Shown: positions 1 through 64,000 of the stretch, in pieces
Numbering within the stretch: position 1 is the stretch's first letter
How the letters are laid out: every line of letters starts with the position of its first letter
Source: an uncultured Planctomycetota bacterium
GTDB taxonomy: Bacteria > Planctomycetota > Planctomycetia > Isosphaerales > Isosphaeraceae
Reading direction: 5' to 3'
Length of the DNA: 64,000 bases
Assembly: GCA_963845755.1 (NCBI GenBank)
Contig: CAWJTV010000027.1
Coordinates: 224,001-288,000 of the forward strand
Position numbers and translations under genes: made by a program
Notes under the pieces: generated by a model
Told to the model about the DNA's origin: nothing
The model's input: the letters and a program-made list of their open reading frames with translations, nothing else
Database searches by the model: none

Positions 1-3000
1 TCGCGCGTCAACACGTGAAGCCGGTCGTCGTACCAGACCAGCAGCTCGTCGCGGCCGTCCCCGTTGACGTCGGCGACCCTCGAGAGGTTCGAGTTCTGGG
101 GGAGTTCGCGGCTCCGGATTTCCTTGCCGTTTCCATCCAAGATGAGAATGCGGCCCCGGCCCTTGGGATCGATATCGTTCAGACAGACGTTCGGCGGCCC
201 GTCACCCTCGAAATGCGCAAGGCGGAGCCATGCGTAAGCCGCGGGCATCGCCTGTTCCGGGGCACCGCCGTTCCAGGTCCAGCGGACCGTACCGTCGCGG
301 CCCTCCAGCGCCTTGATCGCGAACGCCTGCAGTTCCCCGGCCGCCGGCTGCTCAGTGACGACGACTTCGGGCCGGTTGTCCCCGTCCAGATCGGCGACGG
401 CGAGCTGAGGACTATTCTGGAAGGGGTTCTTGAAGTCGAGACGGAGCGACCAGAGCAAACGGCCGTCGCGGAGCGAGACCGCCTTCAGCTCATGGTCGAG
501 GTTCCCGGTTCCGGGCGAACCGAGGACGGCCATCACGACGTCGAGGGCGCCGTCGCCGTCCAGGTCGCCGAAGCCGGGCGGGGCGACATATCCCACTTGA
601 TTCGCCTCTTGCTGCTCGCTGAGGGGGATGTCCCAGAGGATTCGTCCATCGCGTCCCGAGACGCGTGCCAGCCGGGGCTTGGTGGGGCCCGCCGGAGCCG
701 TCATCGGACGTGACGGCAGGAACGGGCTACCGTGCCGCACGAAGACGTCCGGGGCGCCGTGCGGTTCGACGATGCGCGCCTCGACCCATTGGATGATCGA
801 GTAACCGTACGCCTGGAATCCCAGCGGCAAGGGGCCCGCCGACCAGAGCCATCGTCCGGTGCGGCCGGAGAGCACCTGGAGGGGCAACGTCGCGGCCTGC
901 TTGATTTCCAGTGTCCCGGGCTGTCCCGGGTATTTCTGCACGAACACCTCGGGCGTCCCATCGCCGTCGAGGTCGCCGGCCGGAAGCGGCTGGGTGGTCA
1001 GGTTGTAAGACTGTCCATGGTCGCGTTCGTACCAGATCCGCCGGGGATCGAGGTCGGTCTTCCAGAGGATGCGCCCGTCGCGGCCCGAGCGGGCGACGGC
1101 CGTCCGGCTGCCCGACGGCCCACTCGCCGATGCGCCGACCTGTCGGAATCCCTCGTCGAGAGACGGACCCAACGCGTGGCTGGCGATGGCATCCATCGCC
1201 GTCTGGTAGGGGGCCTTGGGAGTGGAGATCAGCGTATCGGCGATGCCGTCGCCATCCAGATCGGCGGCCGGTGGGACGAAGTCCGTGGCCCACCGAGGAT
1301 ACTCGCGGGCCGCGGCGAATGAACCGAGGGCGCGCCAGGCTTCGGGCGCCTCGCCGCGGAACGCCCGGAGCTGTCCGTCGGCCTCACCCCAGAGGTCGGT
1401 GATGCCGTCGCCGTCCAGGTCGTCGGTGCCGGCCTTGCCCAGCCCGACGGCCGTGGAGACGATCCGCCCCGTCGAGGCCTCCAGGTTCTGGACGATCGGC
1501 GGAACGGCGTTGGGATCGAAGCCGAAGGACGAACCCTGGCCGCCGATGGGAACGGCCAGCAGCGGCCAGCCGTCGGGCCCGCGGCCCCACCAGCGGAGCG
1601 GCCAGATCCGCGCGGACTTATCGGTCGGATGATCCTGGTGCCACCACCAGAGCGGACGGCCGTCCTTCCCCGAGAACGCGTCCACGTAGCTCCGCTCCGG
1701 TACCGGTGGCGTCCCATTGTTGGTGGTGATCAGGTATCGGCCCAGGAAGAACGAGGTCGTGACCAGATCGCGGACACCGTCGTGGTCGAGGTCGGGCGCA
1801 TCGAGGATCTGCAACAGCCCATCCGCGCCCTTGGTCTCCGGGCGCATCGGCCGGACCCATCGCGTCCGCCCGGAAGGACCGTCCAGCATCCGCACGCCCC
1901 GGTAGCCATCTCCGGGCGGCATCGGGCCGGTGTCGGGGACCACGACCTCGGATCGGCCGTCGCCGTCGAGGTCGACGACCAGGGGCCAATCCGGCTGCGT
2001 GGTCTGGTCGAGCGAATTCTCATACTTCACAGTCACCGGCGCCGACCAGAGCGGCCGACCCGTGCCGAGCGCGAACGCGGTCAGCATCTGAGAATTGCCC
2101 GCCTGGCCCGGCCCCATCGCCAGGATCTCGGGCTCGCCGTCGCCATCGAGGTCCGCATACTGGACCGGTCCGACGGGCACGAACCCCAGGTCGATCGAGG
2201 TCCCGAGCGGCTTGCCGGTCGCCGGGTCGAGGCGCATCCACTGCGCGCCGTCGATGTACGTCACCATCGCCGGCTTCCGGCCGGGCACCACCGTGGCCGA
2301 CCGGCTCCAGGTGGGGTGTGAATACGTCGTGAAGGTCGGGTCGACCGGGTCACTCCACAGCCTGCGACCGGTCCGGCCCGAAATGGCCTGGATCACCCGC
2401 CGGGCCAGGGACTGCCGACGCCGACGGCCTACCGCTTGGGCTCCCGGCGGGGACGGCGATCGTTGCTCGGTCTCCGTGGGAAGCTGGTAATAGACGATCG
2501 TGGCGACCAGGTCCGATGCGCCATCACCGTCGAGATCCGCCACAGCGGGTGTACCGACGATGAAGGCGGTCCTGCTGACCGGGCTGAGCGGGCCGGGTAA
2601 TCCGGGATCGGCGGAGGGGGGCCCGCCCGGGCCGTCGAGCTCGAGGACATGCTCCCAGAGCACGGACCCCGTCCCGCCCGACATGGCCAGGACGCGAGGT
2701 CATGTCGGCGAGAGACCCAGAGCAGGTCGCCGGTGCCATCGCCGTCCAGGTCCGGCGCGGGTCGGACGAGCCGAAGGGTTTGCCGGTAATCTCGCAGACG
2801 GCGCAGGCGGTCTGCTTCGTCTTGGTGGTTTTTCCGGAGGATGGAGGGCCGGGAGGAGTCCCAGACGGTCGTCCCGGTCCCACCGTCGCGGCGGATGATG
2901 GCCTGGGCGCCCAACTCGACCACGTCGGCCTTGCCGGGCGTCAGCTCGATCGCCACCGTGATAGGGGCGAAGGGGAGCGGCTCCTCTCGGGTTTTTTCCT

Positions 3001-3501
3001 GGTTGCCCATCCGAGGAACCGGCTCCCTTCCCAGCAAGCGGCCTTCTTCCAGCGAGAGCGCAGTGCGTTCGCGCCTCGCCCCGATTGACGGCGAACCGGT
3101 AGGTCCGGCCGAGCCGCCCCACGCCGTGGACGCGGAGCCGGTAATCGCCGTCGGGCAGGGCCAGGATCCGAGCGCGTCGCCACGGTGAACGGATCGCCCA
3201 GCGGCTCCTCACCCGACTCGGGCAGCACCTGGGCCGTCAACGGCGGGCCGTCGTTGGTCAACTCGATCCAGCCCAGCCGCCAATCGGAATAGAATCGCGA
3301 GGCGGCCGCCCAGACGAGCATCACCAGCAGCGTGGTGGCGACGGTCACGGCCGTGATGCGAACGGCGTCCCTCCGCGCCCGCAGGGGCTCCCACAGACGC
3401 AAGGCGGCGCGGTTGTGGTGGACCTCGATGGGATGGCCGTCCCCGGTATCGCGGGAATCGGCCGTGCGCGACGGTTCGCGCGTGGCATCCGGCTCGTTCA
3501 T
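1..3501 (-). CDS. Large membrane-anchored FG-GAP/VCBS-repeat (DxDGDG) protein; frameshifted, runs off the window start
   Basis: N-terminal TM segment (ITAVTVATTLLVMLVWAAA) and more than ten DLDGDG-type motifs on the minus strand (e.g. DLDGDGTGDLLW), spread across frames. Confidence 0.7.
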
Positions 3502-3527
3502 GCTCGGGTATCCCCTGTCCGTCCCAT

Positions 3528-3586
3528 GTCGGTCAAGCTTTCCGGCCCGACGAGCCCTTGCCGTCAGGCTGGAAAGCCTGACCTAC
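3528..3586. repeat. Inverted REP doublet, second family (GTAGGTCAGGCTTTCCAGCCTGAC)
   Basis: 3563-3586 GTCAGGCTGGAAAGCCTGACCTAC is a hairpin plus CTAC; 3528-3551 GTCGGTCAAGCTTTCCGGCCCGAC matches its reverse complement at 20/24. Confidence 0.7.
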
Positions 3587-3623
3587 TTTCTTGCCAACGT
3601 AGTATACTGTCAGGCGGTGAGGG

Positions 3624-6600
3624 TTGGGAAAGCGCCGGGGACATCGCGTGCTGCGGGAGGATGGCCGTGGGTTGGAACGCGCTCGTAGTGCTGGCCGTGG
3701 TTGGGTTCGGGGAACCCGCGCCCGCGCGGGATCGACGACGGAGCCGGCCGCCTCGCCGGTCGAATTCAACCGCGACATCCGACCGATCTTGTCGGACACC
3801 TGTTATCCGTGTCACGGCCCCGACTCGGCCCGGCGCAAGGCCAACCTGCGGTTCGATCAGGAATCGTCGGCCCGCGCCGATCGGGACGGCGTCCGCGCAA
3901 TCGTCCCGAGTGATCTCGATGCCAGCGAGCTCTATCAACGGATCACCGCCGAGGACGTCGACCGGCACATGCCGCCGGCAAAATCCGGCAAGTCGCTCGA
4001 TGCGAAGCAGATCAATCTGATCCGTCGATGGATCGCCGAGGGGGCGAAGTGGCAGCCGCACTGGGCCTTTATTCCCCCGAGGCAGCCCGCGGCCCCGCTT
4101 ATCCAGCACCAAGCCTGGGTGCGCAATCCGATCGATGCCTTCATCGTCGCGCGGCTGGAACGCGCGGGGCTCGCGCCGTCGCCCGAGGCGGGGCGGGGCA
4201 TCTTGCTCCGGCGCGTGACGCTCGACCTGACCGGCCTGCCGCCGAGTCGCGCCGAGCTCGCGGCGTTCGAGGGCGACACCGATCCGAACGCCTATGAGAA
4301 GGCCGTCGATCGCCTGCTGGCCTCGCCCCGATTCGGCGAGCGGATGGCGATCCGCTGGCTCAACGCCGCGCGTTACGCCGACACCAACGGCTATCAGACC
4401 GACGCGCCGCGGTTCATGTGGCGATGGCGCGACTGGGTCATCGACGCCTATAACCGCGGCATGCCGTTCGACCGGTTCACGATCGAGCAACTGGCCGGCG
4501 ACCTGTTTCCCGTCGCCACGCTCGACCAGAAGATCGCCACCGGCTTCAACCGCAACCACCGCGGCAACGCCGAGGGCGGGATCATCCCCGAGGAATACGC
4601 GGTCGAGTACGTCGTCGATCGGGTCGACACCACCGCGACCGTATGGCTGGGCCTGACGGTCGGCTGCGCCCGATGCCATAGCCACAAGTTCGACCCGATC
4701 TCGCAGGAAGACTATTATCGCCTCTTCGCCTTCTTCAACAACGTCCCCGAGAACGGGCGGGCGCTCAAGTACGGCAATTCGCCGCCGACCATCGCGGCAC
4801 CCACTCGCAGCCAGCAAGAACAGCTCGACGCACTCCGGCGCAGGCTGGCGGACAAGGAACAGCAGGTCCGAGCCCGAGAGCCGGCGATCGCCGCGGCCCA
4901 GGCCGTCTGGGAGACGTCGATCCTCGGACGTTCGGCATTCGACGACCTCCGGGACGATCACCTCGTCGTTCATCTCGGCTTCGACGAGGATTGCGAGGCC
5001 ACGGGATTGGCCGGGCCCAGGCCGCATTTCCGCGAGGGCCGAGCCCACTTCACGCCCGGTCCGGTGGGATCGGCGATCGCGCTCGACGGCCGCGGTTATC
5101 TCGATGTCGGGAATGTCGCCGCCTTCGGATTCTACGACAAGTTCACGCTCGCCGCGTGGATCAAGCCCGAGGGCGCGCGCGGCGGAGTCATCATCTCGCG
5201 GATGGTCGAGGAATCCCAGGGCGAGGGTTACAGCGTCGTCCTCGACCGGGGCAAGATCCAGGTCAACCTGGTCAAGCGCTGGCTGGATGACGCGATCCGC
5301 GTCGAGACGAAGGCCGCGGTCACACCCGGCGCCTGGACGCACGTCGCGGTCACTTATGACGGCTCGCGAGTTGCCGGCGGGATCAAGATCACTCTCAATG
5401 GTCAGCCCTTGCTATTCACCGTACTTCTGGATGAGTTGAATCAATCGTTCCAGACGAAGGAGCCGTTGCGGATCGGGGCCGGAGGGGGGCCCGGGAATCG
5501 ATTCCCGGGTGCGATCGATGAGGCGAGCGTCTTCGATCGGGCGCTCGATGCCGACGAGATCTCGGTCCTCGCCACGCGCGAGTCGGTCGCGGAGATCGCC
5601 GCGATTCCGCGCGAACGGCGAACGGGCGGCCAGTCGCGGAAGATCCGTCAGGGCTTCCTGGCGACCGAGGCGCCGGCCTCGATCAAGTTGTCGATGATCG
5701 TGCGCGATTCCGCGCGGGCGGAGCTCGACGAATTGATCGAGCACATTCCCACGACGATGGTGATGGAGGAGATGCCGGCCCCGCGCCCGAGCTACGTCCT
5801 GGTCCGGGGACAATACGATCATCGTGGGCCTCGGGTCGAGGCCGGCGTTCCGAAGACGATCGGGGCCTGGCCCGCGGATCGGAAGCCCGACCGGCTCGGG
5901 CTGGCGCGATGGCTCGTGGACCCGGCCAATCCGCTGTCGGCGCGCGTGGCGGTCAACCGCGACTGGCAGATGCTCTTCGGCAATGGGCTGGTCCGCACCG
6001 TGGAGGACTTCGGCGCGCAGGGGGAGCCCCCGAGTCACCCCGAACTCCTCGACTGGCTGGCGACCGAGCTCGTCCGTTCGGGCTGGGATACCAAGGCGAT
6101 GCTCCGCCTCATCGTCACGAGTGCGACATATCGGCAGTCGTCGCGCGTCACGCCCGAGGGTCTCCGCCACGACCCGGAGAACCGCCTGCTCGCGCGCGGG
6201 CCGAGGCTCCGGCTCCCCGCCGAGATGATTCGCGACCAGGCGTTATCCCTGGCGGGACAACTGGTCGAGCGGGTCGGCGGGCCGTCGGTGAAGCCGTACC
6301 AGCCGCCGGGTTTGTGGAACGAGCTGGCGGACGCCGATTATGTCCAGGACCACGGGCCCGATCTGTATCGCCGGGGACTCTACACGTTCTGGAAGCGGAC
6401 CGTCCCGCCGCCCGCGATGGTGGCCTTCGACGCACCGGGGCGCGAGACGTGCATCGTCCGCGAGGTCCGGACCGATACACCGCTCCAGGCGCTCAATGTC
6501 CTGAATGACGTGACGTTCGTGGAAGCCGCCCGGGCCTTCGCCGAGCGGATCATGAGGGACGTTGAGGCGACGCCCGCAGCCCGGCTCGCCTCGGCCTTTT

Positions 6601-6824
6601 TTGCCGCGACCGCCCGGCGGCCGACGGCCGCGGAGGTGAACATCTTGCTCGCCGGCTTCGAGGACCAGTTGGGCCGATTCCGTCGCGACCCCAAGGCGGC
6701 CGGCGCCCTGATCCGCGCCGGCGAGTCGTTGCCCGACCCGCGGCTCGACCCCTGCGAGCTGGCGGCGTACACCACGGTCGCGCAATTGATCCTCAACCTT
6801 GACGAGACGATCACCAAGGAGTAA
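3624..6824 (+). CDS. Planctomycete cytochrome c (PSCyt1) / DUF1549 / LamG / DUF1553 (PSD1) protein
   Basis: VEFNRDIRPILSDTCYPCHGPD, HWAFIPP, NPIDAF, CARCHSHKFDPI, LamG-like WTHVAVTYDG, TPLQAL, C-terminal ILNLDETITKE; a signal peptide in another frame near 3661 suggests an N-terminal frameshift. Confidence 0.92.
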   Translation: MGKRRGHRVLREDGRGLERARSAGRGWVRGTRARAGSTTEPAASPVEFNRDIRPILSDTCYPCHGPDSARRKANLRFDQESSARADRDGVRAIVPSDLDASELYQRITAEDVDRHMPPAKSGKSLDAKQINLIRRWIAEGAKWQPHWAFIPPRQPAAPLIQHQAWVRNPIDAFIVARLERAGLAPSPEAGRGILLRRVTLDLTGLPPSRAELAAFEGDTDPNAYEKAVDRLLASPRFGERMAIRWLNAARYADTNGYQTDAPRFMWRWRDWVIDAYNRGMPFDRFTIEQLAGDLFPVATLDQKIATGFNRNHRGNAEGGIIPEEYAVEYVVDRVDTTATVWLGLTVGCARCHSHKFDPISQEDYYRLFAFFNNVPENGRALKYGNSPPTIAAPTRSQQEQLDALRRRLADKEQQVRAREPAIAAAQAVWETSILGRSAFDDLRDDHLVVHLGFDEDCEATGLAGPRPHFREGRAHFTPGPVGSAIALDGRGYLDVGNVAAFGFYDKFTLAAWIKPEGARGGVIISRMVEESQGEGYSVVLDRGKIQVNLVKRWLDDAIRVETKAAVTPGAWTHVAVTYDGSRVAGGIKITLNGQPLLFTVLLDELNQSFQTKEPLRIGAGGGPGNRFPGAIDEASVFDRALDADEISVLATRESVAEIAAIPRERRTGGQSRKIRQGFLATEAPASIKLSMIVRDSARAELDELIEHIPTTMVMEEMPAPRPSYVLVRGQYDHRGPRVEAGVPKTIGAWPADRKPDRLGLARWLVDPANPLSARVAVNRDWQMLFGNGLVRTVEDFGAQGEPPSHPELLDWLATELVRSGWDTKAMLRLIVTSATYRQSSRVTPEGLRHDPENRLLARGPRLRLPAEMIRDQALSLAGQLVERVGGPSVKPYQPPGLWNELADADYVQDHGPDLYRRGLYTFWKRTVPPPAMVAFDAPGRETCIVREVRTDTPLQALNVLNDVTFVEAARAFAERIMRDVEATPAARLASAFFAATARRPTAAEVNILLAGFEDQLGRFRRDPKAAGALIRAGESLPDPRLDPCELAAYTTVAQLILNLDETITKE

Positions 6825-6826
6825 CC
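6809..6826 (+). repeat. Left copy of 18-bp direct repeat GATCACCAAGGAGTAACC flanking the RAYT cassette
   Basis: Identical to 7819-7836; contains the PSD1 stop codon and AAGGAG. Confidence 0.95.
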
Positions 6827-6827
6827 C

Positions 6828-6946
6828 TTGCCATCGTAGGGTGCTCTGTGAGCACCAATTTGCCATCGTAGGGTGCTCTGTGAGCACCAATTTGCCATCG
6901 TAGGGTGCTCTGTGAGCACCAATTTGCCATCGTAGGGTGCACCAAT
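6828..6946 (+). repeat. Left tandem REP array, 32-bp period: GTAG-GGTGCTC-TGT-GAGCACC with linker AATTTGCCATC
   Basis: REPs at 6836-6856, 6868-6888 and 6900-6920; fourth copy 6932-6943 (GTAGGGTGCACC) lacks 9 internal nt. Confidence 0.97.
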
Positions 6947-6963
6947 TTTTGATTGTCATTCCT

Positions 6964-7533
6964 ATGTCAGATTATCGCCGCTATTTCGCTCCCGGTGGTT
7001 CGTTCTTTTTCACAGTCGTGACGCAAGGGCGCGCCGCGATACTGACCGTCCCCGATGCCAGAGCGATCCTTCACGAAGCTTTCGCGGAATGCCGGCGGCG
7101 CTGGTCGTTCCGGATGGACGCGAACGTTCTTCTCCCGGAGCACCTTCATGCAATCTGGTCTCTTCCCCGAGGAGACGACTGTTACCCGCTGCGATGGGCT
7201 TTCATCAAGAAGGAGTTCACCAAAAGATGGCTACAAACGGGTGGAAGCGAAAAACCAGTCGGTCCTGAGAGAAGGGGACGCCGACGGCGAGGTGTCTGGC
7301 AACCGCGCTATTGGGAACATCTCATTCGCGATGAGGATGATTTTGAACGACATATGGAATACATCCATTACAACCCTGTCAAACATGGACTTGTGGAATG
7401 CCCTCGAGATTGGCCATTCTCCTCTTTCCATAGGTGGGTCCGGCTCGGAGCCTATCATCCGGATTGGGGTTGTGGCTGTCGCGATGCACAGATATTCCGA
7501 TTCGACGACATTGAAAGAACCGCGATGGAATGA
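6964..7533 (+). CDS. rayT: REP-associated tyrosine transposase (RAYT/TnpA-REP, HUH Y1 family)
   Basis: MSDYRRYFAPGGSFFFTVVT N-terminus, HUH motif LPEHLHAIW, WQPRYWEHLIRDEDD, catalytic YIHYNPVKHG, DWPFSSFHR; flanked by GTAG REPs; visibly lower GC than flanks. Confidence 0.95.
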   Translation: MSDYRRYFAPGGSFFFTVVTQGRAAILTVPDARAILHEAFAECRRRWSFRMDANVLLPEHLHAIWSLPRGDDCYPLRWAFIKKEFTKRWLQTGGSEKPVGPERRGRRRRGVWQPRYWEHLIRDEDDFERHMEYIHYNPVKHGLVECPRDWPFSSFHRWVRLGAYHPDWGCGCRDAQIFRFDDIERTAME

Positions 7534-7539
7534 AGACGA

Positions 7540-7813
7540 CTACGAGAGGATCGGTGCTCACAGAGCACCCTACGAGAGGATCGGTGCTCACAGAGCACCC
7601 TACGAGAGGATCGGTGCTCACAGAGCACCCTACGAGAGGATCGGTGCTCACAGAGCACCCTACGAGAGGATCGGTGCTCACAGAGCACCCTACGAGAGGA
7701 TCGGTGCTCACAGAGCACCCTACGAGAGGATCGGTGCTCACAGAGCACCCTACGAGAGGATCGGTGCTCACAGAGCACCCTACGAGAGGATCGGTGCTCA
7801 CAGAGCACCCTAC
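7540..7813 (-). repeat. Right tandem REP array: 9 perfect 30-bp units, reverse orientation
   Basis: GGTGCTCACAGAGCACCCTAC (reverse complement of the left REP) starts at 7553, 7583 ... 7793, separated by identical GAGAGGATC linkers; extra CTAC at 7540-7543. Confidence 0.98.
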
Positions 7814-7818
7814 AAGAG

Positions 7819-7836
7819 GATCACCAAGGAGTAACC
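7819..7836 (+). repeat. Right copy of the 18-bp direct repeat; supplies the SD for the DUF1501 gene
   Basis: GATCACCAAGGAGTAACC followed by GCT and the GTG start at 7840. Confidence 0.95.
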
Positions 7837-7839
7837 GCT

Positions 7840-9302
7840 GTGAGCCCGCTCGTCGAACGACTCCAACTCCAGACGCGCCGGCACTTCTTCGGCCGGGCCA
7901 GCACGGGCCTGGGGACGATCGCGCTGGCCTCGCTGTTCAATGGCAGCCTCGACGCCGCCGAGGGAGGGCCGAATCGATCGGGGGCCGGAGTGGACGGTTT
8001 CCCCAACTTCGCACCCAAGGCCAAGCGGGTGATCTATCTGTTCCAGTCGGGCGCACCCTCGCAGATGGACCTGTTCGACGAGAAACCCGTGCTCCCGCGC
8101 CTCCAGGGTACCGAGTTGCCGGACTCGATCCGGATGGGTCAGCGGCTGACGGGCATGACCTCGCGTCAGGATCGGTTCCCGGTCGCGGCGAGCCGGTTTC
8201 GGTTCGCCCGTCATGGTCAGAGCGGAGCGGCGGTCAGCGACTTGCTGCCTTACACCGCGAGCGTGGTCGATGAGCTTTGCTTCATCAAGTCGATGCACAC
8301 CGAGGCGATCAATCACGACCCCGCCGTCACCTTCTTCCAGACCGGGGCCCAGCTTGCCGGCCGGCCCAGCATCGGCGCCTGGATCTCTTACGGCCTGGGG
8401 AGCGAGACCCACGAGCTGCCCGCGTTCGTCGTCATGATTTCCCAGGGCTCGGGGAACCCCAACGATCAGCCGCTCTACGACCGGCTGTGGGGGAGCGGGT
8501 TCCTGCCGACCACCTATCAAGGGATCAAGTTCCGCTCGCAGGGCGACCCGGTACTGTATCTCTCGGATCCGCCCGGCCTGTCGTCCGCGGCGCGCCGGCG
8601 GATGCTCGACGACCTGGCCCGGCTCGATACGCTGAATCATCGGACCTTCGGCGATCCGGAGATCCTCACGCGGATCGCCCAGTATGAGATGGCGTACCGG
8701 ATGCAGACCTCGGTACCCGAGCTGACCGATCTCTCCGGCGAGCCCGACTCGGTCTTTCAACTCTATGGCCCCGACGCGCCCGGCCCGGGACCTATGCCGC
8801 CAACTGCCTGCTGGCGCGGCGCCTGGCCGAGCGGGGCGTGCGCTTCATCCAGCTCTTCCACCGCGGCTGGGACCAGCACACGCACCTGCCCAAGCAGATC
8901 GCCGGCCAGTGCCGCGATACCGACCAAGCCTCTGCGGCCCTGGTGCGCGATCTCAAACAGCGCGGGATGCTCGAGGAGACGTTGGTCGTCTGGGGCGGCG
9001 AGTTCGGCCGGACCGTCTATTGCCAGGGCCGCTTGACCGCCGAGGACTACGGCCGCGACCATCATCCCCGCTGCTTCACCGTCTGGCTGGCCGGCGGGGG
9101 CATCCAGCCCGGCATCACCCACGGCGCGACCGACGACTACGGGTACAACGTCGTCCAGGACCCGGTCCACGTCCACGACCTGCACGCCACGATCCTGCAT
9201 TGCCTGGGCATCGAGCACACCAAGCTGACCGTCAAGTATCAGGGGAGGCATCACCGACTGACCGACGTGCACGGTACGGTGGTGAAGACGATCCTGGCGT
9301 GA
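7840..9302 (+). CDS. DUF1501 family protein (Tat-like N-terminus); frameshift near 8780
   Basis: [32 protein letters not shown], then [30 protein letters not shown]; usual partner of PSD1 genes. Confidence 0.92.
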
Positions 9303-9362
9303 GCGGTGCGCTCGCTTGCCCGCCCGCCTCTTGGTCCCGTCCGAACGTAGGAATTCCTACAA

Positions 9363-9662
9363 TCAATAATAATATCGGGCCTGGAGAAACTCGACGCGGT
9401 CGCCTTTGATGAGGTAGACGAGGCGATGCTCTCCCGCAATCCGCCGGGACCACGTACCGGCCATCTCATGCTTCAGCGGCTCGGGTTTGCCTAGACCGGT
9501 GAACGGCTCACGGAGCGTAGCTTCGACCAGCTCCAGGACGCGGAAGGCGATTCGGCGGTCAGTCTCGATCCTGAAGCGCAGGTCCTCGCGAAACCTCGAA
9601 TTGAATTCAGCGGCGAGGGGGCCACGCGGTGGTTTCTTCGGTGGCCCATCAGGTTTCTTCAA
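9363..9662 (-). CDS. yoeB: Txe/YoeB family toxin
   Basis: PFTGLGKPEPLKH, WSRRIAGEHRLVY, LQARYYY; probable TTG start overlapping the antitoxin end. Confidence 0.9.
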   Translation of the reverse strand: MKKPDGPPKKPPRGPLAAEFNSRFREDLRFRIETDRRIAFRVLELVEATLREPFTGLGKPEPLKHEMAGTWSRRIAGEHRLVYLIKGDRVEFLQARYYY

Positions 9663-9933
9663 GGCCGAACTCCCGGCGAAGGTCCTCCACCGTTTCCGGG
9701 GGAAGATTCCGGCTTCGGGCTTCCGCGAGAGCCTCCAAGAGCCGTTGAGCATTCTTGGGAGAGCGGAGCAAGTGGGCCGTCTCCAGCAAGCCGCGCAGTT
9801 CATCGGCGGCGATCAGCATGACATCCTCGGCACCTCGCCGGTGAATGATGATGGGCTCTCGCGAAGAGCTCGCCTCATCGCAGAGGGCCGCGAGATGGGC
9901 ACGCGCGTGGCTGTAGGTTGTCTCGGTCGGCAT
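9649..9933 (-). CDS. yefM: Phd/YefM family antitoxin
   Basis: TYSHARAHLA, PIIIHRRG, LETAHLLRSPKNAQRL; GGAGG SD upstream. Confidence 0.9.
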   Translation of the reverse strand: MPTETTYSHARAHLAALCDEASSSREPIIIHRRGAEDVMLIAADELRGLLETAHLLRSPKNAQRLLEALAEARSRNLPPETVEDLRREFGLEET

Positions 9934-9948
9934 AGAAGGTCCTCCGGT

Positions 9949-9972
9949 ATATTGTACAGGAATATTGTACAA
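9949..9972. promoter_or_regulatory. Putative YefM-YoeB autoregulatory operator (two TGTACA palindromes)
   Basis: ATATTGTACA direct repeat, TGTACA at 9953-9958 and 9966-9971; paired TGTACA cores are the known E. coli yefM operator. Confidence 0.75.
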
Positions 9973-10060
9973 GCTGGGACCGCCATCTCAAGCTCTCATC
10001 AATGCCGGCTTCGCGAGAGAATTCATCACCGTCGAGTCGGCCTCAGCGACCAAGGTCCGA

Positions 10061-11095
10061 TCAATAGGCGTCGGTGCTGATGACCTCGCCACGGTTCCGG
10101 CTGGAAATCGCCTGGTAAGTACCGAACGGTGTGGTGTCGCTGTAAAGCGCGGGACTGCCCCCGAAGGTCATGCCGACGGGCAGATCGGTCGCGGGATCGA
10201 TCGGCCAACTGCTGATCGTGTCCTTCACGAAGCGGACCGAGCCGTCGACCATGGCGAAATTGGCGCCACCCGGATGCAGGCTCGAGGCCGCCTGGATGAA
10301 GGCGGTGGAAACGGTGTCCCCGCCGGCGTTGCCGTTGACGACTTTTCGTTGTGGGTTCACCGGGTAGAGTGTACTGAACATGGTGTCGCCGAACGCCCCC
10401 GACGTCCACCAGTGCCAATCGAGGCATGGTGGGATCCCGCCTCCGGCGGGCGCGTTGCAGCTTAGCAGGGCATGAGCACGTTCGCCGAAGATGAAGGTCT
10501 GGCTGGTCCCGTCGGTGATCATCGCCAGGCTCACAGAGCTCTGGATCCAGTACAGGCCGTTGATCTGGGCTTGCCGGATCGGGTTGAAAGAAGGGTGATA
10601 CCAGGTACCGGTGCAGCCGGCGTAGCTGGTGTAGTACATCGTGCCAGGGCCCTCGAGCATATCGGTGACCGTCTGCGGTTGGTTGACCGTCGAGTCGCTG
10701 GGGCACCAGAGAGTCCCGACGCCCGTGGCCGAGATCGTGTAGTTGGCTCGCACGTACGTAGGAAGACTGAAATTGAAAGCGCTGAAGAGCGACTGCTGTT
10801 CCAGGTAGGGCAGGATCGCAATGAACAGGTTGTCGGACGGTTGAAGGCTCCCGTCCGCGGGGTCGGTCGCGACACCCGTGCCCTGTGGCAGGGTGTTCGC
10901 GGCGTTGAGGTAGTTTTGCGAGGCCAGGGCGAGTTGCTTGAGGTTGTTGACACACCCCACACGCCGCGCGGCCTCCCGCGCCGCCTGTACGGCGGGGAGG
11001 AGCAGGGCGATCAGGATCGCGATGATCGCGATGACCACCAGCAACTCGATTAACGTGAAGCCTCGTACGGGCGAGCGATCGGTCTTGGTCTTCAT
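10061..11095 (-). CDS. DUF1559 prepilin-type N-terminal cleavage / H-X9-DG protein
   Basis: [61 protein letters not shown]. Confidence 0.95.
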
Positions 11096-11182
11096 CGGGA
11101 ATCTCATCCGGCAAGAGTGTCCCCTTCCAAGCCCACCGGCTGACATCAGCGAGTGGCGTCCCCAGGGGCGAGGATGTTCTCC

Positions 11183-11401
11183 TCATCGGTAATCCGACCC
11201 GGCCCGGCTCTTTGGTCTGGCCGGCTTACTGGCGTCCCTGGCCGACTTCGGCCGTTTCGCGTCCTCGAACGTCTTGAAGTTGCGGACGGCCAGGTCCGTG
11301 CGGTCCACTTTGATCGAGCCGGCCCCCTCCGGCCCGCAGCCGGCGAGGAGACACGCTCCCATGAGCAAGGCGAGGGACCGTTGGCAGCGTCTGTCGCACA
11401 T
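11183..11401 (-). CDS. Small lipoprotein
   Basis: Hydrophobic stretch plus lipobox LAGC; immediately upstream of the DUF1559 gene. Confidence 0.65.
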   Translation of the reverse strand: MCDRRCQRSLALLMGACLLAGCGPEGAGSIKVDRTDLAVRNFKTFEDAKRPKSARDASKPARPKSRAGSDYR

Positions 11402-11439
11402 GGGCCGGACTCCTTCTCGAATTGATATTATAATGTTTA

Positions 11440-14400
11440 TTATTTTGCATCGATAACTTTGACGCTGCTGGCGTGATCGAGGGCTACCGAGTTCTGCCTC
11501 GCGAGGCGAATCAGCTCACGGAAGTCGTCCCGCGCACGAAGCGGTGCCAGGTGTTCGTCGGTGCCGAGCTTGTACGCGTTGTCGAAACCCGCCTCGACGG
11601 CCTTGCGGAGTGCCGCGACAGCGGCCGCCGGCGGTCCTGGCGAGGCAGGGTCGAGCCGGGCCTGGAGGGCCAGGGCGCAGGCCAGATCGTAGGAGTACGA
11701 GGGGTCCTCGACGGCGAGTTTCTCCTCGATGGCCAGGGCGCGTTCCGCCGCGGCCGCGGCCTCTCTCGCCCTGCCGGCGCCGGCGAGCGCGGAACCTCGC
11801 ATCATCTCGATCGTCGCCTTCAGATTCCTCAACCGGGGTTGTTCCGGCCTCGCGCGGAGCACGACGTCGAGGATGTTATCCGCGTTGCGGAGTGCCACCA
11901 GGACTTCCGGAGTCGAGCCCGACCTTGCTGCAACCTCCGCGAGTGCCAGGTATCCCTCGGCGGCCAGGCACCGGTCCGCTCGGGTCAATCGTCCGCCTGG
12001 CGACTTCTCCTCCGAGTCCTGGAGGAGAGTGCGGAGGGTGCTGGCTCGGCTTGACAGCGATTCACCCGTCCGGGCCGCGAGCCGGAACGACTCGACGACG
12101 GTATGGAAATGGATGGCGTGGCAGCTCAGGTGTGGCACCGGTTCGCGTCGATCCTGATCTGTGATACCCAGGGCTTCCTCGCAAGCATTTTCCGCGAGGT
12201 CGAAGTGGTCGGTCTCCCGCTCGAGCCCGGCGAGGAAGGAGTCGGACTCGGCGAGGCACATCGCGAACTCGGATGAGGTGGGGTTCAGCCGCAGTTGCTC
12301 CCGATGCAGGGCGATCGCCTGGCTGGAGGACCGCCCTGGCCCGGGTCGTCCGCCCTTGCTCGGCCCAGACCTGGCCGAGGTAAAAGGCGATCTCCCCTTG
12401 GATGTGACGAAATTCGATGACCTTGGGGTTATCTCCGGACCACATCCCCGATGAGCTCGGCGGGCTTGTTCGAGGTCGGCTTCCGCTGAGGTGAGGGCAC
12501 CGAGCTCCAGATCGACTTGCCCAAGAAATCGCAAGTCACGGGCCATTTCTTTCCGCAAGATTGTACTGTTGGGACGGTCTTCCAGGAGTGGCGCGAGCAA
12601 TTCGCGAGCCTTCTGATTCGTCCGCACGGCAGCGGCCAGGTCGTCCTCGTTCCGAAAGAGAACACCGAGGTTATTCAGCGCTCGGGCCAGGACTCGCCGC
12701 GTCTCAAAGTCGGCGGGCGAGCGTCTTGCGGCGTCGCTCAGGACCTCGACGGCCTTCTCGAACTCGCGCCTTGGAGCCCAGATTGTCCCCGGCCATCTCG
12801 CTCGCCCGACGCCGGCGATGTCATGACTTCGCCCGAGACAACGACCTGGTTCTGGGTCGTCCGGTCTGACCCGCATGACCTCTGCCCAGAGTTCGGCGGC
12901 GAGCCGGGCCGTTCGAGAGCTCTCTTCCGGACTGGTTGGAGAAAACTGCCTCGAGGGCAAACGCCTGGCAGCTTCGGGCCAGGCCGATGCGGACCTCGAG
13001 GTTTGTCGGATCCGCGACGAGGAGGGCCTGGAAATGCCCGATGGCGGTCGACAGGATCCGCTTGGCTTCTTCCTTCGAGCCGATCTCTCCGGTGATTGTC
13101 CCCCATCGGAAGTAGGCGTTGGCCAGTTGAACCCTGAGCCCTGGATCGTTGGTTTGCTGTTCCGCGAAGGATTTGTAGTAGGGGAGCGAGAGCCTGAGGA
13201 GCCGTTCCCGCAGGGGCTGCATCCCGGGCTCATTGAGGAGGTGCTCCTCGCTGACCTCCTTGTAGTAGGTATTGACCGCCTCATTGGCCATCTTCAGCGT
13301 CCGCCTCGCCCCATCCCGGGCTGCCACCGCGGCGCGCCACTGCCAGGTCACGGCCATCAGGCCCGTGACGATGGCAACAGCCAGGCCGGCCAGCAGCGCG
13401 GCGATCGCCGGCCGGCGCCGTGCCCATTTCCAGCACCTCTCCAGCACCCCGGTATCCCGGGCTCGGATCGGCTTGCCATCCAGGAACCGTGCCAGGTCCT
13501 CGGCCAGCGCCCCGGCCGTCGCGTACCGGCCCGCCGGGTCCCGCGCGATTGCCTTCTGCACCACCGTCTCCAGGTCGCGCGGCAGCGTGACACTCAGCTT
13601 CCGCAGTCGGGCCGGCTCTTCCTCCATCACCTGACGGATCAACGCCTGGCGCGCCGCCTGTTCGAATGCCGGGCGCAGCGCCACCATCTCATACAAGGTC
13701 AGGCCCAGGGCGTAGACGTCCGACCGCGCGTCGCACCGCCCGTGGAACCGCTCCGGGGCCATGTAGCGGATCGTGCCCACGATATCGCCGGTGTGCGTCA
13801 GGTCGTCTCCTTCGACGGCCTTGGCCAGGCCGAAGTCGGCAACCCACGCGGTCCCCTGGGCGTCGAGCAAGACGTTGGAGGGCTTGATGTCGCGGTGTAA
13901 GATACCCTGGGTGTGGGCGTACTCCAGGGCGCCGGCGACCTGGAGGCCGACCCGCGCCACACTCCGCCAATAACGGGCGTCGGACCCCAGGTCCGACGGG
14001 CCGATTCTGCCCTTCGAAGCCGGTTCGGTGGCTACGACCATCCGTCGGGGGGAATGAAACGTCATTTCCGGTTCGTCCGGCTGCGAGGCCTCGCTGGAGG
14101 AGGGCCCATCGGTGAGCAGAGTGGTCGGAACAAACTGTTCGGTGACGAGCGACCGGGCGATCCCCGTGGCCGTGGTGGCGATCCCCACCGGGTCTTCCCC
14201 GAGCTCGGGCGGCGGGGCTCCGGCGGGAGCGGAGGTTGACGTCGAGGACCTGAGCCGCTTGACCTCGTCGATCACATTGTCCAGTCCGAGGCCCGGGATG
14301 AACTGCATCGCGTAGTAGTGCAGCCCATCCTGCTCGCCGACGCCGAAGACCGGCACGATGTTGGTGTGGTGCAACTGGGCCGCCGCGCGGGCCTCGCGCT

Positions 14401-14806
14401 CGAACCGCCTCACCTGCGCCGGGTCGGGAATGGTGTGGGCGGCGAGGACCTTGAGCGCGACCCGCCGGCCGAGCGACTGCTGCTCGGCCTCGTAGACCAC
14501 CCCCATGCCGCCGCGGCCGGCCTCGCGGAGGACGCGGAAGTCGCCCAGCCGCTCCAACCGCGCACCGCGGACGACCACCGCCGTGGCGTCGAAGTCGCCG
14601 GTGACGTCAACCGAGTCGGGCTCGGACTCCCCGGTCTTCTGCGCCGAGGGGATCGTCCGATGGATCTCGGCGGTCACGTCGGCGTGGGCCGCCGCGTGGC
14701 CCTCGACCGAGGGCGCTCGTCTCCGTGCCGGCTTCTCCACGAAGTCGTTGTCCAGTGCACCGAGCCGTTCTTCCGAAGTCAATGGATCGGTCATCGCACG
14801 ACTCAA
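11440..14806 (-). CDS. Ser/Thr protein kinase with TPR C-terminus; frameshifted
   Basis: GRGGMGVVY, VALKVL, HRDIKPSN, DFGLAK, GTIRYMAPE, TM segment, TPR-like helices, YDLACALAL...AVEAGF. Confidence 0.88.
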
Positions 14807-14840
14807 ATTCGTTTCGACTTGAGATTTCGCCGCGAATGGA

Positions 14841-15777
14841 TCACCGAGGGCGGAAAGAGACGAGCGTGTCGTCGACCACCGAACCCACCGGCTTCATGTG
14901 TCGGATGGCGCGGAGATGCCGGCGGCGGCAAGCCGCGGCCAGAGTCCCCAGCACACCCAGACCCAACAGGGACAAGCTCGATGGCTCCGGTACCGACAGG
15001 GTCAGGATGGCCGTCTGGGAGAACAACAGCGAGCCGGGATCTCGGCTCGTCGAGTCCTTATAGATCGAGTAGGTGCCGCTAAAGGTCAGCGGGCCAAACG
15101 AGCTGAGCGTCGCCACCTCCTGGTCGAGCAGTTGCTGCCCGGTCATGCCCGTCCCGCCGACCATGAGGATCTGGTCGGAAGCTGCCGACCCCGCGGTAGA
15201 TCAGCTCATTGACTAACTGGTCCGGGGAGCCGCTGGTGATGTACGTCTTCGTTCCGTCGGCGTTGTCGATCACCCCGACGCGGCCCGCACTGTAGTTGAA
15301 GTTGCTCAGGTCGGTCACGTTGCCGAGCAGCGAGCCGGCGGGGTTGCCGGGCATGTCGCTGCTGACGCCCGTGAAGACGACCTGCGAGAGGCTGAACAGC
15401 GTCCCGTTGCCGGAGATGTGGACGGGCGCGTAGAGCAGGTTTCCCAGCTCGTTGGCGAACGCCCCGGTCGGGTTGGCCTGGCCGTTCCAGGAGGTGAAGT
15501 CGCCGGTGGGAATGATGTCCCGGACGTTGGTGGACGTGACCGTTTGGAAAGCCGTCGGGTCGGTCGCGGGGTTGCCGACGGCGGTGAAGCCGTTGGTGAT
15601 TCCCTGGATTGCATTGAGCTGCCAGGTCGGGAAGCTCGGGGAGCCGCTGGCCCCGTTGGGGCCGATCGCGAACCCCTGCTGGATGGTAAAGCCGGCCTGG
15701 GCCGGGGTCACGATCGCCACTAACAGCAATGCCAGTGACAGTGTCAGTGTCAGGAACTTTGCACGGGAGATATTCAT
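14841..15777 (-). CDS. PEP-CTERM sorting-domain protein; frameshift near 15165
   Basis: Signal peptide ending AQA; C-terminal VPEPSSLSLLGLGVLGTLAAACRRRH. Confidence 0.85.
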
Positions 15778-16100
15778 GGATAAGTTACTCCTTGGTGGCA
15801 TTCGACAGGATCGGCTCGCACACGGAGAAACCAGCCCTTCGAGCCGGTAAACCTGGGGCCTGCTCGAGGGGATTCCCTCGACGAAACCGCCGGGGCCTCT
15901 CATCAAATCGATCCCGATGCGAACTGCCAGGGGCTGCTTCGGCAGCCCTTGTTATCCAGGGGCGACCCCATTCGATGAGTCATCACCTCGACAGCGTTGT
16001 GCGATTCTCGAGACGGAGAACACACAACTTGGGTCTCTTCCCGGAAGTGTCGCCGCGATCGTCGGGTTACTGATCCAGGTCATTTACCCCTGTCCACGAC

Positions 16101-16426
16101 GAAACCTATAAGCGCGGCGAAAAAACCGCGCGGACCTCCGCTGGGAGTGGAGCCGAGTTTCGGTGGGCAGGCGCGATTCCTGATCTCCCCGGATCAATGA
16201 ATCCGGGAGGGTGAGCATGTCCTCGATTCGGGTCAACGGCTTCGGAGAAAACCGCGGGATCGTAATGACGGGAATCGGCGAGGCCAGGACCGTTAACGCC
16301 CAGCAATGAACGAGTGGGAGTGCACGCTTGCAACCCGAAAGGTCCACCGCTATCGTTGGGGTACCGATCGGAATGAGTTACTCCTATCGGCGATGAAACC
16401 TATAAGCGCGCAGAAAAAAGCGGACC
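16101..16426. repeat. Two copies of GAAACCTATAAGCGCG followed by an A-run and GCGGACC; candidate tandem promoters
   Basis: Exact 16-mer at 16101-16116 and 16395-16410 in a long intergenic region. Confidence 0.6.
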
Positions 16427-16630
16427 ACCCCAGGGTGTAGAGGTGAGTTCGCTGGATTGCCGCAACGTCGCGATGCGATCCGAGGGATGCACGACAATTC
16501 TTGATTCCGATCACCATCATGCTGAAATCTGATGGCTCGAACACGGATGTCAGCCTGCTGTTCCGCCTGGGTCGCCACCCGTCGGATCAGGCCGCCTGGG
16601 AAGAGTTCGTCGACCGCTATGGCGCGAAGA

Positions 16631-18051
16631 GGGTGTGACCGACGATTGATGTAGAGTTTGAGGAGCTTTCTCAGTAAGATTTTGGGGGATTCTCTTCTCT
16701 CTTCACGGAGGCCCGACGATGTCCGCACAGATCATCAGCCGCACTGAGGCGGGTTTCACCGTCCAGATCACCATCCCCTACCACCGCTCGATGCTCGAGT
16801 TCGAGGAAACGCTCCAGGACCAACTCAACGCCGCCGGTGTCCTGGCCACTGAGGAAGGACTGCGGCAATTCGACACCGACGGCTCTCCCCTCACCGTCGG
16901 CTCGGTCACGTTGACCAGCAAGGGTCAGTCCTCCAAGGATTACCAGACGCCCTATGGCATGGCCACGGTCCAACGGCACGTCTACCAGAGTCCCCAGGGC
17001 GGAGCCACCTACTGCCCCCTGGATCGTGACGCCCGGATCATCGTCAGCTCCACCCCTAAGTTCGCCAAGATGGTCGCGAGTAAGTACGCCGAATTCGGCT
17101 CGGCGCGAGTCCGGCGCGATCTGCGCGACAACCACGGCCGGGACGTCTCGCGCTGCCTGATCCAGGACGTCGCCGACGCGGTGGCCGCCGTGGCGCTGGT
17201 CAAGGAGGAAGACTGGAGTTACCACCTCCCCACGATGGACACGCCCCCGACGACCGTGGCCCTCAGCTTGGACGGGACCTGCGTGCTGATGTGCGAGGAC
17301 GGTTGGCGGGAGACGATGGTCGGGACGATCAGCTTCTACGACGGCGCGGGCCAGCGGCAGCACACGATCTACCTGGCGGCGACGCCCGAGTACGGCAAGG
17401 CGACCTTCCTGGGTCGCTTGGAGGCGGAGGTGTCCCAGGTGAAGGCGAAGTATCCTCAGGCCCACTACGCCGGGATCGCCGACGGAGCCAAGGGGAACTG
17501 GGAATTCCTCCGACGGTACACTGACACTCAGGTCGTGGACTTCTGGCATGCTGCGGAGTATCTGGGCAAGGCGGCGGCGGTGCTGTACCGGGGCCAGCCC
17601 GCGACGCGTCGGTCGTGGACGGAGGCGAGCTGTCACACGTTGAAGCACGAACCCGGAGGCGCGGCCACGATCCTCAAGCAATTGAAGTCGCTGGCGAAAG
17701 TGCGGCCGTGGGCCAAGGATGATGAGGACGTACAACGAGCCATCACCTACTTCACCAACCAATCGACCGCGGGACGGATGGACTATGCGGCGCGGGTCGC
17801 CAACAACGAGCCGATCGGCAGTGGCGTGACCGAAGCCGCCTGCAAGGTGATCGTGAAGCAACGTCTCTGCGGTTCGGGGATGAAATGGAAGGAGTCGGGA
17901 GCGGCGGCGGTGCTGAGTCTACGCTGCTTGAACCACACGACGGGGAGGTGGGACCAGTTCTGGTCGAAGATCGACCGCTGCGGGTTTCCGGTGGCAGCCT
18001 GAACCCTGGGCGGTTTCCGATAATATGCTACATCAATCGTCGGTCACACCC
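16631..18051 (+). mobile_element. Complete insertion sequence, ISKra4-like
   Basis: Perfect 24-bp IRs GGGTGTGACCGACGATTGATGTAG (16631-16654 / 18028-18051); 8-bp TSD CGCGAAGA (16623-16630 / 18052-18059). Confidence 0.95.
16719..18002 (+). CDS. ISKra4-family DDE transposase
   Basis: SLDG, IADGAKGNW, VDFWHAAEYL, PIGSGVTEAACK, RLCGSGMKW. Confidence 0.9.
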   Translation: MSAQIISRTEAGFTVQITIPYHRSMLEFEETLQDQLNAAGVLATEEGLRQFDTDGSPLTVGSVTLTSKGQSSKDYQTPYGMATVQRHVYQSPQGGATYCPLDRDARIIVSSTPKFAKMVASKYAEFGSARVRRDLRDNHGRDVSRCLIQDVADAVAAVALVKEEDWSYHLPTMDTPPTTVALSLDGTCVLMCEDGWRETMVGTISFYDGAGQRQHTIYLAATPEYGKATFLGRLEAEVSQVKAKYPQAHYAGIADGAKGNWEFLRRYTDTQVVDFWHAAEYLGKAAAVLYRGQPATRRSWTEASCHTLKHEPGGAATILKQLKSLAKVRPWAKDDEDVQRAITYFTNQSTAGRMDYAARVANNEPIGSGVTEAACKVIVKQRLCGSGMKWKESGAAAVLSLRCLNHTTGRWDQFWSKIDRCGFPVAA

Positions 18052-18349
18052 CGCGAAGATCTACGCGTGGTGCCGCGCCTGGCGACTCCAGGATGCAGAC
18101 GCCCAGGATGTGACCCAGGCGGTTCTGGCCAAGCTCGCCGTCCAGTTGCGCCGGTTTACCTACGACCCCTCACTCGATCATGGATAACCTCCTCGACCTG
18201 AGGAGGGCCCAGGCCACCCGGCGCATGCCGAGGGCCACCCGGGCGATGCCGCGCGGCTGATCCAGGCCAAGGCCCTACCGATCTGCGACCGGCGCGTCAT
18301 AAGGGCCGAGGCCTGGCTGGCCCGCGACCCCCGCGATCGGGACGCCCGG

Positions 18350-19312
18350 GTGAATCTCGTCGTATTCCTCGCGGAGCGTGGCGCGTTCCTGGCGGAGCTG
18401 GGCCGCCGGGCCGAGGCGCTGAGGGATGTGGATCGCGGCCTCGCCGTGGGTGGGGAGATCCTCCTCCCGCCCGAGACCGCAACGAGCCCCGCAGGCGCGG
18501 AGCGATCCGCCAGCGCCGCCCAGGCGTTGGGCCTCCGGGAGCCGATGGACCAGGGTGCGGTCCCGCTCTTCAGGATCGCCGGCATCCACGCCCTCCTGGC
18601 CGCGTCCGGCCGCGATGACGGACCGCAGTCCACCCGCGACGCGGATCGGGCTATCGAGCTGTTGCGGAAGGCCGTCAGCCGGGGTTTTCGTCGGAGGGAC
18701 CTCATCGCCGAGAACTCGGGCTTCACCTTCCTGAAGCCGCGGGCCGATTTCCGGGCGATCCTCGATCGCCTGCCCTGGAGGGTCGAGGGGGCCATGGAAG
18801 GCGAAGCCCTCAAGGTGCTGAAGTCGAGCGGGCCGTTCGAAGTCGCTCCGCAAGCCCTCCCCGAGAAGCGCCATGTCGGAAGGTGGAGCGGCGACGCGAT
18901 CTTGATCGGCAACCCGCGCCAGCCCGGCGATTGGGTCGAACTGGCCCTGCCCGTGCCCGCCGACGGGACCTATCGCGTCGTGGCCTACCTGATCGCGGCC
19001 CCAGGATACGGGGTGGTGCGGCTCGCGCTCGACGGCCGGCCGCAGGGCGTGCCCTTCGACGGATTCCGCCTCGGTCCCGATCCCCGATCCTACGCGATCC
19101 TGGACGCGACTCCATCCCCCGTCGCCGTCGAGCTGGGCACGGCTCACCTCCGGAAGGGGACCGCAACGCTCCGGCTCGAGGTCGTCGGCAAGGCCGAAGA
19201 ATCCCGGGGCTACTCCTGGGGGCTGGACTGTCTCGTGCTCCGGCCGTTCTCCGCCACGACCCCCCCCGAGGGAGGGCGGGACATGCGACGGAATGGGGAA
19301 CCGAGAGAATGA
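18350..19312 (+). pseudogene. Orphan C-terminal TPR plus jelly-roll portion, probably of a Ser/Thr kinase
   Basis: RAIELLRKAVSRGF...RADFRAIL kinase-tail-like motif, then WSGD..PGDWVELALPV..GLDCLVL beta-sandwich; no kinase domain or clear start. Confidence 0.55.
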
Positions 19313-19400
19313 GAAACGGAAGGCTTGTATGAGCGATTACCCCGGCAGCGGCGCGGACTCTGTATGAGTGGGGCGGTCGGAGGAAGGCCCCGCTCAGCCG

Positions 19401-19537
19401 GGCCATTCGCCGGAGAAGACCTCGGTGGCCGGTCCGGTCATGAAGACCGGCGCGTGGTCGTCGGGCCATCCCAGCCCGAGGTCGCCGCCGGGCAGGTGGG
19501 CCAGGATCCTGCGATCGGAGTGGCCGGTGATCACTCC
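19401..19537 (-). repeat. Diverged duplicate of the dapF 3' end
   Basis: Ungapped match to 21276-21412; encodes ILAHLPGGDLGLGWPDDHAPVFMTGPATEVFSGEWPG*. Confidence 0.93.
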
Positions 19538-19670
19538 CAGGGGTGAAGGGAACATGGGTGGGCGATGGAGACCCGGCCACTTGCAATCTCACTAATGCCC
19601 GTGCATTATTGATCGTTACCCGGCAAATGCTTCTCACGTCGAATGGCCACCTCGTTTGGCGGAGTGGAAC

Positions 19671-21248
19671 ATGGCATCCTGGCGATCCGATTCGTCCCTG
19701 AGCCTGCCGTCGTATCACTCGGTCTCGGGCCGGCAAAACCCGGGCCGGCGCCGCCGGGACGGGTCATGCCGGTTCCGGCCGATGGTGGTCGGGCTCGAAG
19801 TGAGGGCTCTGCTTTCGGGCACGACGATCACGACGGTCGCGGGCGATGGGGTCTCGGGCTATACCGGCAATGGGGGTCAGGCGACCGCCGCCGAGCTCAA
19901 TTTTCCCGGGGGCCTCACGGTAGACTCCCACGGCAACCTCTTCATCGCCGATACCGCGAACGGGGTCATCCGCGAGGTGAACGCGAGCACGGGCATCATC
20001 ACCACGGTGGCGGGCGGCGGCGGCACATCGGCCAGCATTGGTGATGGTGGGCCCGCGACCGGCGCCTTCCTGGATCTGCCCCAGGGGGTCGCCGTCGCTG
20101 CCAATGGCAATCTCTTCATCGCCGACTTTGAAGAAGAACTCGTCCGCGAGGTGAACGCGAGCACGGGCATCATCACCACGTATGCGGGCATGCCCTACGA
20201 ATTCGGCTACGGCGGCGATGGCGGGCCGGCGAACCAGGCTTATCTGTACCGGCCCTATGACGTCGTGCTGGATGCCCAGGGCAACCTGTTCATCTCCGAC
20301 GAATCCGACCACGTGATCCGCGAGGTGAATGCGAGCACGGGCATCATCACCACGGTCGCGGGCGGCGCCGGAATGACTCAGATCGGTCCCTCTGCGGGCA
20401 TCGCGCGAGATCCGCAGGGCGACCTGTTCATCGCCAGCCCGACTGAGAATAAGGTCCTCGAACTGCACGCCGGCAGCGGCTTGGTCACCACCGTCGCGGG
20501 GACTGGCATGCTCGGCTACAGCGGTGATGGAGGGCCAGCCATCGACGCCGATCTGATTTCTCCCTGGGGAGTCGCCGTCGATACTCATGGCGACCTGTTC
20601 ATCAGCGACAACGGCAACAATGCGATCCGCGAGGTGAACCTGAGCACGGGGATCATCACGACCGTGGTCGGCGACGGCTACCCGGGCTATACCGGCGACG
20701 GCGGGCCGGCGATCGATGCCAAGTTGTCCGATCCCTTCGGACTGGCACTTGACTCCCACGGCGACCTGTTCATCGCCGACGCCGGGAACGATGCGATCCG
20801 CGAGATCACGGGCCTCACCGTTCCCAACGGCAACGGCAATCCCACGCCCACGCCCACTCCGACCCCGACGACCACGTTCACGCCCCTGCCGACGCCCGCA
20901 CCCAGCCCCGGCCCGCTGGTGAAGGTTCGAGGCGCCTCGCTCAAGACGGTCAAGCACGAGAACACCGAGGTGATCATCGTGCGTTTCAGTGGGGCGCTGG
21001 ATGCGGCGGATGTCCAGAATCCCGGCGTTTTCGGCGTCACGACGATCGGCAAGAGGAAGCGACCGAGCACGCCGGTGCCGCTGGCCAGCGCCAGCTACAA
21101 CGCGACGAACTTCACCGTGACCTTGACGCCGAGTGTTCGCCTGGCGCGGAATCAGCGGATCCGACTCACGGTCTGGGCCGCCGGCCTGCTCGACGTCGAG
21201 GGACGTCCGGTCGATGGGGGCGTCACCTTCGATAGGGCGCTGAGCTAG
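19671..21248 (+). CDS. NHL-repeat (teneurin-like) extracellular protein with PT linker
   Basis: LEVRALLS N-terminal motif, repeated GNLFIAD..IREVNASTGIITTVAG..GDGGPA, PTPTPTPT linker. Confidence 0.88.
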   Translation: MASWRSDSSLSLPSYHSVSGRQNPGRRRRDGSCRFRPMVVGLEVRALLSGTTITTVAGDGVSGYTGNGGQATAAELNFPGGLTVDSHGNLFIADTANGVIREVNASTGIITTVAGGGGTSASIGDGGPATGAFLDLPQGVAVAANGNLFIADFEEELVREVNASTGIITTYAGMPYEFGYGGDGGPANQAYLYRPYDVVLDAQGNLFISDESDHVIREVNASTGIITTVAGGAGMTQIGPSAGIARDPQGDLFIASPTENKVLELHAGSGLVTTVAGTGMLGYSGDGGPAIDADLISPWGVAVDTHGDLFISDNGNNAIREVNLSTGIITTVVGDGYPGYTGDGGPAIDAKLSDPFGLALDSHGDLFIADAGNDAIREITGLTVPNGNGNPTPTPTPTPTTTFTPLPTPAPSPGPLVKVRGASLKTVKHENTEVIIVRFSGALDAADVQNPGVFGVTTIGKRKRPSTPVPLASASYNATNFTVTLTPSVRLARNQRIRLTVWAAGLLDVEGRPVDGGVTFDRALS

Positions 21249-21259
21249 ACCGCTCCACC

Positions 21260-22105
21260 CTACAGCGATCCGTCCGGCCAGTCGCCGGAGAAGACCTCGG
21301 TGGCCGGTCCGGTCATGTAGACCGGCGCGTGGTCGTCGGGCCATTCCAGCTCGAGGTCGCCGCCGGGCAGGTGGGCCAGGATCGTGCGGCCGGAGCGCCT
21401 GGTGACCACGCCGGCCACGCAGACCGAGCAGGCGCCGGTGCCGCAGGCCAGGGTGATTCCCGAGCCGCGCTCCCAGGTGCGCATCGTGACCTCGTCCGGA
21501 CTCGAGACCTGCACGACATGCACGTTCACGCGCCTCGGGAACGCCGGGTGATTCTCGATCCGCGGCCCCATCGTTTCGAGCGGGAATGCCCCTGCATCAT
21601 CGACATAAATCACCGCGTGCGGGTTGCCCACGGAGACGGCGGTCACGGCGAACGTCTGGCCGTCGATCGCGATTGGCGCATCGATCGGTGGCTCGCCGGT
21701 CAGGAGGGTCGGGATCCGCGCCGGGTCGAGGATCGGCGTGCCCATGTTCACGCGGACGCGGCGGACCTTTTTCCCGTCCACCTCCAGGTCGAGCGTGAGG
21801 ACGCCCCGACCCGTCTCGATCCTCAGCCGGTCCTTCCGCACGACGTCGTGATCGTAGAGATACTTGGCGACGCAACGGATGCCGTTGCCGCACATCTCGC
21901 CTTCGGAGCCGTCGGCGTTGAACATCCGCATCCGCGCATCGGCCTGCTCGGAGGGCATGATCAGGATCAGGCCGTCGCCCCCGATCCCGTAATGGCGGTC
22001 GCTCACCGCCACCGCCAGCTTGGCCGGTTCGGCCGGCGCCTTCTGGTCGAAGGTGGAAACGTAGACGTAATCGTTGCCGATCCCATGCATCTTCGTGAAT
22101 CGCAT
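21260..22105 (-). CDS. dapF: Diaminopimelate epimerase
   Basis: FTKMHGIGNDY, EMCGNGIRC, GNPHAV, ERGSGITLACGTGAC. Confidence 0.97.
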   Translation of the reverse strand: MRFTKMHGIGNDYVYVSTFDQKAPAEPAKLAVAVSDRHYGIGGDGLILIMPSEQADARMRMFNADGSEGEMCGNGIRCVAKYLYDHDVVRKDRLRIETGRGVLTLDLEVDGKKVRRVRVNMGTPILDPARIPTLLTGEPPIDAPIAIDGQTFAVTAVSVGNPHAVIYVDDAGAFPLETMGPRIENHPAFPRRVNVHVVQVSSPDEVTMRTWERGSGITLACGTGACSVCVAGVVTRRSGRTILAHLPGGDLELEWPDDHAPVYMTGPATEVFSGDWPDGSL

Positions 22106-22363
22106 CAGTCGATCATCCCGCTCGAGACGTCTCGGGTCAATGCGTGGTTTCCGCCAGGGCCGGCCGAGCCCTCTTGCCGTGCCGGCGACGCCTCCAGTGA
22201 GGGAATCTCGACCAAGTCGCGCGGCGAGATTCGCCAAAACCCGTATAATTCTGAGAATCGGGTCATCATCACCACCCGAACAATGCAATCATGCGAGAAG
22301 GATTCGTCCATCCCGACCGAAGGCTTGGGACTGATTTCGATTTTCCGACAGGGAGAATGCTCG

Positions 22364-23452
22364 ATGTCTCGAATCGCTCGAACCGGCCTGTTGACCGTGA
22401 TTGTCCTGGGCATGACGGCCGTGGGCAAGGGGCAAGATCCGACCGTGCCGCAGGGTGCGGCGCCTTCCGGCCCGGGTGCCGTCGGCGGCGTCCCGGTCGA
22501 CCCCCGTACGAATGACGTGCTGGCCACCGTGACCAGTCGCAACCGAACCACCAAGATCACCCGGGGAGAGCTCGTGGGCCTCTTGAGGAATTTCTCCCTG
22601 CCGGCCGGTGAGGAGCCGGAGGCCATCTATCGTCAGGCCATGGACATGATGGCCAACGACGCGATGCTGAACCACTTCCTGGCGAGCCAGAACGTCCCCG
22701 TACCCTCGGCCAAGCTCGAAGAGCAGCTCGATCTGTTCAAGGAGCAACTCAAGAAGCAGGGACAGGATCTGCCCACCTTCCTCAACGCAACCGGCACCTC
22801 GCTGGAAGAACTCCGCAAGAAGACCGAGGACCGCATGCGATGGAAGGAGTATGCCAACGTGAGGGGGACCGACGCCGAGCTCCGGAAATACTTGAACGGC
22901 AATCGCGACCGGTTCAGCGGGACGCTCGTCCGTGCCAGCCACATCCTTCTCAGGGTGGATCCCAAGGCCGGCGAGGCCGAGAAGGAAAAGATCCGGCAGA
23001 GGCTGGCCGGCATCCGGAATGACATCCTTCAGAGCAAGTTGACGTTCGCCGAGGCCGCGAACAAGTATTCGGTCGATCCGCACAACGAGGGCGGCGCGGG
23101 GGGCGAGCTCGATTGGTTCCCGATCGAAGGCACGGTCGTCGAGGAATTCGCCGTGCCGGCGTTCAAGCTCAAGAAGGGCGAGATCTCCCAACCCGTCGAG
23201 ACACCCTACGGCCTCCACCTGATCCAGGTCACCGACCGCAAGGAAGGCAAGCTGCCCGACTTCGAGCAGTACAAGGTCTACATCCGGAATGCCTTCGATG
23301 CCGAGCTCCAGAAGAACCTGGTGACCGCGGAACGCAAGGAGGCCAAGATCGACGTCAAGCCGATGCCGAAGGACCTGTTCGGTCCGCCTCAGTCTCAGCC
23401 CGCCGTGCCCGCCGTGCCCGCCGCCGCCGGGACGGGCACGCCGAAGTCCTGA
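22364..23452 (+). CDS. PpiC/parvulin-type peptidyl-prolyl isomerase (PrsA/SurA-like)
   Basis: Signal peptide, VRASHILL, FAEAANKYSVD, GGELDWF, GEISQPVETPYGLHLIQV. Confidence 0.9.
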   Translation: MSRIARTGLLTVIVLGMTAVGKGQDPTVPQGAAPSGPGAVGGVPVDPRTNDVLATVTSRNRTTKITRGELVGLLRNFSLPAGEEPEAIYRQAMDMMANDAMLNHFLASQNVPVPSAKLEEQLDLFKEQLKKQGQDLPTFLNATGTSLEELRKKTEDRMRWKEYANVRGTDAELRKYLNGNRDRFSGTLVRASHILLRVDPKAGEAEKEKIRQRLAGIRNDILQSKLTFAEAANKYSVDPHNEGGAGGELDWFPIEGTVVEEFAVPAFKLKKGEISQPVETPYGLHLIQVTDRKEGKLPDFEQYKVYIRNAFDAELQKNLVTAERKEAKIDVKPMPKDLFGPPQSQPAVPAVPAAAGTGTPKS

Positions 23453-23490
23453 AACGAAACGGGTGAGCCCCAGAAACCCCACCTGGAGAC

Positions 23491-23558
23491 CTGGTAGGGT
23501 GCGCCGAGAGCACCGGGGGCGGGGCTTGCGCTTCGGTGCTCACGGCGCACCCTACCAG
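23491..23558. repeat. REPIN-like inverted doublet of the RAYT-associated REP
   Basis: GTAGGGTGCGCCGAGAGCACC (23494-23514) and GGTGCTCACGGCGCACCCTAC (23535-23555) between convergent genes. Confidence 0.9.
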
Positions 23559-23586
23559 CCGCCTGCGCGGCTCCTCGTACACCCTC

Positions 23587-25182
23587 TCAGTTGACCCTGC
23601 CCGCGGCGGACGTCGCGAGGTCGTCGACCGGCCGGGCCGGCTTGCCCGCCCCCAGCACGCTGTGATTGGCACCGTAGAGGAAATAGATCACCAGTCCGAT
23701 GACCATCCAGACTACCAGTCGAATCCAGGTGTCCCGCGGTAGCGTGACCATCAGGATGAAGGCCGTGATGACTCCCATCGGCGCCGTGAACCAGATGGCC
23801 GGGGCCTTGAATGGACGCTCGACGTCCGGCTGGGTGATCCGCAGGTAGAGGACGCCGCCCGAGACGACCGCGAAGGCGAAGAGCGTCCCGATCGAGGTCA
23901 GCTCGCCCGCGACGCTCAGCGGCACCAGGCCCGCCGCCGTCATCACGATCAGGCCGGTGATGATCGTGGTGATGTACGGCGTGCGGAACCGAGGATGAAT
24001 CTTCGCGACGATCGGCGGCAGGAGGCCGTCCTTCGACATCGCGTAGAAGATCCGCGGCTGGCTCATCAGCATGACCAGGATGACCGAGCTGAGCCCCGCG
24101 ATGGCGCCGATCTTGACGTAGAACGAGAGCCAGGGCTTCTGCATGGCGTCGGTGGCCACGGCGACCGGGTCGGGGACGTGCAGTTGCTTGTAGTTCACCA
24201 CGCCGGTCAGCACCAGCGCACCGACGCAGTACAGGATCGTGCAGATGATCAGCGAGCCGATGATCCCGATCGGCATGTCGCGCTGGGGATTCTTGGCCTC
24301 CTGGGCGGTCGTCGAGACGGCGTCGAAGCCGATGTAGGCGAAGAAGACGACGCCGGCGGCACGGAAGATCCCGCTCCAGCCGTAATGGAACCACTCTTCC
24401 GAAGGCGGGATGAAGGGGCCGCCCCAGTTCGCCGAGTTGATCATGGGGAGCCCGAGTGCGATCAGCAGGACGAGGATCGAGACCTTGATGAAGACGATGA
24501 CATTGTTGACCCGCGCCGACTCGCTCACGCCGAAGACCAGCAGCGCCGTGACGAGCGCGACGATGACCATGGCCGGCATGTTGATGATGGCCGTGACCTG
24601 GGGATAGCTCGAGAAATCGAAGCCCGCTTCCAGGAGCCGCTCCTTGACCGAATCCAGCATCGACCAGCCGTGTCGCAGGTGGAGTTGCGCGGCGATCTCG
24701 TCGGGGACCTGGACCATGACCGTGCCGGGCGAGGCGAGGAACCGTGCGGGCAGGTCGATCCCGCGATCGTGCAGGAAGCTGGCGACGTAGCCCGACCAGT
24801 TGATCGCGACCGTCGTGGCGCCGACCATGTATTCGAGGATCAGATCCCAGCCGATCAGCCAGGCGATGAACTCGCCCATGGTCGCGTACGCGTAGGTGTA
24901 GGCCGAGCCGGCGACCGGGACCGTCGAGGCCATCTCGGCGTAACACAGGCCGGCGAACGCGCAGACGATCCCGCCGAGGATGAACGAGATCGAGATGGCC
25001 GGCCCGGCGAACTTCGCCGAGGCCTCTCCGGTCAGCCCGAAAAAGCCGGCGCCAATGACGGCGCCGATCCCGAGCATGATCAAGTTCGTGCCGGTAAGTG
25101 TCCGCTGCAGAGTGTGCTCGTTACTCTCGGCCGCCTCGGCCTTGAGCGCGGCTATCGACTTTCGTGCCCACAGATTTGCCAT
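23587..25182 (-). CDS. APC family amino acid permease
   Basis: [36 protein letters not shown], many TM helices. Confidence 0.95.
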
Positions 25183-25341
25183 GATCTACCCTTACTCCGA
25201 TCAAGCCAGTGACATGGACCCCTGCGTCGTTCCCCGGTCCAATCCCCGAGCCTCGTCGCTCCTCCGGACACCCGCGGCCCTGGGGCGGTCCTGTCGGACG
25301 CGGCGCCCCAGGGGCCGATGTTCCCTCACGCGCACCCGCGA

Positions 25342-25953
25342 TCAGTTCCCCTTCGCATCGAGCTCCATGACCTCGATCTTCCGGATGGCGACATGGCACG
25401 TGGGGTCGTGGTGCTGGAAGGCGAAGTGGCCTTCCGTGAAACTGTTCTTCGGGTCCACGTAATCGACCGTGGTCTTGCCGTTGACCTTGATGACGATGTG
25501 ATCGCCGACCACCTCGACCTCCTGGGTGAACCAGGTATCGGGGGGCACCAGGATTTCCTTGACCGGCTTGTGATTGTAGAGCGAGCCGGTCTTGACGGGG
25601 TCCCCGTGGGTGCTGTTGATCTGGGCCTCGTACCCGTGCGGGAAGCCCCGCTCCTTCTTGGTCCGGAAGTACATCCCGGAATTGCCCTTGTCGTTGATCT
25701 TGATCTCGGCGCGGTAGCGGAAATTCTTGTAGTCTCCGCGCGGGCTGAACAGGTGCGAGGCCCTCCCCGAACAAGTCAGAGCCCCGTCCTCGACCTTCCA
25801 CCCGCCCGGGGTGCCATCGACGGTCGTCCAGCCGCTCAGGGTCTTGCCGTCGAAGAGTGAAACCCATTCGCCGGCCAGGGCCGAAGTCGTCGCCAGACCG
25901 TTCAACGCCATCCCCAGAATGCCCCAGGAGACGAGTGTGCGCAGGCGATCCAT
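25342..25953 (-). CDS. DUF1080 (3-keto-disaccharide hydrolase-like) protein
   Basis: WVSLFDGKTLSGW, GNSG, YEAQI, TGSLY, FQHHD. Confidence 0.9.
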   Translation of the reverse strand: MDRLRTLVSWGILGMALNGLATTSALAGEWVSLFDGKTLSGWTTVDGTPGGWKVEDGALTCSGRASHLFSPRGDYKNFRYRAEIKINDKGNSGMYFRTKKERGFPHGYEAQINSTHGDPVKTGSLYNHKPVKEILVPPDTWFTQEVEVVGDHIVIKVNGKTTVDYVDPKNSFTEGHFAFQHHDPTCHVAIRKIEVMELDAKGN

Positions 25954-26202
25954 GGATCGTAGGTCCTTTTCTGTGGGAGGGCGAGGCTCCGTCCGAGCCG
26001 GTCGTCTCTCCCGGGGAAAACGTCGCTGTTAGTGCCGCGGAGATAGCGAGTTTAAGCGAAGCCAACCCGCATGGCCAGTGGTCAGTGCTCGGTGGAGACG
26101 CTGGATCGACCGGTTCCGCTGGAGTACATTGAGGTCCACAGACTTGTCGCGAATACCGAGTCCTGGCACCCGCAGGGTGTCCGGCCATTCGAGGGGACTG
26201 CC

Positions 26203-26925
26203 ATGACGACGCGCCCGGACGGGAAGCATGTCACGTTTCGCGTAATCGGAGTGGTTTGCCTGCTGGCGACCGGACTGCCGGCCTGCGCAGGGGCCCGATA
26301 CGGTGAACCCCCAACCACGCGAGGGGGCGCCCGCAGAACTGCACCAGCGGTTCCTCCAGCGCGCAAGAAGGGGGGCGTAGACTTGCTCTTCCTCGGCGAT
26401 TCGATCACGCAAGGGTGGAATGATAATGAAGTCTGGAAGCGGTTCTATGGGCCCCGGAACGCGGCCAATTTCGGCATCGGCGGCGATCGGACCCAGCACG
26501 TCCTCTGGCGGATCCAGAACGGTGAGCTCGACGGCATCGAGCCCAAGGTTGTCGTGCTCATGATCGGCACGAATAACGCCGATAATGCGACGACCGACGA
26601 GATCGCCCAGGGCGTCACGGCGATCGTCGAGGGGCTACGGCACCGATTGCCCAAGGCCCGGATACTGCTCCTGGGCATCTTCCCGCGCGGTGAGAAGCCC
26701 AACGAAACGCGGGAGAAGCTCGGCACCGTCAATGCGAAGATCGCCGGGCTCGACGACGGCCGCCACGTCAAGTACCTCGACATCGGCAAGGCGTTCCTGA
26801 ACGAGGACGGTACGATCTCCCGGGAGATCATGCCGGACTTCCTCCATCTGAGCCCCAAGGGCTACCGGATCTGGGCCGACGCCATGGAGCCGACGCTCTG
26901 GTCCATGCTCGACGAGCCGCACTGA
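26203..26925 (+). CDS. SGNH/GDSL hydrolase (PAF-acetylhydrolase-like)
   Basis: FLGDSIT, NFGIGGDRT, IGTNN, PDFLHL. Confidence 0.92.
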   Translation: MTTRPDGKHVTFRVIGVVCLLATGLPACAGARYGEPPTTRGGARRTAPAVPPARKKGGVDLLFLGDSITQGWNDNEVWKRFYGPRNAANFGIGGDRTQHVLWRIQNGELDGIEPKVVVLMIGTNNADNATTDEIAQGVTAIVEGLRHRLPKARILLLGIFPRGEKPNETREKLGTVNAKIAGLDDGRHVKYLDIGKAFLNEDGTISREIMPDFLHLSPKGYRIWADAMEPTLWSMLDEPH

Positions 26926-26939
26926 AGAGGAGACATCCG

Positions 26940-27527
26940 ATGTCAGGAGATCGGAAGAAGCCCAGATTCCGGTATCGGATCAGGGACCTGATGATCCTCA
27001 ATGCGGTGATGGCCTTTTCCCTCGGCCTCGGGATGGCCATGAGCCAGCTCTTGAGCAAGAACACTCTCTTGGCTCGCGCGTTGACTACCAGCCTGATCGT
27101 CTTGCCGGCCACGATGTTGGTGATCGTCGGGCCGGTAGCCCTGGTCGAACTTTACTTGTACCGCAGGAAAAAGGGAACCTGGTATGGCCTTCAGAATCCG
27201 ACGAAACCTCGGCCGCAATACCAGAGGCCGACCGGGCTTCCGCCGGTTGACCCACGGATGCCGGTCCCGGCTTTTCTAGAGGACCACCCGTCTCCACCCA
27301 GGTCGCGAACGCGTCTCTTCGAGTCGAGTTCACCATCCGAGCCGGTTTCCCGGGCATCGCTCCTCCTCACGCTGGCCGGCCGGTTCGAGGATGCCGGGAG
27401 GATCGATGCCGCGGCGAAGGTTTACCACCAGATCCTCGATCGTTTCGCGGATGCGGCCGAGGCGCAAGACGCGGCTTGCCGGCTTCGTCGGCTCGGCGCG
27501 AAGAAAGAGCCGGCCCCGGATCGGTGA
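26940..27527 (+). CDS. Hypothetical membrane protein with TPR-like C-terminus
   Basis: Two TM helices, SD upstream, helical C-terminus. Confidence 0.65.
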   Translation: MSGDRKKPRFRYRIRDLMILNAVMAFSLGLGMAMSQLLSKNTLLARALTTSLIVLPATMLVIVGPVALVELYLYRRKKGTWYGLQNPTKPRPQYQRPTGLPPVDPRMPVPAFLEDHPSPPRSRTRLFESSSPSEPVSRASLLLTLAGRFEDAGRIDAAAKVYHQILDRFADAAEAQDAACRLRRLGAKKEPAPDR

Positions 27528-27582
27528 GCGAAGCTCAACCCACGAGAGGTTGACCCGACTGCCCAGATCGAAGGAGGGGACC

Positions 27583-27855
27583 ATGTTCCGGCATCGGATC
27601 AAGGACCTCATCATCCTGAACGCGGGTGTGGCGATCCTCTCCGCGTTCGTGATCGCCCTGAGCGGCTTCATTGGTCCGCCCTTGGCTGGCATCGTGGTCG
27701 CCGTGCCCATGTTGACGATGATCGTCATCGGGTCCCTGGTCTGGGTCGATGCCGACCTCCATCGCAAGAAGATGCGGGAGATTCTCCGACGTGGTGACGT
27801 CCGGCCGCTCGCCTGGCTCGAAGCGTACTTGAGCCGCAAGAAGCACGGGACCTGA
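27583..27855 (+). CDS. Small membrane protein, N-terminus similar to the upstream gene
   Basis: FRHRIKDLIILNA versus FRYRIRDLMILNA; AAGGAGG SD. Confidence 0.65.
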   Translation: MFRHRIKDLIILNAGVAILSAFVIALSGFIGPPLAGIVVAVPMLTMIVIGSLVWVDADLHRKKMREILRRGDVRPLAWLEAYLSRKKHGT

Positions 27856-28220
27856 TATCACCATCGGAATCCCAAGGAGCCTTCGTCTCATTCCACGACA
27901 GCCAATTCTGAGCTCGGGGTCCCTCACGTCCCCATGTCACTTTGATTTGTCCGTGCCCTGGGTTGCGAAGACTGGGCACCTTGGGAGAAAAATGCCGAAA
28001 GCCTTGGCGGGGTGATCCGTACGTCACACTGACGTGAAAGAAGCCTGGGTGCTTTGGGAGAAAAATTCCGAAAAGGCCGCGCTGGAAGGCGGGCTGTCTG
28101 CGCATACCAGTCTAGATGACGTTTCTGCGCAGGCCCTCGTGTGGGGTGGCAGGGATCGCTGTGCGCAGTTTGTGTTCCCTTGAATCCCGCGATCCACATC
28201 CACGCATGGGAGGCACCACG

Positions 28221-30411
28221 ATGAGACGATCGTTCCTGAATCACGGAAAGGCCACGGCCGGAGGACTGACGCGGGTCCTGCCGCTCATGCTCTTATCCGG
28301 CTTCATCTTGAACTGTCCTGGCGCGGTCCGGGGCCAGACCTGGAACGGCAGCGCATCCGCTTTCTGGAGCAATTCGAACAACTGGTCACCCAATACCGTC
28401 CCGAACGGGAGCACGGCAAACGTCTCCATCACGACGGCCACGAGTAGCTCCGTTGTGCTCGATTTCAACGCGACGATCGGCAACTTGACGATCAGTGCCC
28501 CCAACTCGTTGTACATGGCTGGAGTCGACTTGTACGTCGCGGGCACGTCGGTTGCCAACGCCGGCCAGATCAACGTCGGCGTGAGTGGTGAGGCGGCCAC
28601 CCTCTACGCAGACAACGCGGCCACCCTCTCGGTCACGGGGATCGGCGCGATCACGCTCGGCAACGCGAATTCCTATCTCGAGGGCTACAACGGCACGAAT
28701 AACATCGTGTTGAACCAGAGCACCATCAATGGCCAAGGCTACATCTACAACGTTAGCCTGAGCAATCTGGGGACCGTCAACGCCAATGTCGCTGGTGGGA
28801 CGCTCTGGATTTACGATGCGTCCGTCGTGAACGGCGGGACGCTCCAGGCCACCGGCGGCGGCACCCTCGAGATCTACAACACGTCGGTCATGAGCCAGGG
28901 AGGCACGATCTCGACCGACAGCAACTCCTCGGTGATCATCAGCGACTCCGCGCTCAACGGCAGCACCCTGACCAGCAGCGGCGGCGCGATGATCCACGGG
29001 ATCGACGGTACCTCACTCTCCGGAGTGACGGTCACGAGCGGGTCGACCTACTCGATCGATGCGAACAACTCCAACTATCTGGGCGGCACCCTGACCAACA
29101 ATGGGACGGTCTTGATCGGAGGCAAGGGAGGCGGCAGCACCCTGTACGCCGACGCCAATACGGTGACCCTCTCCGGCACCGGCGCGGTGACGCTCAACAA
29201 CGCCAACTCGTATATCGAGGGCTCCCGCATTTTCAACGACACCCTGGTGAATCAAAGCACCATCAACGGCCAGGGGTACATCTATAGTCTCACCTTGAAC
29301 AATCAGGGGACGATCGACGCCAACGTTCCGGGCGGGACGCTCTCCATCTATATCGCCCCCACGACCAACGACGGCATCTTGAGGGCCGACGCCGGCGCGA
29401 CCCTCAGTCTCGTCAATTCGACGCTGACGAACTTCGACAGCACCGGATCCGCCGCCGGGACGTTAACTGGCGGGACCTACGAGATCTTCAGCGGCACCAT
29501 GAACTTCTATAATGGAGGCTTCCTGAACAATATCGTGACGAATGCCGCGACCATCCTGCTGGACGGCTCGGCGGGGGCGCCGACGTTCGTCGACCAGAAC
29601 GGGAATAACGCGCTGGGGAACCTCTCGACCAACTCGGCGACCGGCAGCCTCACCATCCAGAATGGGGTGAGCCTCACGACGTTGCCGGTCGCCACCGGGT
29701 TCAGCAACTACGGGGCGATGACGATCGGCGCCCACAGCACGTTCACGGTCGGCGGGTCGAACGACTACGTTCAGTACAGCGGCACCACCACGCTGGGAGT
29801 CGCCGAGCAGCGTCCTCGCCGTCTCCGGCGGTGAGTCGGTCATCCTCCACGGCGGAACGCTCCAGGGCTTTGGGACGATCCACGGCAACCTCTCCAATTC
29901 CGGCGGCGTTATCCTGCCGGGCGAGATGGGAACGGCCGGGATGCTCACCGTCACCGGCAACTACTCGGAGGACTCGGGCTCATCTGTGCCGCATCTTTCC
30001 ATTCAGATCGGCGGCCCGGACGCGCTGCACGGACTGGCGCAGTTGGACGTGGGTGGCACGGCTGCTCTGAACAATGGGTTGCTCGATCTCAGCCTGATCG
30101 GCGGCTTCAAGCCCTATAACGGCGAGCTCTTCGAGATCTTGACTTCGAGCGGCTTGAGCGGCATGTTCCGCGACAACACGATTGAACTCGGCAATGTCAC
30201 CTTCACGGTGGAGTACAGCCCGACCGGATACGCGAACGACGTGATCCTCGTGGCTCAGTTGAGCAGCGTTCCCGAGCCGTCCTCCTGGCTGCTGCTCGGG
30301 CTCGGTATGGCCGGCGCCGGGGCTCTTGCCGTCCGCCGATCCGGGAAAGTCTCCGTGCGATCGGGCGCCGTATCGTCTCGTTCACAACCCAGCATCCTGC
30401 ACGGGGACTGA
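28221..30411 (+). CDS. PEP-CTERM beta-helix / adhesin-like protein; frameshift near 29800
   Basis: Signal peptide, N/G/T/S-rich repeats (NQSTINGQGYIY twice), VPEPSSWLLLGLG. Confidence 0.88.
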
Positions 30412-30414
30412 ATC

Positions 30415-30950
30415 ATGTGCATGCGTCACAGGGGAATCGTCCTGTTCTTCGCGCTGCGCATTGACGGCGGTTCGCGCCCACGCCGGGCCGACCTCACTCA
30501 ACTACAACTTCATCGAGGGGAGTGACGGGCCCAATCCCGGCACCGTCGGCGCGATCGTCACGATCAGCGCACCCCCCTGCCGTCCCGAACGCGGGCTGGT
30601 CCAGTCCCGTTGCCGACAACTCGGTGATCCAGGCCTTCGAGATCGTCAACAGCGGCATCGGAACCCCCGCGACATACCTCGCGCAGGTCCTCTTCAACGT
30701 GAGCTCGAGCGATGGTCGGATCCTCGACGGAGGAGCCCTGACGGTCGTCGACTCCGGCGAGAACCCGGTTTATGCCGTGATTCTGTCACCCACGCCCGGG
30801 GCGACCTTCGTCAGAAACCTCGAGACGATCGGTACCTATCACGGTGAATTTGTCCTCGCGAACGCCGTCCCGGAGCCATCGACGCTGCTCTTGGCTGGCA
30901 CTGCCGCCGCAGTCGGGCTCGCACTTTGGGCCCATCGCCGGCGGGGGTGA
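30415..30950 (+). CDS. PEP-CTERM protein; frameshifted N-terminus
   Basis: VPEPSTLLLAGTAAAVGLALWAHRRRG. Confidence 0.8.
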
Positions 30951-30962
30951 CAGAGCGCCGCT

Positions 30963-33900
30963 CTACTTCCCTGGTCGATCCGCGCCGTCCCGGCGCGACC
31001 CGAGGATCAGCGCCTCGGCCTCGCGGCGGAGGACCTCATATTCGACCCGGTCTGGCCAGGAGATCGGGCGGTCATCGGCCTCCTGGCTGCTGGTCGGCCG
31101 CGTCGCCTCGTCGAAAGTTCGCTCCGCCTCGGCGGCGCGGCCGAGCCGATGCTGGGCCATCGCCAGGAACAACCGGTCCCGGATCGCCCTCCCGCCCTGT
31201 TTCGCCGCGACCGATTCTTCCAGGCGCGCCAGAGCCTCCGCGGCCCGTCCCGCCCGGTAGAGGATCGCCCCCAGTGTGCAGAGGAAATCGGGTCGTTGGG
31301 ATGGCGCAACGCCCCACCGCGAGCCCGGCGAGGTCGACCGCCGGCTGGAGGTCATCCGTCGAACTCCGCCCCCAGCGCGCAAGTCCTGGCGATGAACTCC
31401 GCTTCCTCGGGGGTTTCGACCTTGGAGTGGCGTTCCATCATGGCACGGCACAGCGAACGATAGCTGGCCCGGTCCCCCAATTCCAGGTCGACCAGGGCGC
31501 CTCGGACCCAGGCCGGGAGGGGGACCGGGCCGCGCCGCCTCGCTTCCGTATACAGCGCCGCCGCCTGGGTCCAGCGCCCCAGCGCCGCGTGCTCGTCCGC
31601 GAGGGCGATCAGGGTCTCTCCCTCCGCCCCGAGCTCGGCGGCCCTGGTCAGATCGGCGAGATGATCCTCCGGCCGGCCGAGTCGGCCGAACACGCGGGCC
31701 CGGATCGCGTACAGCTCCCCGTTCGTCGGCTCCGCGGCCAGGCAACGGTCGAGATACCACAGCGCCGATGGCCACTGCGCCGTCCGCTCGCAATCCGCGA
31801 CGCGGTGGCGATACCAGTTGACCATGACGGCGCGGGAGCTGAGCGCCTCGGCGCGGCGATAATCGGCGTCCGCCGCGTCGAACAGGCCGGCGGTCGAGCA
31901 GGCGCGGGCCCGGCGTGCGTGGAGCGACCATCGGACGGACACGCCGTCGTCGTCCTCCACCATCCCTCGGCGATCGATCAGGCGATCCAGGTGCCACCGC
32001 GCCGCGAACGGATTCCCATCCTGCTCGGCGTCTCGCGCCTGCGCGTCGTGGTAAGCGGACGGGCTGACCGAGGACGCGTAAGCCCCGGCGACGGTCCCCT
32101 CGACTCCTTTCAGGCGGAGGGAGCGTGCCTCCCAGGCCTCGGCGGCGAGCTTCTCGATGTGCTGACCGGCATCCATCTGCATCCCGGTGAGGACCTGGAG
32201 CCGGAGGGCGAGGCGATCCAGGTCGCCTTCCAGCGGCCCGGGCACGGGCCACGACCGTGTCGTCCCGTCCACGGCGGTGGCGAGGAGGTCCTGGCCGTCG
32301 GGTGTGAAGGTCACCGCGGCGATCGGCGACCGCTGGACCATCGCCGGGCCGAGCGGCCTGGCGGTGGCGACGTCCCACAACCGGGCCGACCCGTCCTTGC
32401 AGCCGACGGCGAGCTGACGGCCGTCCGTGCTGAAGGCCAGTGCGGTCACCTGGCTGCCGTGGCCCAGCGTCGCGCCGGGCAACGGCCGACCTGTCCCGGC
32501 GTCGCGGATCTGCACCTCGTTCTCGAGGCCGCCCGCGGAGGCCAGTCGCCGGCCGTCGGGGCTGAACGCGACGGCGGGAAGACCCAGGTGCTGCATCGGC
32601 TCGGAGAGCGGCTTGGCGGTGTGGGCATCCCAGAGCCGGGCCGTGCTGTCATGGGATCGGGTCAAGAGCTGCGCGGCCATCCGGGCTGAAGGCGACGTCC
32701 ACGACCCAGTTCCCGTGCGGCATCGCGTGGCCGATGGGGCGGCCGGTCGCCAGATCCCACAGCCGCGCCTCGGCCACCGGGGCGACCGTCCCCACGGCCA
32801 GCGTCTTCCCGTCCGGGCTGAAGGCCAGGCTGAAGACGATGCCCCCCTGGGCGATCGGTGCGCCGACCGGCCGGCCCGTCGTCGCGTCCCAGAAGCGGAC
32901 GGTCTGGCCGTAGTCACCGGAGGCGAGCACGCGACCGTCGGGGCTGAAGGCCAGTGCCGAGACCCATCGATATTGCCAGATCGGGGGCCCGAGCGAGCGG
33001 CCGGTGGCCGCATCCCAGATGCGGATGCAGCCCAGGCTGCTGTCCATCAGTCCTGTCGGGGGGTCGTGGCTCGCCGTGGCGACCCGCGTCCCATCCGGGC
33101 TGAAGGCCACCGTCCGCACGTCCCGGCCGTGGCGCAGTGGAGACCCGAGCGGCCGGCCGGTCGCGGTCTCCCAGAGCCGCGCGATCCGCCCCCCGTCGCT
33201 GGTGAGCACGGTCTTCCTGTCGGGGCTGTACGCGATCGACTTCTTCAAGTAAAACCCCGGGAGCCTGGGCTCGTCCTGCGGGCCGAGGTCGACCGGCCCT
33301 TTCCGACCCTCCACCCGGTCGAGCGGGCGGGACCGGCCCCGCCCGATCTCCCAGACCCGCACCGTCGCATCGGCACCCCCGGTTACGGCCATCCGGCCGT
33401 CGGGGCCGATCGCGAGGCAATCCATGCGGTCAGACTGCCAGAGGGGCGTGCCGATGCGCTGGCCCGTCGCCGTCTCCCACGCGTAGGCCGACAGGCCGTT
33501 CATCGAGACGGTCAGGATTGTGGCGCCGTCCGGGGTGAAGAAGACGTGATCGACCCCATTCCGATGATATAACGGGGGTCCGGCCGGTCGGTTCGTCTCC
33601 CGCTCCCAGAACTGCACGATCCCGTCCCCGCTCCCGGTCAGCACCGTCGCCCCGGCGGGATTGAACGCGACGGCCCCAACGCCCTCCTGGTGGGCGAAGG
33701 GACCGGCCAGCCTGGCCCGGGTGGCGATGTCCCAGAGCGAAGCCGTCCCGTTCCGGCCGTCGGACGCCGTCCCGATGAGGACCGAGCGGCCGTCCGGGGC
33801 GAACGCCACGCTGAGCACGGCCTGCCGGGACTCGAACGGGGGGCCCAGTGGCTCGCCCGTCCTCGCGTCCCAGAGCCGCGCCGTGCCGTCCCGACATCCG

Positions 33901-35938
33901 ATCAGGATGGCCTTGCCATCGGGGCTGAGGGCCAGGCTGCACTCTGCGCCGCCGGAGGGGAGGGGGGCGCCGATCGGCATCTCCGTCTTCACATCCCACC
34001 GCTGCACCCCGCCCCGGTCGTAGCCCGCGACGAGCATCTTGCCGTCGGGGCTCAGGGCGACCTGCTCGACCGGGCTCTGGAGGCTGATGGACTCGCCGGT
34101 CGGCAGCAGGGTCCTCGCATCCAAGTACTCCAGCCGCTCCGCAGAGGTGAACGCGATCCGCTCGCCGTCGGGGGTGAAGTGCAGGCGCGGACGGGACGGG
34201 CGAGCCGGATGATCTGCCGCAGGCCATAGACCGGCTCGCTCCAGGCGGCCAGGTTGATCCGGATCGCCTGCCGCAGCTCGACCGCCTCGGCCGGGGCGAC
34301 CTTGAGACCCTCGAGCATCCAGTGCAGTCCGCCGGCGGCGTCCCCCTCCTCGGCCCGGGCGATCCCCCGGTCGAGGAGCAGGCCGGCGGCCTGACGGAGC
34401 GAGTCGTTGCGGGTCCGAGCCACGAGGCTGCGCTGGCGATCGGCTTCACCGAGGTTGCTCTCGGCTTTCCGCCACATCCAGGTCACACCGCCGAAGCCCA
34501 GGGCCAGCGCCAGCGCGCACGACGCCGAGAGGGACGCCACGGCCTGGTTGCGGCGACACCACCGCCAGCCCCGCTCGATCGCGGAGACCCGCCGTGCGCG
34601 GATCGGGTCGCCCGCCAGGAACCGCCGCAGTTCCTCGGCCAGCTCCGCCGCCGTGCCGTAGCGGTGCGCCGGCTCCTTGCTCAGGCACTTCAGGCAGATC
34701 ACCTCCAGGTCGCGCGGGATGCGGGCATCTCGCTTCCGCGGCGGGATCGGCTCCTGGTGCAGCACGCGCTCGATCAGCCGCTCCCGGCTCACGTCCTCGA
34801 AGGGGGGCCTGAGCGTCAGCAGCTCGTAGAGCGTCGCTCCCAGCGCGTAGAGGTCGCAGCGCGCGTCGGAACGCCCCTCGAGGCGCTCCGGGGCCATGTA
34901 CCGCAGCGTCCCCACCACGTCGCCGGGGTTCGTCAGGTTCTGCTGGTCCTCCGACTTCGCGAGCCCGAAATCGGTGACCCAGACGTTGCCTCGGGTGTCC
35001 AGGAGCAGGTTCCCCGGCTTGATGTCCCGATGCAGCACCCCCGCCTGGTGGGCGTAGGCCAGCGCCTCGGCCACTTGCGCCGCGATGTGCGCGATGCTCT
35101 GCCAGTAGGCCTGGATGCCCGATCTCCGCGGGTCGCCGCTCCGACCCAACGCCGCGATCGAGCTCGCTGACGAGACGGCGCGGGCCGCCGAGTCGTCCTC
35201 GGCGGAGCCGTCGCTGTCGGCGAGGACTGGCTCGACGCTGTCGGCCGGCTCCGGCATCGGCGACCCGCCATCTGCTGACGTGCCGAACCGCGTCAGCAGC
35301 GACCGCGCCGCCGCCTCGACCGACACCCCGGCGTGTGAGGCCGGTACGGGACCGGCCGGCTTCATCGAGCTGGGCAGCCCCCCCCGCTCCTGCAGCCGCC
35401 GCAACTCGTCCAGGACAGCGTCCAGCCCCTGTCCCTGGATGTACTGCATCACGTAGTAATGCAGCCCACCTTCCTCGCCGACGCCGAACACCGGCACGAT
35501 GTTGGTGTGATGCAGCCGCGCCGCCGAGCGGGCCTCCCGCTCGAACCGCTGCCTCTGCCTCCGGTCGGGGAGCATCTGCTGGGGCAGGACCTTCAGTGCC
35601 ACGTGCCGGCCCAGCGAGATCTGTTCGGCCTCGTAGACGACGCCCATGCCGCCGCGGCCGATCTCGCGCAGGACGCGGTAATCGCCCAGGCGTTCGGGGT
35701 GCTCGAGGCATCGTCCGCGCAGCGAGTCGAAGGCGGAGGACGAACCCAAGCCCTCGCTCTCCGGGGCGATCTGCTCCATGACCACGAGCGCGGGGAAGAG
35801 CTTGTGGATCTCCTCGGCGTGCTCGGGGTATCGCGCGGCGTACTCGCTCAGGGACGGTCGCTCCCCGCGCCGGTACCGCTCGACGAACTCCTCCGCCAAC
35901 TGCTCGACCGCCTCACGACCGCGGAAGTGCGTTTCCAT
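30963..35938 (-). CDS. Ser/Thr kinase with WD40 and TPR repeats; frameshifted
   Basis: GRGGMGVVY, HRDIKPGN, DFGLAK; many AFSPDG..ARLWD repeats; TPR tail. Confidence 0.9.
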
Positions 35939-35982
35939 GAAGGTTCCGACCTGTCGGTGACGTGAAGGCTGCCGCAGAGGTC

Positions 35983-36615
35983 CTACCCATCCAGCAAGCC
36001 GGGGAACTGGCTCAACTCGTCCCTGAGCCGCTTCAAGGCCCGGAGATATCGGCTACTGGTCGTCGATTCATTCATCCCGAGGGCCTCGGCCACCTCGGCA
36101 TTCGTCAACCGTTCGAAGTGACGGAGCGCGAGGATCTCCCGGTCGAGCGCGTCCATGCCGCCCAGGACCTCCTGCACGCGGAGGCGCATCTCCGCCCGGA
36201 CGGCCGCTTGCGAGGGTGAGGTCAGTCGCCCCATCAACTGGGCGGCCAGCGAGGCCGAGCTGGCGGCCGGCATCGGCCCCCGATGCAGGCAGATCTCCAG
36301 ACCGGCGTCCCGCATCCTCGCCCCCAGGTGGCGTCGGTGCGCGTCGATCATTTTCTCACCGGTGATCTGCCTTAGCCAGAGGAAAAACGGCAGGGGTCGA
36401 TTTGCCAAGTAATCGGACCATCGCTTGGCGGCTTCGAGGAGGGCATCCTGGAGGATATCTGAATCGTCAACGCGGCCTTGGACCAGCCGGTTGAGTCGCA
36501 GGCGGACCATCCGCTTGAGCCGCTTCCGATAAAGCGTGAAGAGCTCGGTCAATGCCCCCTCGTCGCCGTCGGCGGCCCGATTGAGCAGTTCATCCGGATC
36601 CGGGGATTCGCACAA
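35983..36615 (-). CDS. ECF sigma-70 factor (Planctomycete, kinase-associated)
   Basis: RLKRMVRLRL, DDSDILQD, FFLWLR, TSPSQAA, DREILALRHFERL, SRYLRALKRL. Confidence 0.92.
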   Translation of the reverse strand: MCESPDPDELLNRAADGDEGALTELFTLYRKRLKRMVRLRLNRLVQGRVDDSDILQDALLEAAKRWSDYLANRPLPFFLWLRQITGEKMIDAHRRHLGARMRDAGLEICLHRGPMPAASSASLAAQLMGRLTSPSQAAVRAEMRLRVQEVLGGMDALDREILALRHFERLTNAEVAEALGMNESTTSSRYLRALKRLRDELSQFPGLLDG

Positions 36616-36813
36616 GATGATGCCTCCTCCACGCGACTCGAGATCTCTCTTCTCTATGTTGCGCAGAGGACGCTGGTTTTCGCGCGAGAATTTCCGGCGG
36701 TGTTGTTCGCGGCGAGGTTACTGAACCTCGTCCCGCCGCCACGGGCGGCGCCGGCTTCACCATCGAAACCGGCCCCGAATCCGCGATTGGTCGTGGTGCC
36801 GACCCAGGCCCCC

Positions 36814-38743
36814 CTACTTGAGATCCTCAAAGGTCGCGAGGAGGTCGTCGAACCGCGCCTTGGCCTCCTCGAAGGCGGGCTCCTCCGCGTTGAGGGTCAA
36901 CAGATAGCCCGACCCCGGCTTCCGCCAGAGCACTTCGAACCCGTGGCGGGTCTTCCCCGCGCCCGCGGTTGAACCGGAATTCCATGCGGTAGCCGGCCAA
37001 CCCCTTGACGGGATTCGTCGCCTCGGCGATGACGGCGAAATCCTTGAGGTTCTTCTCGTAGTGTTTGCGGCGGGGGACGAAGATCAGCTTGGGGTCGAGC
37101 GGGAGCGGCAGCGAGAAGGCGACAAGGTGGAGCTGGACATCGCCCTTGCCCGTCTCGGGCGGCTTGAAGCGGAGGACTGTCGCGCCGGGCTCCTTGACTT
37201 CCTCGATCGACCATTTTTCGCCGGGCGCGGTCATGCGGCAGCCGAGCTCGGCGTTGGTATAGATGCGTCCCACAATGCCGGTGCGGAACTTGGCGGCCAG
37301 CGGCGCCGGCTTCGATCGGTGGTCCTTGATCGCGATGGAGAAGCTCGCCGGCAGGGCCTGGCGAAGCGGCAGCGTCCCCTCAACCGTCTCGTGGTCGATC
37401 AGTTTGACGAGGGCGAACGACGTTCCGACCTCGTTGGCGCCCGTGTTGACCGGGATCCAGCGGCCGACATAGACCTCGTTCCACATGTGGCCGCCCCACT
37501 GTCCCGGGATCATCCGCTCGCCGAGAGCGATCCGCGTGGGAATGCCGGCCGCCCGCGCCAGCGAGGCGAACAAGGTCGAAAACTCGCTGCATTTTCCCTT
37601 CCGGCACGCGAGCACCTCCGGCCCGGTGAGCGTCTCGGCGATGAGGCTCGGCTCGATGTTATTCAACATCCAGGCACTCAGGGCCTTGACGGCCTCCAGC
37701 GCGTCGGTCTTGCCCCGGGTCACCTCGCGGGCCAGTGCGAGGATCTTCTCATCGTGCGGCCTGATGTAACGCGACTCGCCCAGGTACGGCGCGAACTCCG
37801 GCCCGGTGATCGGCAACTTCGCCGGAACTGGCAAGGGCTTGGGGGGCTCGATCCGCACGACGGCCCGGTACTGGTCGCCGTCTTGCGACTTTTCGACGAT
37901 GTGCTGGCGATCGTCCTCCAGGCGGAATCGGTCGAATCCGATGTCCCGCCATTTCAGCTCGACGGTCAAGGACTCCAGGAATTCCGGCGGGCCGACCTCC
38001 TTGCCCAGGGGATACATCAGGACGTCTCGCCCATCCATCTTGCGGTAGGCGATCGCGCGCGCCTGCTCGGCCGGAGAGCGCCGGAGGGTCATCAGGCCCC
38101 CCGCGGCCGACTGCTCGAGGCACAGGCCGTCGGCATCCAGGACCAGCCGCCGCTCGCCACCCAAGTCACTCGTGACGACCGACCAGGCCACGCCCGGCTG
38201 ACCGGCCCGGGCGCCGAGCCGCTTGACCTTCGCCGGCTTGGGCGTGCACGACTCCTCGCCCAGCAGCGTCAACTCGCCCGCCTCGAAACCGGTCGGCCGG
38301 TCGGCCAGCCAATCCTCGAGGCAGGGCTCAGGGAGGATCGCCTCGGGCCGGTCGAACACCCGGCTCCGCTCGATGCCGGCAATCGTCGCGGTTACCGCGA
38401 ACGACGAGCCACGCCTTTCCCCGGTCACCCGGGCCACGCCCGATTCGCGCTTCCCCTCGACCGAGATCGACACCGGCCGATAATCCGCCGTCACCACGTA
38501 TTCCCCGCGCTCGGTGAGCTCCTCCTTGTTGATCCCGAAAAGGTCCATCAGCACCCGCGTTTCCTGCGTGATGCGGAAGTTCCCGTCCGGCAACCGGACG
38601 ACCACGGTGTGGACGTACCCGTACCGCTTGCCGTCAGCGACATACGAATGCCAGATGTCGCGGACGCGCGGCGCGGCCTGCGCCGTGTTACCCGCCAAGA
38701 CGACCAGTCCGAGGACCAGCACCGTCCGCCGAAGAGACCTCAT
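36814..38743 (-). CDS. Secreted transglutaminase-like domain protein; frameshift near 36960
   Basis: GKCSEFSTLFASLARAAGIPTR, HMWNEVY, WIPVN. Confidence 0.88.
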
Positions 38744-38857
38744 GATGCGAGTCTCCGTCGAGAGAGGGAGGAAAAGGGTCGTGAAGGAATCCCAGGGCCT
38801 GCGACATTTGTAACACGAACGGACGGTCAGCGTCTATGAGGACGGGAAGGCTGATGG

Positions 38858-39628
38858 TCACGAAGGGATCTCGGGGAGATCCCATCCGTCCCTACGGCGG
38901 CGCCAGGAGATGGTGTCCCGCGCGCCCAGGATCAAGGAGATCGGCGCGATCAGGGCGAAGAGCGGGACCAGGAGCCAATCGGCTCGGCGAAAAACCTGGC
39001 CATGAGGTCCCCCGACCGTGACGATCAGGACGAAACCCAGGATCAGGGCTGTCACGAACAGACTCGACAACGCGGCGACCAGGGCCGCCCGGTACCGGCG
39101 GGACGATCCGCTCTGGAGTGCGCGCACCATCGCTTCCCAAAGGAACGGGAAGACGAACGTGCCCGTCGCGATGAGCACGAGCTGGGCGGTGCCCCAGGCG
39201 AGAACCACGTGCCAGTCGATGGGCCGGCCGCGCGTGGCGGCACCTGCCGGGATGATGATGAGATCGCCGACGGCGATCACCGCCGTCATCCAGGTCGTGA
39301 TCCGGATCGCATAGCGAGGCACCGTCTCGTCGCGCCGGCGGCGACTCCAGGTCTCGAGGCGACTCGGCGCGATCAAGCGGGTATAAAAGACGCGTTCGAG
39401 CCGGGGGACCGAATCCTGGAGGCTCCCGGTCAGCGCGCTCGCCTCCCCGAGCCGCCGGATCGCGCGCTCGGCCGCCGCGCGATCGTCGCCGAGATGGCCC
39501 CGCTCCTCCGCGAAGCTCGCCTCCAGATGAGCGAACAACTCTTCCCGCATCCGGTCCTTGCGCGACTCGCTGGCCCACACCGGCCCCACGACCCGCTCGA
39601 CGTGATCTCCGAAGAGGTTTGCACTCAT
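38858..39628 (-). CDS. Membrane protein coupled to PadR
   Basis: REELFAHLE..AIRRLGE N-terminal domain plus 4 TM helices; start overlaps padR stop. Confidence 0.75.
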   Translation of the reverse strand: MSANLFGDHVERVVGPVWASESRKDRMREELFAHLEASFAEERGHLGDDRAAAERAIRRLGEASALTGSLQDSVPRLERVFYTRLIAPSRLETWSRRRRDETVPRYAIRITTWMTAVIAVGDLIIIPAGAATRGRPIDWHVVLAWGTAQLVLIATGTFVFPFLWEAMVRALQSGSSRRYRAALVAALSSLFVTALILGFVLIVTVGGPHGQVFRRADWLLVPLFALIAPISLILGARDTISWRRRRDGWDLPEIPS

Positions 39629-39969
39629 GCCGGTGCCCCCAGAATACCGCCCACGATCGTCACGAACTGCGACCAAGCTTCTCGGCGATGGGCCAGGTCG
39701 CGCCGGCCCTTCTCGGTGAGATGGTAGATCCGCCGCCGCGGGCCGCGCCGGCCGCCGGTGTCGGCTTCCCACTCCGCACGCACCATCCCCGCTTCCTCGA
39801 GGCGATACAGGACCGGGTACAGCGTCCCTTCCTTCAGGCTCAGCGCCCCGCAGCCCAGTTCCTCCAGCCGGCGCAAGACCTCGAAGCCATGGGCCTCGCC
39901 CCGCGACAGGGACGCCAGCACCATGCCCTCCAGATGGCCACGCAAGGTATCGCCTTCGATCTTTTGCAT
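39625..39969 (-). CDS. PadR family transcriptional regulator
   Basis: HGFEV, KEGTLYPVLYRLE, RRIYHLTEKG. Confidence 0.93.
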   Translation of the reverse strand: MQKIEGDTLRGHLEGMVLASLSRGEAHGFEVLRRLEELGCGALSLKEGTLYPVLYRLEEAGMVRAEWEADTGGRRGPRRRIYHLTEKGRRDLAHRREAWSQFVTIVGGILGAPA

Positions 39970-39974
39970 GACTT

Positions 39975-40004
39975 ATTATTTAGCCAGGCTAAGTATCATG
40001 TCAA
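39975..40004 (-). promoter_or_regulatory. Sigma70-type promoter with palindromic operator for padR (probably leaderless)
   Basis: Minus-strand TTGACA-N18-AATAAT ending 5 nt before ATG; palindrome TATTTAGCC-A-GGCTAAGTA at 39977-39995. Confidence 0.7.
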
Positions 40005-40137
40005 GAGGGCCGTTCGAGCTCGCGGGAACTCCTGGACTTCGAGGCGCGAGTCGATTCGGTCGATGGAGAAGACGAGAAGGGATGGGGAGAGGAGATCGGC
40101 GTTGAGATGATCGATCAGGAGGATGGGCGAGCGGGCC

Positions 40138-40189
40138 TCCCGGCTTCAGCCGGCGCGGGAAATGCCGCGCCATCGAGCTGAAGCCGGGA
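40138..40189. repeat. Stem-loop downstream of csrA
   Basis: 13-bp IR TCCCGGCTTCAGC / GCTGAAGCCGGGA with inner GCGCGG/CCGCGC stem. Confidence 0.7.
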
Positions 40190-40213
40190 ATCCCAGACGG
40201 TCGAGGGCGGCCG

Positions 40214-40408
40214 TCAGATACACGCTGCAACGGTCCCTTCCGACGGGGCGCGGCGCGCGGTTCCGGCGATCTCTTCGCGGAACACGGGGATATGGCCCGG
40301 GGCCTCGATTCCCAGACGGACCTGGTTCCGGTCGATCTTCACGACCGTCAACACGATGTTCCCATCGATCACGATCTTCTCGTTCGCTTTGCGGCTCAGA
40401 ACCAGCAT
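40214..40408 (-). CDS. csrA: Carbon storage regulator
   Basis: MLVLSRKANEKIVID..VRLGIEAP..VFREE. Confidence 0.93.
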   Translation of the reverse strand: MLVLSRKANEKIVIDGNIVLTVVKIDRNQVRLGIEAPGHIPVFREEIAGTARRAPSEGTVAACI

Positions 40409-40817
40409 GACGGCCTCCTGGATTGGTTAACCTGGGTTCTTCTCGATTCCGGTTTCGCGTTTCCCTCGCAATCCCTATTGCTCCCGCGATCGGCTGGATC
40501 TCCGGGACCTCCTTGCTCGGGCCGCGTTGTGCATTTGGGCTATTGCATTCCCGATGCCGACGCGACACAATGAGACGTCGAATGTTCCCAAGTTATTACA
40601 GGAAAAAGAGTTGCGACATCGCATTCTCGCGAGACGCGATGTCGCCGAATTGGCAGGTCTTCGAAAACTTGAAACTTTTCTTCTCAACTGGAAAATCGGT
40701 TCGCCGGATAATGGGAAAAGGCTAATCTGGTCAGTGGCCATGGGTCATTGGTAGGATCTCCGTGCCGTGCGCAGGCTCCTGGGGAATTCGAGATTCCCGA
40801 TTCCAAAGGGATGACCC

Positions 40818-41297
40818 ATGACTAATCTCCGAGTCGGCATCGGCCACGACACCCACCAGTTGGAGGAAGGGCGGCCGTTGGTCCTGGGAGGCGTGCGGAT
40901 CGACCACCCGCGGGGATTGGTGGGTCATTCCGACGCCGACCTGGTCTGCCACGCGGTGGTCAACGCGATCCTCGGCGCGGCTGGTCTGGGCGACATCGGG
41001 GAGCATTATCCGGACACGGATCCCCGATGGCGCGGGGTGGACAGCACGACGCTCCTGGCGGAGGTGGTCGACCGGGTCGAACAGGTCGGCTGGCGGGTGG
41101 TCAACTGCGACGCGATCATCCACGCCCAGGAGCCCAAGCTGACCCCCCACAAGCCGGCCATCCGCGCCAACCTCGCGCGGCTGCTCCGTGTCGCTGAGGC
41201 GGCCGTGAACGTCAAGGCCAAGACCGGCGAGCACGTCGGGCCCGTCGGCCGGGGCGAGGCCATTGTCTGTGACGTTGTGGTGCTCATCTCTCGATAG
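40818..41297 (+). CDS. ispF: 2-C-methyl-D-erythritol 2,4-cyclodiphosphate synthase
   Basis: RVGIGHDTH, GHSDAD, GDIGEHYPD, VNVKAKTGE. Confidence 0.96.
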   Translation: MTNLRVGIGHDTHQLEEGRPLVLGGVRIDHPRGLVGHSDADLVCHAVVNAILGAAGLGDIGEHYPDTDPRWRGVDSTTLLAEVVDRVEQVGWRVVNCDAIIHAQEPKLTPHKPAIRANLARLLRVAEAAVNVKAKTGEHVGPVGRGEAIVCDVVVLISR

Positions 41298-41311
41298 GCG
41301 GTGGCCGGTTC

Positions 41312-41376
41312 GTAGGGTGCTCAGCGAGCACCGAGGTGCAGGCCCCGGCCGTCCCGGTGCTCACACGGCACCCTAC
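41312..41376. repeat. REPIN-like inverted doublet of the RAYT-associated REP
   Basis: GTAGGGTGCTCAGCGAGCACC (41312-41332) and GGTGCTCACACGGCACCCTAC (41356-41376). Confidence 0.9.
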
Positions 41377-41396
41377 CAGGTTGGAAAGATTGATCC

Positions 41397-42874
41397 ATGC
41401 CATTGCGCGTTTATAACACACTGAGTCAGTCCAAGGAGCCATTCCAGACGGTCCAACCCGGCAAGGTCGGGATGTACGTCTGCGGCCCGACGGTCTATTC
41501 GCCCAGTCACATCGGCCACATGGTCGGGCCGGTGATCTTCGACACGATCAAGCGATACCTCGTGTATCTCGGCTACGAGGTCGCGTGGGTGGTGAATATC
41601 ACCGACGTCGATGACAAGCTGATCGTGCAGGCCCACAAGGAAGGGACGACCGTCCTGGAGCTGGCCGAGCGGGTGACCCGGGATTATCTCGATTGCCTGG
41701 CGGCGCTGGGGGTCGACGGGATCGACCAGATGCCGCGCGCCACCGAGCACATCGGCGAGATCGTCGGGATCAACCGCGAGCTGATCGCCAAGGGGTTCGC
41801 GTACGAGTCGGGCGGCGACGTGTATTTCGACGTCGGCAAGGCCCCCGAATACGGCAAGCTCAGCCACCGCGACCCGGAGGACCTGCTGGCCGGCGCGGAT
41901 CGAGCCCACGGTGCTGAAGCGCCATCCCGGCGACTTCGCGCTGTGGAAGCGGTCCAAGCCCGGCGAGCCGTCGTGGGAGAGCCCCTGGGGACCGGGCCGG
42001 CCCGGCTGGCACATCGAATGCTCGGCCATGAGCATGAAGTACCTGGGCCGGCACTTCGACATCCACGGCGGCGGCCTCGACCTGGTCTTCCCCCACCACG
42101 AGAACGAGCTGGTCCAGTCCGAGTCCTACAGCGGCGAGACCTTCGCCTCGTACTGGCTGCACAACGGCCTGCTGACCAAGCAGGGCCGGAAGATCTCCAA
42201 GTCCGACCCCGACACGATCGTATTGATGAGCGACCTGCTCGCGGCCCACGCGCCGGACACCCTCCGCGCGCTCTTGCTCTCGAGCCACTATCGCCACCCG
42301 ATCGATTTCGGCCCGAATCGGCTGGAGGAGGTCGAGCGCGGGCTCCAGACGTTCTACCGGGCGTTCGAACGGTTCGCCGAGCTGACCGGCACGCGGTTCG
42401 ACCAGCTCGAAGCCCCGACGCGCCGGCAGGACCCCAACGACGGCGGCACGCCCTTGCTCCAGGAGATCGGCGAGCACCGCCTGCGATTCCTCGACGCCAT
42501 GGACGACGACTTCAACACCGGGGGGGCCCTCGGCGAGCTCTTCGAGATCGTCCACGCGCTCAATCGCTTCGCCCATCAGGCCGGCCTCGACCCGGGCCGC
42601 GCACGCCCTGGGCGTGCTCGACGAGTATCGCGCCGGCATGCTCGTGCTCAAGGAGCTCAGCCAGATCCTCGGCCTGTTCCGCCGGCCCGTCGAGCCGCGC
42701 ACGCAGACCGGAGACACGCTCACCGAGCCCCTCCTCGGTCTCCTCGTCGAACTCCGCAACCGGCTCCGCAAGGAGAAGAACTTCGCCATGGCCGACGAGA
42801 TCCGCAACCGCCTCACCGACCTCGGCGTGACCCTCGAGGACCGGCCCGACGGCACCCGCTGGCGCATCTCCTGA
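41397..42874 (+). CDS. cysS: Cysteine--tRNA ligase; two apparent frameshifts
   Basis: [44 protein letters not shown]. Confidence 0.95.
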
Positions 42875-42963
42875 TGCCGGGATCCGGGATTGGGCTGCGG
42901 CACTCAGGATCTTCGATCCGGAATCCGGGATCGCGAAACCGGAATCCCACAGATGGAGCGACG

Positions 42964-43518
42964 ATGTCCAGCGACTTCAATCCCAAATCCCAGATCCCAA
43001 ATCCAAGAACCGAAGAGACGAGGGTCGTGGGGATCGACCCGGGGCTGAACGTTACCGGCTATGCGGTGGTCGAACCCTCGTCGCGCGGGGCATTCGTGGT
43101 CGAGGCAGGGGTGATCCGGCCGGGGTCCGGATGCCGGGCCATGGGCGAGCGGCTCGCCTGGATCCATCGGGGGATCGTCGAGGTGCTCGACGCGTTCCCG
43201 CCCGCGGCCGTCGCGCTGGAGCAGGTCCACAGCCATGTGAAGCATCCGCGCACGGCGATCCTGATGGCCCACGCGCGCGGGGTGATCGTGCTGGCCGCGG
43301 CGCAGCGCAATACGCCGGTCGTCGGCTACGCCGCCACGCGGATCAAGAAGACCCTCACCGGCAGCGGACGCGCCCCGAAGTCGCAGGTCCAGCACGCGAT
43401 CATGGCCGAGCTTGGCCTCGACCGGCTCCCCGAGCCCAACGACGTCGCCGATGCCTGCGCGGTGGCCCTCTGCCACTTCCACATCAGCCGGAACCAGCGA
43501 CTGTTGAAGGATATCTAA
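42964..43518 (+). CDS. ruvC: Holliday junction resolvase
   Basis: VGIDPGLNVTGY, HARGV, IKKTLTGSGRAPK, DVADACAVALCH. Confidence 0.95.
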   Translation: MSSDFNPKSQIPNPRTEETRVVGIDPGLNVTGYAVVEPSSRGAFVVEAGVIRPGSGCRAMGERLAWIHRGIVEVLDAFPPAAVALEQVHSHVKHPRTAILMAHARGVIVLAAAQRNTPVVGYAATRIKKTLTGSGRAPKSQVQHAIMAELGLDRLPEPNDVADACAVALCHFHISRNQRLLKDI

Positions 43519-43699
43519 TAGTACCGGGCGACGGTAACCTCGATCAGACACCCAGGCCCAAGGTCCGTCGGGAGCGTCGTGATTCCGGGTTCGGTGGCAA
43601 TGACGAGATCCCGCTTGCCTTGACCGCTCGCATCCTCGACGATTGAGGCCGTTCACGGGCGATCGCCGAACCCTCAATCCGTCACGAGGAGGAATCACG

Positions 43700-45851
43700 A
43701 TGTTGCGCGCGAGCTTGCTGGTCGGCGTGATCCTGGCCATTGCCTCGGCCGCCGGCGCGGTCGAGGATCCGCCCAAGTCCCTGGACTTGCGAGTGCTGAA
43801 GTTGGGAGGAGACGCCCGGAATCCGCCTGCACACGAGATGCTCCATCGCTATCTCCTCGACCAGGCGCGCGGGCAATTCGACGCTCGGCGCAAGGCGATC
43901 GCCGCGATCAAGACACCCGAGGACATTGCCAAGCGGCAGAAGGCGATGCGGGCATTCTTCCTCCAATCGCTGGGCGACCTGCCCGAACGCACGCCGTTGA
44001 ACGCGCGCGTCGTCGGGACACTTCGGAAGGACGGCTACCGCGTCGAGAAGATCCTCTTCGAGGGCCGGCCGGCCCATCACGTGACGGCCAACCTCTACCT
44101 GCCCGAGGGGAATCCGCCGTTCCCCGGCATCCTGCTGCCCTGCGGCCACAGCGACGACGGCAAGGCCTATGAAGGTTATCAGCGCGCGTGTATCTTGCTG
44201 GCGAAGAACGGGATGGCGGTCCTCTGTTATGACCCGATCGGCCAGGGCGAGCGATTCCAGCGCCTCGATGCGCAGGGCAAGCCGGTGATCCGCGGCACGA
44301 CCGAGCACACCATGGCCGGGATCGGGGCGCTCTTGATCGGCCGGCAGTTGGCGAGCTATCGGATCTGGGACGGCCTGCGCACTCGACTACCTCGCGAGCC
44401 GGCCCGAGATCGATCCCCACCGCCTGGGCTGCACCGGCAACTCGGGGGGCGGCACCATGACATCCTACCTCATGGCGCTCGACGACCGGATCGCCGTGGC
44501 CGCGCCGTCGTGTTTCATCACCTCGCTGGAGCGGCTCTTCGCCACGATCGGCCCGCAGGACGCCGAGCAAAACATCACCGGCCAGGTCGCCGCCGGCCTG
44601 GATCACGCCGATTACATCACCCTCCACGCGCCGAAGCCGACCCTCCTCACGGTCGGCACCCGCGACTTCTTCGATATCCAGGGGAGCTGGGACACGTTCC
44701 GCGAGGTCAAGCTGATCTTCGGACGACTCGGCCACGGCGAACGCGTCGACCTGTTCGAGTCGGATGAGGAACACGGCTTTACGCGCCCCCGGCGCATCGC
44801 CACGGCCCGATGGATGAAACGCTGGCTCTTGAAGCAGGACGAGGCCGTCGATGAGCCCGATTTCCCGATCGCCACCGACGCCGAATTGCAATGCACCCGG
44901 ACCGGCCAGGTCCTCACCGAGTTCAAAGACAAGTCGGTGTTTGATCTGAACGTCGAGTATGCCGGCTTGCTGCGGTCGCTACGGCCGTTCGCCAATGCCC
45001 AGTTATCGGCCACCGAGTTCCGCCGATCTGTCCAGGAGCGGCTGGGCCTGGCGAACCGCCGCATCGCGCCGGCCAAGCCGCGATCCGTGGGGAAGATCTC
45101 CCGACCGGGCTTCACCGTCGAAAAGCTGATCTTCGAGACCGAGCCGGGGATCGTCATCCCGGCGCTCGACATCACCGCGGCCCAGCCCAGTCAGCAGGCG
45201 ACGCCCGTCGTGAAGGTCGGCGTGGACTGGAATCGAGAGCTGACGTCCGACGCGGCGATCGAAGACCTGCTGCGGAACGCCGGGCGGATCCTGCTCGTAA
45301 ATCCCCGGGGGATGGGCGAGACCGATCCCGGCGCCGGGGCCCAGCGGCGCGAGTCGCCGTTCGGACGCGACGTGAAGGAAGCATTCCTGACGATCCATCT
45401 CGCCCGGCCCTTGCTGGGCCAGCGCGCGGCCGACATCCTGGCCGTGCTGGATGGCCTGAAGGCCGGCTCCGGCCCGAATTCCGGGTTCACGCTGATGGGC
45501 GCCGGGGCGGCCGGCCCGATCGTGCTCCACGCCGCCTTGCTCGACGAACGGGGCCTGGTCAAGGACGTCGTGCTGGAGCGGTCGCTCGTCTCCTGGGAGG
45601 ACGTCGTCACGAAGGGTATCAGCCGCGATCAACTCGGCAACGTCGTCCCCGGCGTACTCCAGGGATACGACCTGCCCGACCTCGCCGCCCGGCTGGCGCC
45701 GCGCCCCTTGCGAATCGAATCGCCGGTCGATGCGATGGGTCAGCCAATCTCCGCACCGACGATGCAACGTGCCTACTCGGCATGCATCAAGGCTTACCGT
45801 TCGTCGAACGGGCTCGAGCTGCGGGCCGGTCGATCCACGGGATCGAGGTGA
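43700..45851 (+). CDS. Secreted alpha/beta hydrolase (acetylxylan-esterase-like); frameshift near 44380
   Basis: YRVEK..VTANLYLP, PCGH, DPIGQGER, GNSGGG, QDAEQN. Confidence 0.82.
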
Positions 45852-46207
45852 CCCGGCCGACGTAGGTGTTGAGGACCCATGCCGTCGGTTCGTTACTTTC
45901 AGAGTGAACCAGAGCGGTTCACCCGGTGCGGTGGACATCTTTTTTCGAACCAGTCGACCGCCACACCGGCGAGGGAGTCGATCATCGCAACCGCACTTCT
46001 TTATTTTGCGTTTTGTAGAACATTTTAAGCCATCAATAACGTCGCTTCCCGGTTTCTTGTTGCGAAAATGAGGCATTAATAAAGATCAAACCGGTCAAAA
46101 AATGCGGGTGCTTTCTGAAAAGACGGGGATTCTCGTCGGCCCGGCGAGTGTGGCTTCAAGACAAGACCGAAGGAGGCGAAAAGCCCGATCTGGTTGCGTT
46201 TCCCGAA

Positions 46208-46264
46208 CCCCGCAGGCGCGACATCACGCCACGCCGAACCGGCGGTGATGTCGCCTCTGCGGGG
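46208..46264. repeat. Long imperfect inverted repeat
   Basis: CCCCGCAG..GCGACATCAC / GTGATGTCGC..CTGCGGGG. Confidence 0.65.
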
Positions 46265-46675
46265 CTTTTCGGCAGGGAGGAAGTTGGTCCTGGGGTTATC
46301 AGCCGGGGTTTGCGATGGTGGGTTGCAGCCGCCCTACGAAGCTCAAAACCGGACTTCTCAAACAGGGGCTTACCGAATCCAGACGATTTTTGTCCGCAAC
46401 CTATTGTTTGGAATTCGCTGTCTTGAAAAACGATTCGTGTATGAGCGATAATCGCGGCGATCCAGGAGGAGACTTTCGGCACCGGGTCGCTGTCGCTCGG
46501 AAATTGAGGCCGTACGCCCTGGTTTTTTGCGAAATCGGTTTGACGCCGAAAGTGGATGCTTGTTTGGGTCTACAGCGGACCTCGTGCGGGTCCAGCGGGT
46601 GATCGGGACGATCAGAGCCCAGGTTTGAGTCACCTGACCGAGCTGCAATCACCTTCCTCGGAGTCGTATCGAGAA

Positions 46676-47696
46676 ATGCTCGATTACGCAATGCGCCTGG
46701 GTGGGGCTCTGCTATTCCGCGCCAGCCGGCGTACGGCCTGGAACCGTCGATGGCTGGCTGGGGGCACCACGGGCCTTCGGATCCTCACCTTTCACGAGGT
46801 GGGCGGCCGGCAATTCTCGCCATTCCGGCGGCTCATCGACTGGTGCCGGGATCGCTTCGAGGTGGGCGTGCCGGAGGACTGCGACGCCCTGCTTGAGGGC
46901 AGAATGGTTCCGGGGGCCCGCGACAAGTTTCTCGCGACGTTCGACGACGGCTTGAGGAGTCACTATACCGCTGCGGAATGGCTCGCCGACCAAGGGATCC
47001 GCGCCAGCTTCTTCATCGTCCCCTCCTGGCTTGACCGAAGCGTCGGCGAGTACTTGTCCCACCATAGACATCATGGGGTCACGGCGTTCGAATTCGATTC
47101 TTCCGCGCGGTCGCTCGCCTCGACGCAGGTCCGCGAGATCGCGGCGATGGGGCATCGGATCTGCGCTCACAACGATGCCCACCGAAGCCTGGCCGACCTG
47201 AGGACCAGAGCCGACCTGGATTACGAGATTTCGCAGGCGGTGGAGGCGGTGGAGCGGCTCACGGGTCGCGCCTTGCCACGACTTCGCGTTTGCGTTCGGG
47301 CAGCCGGACAACCTGTCCGACGAGGCAACAGAGTTCCTCCTCCGAAAATGCAAACGTGTCTACTCTTGCGTCCGGGGTCTGAACGTTCCGGGGCGGACGC
47401 CTCGTTTTCTGCTTCGAGGCCACATCGTCTTCGAGTATCCCGGCACCTTCACCCGGCTTTGTGTCGAGGGGGGAGCGGACCACTTGATGACGCCGCGACA
47501 TACCTGGTTGGTCGATCGGACCGGCCTCCTTCCCCCAAGTCGCAACGGTGTCATCGGCGAGGCCCCAGCCACGATGCGAAGCCGCGAGTCGGTGCGATCC
47601 CCAGAGACCGGGTGTGCCGAGAGCCGGTCGCCAAACGAGCCAACCTCGATCAGAGACCGATCCGACGACCAATTCGCGGCCGGCCCGGACGCTTGA
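46676..47696 (+). CDS. Polysaccharide deacetylase; frameshift near 47270
   Basis: ILTFH, TFDDG, ASFFIV, GHRICAHNDAH, FAFAFG. Confidence 0.85.
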
Positions 47697-47715
47697 ACTG
47701 GGAGGACATGATCCG

Positions 47716-49002
47716 ATGGCTTTGCATGGCCTCCGCATCCTTCTTGATCTGATCGTTCTTGGCTCTCTCGCGTTGACGCTGATCCTCATTCCACCGTTCA
47801 TCTACCTTGCCGTGATTACGGTTGCGGCGCTGCTGGGGCGGCGTGTGATGAAGGGGCCGCTCAGAGGCCCCACCGATCCCATGCGGATCACTTTCGTGAT
47901 TCCCGCCCATAACGAGGAGGCCGGCATCGGCGCCACCATCGCGAGCTGTCGCGAGGTGGACTACCCCAAGGACCAGTTCCGCGTCGTCGTCATTGCTGAC
48001 AATTGCGCCGACCAGACGGCCGAGGCGGCCCGCCTTGCCGGCGCCGAGGTCTTGGAGCGGACTGACCCGGACCATCGCGGCAAGGGCTACGCCCTCAAGC
48101 ACTTCTTCCTGGCCGATCCTCCGGACGACCCCGGCGCGGGGTACGATGCGGTGGTCATTGTCGATGCGGACTCCCAGGTGGATCGGACGATCCTCACCGC
48201 CTTTACGGGGCGGCTTGCCAGTGGACAGGACTGGCTCCAGTGCATGAATACCGTGGGGAACCCGCATGAATCCTGGCGAACCCAATTGCTGACCATCAGC
48301 TTCGACCTGCATAACGGAATCCAACTCCTCGGGCAGGACCTGTTGCGCCTGAGCGTCGGTCTCAGGGGCAACGGAATGTGCCTGTCCCGCCGCGGGCTGG
48401 CCCGGCACTCGTGGAACGCATACGGCCTGACCGAAGACTTCGAGTTCTCGTGGATGCTTCGCGCCAGGGGCGAGCGGGTCCGCTTCGTCCCTGAAGCCCG
48501 GGTCGTCAGCGATATGATCAGCGATGATGCTCCTGCCGCAAAGGTGCAGAGGCAGCGTTGGGAAATCGGTCGTCTCTCGATGCGAAGGAAGTTCGTCCGT
48601 TCCCTGATCGTGTCGGATCGCCTGACGATCTTCCAGAAGTTGATGTACTTGCTGGACCTGTTTTCCCCATCTCTTGTAATCTTGATGCTCGACTTGCTGC
48701 TCGCGGGAAGTGTGGGCCTGATCCGAACAGGCGATTCCGTCTTCGGAGTCATCGTGCCGTGGTTGCTTCTCATACAGGGACTCATGGCCGCTTTGCTCCT
48801 GCTCTATGTACTCAGCCCCATGGTTGTGATGGGACTCTCGGGCCGTTTCCTGTGGAGTCTGCTCCATCTGCCCCAGTACGCACTCTGGAAGCTGATCGCG
48901 ATGCTGGACCCGAGACCGTCGGGATGGGTGCCGACCCCGCGCCAATCGAGCAAGGGTCCCAGGGTCGAGCCAAGGCTCCCTTGTTCCGGGGGCGAGTTGT
49001 GA
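47716..49002 (+). CDS. GT2 family processive-type glycosyltransferase
   Basis: VIPAHNEE, ADNC, GKGYAL, DADS, TED, QRQRW; TM helices. Confidence 0.93.
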   Translation: MALHGLRILLDLIVLGSLALTLILIPPFIYLAVITVAALLGRRVMKGPLRGPTDPMRITFVIPAHNEEAGIGATIASCREVDYPKDQFRVVVIADNCADQTAEAARLAGAEVLERTDPDHRGKGYALKHFFLADPPDDPGAGYDAVVIVDADSQVDRTILTAFTGRLASGQDWLQCMNTVGNPHESWRTQLLTISFDLHNGIQLLGQDLLRLSVGLRGNGMCLSRRGLARHSWNAYGLTEDFEFSWMLRARGERVRFVPEARVVSDMISDDAPAAKVQRQRWEIGRLSMRRKFVRSLIVSDRLTIFQKLMYLLDLFSPSLVILMLDLLLAGSVGLIRTGDSVFGVIVPWLLLIQGLMAALLLLYVLSPMVVMGLSGRFLWSLLHLPQYALWKLIAMLDPRPSGWVPTPRQSSKGPRVEPRLPCSGGEL

Positions 49003-49266
49003 GGCCGCTCGGAATCGTCGGGCCAACGATGATCGGAGTGAGCGACTTGGCCTCGGACTGGAGCCGGGGGGCCGGCTCGGATGGTCATAACCTTCGTAGG
49101 ACCTCTCACCGGCGAAGGTACAAGGTCCTCCTGAAAGGACGATCTCGAATCCAGGTCAGGACAACCTGGCAGCCAGTCCTCGAAGAGCCGGTCCCATTGC
49201 GGATTTCGAACCGCTGTGCGGAACCGCGATTCCGCGTTGATACCCGCGGGGGAACCAAGTTCAGCC

Positions 49267-50489
49267 ATGCTTGTACTTAGCTTGCTCGAGCCTGAAGAAG
49301 CGATCCGCGATGCCGAATTGCGAAGACAGTGGGAGCTCTCCCTGGGTCTTGTCAATCCCTTGAACCGGATCTTCGCCTCACCGGACTGGTTCTTCCACCG
49401 TTGGCGAGTCTTTCATCGAGGGAACCGTCTCGCGATCCTGCGGGACGGCGAACACCGGGTGATCGGCATCTGTCCCCTCGATTTCTATCCCGTCACATTG
49501 AACTACGGGGTGAGGAAGTGGATCTTCCGTACGATCGCGTTCCCGGCCGCAGTGCTCATGGGGGGCGAACCGATGCTGGCCGCCGAGCCGGCACTGTACC
49601 GTGCGCTGTTCGATGGCCTCTTCAAAGAATTGAAAGGGTGCGGCTGCATCACCCTCGAGTCCTCGCCGCTGGAGAGCATGACCTGGAAGTATTTCCAGGG
49701 GCCAGGCGGTCGCAGCCGGAACTATTACACCTATGACCCGATTGGGGAGCGGCGGACCTGGTATTATATTGAACTCGGTCAGGACTTTGATCGGTACCTC
49801 GAGTCTCTGCCTTCCAAGTCACGAACCAACATCAAGAACAAGGAGCGCAAATTCCGTAAGAATAGTCCGGCGCGATCGCATGTCAGCAGGTACGGACCGA
49901 GGACCAGGTTGACCGCTTCTACGAATCCGCATGCCAGATCGCCGAACGATCGTGGCGACATCGAGAATTCGGCCGGGAATTCGGCCATCCCGCGCTGGTC
50001 CTCGACTCACTCAGAGACCTGGCTCGCTGCAACCTGCTCCGAGCGTACTTGTTAACGTGCGGCGGGGAGCCGCTGGCCTACGTCGTCGGCTACCAGTTCC
50101 AGGGCGTTTACGAATATGCCGAGACGGCGTATGTGGAAGACTTCGGTTCGCTCGGGCCCGGAACGTTCTTGCTCTACTCCATCCTCCAGGAGCTGCACAA
50201 ATACGACGCGCCTCAGTTCTTCAACTTCGGCGCGGGTGCGGGTGACCTCAAGAGACTCTTCGCCAACCGCAGCTCGTTCGACTCGGCTGTCCTCCTGTTC
50301 CGCCGCACTCCGGCCAATCGGATGCGGAGCATGACCCATGGAGCGTTTCGTTCGGCCCTGCTGCTAGCGAGGCGTCTCCTGAAAGGCCGGCGAAGCCGGA
50401 ACTCACCACCGGATTCCAGGGCGTCCTGCGGCCCAGCCAACGGGGTAGAGAACGCGGGAGTTCCGTCGTCGAAGGGTTCCATCTCGTGA
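49267..50489 (+). CDS. GNAT (CelD/BcsL-like) acyltransferase; frameshift near 49870
   Basis: SPDW, FDRYLESLPSKSRTNIK, GPGTFLL, FNFGAG. Confidence 0.78.
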
Positions 50490-50604
50490 ACGGCTGATGT
50501 CGGGTAGATTGTGCGGAGACACGCGAAAGAACGGGATGAGGCTGGTCGCGTCGTCCCTCATCGAAGCAAAGGTTGAGCGTCCGGTCTTCACAGGGAGCAG
50601 CGCG

Positions 50605-51688
50605 ATGCCAGGTCTGGAGTTCAAGCCGATTCTTGAGGGCGATCTGCCCGAAGTCGCCCGATTCCTCAAGGCGCAACAAGAACAGGCGATGCGGGACGAC
50701 CCAACTCACTGGTATGCCACGGGCGACGATCTCAATTGGCTGCCCAAGAATCCCGATTGTCGCGAAGAGATCCCGCTGGGCGAGATGCTTCGAGCGCCGG
50801 ATGGAACGCTGCTGGGGGTGATCCTGGCCGTGCCGCGAAGTTACCGGCTAGGCGATCAGCAGCTCCTCGGCCTGGCAGGCCGGTAATTTCTTCGTCGACC
50901 GCCCCGACCGATTCAAGGCTTTTTCATGATCCGGCGGTTCCTGTCGTGCAAGGGGGTGGACTTCTGCTTCGCCAACTTCTGCCAATGCCCAGTCAGGGCC
51001 CCTTTGGGCCAAGTGTGCCGCTGCCCAGACGCCGGAGTCGGACGTCGAGTATCTGCTTCCGATCCGTCTCGGTCCGCTCCTCCAGGAAATCGCCCTCCGA
51101 AAGAACTGGCCTCGAGCCGCCGTTTCCTCACTCGGAGTCGTCGGACCGTTGGCTACGCTGCTCGCCGCTCCGCGTCGGCCGCGGACATCGCTTCCGCTTC
51201 GAGCGGTCCACGGATTGGGATCGCCTCGCCGCGATCGACGAACGAAATCGCAACCCCGACTTCCTCAACCCGTTCGCACGGTCCCTTTCTTGCATGGGCC
51301 TACAGCGAGGTGACCGATGAGTCCGCTGGCGAATCATATACGCCAGTCTATCAGTTTGCCGACAGTCAAGGCCACGAAGGTTGGTTCGCGTTGCGTTTCG
51401 GCCGACGAGGGCGAAACCGACAAATCCGCTCCACTCGGCTCGTTGATGTCGTGTGGCCGAATCAACGCATGAGCTTTATCGACGTCCTGCCCATGATCAT
51501 CGAGATCGCCGCCCCTCAGAGCGATGTCGTGAGTATCCGGGGCCAGATTATCGTTGGGGCTTCGGGAAGGGCTTTGGGATTGCGGCGCAGGCGGATTGCC
51601 CGCCGCCGAAGGTTACATTGTCGGGCGGTTCCGGCCGACCAGCGAACTCGTGGGACTGGCGGATTTCCCCTACATCGACCGTTATTGA
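50605..51688 (+). CDS. Hypothetical, possibly GNAT-like protein; several frameshifts
   Basis: EGDLPEVARFL, LNWLPKNP, LLGVILAVP..YRLG; coding-like across frames. Confidence 0.5.
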
Positions 51689-52529
51689 CCTATTCCAATG
51701 GAAACCCATTCGCGCAATCCGAGGGGCAGAGGCGGCAACTCCCGAAGTGGCGACGGAGCGCTGCCGGGTACGCAGGGCCGATGATGGAGGCGGCCTCCTC
51801 GGACAGCAGGAATCTGGCCGCTCCGACGTTGTCCGCCGGGACGCCGGGACGCCCGAATGGCGAGCGTCGAAGGATCCTTCCGGGCCGAGTCCCTTCGAGA
51901 CTGAAGTTCTGGGCCGTCCGCAAGACACCTTGCGATCCGTTAATGTCACACCCGCCGATACGTTGTCGGCACAAGAGCCGGCGATCTTCGCAGAGCGGGA
52001 CGAGAGCGGAGTTGGTGCGAACGCGGAGGAGGATCGCCCGTGGGGACGCCCGACAAGTCATTTGACCCGAGTGGGTCATTGCCTCGCTGTCATCACAACG
52101 CTACGATGATCGATGGCTTGGGCGCAGGGTAGGACGACGTGACCGGAGCGCAGACCCATTGACCAAGTCCGGAAGGCGGCATCATGCCGCCCGGTCCGAC
52201 TATCCGGAATTGGTACCAGGGCGAGAGTTCGTGACCATCCAATATCAACTCCAGGTTTAGTAACCCCGAAGTGCGGATACGCCATTTCACGCGGAACCTT
52301 GACGCAGCGGCAAGATCCTTCCTTCAGTGGAAGACGTAATCAGCCGGATGTTCTCGTAGACGGAAGCAGGTGTGGCACAAGCGTTTAGTCGCCATGCTGG
52401 GTTCCGGGTCAGGAATCCTCCGGGCCGACCGACGATGAAACCAGCACGTCTGGCTCTTGCGATCCTGCGCTCGCCTTCGCCTGATGAACCGACATTCCAC
52501 GAAATGCCCCCGGGAGTCAAGCGATCATC

Positions 52530-53747
52530 ATGAGAACCGGCGACCTGTCGCAAGTGACCCGCATCGTCGATCCCATGAACGACCCTCGGTCGATCCTCAG
52601 CGATACCCTGGGAGATCACGGCAAGGAACTCAAACCGATACGCGATACAGGCATTTCGTTGGACTTCTGGCCCGGGGTTCAACTCTATTACCCGCCCGTG
52701 AAGTTCGTGCCCAAGGTCGGAACATATGAAGATTTGGATGCGGCGAGCAAACGATTCCACAAGTACGCTCACCAGACCCCGGCGCACACCTTGATCTTCG
52801 ACCTCGAAGATGGCTGCGGCCAGAAAGAACTGAGCCGAAAGCTGCTTCGTCGCAAGCTGCCTTCGATGCCACGCAGGAACTCGGTACAGGTGGCGATCCG
52901 CATCAGCAGCTTCCGGACCGGAGAGTACGAGAAGGACATGAAGCTTGTTCGCGACTTGGCCGACTTTATCGACGTCGTCATGCTCGCCAAGGCCGGCGAA
53001 TCTTATGGGGCGGCCGAGATCCGCGACCTGTCGGCGCTCCTGTCCGGCTTCAATCATAAGATCTCCATCCAGCCGATCATCGAGCACCCGATCTCGCTCA
53101 AGATCGCCGCGGACCTCATGCAATACCCGATGGTCAAGCACGTCGTGTTCGGGATCCACGACTTTTCCAAGGCAATGGGTATTCGCATCACGCCGGAGTC
53201 CTGGACGGAGGATCTCAAGTTCTTCGTCAGTCAGTTGATCTTCGAGGCCCGGATCGCCGGCAAGGGCGTGATCGGGGGCGTCGAGACACTCATCGGGCGG
53301 GCGGTGATTCCGGAAGAGCTGGTAGAGAGCGATGAAGTCCGCCGCTGGCTCGAACTGAAGGGCGATCACGAGTCGCGCGTGGTTTTCCAACACGCCTGCT
53401 ACGAGGCATCGATGGGGCTCACCGGCAAGCAGGTGATACATCCCAATCATATTCCCATCTGTAAGCTGGCCCTAACCCCATCCCCCAAAGTCATCGCTCG
53501 CAACATCGCGATGCTCGAGGCCGCCATCAAGGCCGGCGTACTGCAGGGCGGGGCCATCAAGATCGAGAGCCAATTCGAGAGTCAAATGGTCGATCCTCCG
53601 ATGTTCGCGATGGGCGTGCAGACTCTTCTGCGCGCTCACGCTTTCCACGCACTGAGCGACGAGGACACGTCTTTCCTGGTGATGTTGCTCCAGAAGCTCC
53701 CCGCGCAGACCGTCCGCGAACATTGGCCGTACGGCGTCATCCTCTAG
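52530..53747 (+). CDS. CitE / HpcH-HpaI aldolase-citrate lyase family protein
   Basis: IFDLEDG, VMLAK, PIIE, FGIHDF, GKQVIHPNH, MVDPP. Confidence 0.85.
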   Translation: MRTGDLSQVTRIVDPMNDPRSILSDTLGDHGKELKPIRDTGISLDFWPGVQLYYPPVKFVPKVGTYEDLDAASKRFHKYAHQTPAHTLIFDLEDGCGQKELSRKLLRRKLPSMPRRNSVQVAIRISSFRTGEYEKDMKLVRDLADFIDVVMLAKAGESYGAAEIRDLSALLSGFNHKISIQPIIEHPISLKIAADLMQYPMVKHVVFGIHDFSKAMGIRITPESWTEDLKFFVSQLIFEARIAGKGVIGGVETLIGRAVIPEELVESDEVRRWLELKGDHESRVVFQHACYEASMGLTGKQVIHPNHIPICKLALTPSPKVIARNIAMLEAAIKAGVLQGGAIKIESQFESQMVDPPMFAMGVQTLLRAHAFHALSDEDTSFLVMLLQKLPAQTVREHWPYGVIL

Positions 53748-53764
53748 CGTCAGGAATCTCTGAG

Positions 53765-55511
53765 ATGAGCGACTGGAGCCTCGACGCACCTTGGCGCTGG
53801 GACATCCCCGAGCGTTTCAATATCGGGGTCGCCTGTACGGACAAGCACTTGGGAACGCCGGTGGCCGACCGTGTTGCAATGATCATCGAGGACGACGAAC
53901 ATGGGACCGTCGCGGTTGACGTATGCGGAACTTGCGTCGCGTACAAGCCGCTTCGCGCGAATTGCTGCGAAAGCTCGGTATCGCGCCCGGCGACCGGCTG
54001 CTCATCCGGCTTCCCAATTCACTCGCGTACCCGACCGCCTTCCTTGGGGGATTGAAGTGCGGCGCGATCTGCGTGCCCGACTTCGACCTGCTCGCCGCCA
54101 GATGAGGTCGAATACATCGCCACGAGACTCGGTGCCATCGCGTTGGTCATCGACAAGACCGCCTGGCGCCAGTTCGCTCCGCGACTCGCGCAACGGACGA
54201 CTCTCGAGCATGTCCTGCTGGTAGGGAGCGGCGAAATCGTCGGCGGCGGCCGGGATCAGGACTCATGATCTCGAGCACGCACTGGCATCCATCGAAAGCT
54301 GGTCGGCGCCCTATGCCACCGCCGCCGATGATCCGGCGTATCTGGTCTACACTTCGGGTACGACCAGCTATCCCAAAGGCGTGCTGCACGCGCACCGCGG
54401 CGCTACTCGGCCGCACTCCGGCTGCAAGATACTGGTTCGATTTCCATCCCGACGGCGACCGGATCGTTCACTGCGGCAAGTTCAATTGGACCTACGTCCT
54501 GGGCACGGCGATGATGGATCCGTTTTACTGGGGCAAGACCGTCATTGGCCTTTGAAGGCAAGAACGACGCGCGGATCTGGCCCAGGCTCATCGCCAAGCA
54601 CGACGCAACCATCTTCATCGGCGTGCCGACGGTATTCCGCCAGATCCTTCAGAAGACCGAATATCGCGCGCGAGGATGTACCTACCCTGCGTCACTGCAT
54701 GAGTGCAGGCGAACATCTGAGTCGAGGAAGTCCTGACGGAGTGGCAAGACCGCTTCGGAATGGGAATCTACGAAGCGGTGGGAATGACCGAATTCTCGTA
54801 CTATCTGTCCCAGAGCACGTTTCGGCCGATTCGGCCCGGTAGTGCGGGCTCTCCACAACCCGGTCATGAGATCCAATTGTTGAACCCGGAGACCCTCGAG
54901 AAAGTACCCCCTCACGAGGCGGGGATGATCTGCGTTCCCGAGAACGATCCGGGACTGTTCCTGCGGCTACTGGAACTTGCCCGAGGAGACGGCGCGGCTG
55001 CGACGCGATGGTTGGTTCCTCACCGGCGACTACGCTCGCTACGACGCCGATGGCTACATCTGGTTCCTCGGCCGCAAGGACGACCTCATCAATAGCTTCG
55101 GTTATCGAGTCTCCCCGTACGAGGTCGAGCGCGTCTTCAAATCCCACCACGCAGTTGCCGATTGTGCCTGTGTCGGCGAAGCGCACGGCGCGGACAAGAT
55201 CTTCGTTGTCGCCTATGTCATCCTTCAGCCCGGCAGCGCGGTGACTCCCGATGATGTACTCGCCTTTGGCCGCAAGAAGCTGGCAAAGTACAAGTCGCCG
55301 AAGATCGTCTATTTCGCGCAACGAGTTTCCCCGCACGAAGAATGGAAAGATCCTGCGTCGGCAGATTACACCCTGCATGGCGATCGCACGATCCCGCGTC
55401 GGTTCCATCGGTAACGGCGACATCTCGGCGGGGCCGCCTTCACCCGATGAGGACTGTGCCCGCATCGAGAGCATGGGTACTCCCGAGACCACTCTTCCGC
55501 GGATTCCTTGA
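53765..55511 (+). CDS. Acyl-CoA synthetase (AMP-forming); several frameshifts
   Basis: IPERFNIG, YTSGTT..PKG, IYEAVGMTE, TGD, GRKDD, EVE, PRTKNGK. Confidence 0.85.
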
Positions 55512-55588
55512 CGGTCAACACCATCGGTCGGCTTCAGGGTCCTGGCTTTGGAGATGTCCCGGCACTGGCACAAGAAGAGGAAAAGGTC

Positions 55589-56592
55589 ATGCGCGCCATG
55601 GCTGATGGACTCCTATCGAGGTGTCGAAAACTGCGTTTGAGCGAGGTTGCCGATCCGCAACCTGGCCCGGGTCAGGTGCTGCTCGGGAGTACGGTTCGCG
55701 GCGCTGAATCCGGCGGATGCTTTCCTGGCGCAGGCCCTGTACCCGGCCAGGCCGCCGTTGCCGCACATCCTGGGCCGCGATGGTGTGGGTGAGGTCCTGG
55801 CCTCCGGCTCCGCGGTGGAGAACGTGCGTGTCGGCGAGACGGTGGGCATCTTGCGTTGCAGCGCGGGCGTGGAGATCTGGGGAACACTTGCAGAGAAGGT
55901 GGTGGTTCCCGCCGGCCAGTCTGGCCCCCGTGCCCCGAGGCTGGTCCCTGGAAGAGATGGCCGGTGGGCCTCTGGTCTTCCTCACCGCCTGGCAGGCTCT
56001 CACGCAGTGGAGCGAGCCGCCGGCGCCGCCGCGGGAGGGTTCGGTGCTGCTGGTGACCGGGGCCTCCGGGGGTGTCGGCACGGCCTCGGTCCTTCTCGGG
56101 AAATCGATGAACCTCACCGTGGTGGCTCTTTCTCGCGGCGCGGCAAAGGGCGCGAAGGTGAAGGAGCTTGGCGCTGACTTCGTCCTGGACCCTGAGGATC
56201 CGGACCTGCGTAAGGCGGTCCTGGCGGCGATCGCTCCCGAAGAAGATCGACCTCGCCGTGGACACCGTCGGCGGAGCGCTCGTTCGGCGAAGTAGTCACG
56301 ATGCTGGGACAGGGCGGACGCATCAGCGTCGTCGGGCGGAGCGGCGGTGTCGTGCCGGAGTTCAATACCGCAACGCTCTTGTTCCGGAGGAATCGCATCG
56401 GCGGGGTTTCGGTCGGAGACTACGCCCCGGAGGCGGCACAAGCCGCGTGGAAGCAGATTGTCGGTCGTCTGGATGCGACGGGGAAGCGGCCGGTTGTGGA
56501 CGGAGTTTTCCGGTTCGAGGATGTGACTGCGGCGTTCGCGCGGCCTTGCGAAAGGGCCGATGGGGAAGGTGCTCGTTCGCATCGCAGGCTGA
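55589..56592 (+). CDS. NADPH:quinone oxidoreductase / MDR family; frameshifted
   Basis: ALNPAD, PHILGRDGVG, TAWQAL, LVTGASGGVG, GPMGKVLV. Confidence 0.85.
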
Positions 56593-56646
56593 ACGCGTCG
56601 GCGGCTGATCGCCCCGTCCGAGTGGAGCAAATCGGCAATCGTCGTC

Positions 56647-58273
<1,627 letters not shown>

Positions 58274-58538
58274 GGACGGTTCTCCCCAGAATGACCCGTT
58301 GTAGCAGGCGAACTCCGCCGCCAAGACCTGAATCCCTGAGACTCGGCTCCGTTTCACCGGCTCGATCAGCGACCATCGCTCGAGCGATGATCGACGGGAT
58401 TGCGCAGTGCCGACACCAACCCGACGCGGCGGCGAGGGGGGGCTCTCGAGTGACAACCGGCTGCCCAGTACTTCCCCTCGCCGCCGCGTCGGGTTGGTAC
58501 GAGGCGGCCGAGTGCTGAAGGTATGGACGAACGCCCGC

Positions 58539-59925
58539 TCAGAAGACCTTACGGATTTTCTTGTCGGCATCCGAGAGCTCGATCGTCGCGACAGCCTGAA
58601 CGAACCGAGGTCGCTCGTGGGCATCCAGTTGTTCGCGACACGTTTCGAGGATCGCCCCTCGACCTCTTTGGCGTCGAAACCCGGCTCGGTCACGTATTCG
58701 CATGCAACCATCTGGCCGACGAGCGACGACCTCCGAGCGAAAACGCGAACGTCGCGCACTCCAGGGACACTCTGGATGACTTGTTCCACACGAAGGGGAC
58801 GCACCTTGTTCCCGCCGACGTTGATCAGGTCATCCCGTCGGCCGACGAAGTAGCAACGATCGCCGACGCGTTCCACCAGATCACCCGTGGCAACCCAATC
58901 GGTCCCGCCCTTCTCGGTGGCCGCGGTGCCAGGTGATCCGATCATGGCGTTCGCCGATTGGACAAGAAGCTCGCCATCCTCGATCTTCAGCGCGATACCA
59001 TCCTCGGAAGGGACGTCCAGGAAACGGGCCGGGAAGCCCGCTCGGCCATCCGTGACCGTAAAGCATCGGCCGACCTCGCTGCTCCCGTAGAGATGAACCA
59101 GCCGCGCCTCGGGATAGAGGCGCCGCAGAGCGTCCAGCAAGTGTTGGTCGGCGATTTCCCCTCCCAGGGTGATCTGTTCGAGCCGGAGGGCACCGAGAGC
59201 GGCGGGACTTCCCAGCGTGATCAGTCGGCGCCAGAACGACGGAGTGGCGGAAACCGAACGGACGTCGCTGCGGCGCATCAAGTCCAGGAGTGCATCGACG
59301 CTCATCCCCGGTTCCGGAATCGCGAGCGGGTCCTGGTTCACCAAACAATGCAGAAAGACCTGAAGGCCCCCGTAAAGATGCGGGCGATACGTCAACAACC
59401 AGCACTCAGATGTCGAAGCGTCCGTCTTTCGGACCGGCCGCGTCAGACTATTCCAATCATGCCGGATTGCCTTGGGTCGGCCCGTACTCCCCGAAGTGAA
59501 GATCGTCACTTCGCCTCGCCCCGAGCCCGGGCCCCGCGACCCACTCGAGCGGTCAGTGACCTCGATCTGCCCCTCCTTCCCGCAGGGATCGATGATCACG
59601 TCGATCTCATGGAGGCGGCCAGATCCTCGATCGCCTCGTCGCTCGACCGCTTGATCGATGACGAAGAGATCTCCCTCGAGCAACGAAAAAGCCAGGAGCA
59701 CGCATAGGAGATCTCCGACGATCGGAAGAGAATCCCCATTCGAGCCTGGGCAAAAGACTCGAATCGCTCGACCAGACCGTCAATGATCCCCAGCCAATCC
59801 ATCCAGGACACCGTCCGCGTCGGAGTGAAGAATGCGGGCCGTCGGGTCCGCTCCATCGCCTGGTAGATCGCGGAAACGAATCGGCCGGTATGGGGCTCGG
59901 ACACGGAATGTGTGAAACGACTCAT
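58539..59925 (-). CDS. AMP-binding adenylation enzyme; frameshifted
   Basis: FTSGSTGRPK, LYGSSEVG, TGD, GRRDDLINVGGNKV. Confidence 0.85.
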
Positions 59926-60575
59926 TGGTGTCCGCCTGGTAGAGCAAACAGAAGTCGCTGAGGGGTCCGCATGCCGCGGATCGCAGCCTTCGAGGGCGAA
60001 TGTTCCGAACACGTGCACCAGCCTCGCCAACCGCTCGGCGATGTCCGGGGAGCCCCGGCCGAGCAATCCGTCGAGCACCTCACCGGGGGTGAGGCCGGGA
60101 GCGTTCAATCCCTCGTTCAGGAATCCGGCTTCGAACTTGTTGAACCAGCTTCCGGTGTAGGCAAGGCGGGTCGGTCGGCTCGGACATGCCGGTCTGCTCC
60201 CCAAAACGCAAACGCGTGCGAATGTCTACGGACCTTCCTCCTGACCCGGACTTCGCCCCGAACACCACTGCACCTGATCGCAGAGCACACCGGTATGTAG
60301 GATTATTGTTGATGAGTTGGAGCCCGGTGTCAATAGCAAGGCAGTTTCATTATAAGATTTATTTTAATAAATTATTGATATTACATATGTTTTATTTTCA
60401 AGCGATCGTCATGTCCGGGCCAGTCGAGCCTGCGGCAACGCCTCGCCCGGTCGCACCGGAGGTTCTTCGACGTGCGTAGGTCGCCCGAGCCGCGGCGAGC
60501 GGCCGGGCAGGCCACTGGCAACTCGTTCTGCACGCTCGGCCTCGGATCTCCATAGCCGGCATGGTGCGATGATCC

Positions 60576-61305
60576 TCAGACCGTGATGCCGCCGTTGACG
60601 ACCAGCAACTGCCCGGTCACGAACGCCGATTCGTCGGACAGCAGGAACCGGACCGGGCCGACCACATCCTCGGGCGTCCCGAGCCGCTGCAAAGGGGTTC
60701 GGCGGAGGATTTTCCCCAACTGCTCATCCTTCAAGGGGGCACTCATCTCCGTGCGGAGGTAACCGGTACAACGGAATTGACTCGGATCTTCCATGCCCCC
60801 AGCTCGCGGGCCAGGGCTCGGGTCATCGCATCCAGTCCCCCCTTGGTCGCGCCGTAGAGCGTCATCCCTCGATACCCTCGAACGCCCACTACCGATGAGA
60901 TGTTCACGATCGAGCCGCCTCCCCGCCCGCATCTGCCGGACGACCTGACGAGTCAGGACATCGGTGCCCGCAGAATGGTCATCGCATTCGATCTGGCGTC
61001 GGCACAAGGACAGGACCCCACCGTCGCCACCGCGCGCAGTTCACCAGGCCATGGGGCGGTCCGAAACGTTCCCGAGCGGTGTCCAGGAAACGATTCATCG
61101 AGGGACCATCACAGGCGTCGGCCGACTGGTAAAGGAACGCGCTTCGGTCCGCGAGCTGATCGACGAACTCCGTGCGATTGCGACTGAAGGTCGAGACGTT
61201 GTAGCCGGCCTCGAGCAGGCCCAACACCAGGGCCTGTCCCAACCCCCGGCTGCCTCCGCTGATGACGACGTGCCGCCCAGACTCGCCTCGGCCTTCTCGG
61301 CTCAT
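60576..61305 (-). CDS. SDR / FabG-like reductase; frameshifted
   Basis: [45 protein letters not shown]. Confidence 0.87.
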
Positions 61306-61331
61306 CGATCTCACCACCCGGTTGTTATCCG

Positions 61332-61799
61332 CTACCCTCGATCTCCCGGAGCCGGCGGCCAGCCTGACCCCGACCTCAGGATGACATGCGGATCTCCTTG
61401 CCAGTCCCCGAAAACCCGATCTCCGACACGTTGAGGAAGGCGGGCGTGTCCACGTCTGATACGGCCAGATCGAGTTCGTCCCAGGCACTTGGCCACGCCG
61501 TCTTGGCCGGCGACCCCCGGAGTGGCCTGATGGGCGATCAATGACGTCGGTTGGTAGAGAACGGCGAGGTCGGCCAGTGTCTTCAGCTCTGGGATGGTAT
61601 CACTGGCGAACGGATCCTTGCCGAAAACTTGCTCCAACCTCACAACCAGCTCCGCGAAGTCCAGGGATTCTAGGCCGAGTGATCCGTCGAGCACCGTCTC
61701 GGAAGATAAGGGCGGAGGATTGAGACCCTTGTGCTTGAATACTGTCGAGAATTCTTCGATCACCTTCTCGAGACTCGATCCTTGTATTGTTAAGGTCAT
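61332..61799 (-). CDS. Acyl carrier protein (core about 61545-61799; the tail may be read-through from an error)
   Basis: LGLESLDFAELVVRLE phosphopantetheine motif, KDPF, TLADL. Confidence 0.82.
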   Translation of the reverse strand: MTLTIQGSSLEKVIEEFSTVFKHKGLNPPPLSSETVLDGSLGLESLDFAELVVRLEQVFGKDPFASDTIPELKTLADLAVLYQPTSLIAHQATPGVAGQDGVAKCLGRTRSGRIRRGHARLPQRVGDRVFGDWQGDPHVILRSGSGWPPAPGDRG

Positions 61800-62156
61800 A
61801 GGGTCCCAGTTCCTCGCTATCAAGTGTACAAAACACACGAGAACACTCGGCGGCGGTCAACCCAGAAGTCTCCAAGCATGATCTATCGGCCGCCGAAGAT
61901 CCGTGCAGTGTTTCTGGCATCCCGGCTTCGCGTCGCATACACTGTTGCCAAAAAGCATCATCGCAGTTTGGCCAGAATGATCGATGACGCCGGCAAGTCA
62001 CTCGGTCGGGTTGGAACGCCTAACCGACATCAGGTTCTTGGTTGCGCGGCTAATACGTTGGTATCACAATCCCATTCCCACGATCGCGACCAATGCTTAA
62101 ATGGGACAAAAACCTGGACCAAAAGTCAAGTCATGGACGGGCTATGAGAACAAATC

Positions 62157-63835
62157 GGGAGCAGGAACGCTAATGTCGCCACATCCGGGTGTAGCCAAAC
62201 GTCAATAGGAGAACTCGACGAATTTTGATAGGGTGGAAGGACGTTGGGGCAAGATAGCTTGATCATGGAGGATCGTCATGTTTCGCGGCTCGCCTACCGA
62301 TTCGGCCCAGGATGCCCGTCTTCAGCGACTTCTCGGGATGGTCAAGGAAGAATTCTTCGCGGTTGATCAGACGGGTGCGGGGCTCGACTTCGCCACCATC
62401 GAGCAATGCGCTCGACGAAGCCGGTCGCAAGGTGGCACGCCTGCTCTGCGAGCAAACCGCGTCTCAATGCGCCGAGTCCGCCGAGCACGAGCAACCCTGT
62501 CCCGGTCGCGGCCAGGCTTGCGCCGGAACCATCCAAGAGCGACCGCTGGAGACCCGCGACGGGCCGATCTCCCTCAAAGAGGCACGGCACTCTTGCCCGC
62601 GATGCCGGCGGGTCTTTTTCCCCCAATAGACTGCGCCAGGGCTTGGATCACCGCGGCTATAGCCCGACGATGCGGGCAATCCTGGTCGCGATGGCCATCG
62701 CCGCCCGCTCGTTCGCCGAGGCCGCGAAATTGGCCGGCATCGCTGCGGAACTGAAGATCTCACCCCGCCACCTCCAGACGCTCTGCCAGGAACAGGGAGG
62801 CATCGGAGTCGATGAGCAAACCGAGCGGACGACGGCCTATAAAGATCGCCCGTTGATGACGCCGACGACGGCCGCGAATCCGCCGATCGAGTTGGCCGCC
62901 GTCATGATCGATGGCGGTCGTATTCAGGTGCGCCAACCCGACCACGGGCCGGGGGTCCACGAGCCGGCTTGGAGGGAGACCAAGACGGCCGTCCTGCTGC
63001 GGATGAAGCGTCAGGTATCCGACGTCGATCCACAGCCGAACCTCCCCACGTGCTTTGCTGGACCTCTGGGATCGGCTGTCGAGCTGCCACCGGCGAGTGA
63101 ATCGGCGACCCCGGCCGAGAAACCGGACTGGAGACCGGTCCCGGTGGTCCGCTCCGGGCTGGCCACCTTGAATGACAGCGAGACGTTCGGTTGGATGGCG
63201 GCTGCCGCCGCGGACCGGCGCGGCTTCTTCACCGCCACGGCCAAGGCCTTCGTCAGCGACGGCCTGCCGTATAACTGGTCGATCCAGCGTCGTCACTTCG
63301 CCGACTTCGAGCCGATCCTGGATTTCGTCCACGCCGCGGAACACGTGCACGCCGCGGCCAAGGCCACTGGCCAAGGCGTTGAGTTGGGCCGGCACTGGGC
63401 GGAGTCGTGCTGGGAAGGTCGCGTCGGGGACGTCCTGGGCGAGATCGCCGATCACCAAAGCCGGATCGATCCACCGACGAATCCCAAAGACGACCCCGAC
63501 CATCCCTGGTGCGTGCTCGATCGCGAGCGCGGCTACTTGGAGAATAATCAGTCGCGCATGGACTACCCGCGCTACCGCCGGGTCGGATTACCCATCACCA
63601 GCAGCCCGGTGGAATCGTGGGTCAAGCAGCTCAACCAGCGCGCAAAGGGAGCGAGAAATTCTGGAACAACAACGCCAACCCCGAGGCCGTGCTCAACCTC
63701 CGCGCGGCTTGGCTCAACGACGACGAGGAATTCATCGACCAGATTCGCAACCGGCCAGGTCATCCCTACGCGCGGCCAGGTCGCGACACGCAAGCACCCA
63801 TCGCTGCGTGAAAAATCATTAGCGTTCCTGCACCC
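62157..63835 (+). mobile_element. Complete insertion sequence, ISKra4-like (second family member)
   Basis: 19-bp IRs GGGAGCAGGAACGCTAATG (62157-62175) / CATTAGCGTTCCTGCACCC (63817-63835), 1 mismatch; 9-bp TSD GAACAAATC (62148-62156 / 63836-63844). Confidence 0.93.
62278..63811 (+). CDS. ISKra4-family transposase across several frames
   Basis: CPRCRRVFFP, MIDGG, WRETK, VSDG..YNW, LDFVHAAEH, RMDYPRYR..PITSSPVES. Confidence 0.85.
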
Positions 63836-64000
63836 GAACAAATCGGATGGGCATCGGCCAAAACCCTCTTGGCGGCGTCGCGGTCCGCCTTGGACCGGGC
63901 CCATGGCGCATCTCCGCTCCCAACCATTCCGACCCAGCGATCGATGCGGATCGGACGGAACGGTGTGATCGGGTCGATGCGGAATGATTGGGCGGGCTGG

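Follow-up and report, generated by a model that had tools for sequence, protein, structure and literature searches.

A RAYT gene between inverted arrays of GTAG-REPs, flanked by a duplicated gene junction in a planctomycete genome

The locus described here lies in a 64-kb window, the whole stretch of DNA that was analysed, and consists of a ∼1-kb cassette in which an intact RAYT gene has a REP array of 32-nt units on its left and one of 30-nt units on its right. The cassette lies downstream of the PSD1/DUF1553 stop codon and upstream of the ribosome-binding site that serves the partner gene, DUF1501. These two genes are normally adjacent, and the cassette is wedged between them, flanked on both sides by a 25-nt direct repeat. 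The PSD1/DUF1553-family gene (3624..6824, plus strand) carries the Pfam domains PSCyt1, PSCyt2, Laminin_G_3 and PSD1 (PSD1 E 2.7e-99), and its product ends in LNLDETITKE with the stop codon TAA at 6822–6824. The C-terminal stop position is the same in 120 of the 120 homologues listed; 54 of them end in exactly LNLDETITKE, while the other endings tallied depart from it at 1–3 positions. Since all listed homologues stop at the same residue, the PSD1 gene end is ancestral and constrained, and it is this native end—the last 7 codons, the stop and CC, with AAGGAG inside—that forms the left copy of the flanking repeat (6802..6826, plus strand). At the cassette's opposite side, the DUF1501 gene (7840..9302, plus strand, Pfam match) is spread over two frames, 7840–9036 and 8838–9302, which match profile positions 1–224 and 245–390. 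The frame changes at ∼8779–8790, within a run of C and G, and this is either a real frameshift, perhaps decay after the insertion, or a sequencing error. Just downstream of this gene, at 9366–9972 on the minus strand, lie genes for an antitoxin of the YefM/Phd type (E 5e-17) and the YoeB toxin paired with it (E 4.3e-28). A promoter and terminator scan of 6700–7950 found nothing.

The RAYT (TnpAREP) gene (6964..7533, plus strand) is apparently intact and encodes 189 aa, a length shared by its three nearest homologues. Its reading frame matches the NCBIfam equivalog NF047646 for REP-associated tyrosine transposases with 179.7 bits (cut-off 80, E 2.9e-53) over profile positions 2–146 of 146, and it also matches the structure of E. 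coli TnpArep (PDB 4ER8, E 2.2e-40). The putative HUH and tyrosine regions align between the two, LPEHLHAIW with LPEHMHCIW and YIHYNPVKHG with YIYINPVKHG. A Pfam search with the protein returned no match even at E ≤ 10, Y1_Tnp (PF01797) included; a precomputed PF01797 label is attached to 16 of the 120 RAYT homologues listed. The GC3 of the gene is 0.545, compared with 0.848 and 0.856 in the neighbour genes, and only 1.3% of 570-nt windows are equally GC-poor. Judged by composition, the cassette appears foreign to its neighbours.

The REP core at this locus is 21 nt long and consists of GTAG plus a palindrome of 17 nt, whose 7-bp stem closes a 3-nt loop. As in GTAG-tagged REPs, the tetranucleotide is followed immediately by a short perfect palindrome, which folds when the DNA is single-stranded. 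The left array (6828..6946, plus strand, GTAG orientation) contains three intact units and a defective fourth, each unit being an 11-nt linker, AATTTGCCATC, followed by GTAG and the 17-nt palindrome; TRF places it at 6828–6940 with a period of 32, 3.5 copies and 100% matches, including three exact plus-strand REPs. The fourth unit (6924–6946) has a 9-nt deletion inside the hairpin and has lost its fold. The right array (7540..7822, minus strand) has a period of 30 and 9.4 copies with 99% matches, and its nine intact REPs are exact and on the minus strand, separated by the linker GATCCTCTC in GTAG orientation, or GAGAGGATC on the plus strand. It starts 6 nt past the RAYT stop codon with a CTAC box that has no hairpin (7540–7543), and its outermost linker carries a single change (7814). 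The RAYT-proximal REP unit is hairpin-defective on both sides, through the 9-nt deletion on the left (6932–6943) and as a linker and CTAC without palindrome on the right.

Two-unit folds of the arrays reach −13.9 and −14.0 kcal/mol (z = −3.8 and −3.3), so that the arrays would form rows of hairpins. All REPs of one array have the same orientation, unlike the pairing of a REP with an inverted REP in each unit that characterizes BIME-2. The units of the two arrays are 25/26 identical over TC-GTAG-hairpin-RAT, and each unit of both arrays contains CC|TAC on the strand that reads as inverted REP. Seen from the RAYT gene, cognate REPs with identical 21-nt cores bracket it in inverted orientation, 3 on the plus strand to its left and 9 on the minus strand to its right, and the inverted arms of 26 nt are 96% complementary. 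The locus is a REPtron, an intact RAYT gene with cognate GTAG-REPs inverted on its two sides. The window contains this one RAYT gene and, elsewhere, four diverged REPs in two pairs. Those pairs, at 23494–23555 and 41312–41376, are REPIN-like: their REPs are inverted, GTAG faces outward, and spacers of 20 and 23 nt separate the two copies. Their flanks are unlike those of the RAYT-linked REPs.

The proposal in the preliminary description that the arrays were amplified in place has held up, and head-to-tail multiplication of each array at its present position is well supported by the sequences as the probable origin. The units are 99–100% identical within an array, periods and linkers differ between the arrays, and a tandem array like these occurs at 0/96 of the other REP loci listed. 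P0005, a RAYT relative that is 70% identical, has its own array of 3 units of 39 nt with yet another linker. The same model has been published for REP and BIME arrays (PMC3333891, PMC3733652): BIME copies that stand in tandem at a single locus are described as well conserved, with local amplification proposed to proceed through single-strand circles or rolling-circle-like strand transfer (PMC3333891), and REPs have been described as reiterated in tandem together with flanking DNA (PMC3733652). Two agents may have carried out the amplification here. The RAYT enzyme is one candidate: CC|TAC, present in every unit, corresponds to the iREP II-type site at which cleavage by the E. coli enzyme has been mapped, the right array opens with a CTAC box that lacks a hairpin, and the left array begins at the T of CC|T. 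Replication slippage is the other, and it may be reflected in the loss of 9 nt between GC repeats from the innermost hairpin on the left and in the TT microhomology at the left unit junction.

The array of P0005 is also translated. In this 312-aa protein the N-terminal 120 residues are translated REPs, comprising an inverted REP, a REP in another frame and three 13-aa repeats, LVGCSPSTARPVR, which correspond to the 39-nt head-to-tail array upstream of the RAYT part of P0005. Searches for comparable translations of the arrays at our locus gave no candidate for the GAHRAPY frame among proteins of 51–163 aa. For the VGCSVST frame, compared with 1.84 billion representatives, there were 594 matches at E ≤ 0.001, and the best 150 of the 594 are unrelated repeat proteins, none of which contains the REP-encoded peptide.

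The direct repeat around the cassette had been described as a 25-bp duplication with 2 mismatches, and this was confirmed: 6802–6826 and 7812–7836 agree at 23/25 positions (92%), and the last 18 nt are identical (6809–6826 and 7819–7836). For the 18-nt repeat, two matches were seen where 0.03 are expected per window, even with 3 mismatches tolerated. The AAG GAG codons at the end of PSD1 double as a ribosome-binding site, and the right repeat copy (7812..7836, plus strand) provides this AAGGAG (7826–7831) 8 nt upstream of the DUF1501 GTG start (7840). Because the junction is present twice, PSD1 keeps its conserved last codons and stop and DUF1501 keeps its ribosome-binding site; each gene thus retains what a simple insertion would take from one of them. 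We infer that the cassette inserted into the tight PSD1–DUF1501 junction and that 14–18 nt of the junction, at most 25 nt, were duplicated in the process; the uninterrupted junction would then have read GACGAGACGATCACCAAGGAGTAACCGCTGTG.

What is unusual about the locus is that this duplication encloses a whole REPtron. Dispersed REP pairs in other genomes showed no flanking duplication, the mean longest shared word being 5.42 in 45 pairs and 5.20 in mismatched controls, and only one of the 45 pairs (10 nt, locus L081) exceeded the longest control word of 9 nt. For this reason, the duplication is without precedent in this REP family. In the excerpts of the literature on RAYTs and target site duplication that were available, a description of such a duplication flanking a REPtron was not found. 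The 10-nt word at L081 (∼287–373) is CTGAGCGCAG, which stands as a direct repeat on either side of the REP pair and is longer than in any of 2000 mismatched controls. The paralogous PSD1–DUF1501 junctions at L044 and L078 belong to other subfamilies and are uninformative for the junction in the window. A further observation concerns an alternative parse of the repeat: when the right array is removed, AGACGA (7534–7539) joined to TCACCAAGGAGTAACC (7821–7836) rebuilds 22 perfect nt of the PSD1 end (6805–6826). This 6/6 match (P = 4e-4) would put the right array inside the duplicated segment; since the host has GACGA twice in tandem, we judged the match to be probably chance and set the parse aside.

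A duplication of this kind could in principle be made by the RAYT enzyme itself, if it inserted the whole REPtron as double-stranded DNA. Each host strand would be cut at C|T, with 23 nt between the two cuts, and each 3′-OH end of the host would be joined to a 5′ end of the element, itself produced by cutting C|T upstream of the outermost GTAG on that strand; fill-in would then leave a 23-nt duplication. C|T is indeed found at or within 1–2 nt of all the relevant places, the predicted and observed junctions differ by one missing G in the left copy and one substitution in the right copy, and E. coli TnpAREP needs only C|T, cuts CC|TAC as well as linkers and carries out strand transfer in vitro (PMC3333891); here the CC|TAC on the inverted-REP strand of each unit in both arrays would offer it sites. 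However, a dinucleotide as frequent as C|T would be expected near four junctions by chance, the two changes still have to be assumed ad hoc, and dispersed REP pairs lack duplications. In addition, Y1 HUH transposases are described, in the excerpts of PMC3333891 and PMC2817692, as single-strand enzymes that make no target duplication. We regard this mode of insertion as very unlikely.

Apart from the duplication itself, the sequence between the right-array hairpins resembles the host. The preliminary description had noted that the inter-hairpin 11-mer ACGAGAGGATC matches the PSD1 gene end (6802–6812) at 10/11 positions, which we confirmed; the match is 8/9 without the two CTAC-box bases. On its own, the 10/11 match is not above chance, since 2.37 occurrences of ACGAGAGGATC within one mismatch are expected per shuffled window, and 2 were seen (6802 and 40373) outside the right array and its terminal copy at 7812. 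The match carries weight solely because it is in register beside the 18-nt perfect repeat. Given the base composition of the window, the probability of at least 8/9 matches between the interior 9-nt linker and the host is 2e-4, and that of at least 5/7 for the 7-nt extension of the terminal copy is 0.019.

Part of this likeness, though, is shared with the left array. Because the units of the two arrays are 25/26 identical over TC-GTAG-hairpin-RAT, 4/9 of the right-linker bases, namely the AT that follows the hairpin and the TC in front of GTAG, also occur in the left array units, and two more matches of the 11 fall in the CTAC box. This leaves only 5 informative linker positions, at which the host matches 4/5 (P = 0.022); at the REP-shared positions it matches 6/6 (P = 4e-4). 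It could be that the 14–18 nt junction duplication is real and that the further likeness of linker and host arose by accident in a low-complexity stretch with GACGA twice in tandem, a view that draws on the 2 occurrences of ACGAGAGGATC seen for 2.37 expected, on the 5/7 match (P = 0.019) of the terminal-copy extension and on the fact that likenesses had been sought across the whole window. Against it, the match lies in register right beside the perfect repeat, the interior linker reaches 8/9 with P = 2e-4, and the host sequence also equals the commonest 5-mer before GTAG in the REP family (among the matches listed). The likeness is too good to be chance in our judgement, and coincidence is the least probable of the accounts that we considered.

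The claim that the likeness marks an insertion site had been made for both arrays. On the left, the linker was said to match its own outer flank, and the 8 nt before the first GTAG (6828–6835) do match it. This stretch is, however, the first partial unit of the array itself (the TRF start is 6828) and not host DNA, and for that reason the comparison is circular. The host sequence after TAACC, as given by the right copy, continues as GCTGTG, compared with CTTGCCATC at the left array, so the idea that the left array records its insertion site fell away. About 9 nt of non-host sequence lie between the host and GTAG there.

On the right, copying from the host would work as follows. The insertion duplicated ∼23–25 nt of host target, the right copy acquired one change, and the outermost REP was then amplified together with 9 nt of host-derived flank, such that the interior linkers copy the host. 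The 25-nt repeat at 23/25 fits this sequence of events, as does the interior linker, which is intermediate in being one change from the host and one from the terminal copy, and the 8/9 match in register (P = 2e-4) would follow directly. What speaks against copying is that 4/9 of the linker bases occur also in the left array, which cannot stem from that host segment and into which no host target was incorporated, that the informative positions agree at only 4/5 (P = 0.022), and that copying gives no explanation for the linker and CTAC box found innermost in the array, at a distance of 6 nt from the RAYT stop codon. It also needs two substitutions within 7 nt beside the REP, both to states typical of the REP family, while the other 18 nt stayed perfect. 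Taken together, the sequences lead us to lean against a host origin of the right linker, and we consider this account unlikely, though a serious competitor. A combined version, in which the whole REPtron moved as a unit through C|T cuts made by RAYT on both strands (∼23 nt duplicated) and RAYT-driven amplification, unit by unit, then copied part of the duplicated target into every linker on the right, so that the array would record where it inserted, is improbable. If true, this would for the first time provide formal evidence that tnpAREP is mobile and that a Y1 HUH enzyme can duplicate its target; in the excerpted accounts, transposition of REPtrons as a unit is denied, and evidence for the mobility of tnpAREP, or formal evidence of it, is said to be lacking (PMC3333891, PMC8266576, PMC6006769).

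Whether the linker belongs to the element can be judged from REPs at other sites. We scanned genome contigs for the REP core and found it in at least 96 stretches, all of them from other Planctomycetota assemblies and not including the locus in the window. From the stretches listed, the flanks of 141 distinct REP copies at unrelated loci were tallied. The 21-nt core, with only the loop free, occurs in Isosphaeraceae, Gemmataceae, Pirellulales and Planctomycetaceae assemblies (L001–L096), and its conservation appears unusually wide for a REP. Several genomes have REP pairs whose flanks are conserved at least 14 nt past GTAG. The 96 stretches listed contain no RAYT, no short-period array, no empty site and no close relative of the genome in the window; since no sampled genome is close, the family consensus used here is borrowed from distant relatives.

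Among the matches listed, GATCC follows the hairpin in 13/141 REPs where 0.26 are expected, and TCTC or TCTT precedes GTAG in 21/141 where 0.90 are expected. Both halves of the right linker therefore recur beside REPs at unrelated loci. Recurrence of the linker at unrelated loci had been put forward as the outcome that would speak for an element-encoded linker, and it was borne out for the halves and not for the whole: the complete 9-mer is found at 0/141 other REPs listed (the best being 7/9, twice). This absence, which suits copying from the host, counts against an element-encoded linker, as do CTCTC before GTAG at 0/141 and GATC after the hairpin together with TCTY before GTAG at only 1/141 (all among the matches listed). 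The four dispersed REPs within the window, which have neither a GATCC nor a TCTY flank, and the 8/9 in-register host match, which copying explains directly (P = 2e-4), count in the same direction. The host version, GTCTC, is itself the commonest 5-mer before GTAG among the matches listed (8/141 for 0.13 expected, with CGTCTC in 4). This, together with the 6/6 match at the REP-shared positions, makes the host site look like a REP flank.

For these reasons, we prefer a different order of events, to which we assign a probability of roughly 0.5: the host site already resembled REP flanks, this resemblance guided where or how the cassette joined, the linkers are encoded by the element and the duplication proper is the perfect 14–18 nt. 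Before the event, the host site, GATCGTCTC followed by GT, would have been similar to the flanks of REPs. The resemblance probably steered where the cassette was cut in or joined, whether through microhomology (GATC) at the right junction or through a motif that resembles a RAYT target. The right linker (GATCC plus TCTC in GTAG orientation) would then be mostly element-encoded, and its likeness to the host would probably not come from copying. Afterwards, each REP would have multiplied in place head to tail, the unit being the REP with a few bases of its own flanks.

We prefer this account in which resemblance came first because copying in either direction otherwise leaves a coincidence unexplained. 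It accommodates the two differences between the right copy and the host, both of which lead to states common in the REP family, a C that gives GATCC and a T that gives TCTT, while the 18 nt beyond them are unchanged. It would also make the cassette symmetrical, as an element-owned flank of 9 nt on the right would mirror the ∼9 nt of non-host sequence on the left. The anatomy, the duplication, the local amplification and the recurrence of the linker halves are read from the sequences, and the causal direction, the manner of joining and the agent of amplification are what we infer; the data do not firmly separate prior resemblance from copying of host sequence into the linker. As for the original claim that the right linker came from the host, the in-register match of 8/9 (P = 2e-4) stands, and its reading as a copy is weakened by the 4/9 bases common to the left array, by the halves that recur elsewhere and by the 4/5 match at informative positions.

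The locus can be set beside several known systems. REPIN–RAYT systems, as in Pseudomonas, likewise have inverted REP pairs with GTAG outward, of which there are 2 in the window and 45 in the loci listed, and the cassette resembles such an inverted pair with the RAYT gene as spacer. The RAYTs of those systems behave as vertically inherited, single-copy genes; in contrast, the junction duplication and foreign composition here point to insertion. In the E. coli REPtron (tnpAREP/yafM with BIME-2 arrays, PDB 4ER8), a homologous RAYT (E 2.2e-40) is also surrounded by inverted cognate GTAG-REPs that are multiplied in tandem beside the gene, with near-identical copies within a locus and linkers that differ between loci (PMC3333891, PMC2817692). 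The BIME units there alternate REP and iREP, whereas here one REP is repeated head to tail in a single orientation, the host is a Planctomycetota-type genome, and the whole unit is bracketed by an 18–25 nt duplication of a gene junction.

Elements of the IS200/IS605 family (IS608, ISDra2) have in common with this locus a HUH enzyme of the Y1 type, subterminal hairpins that carry a guide tetranucleotide on their 5′ side and a target or cleavage motif that recurs beside the element. They differ in having single-hairpin ends in place of arrays and, according to the excerpts of PMC2817692 and PMC3333891, no target duplication, compared with the 18-nt perfect (25-nt, 23/25) repeat here; the Pfam Y1_Tnp profile, too, scores no match on our RAYT protein even at E ≤ 10. 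GTAG-REP clusters, such as the Thauera GTAG-1 arrays (Di Nocera et al. 2013; PMC3733652), also consist of single GTAG-tagged short palindromes reiterated with few flanking bases, and GTAG-REPs have already been recorded in this phylum (PMC3733652). The account given there, in the parts available, covers whole genomes without linking the flank to a target duplicated on insertion; at our locus, a RAYT cassette has the arrays as its two ends. Both the arrays and the way they arose locally add one more example to a known pattern.

REP sequences fill many bacterial genomes, and how REPs and RAYT genes spread is still unsettled. If array linkers record the insertion site, they would provide a means to date and trace REP insertions; the evidence at this locus does not establish such recording. 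The locus itself—a compositionally foreign RAYT cassette in a conserved, translationally coupled gene junction, with a clean duplication—is, given an empty site for comparison, a rare natural opportunity to dissect how the insertion took place.
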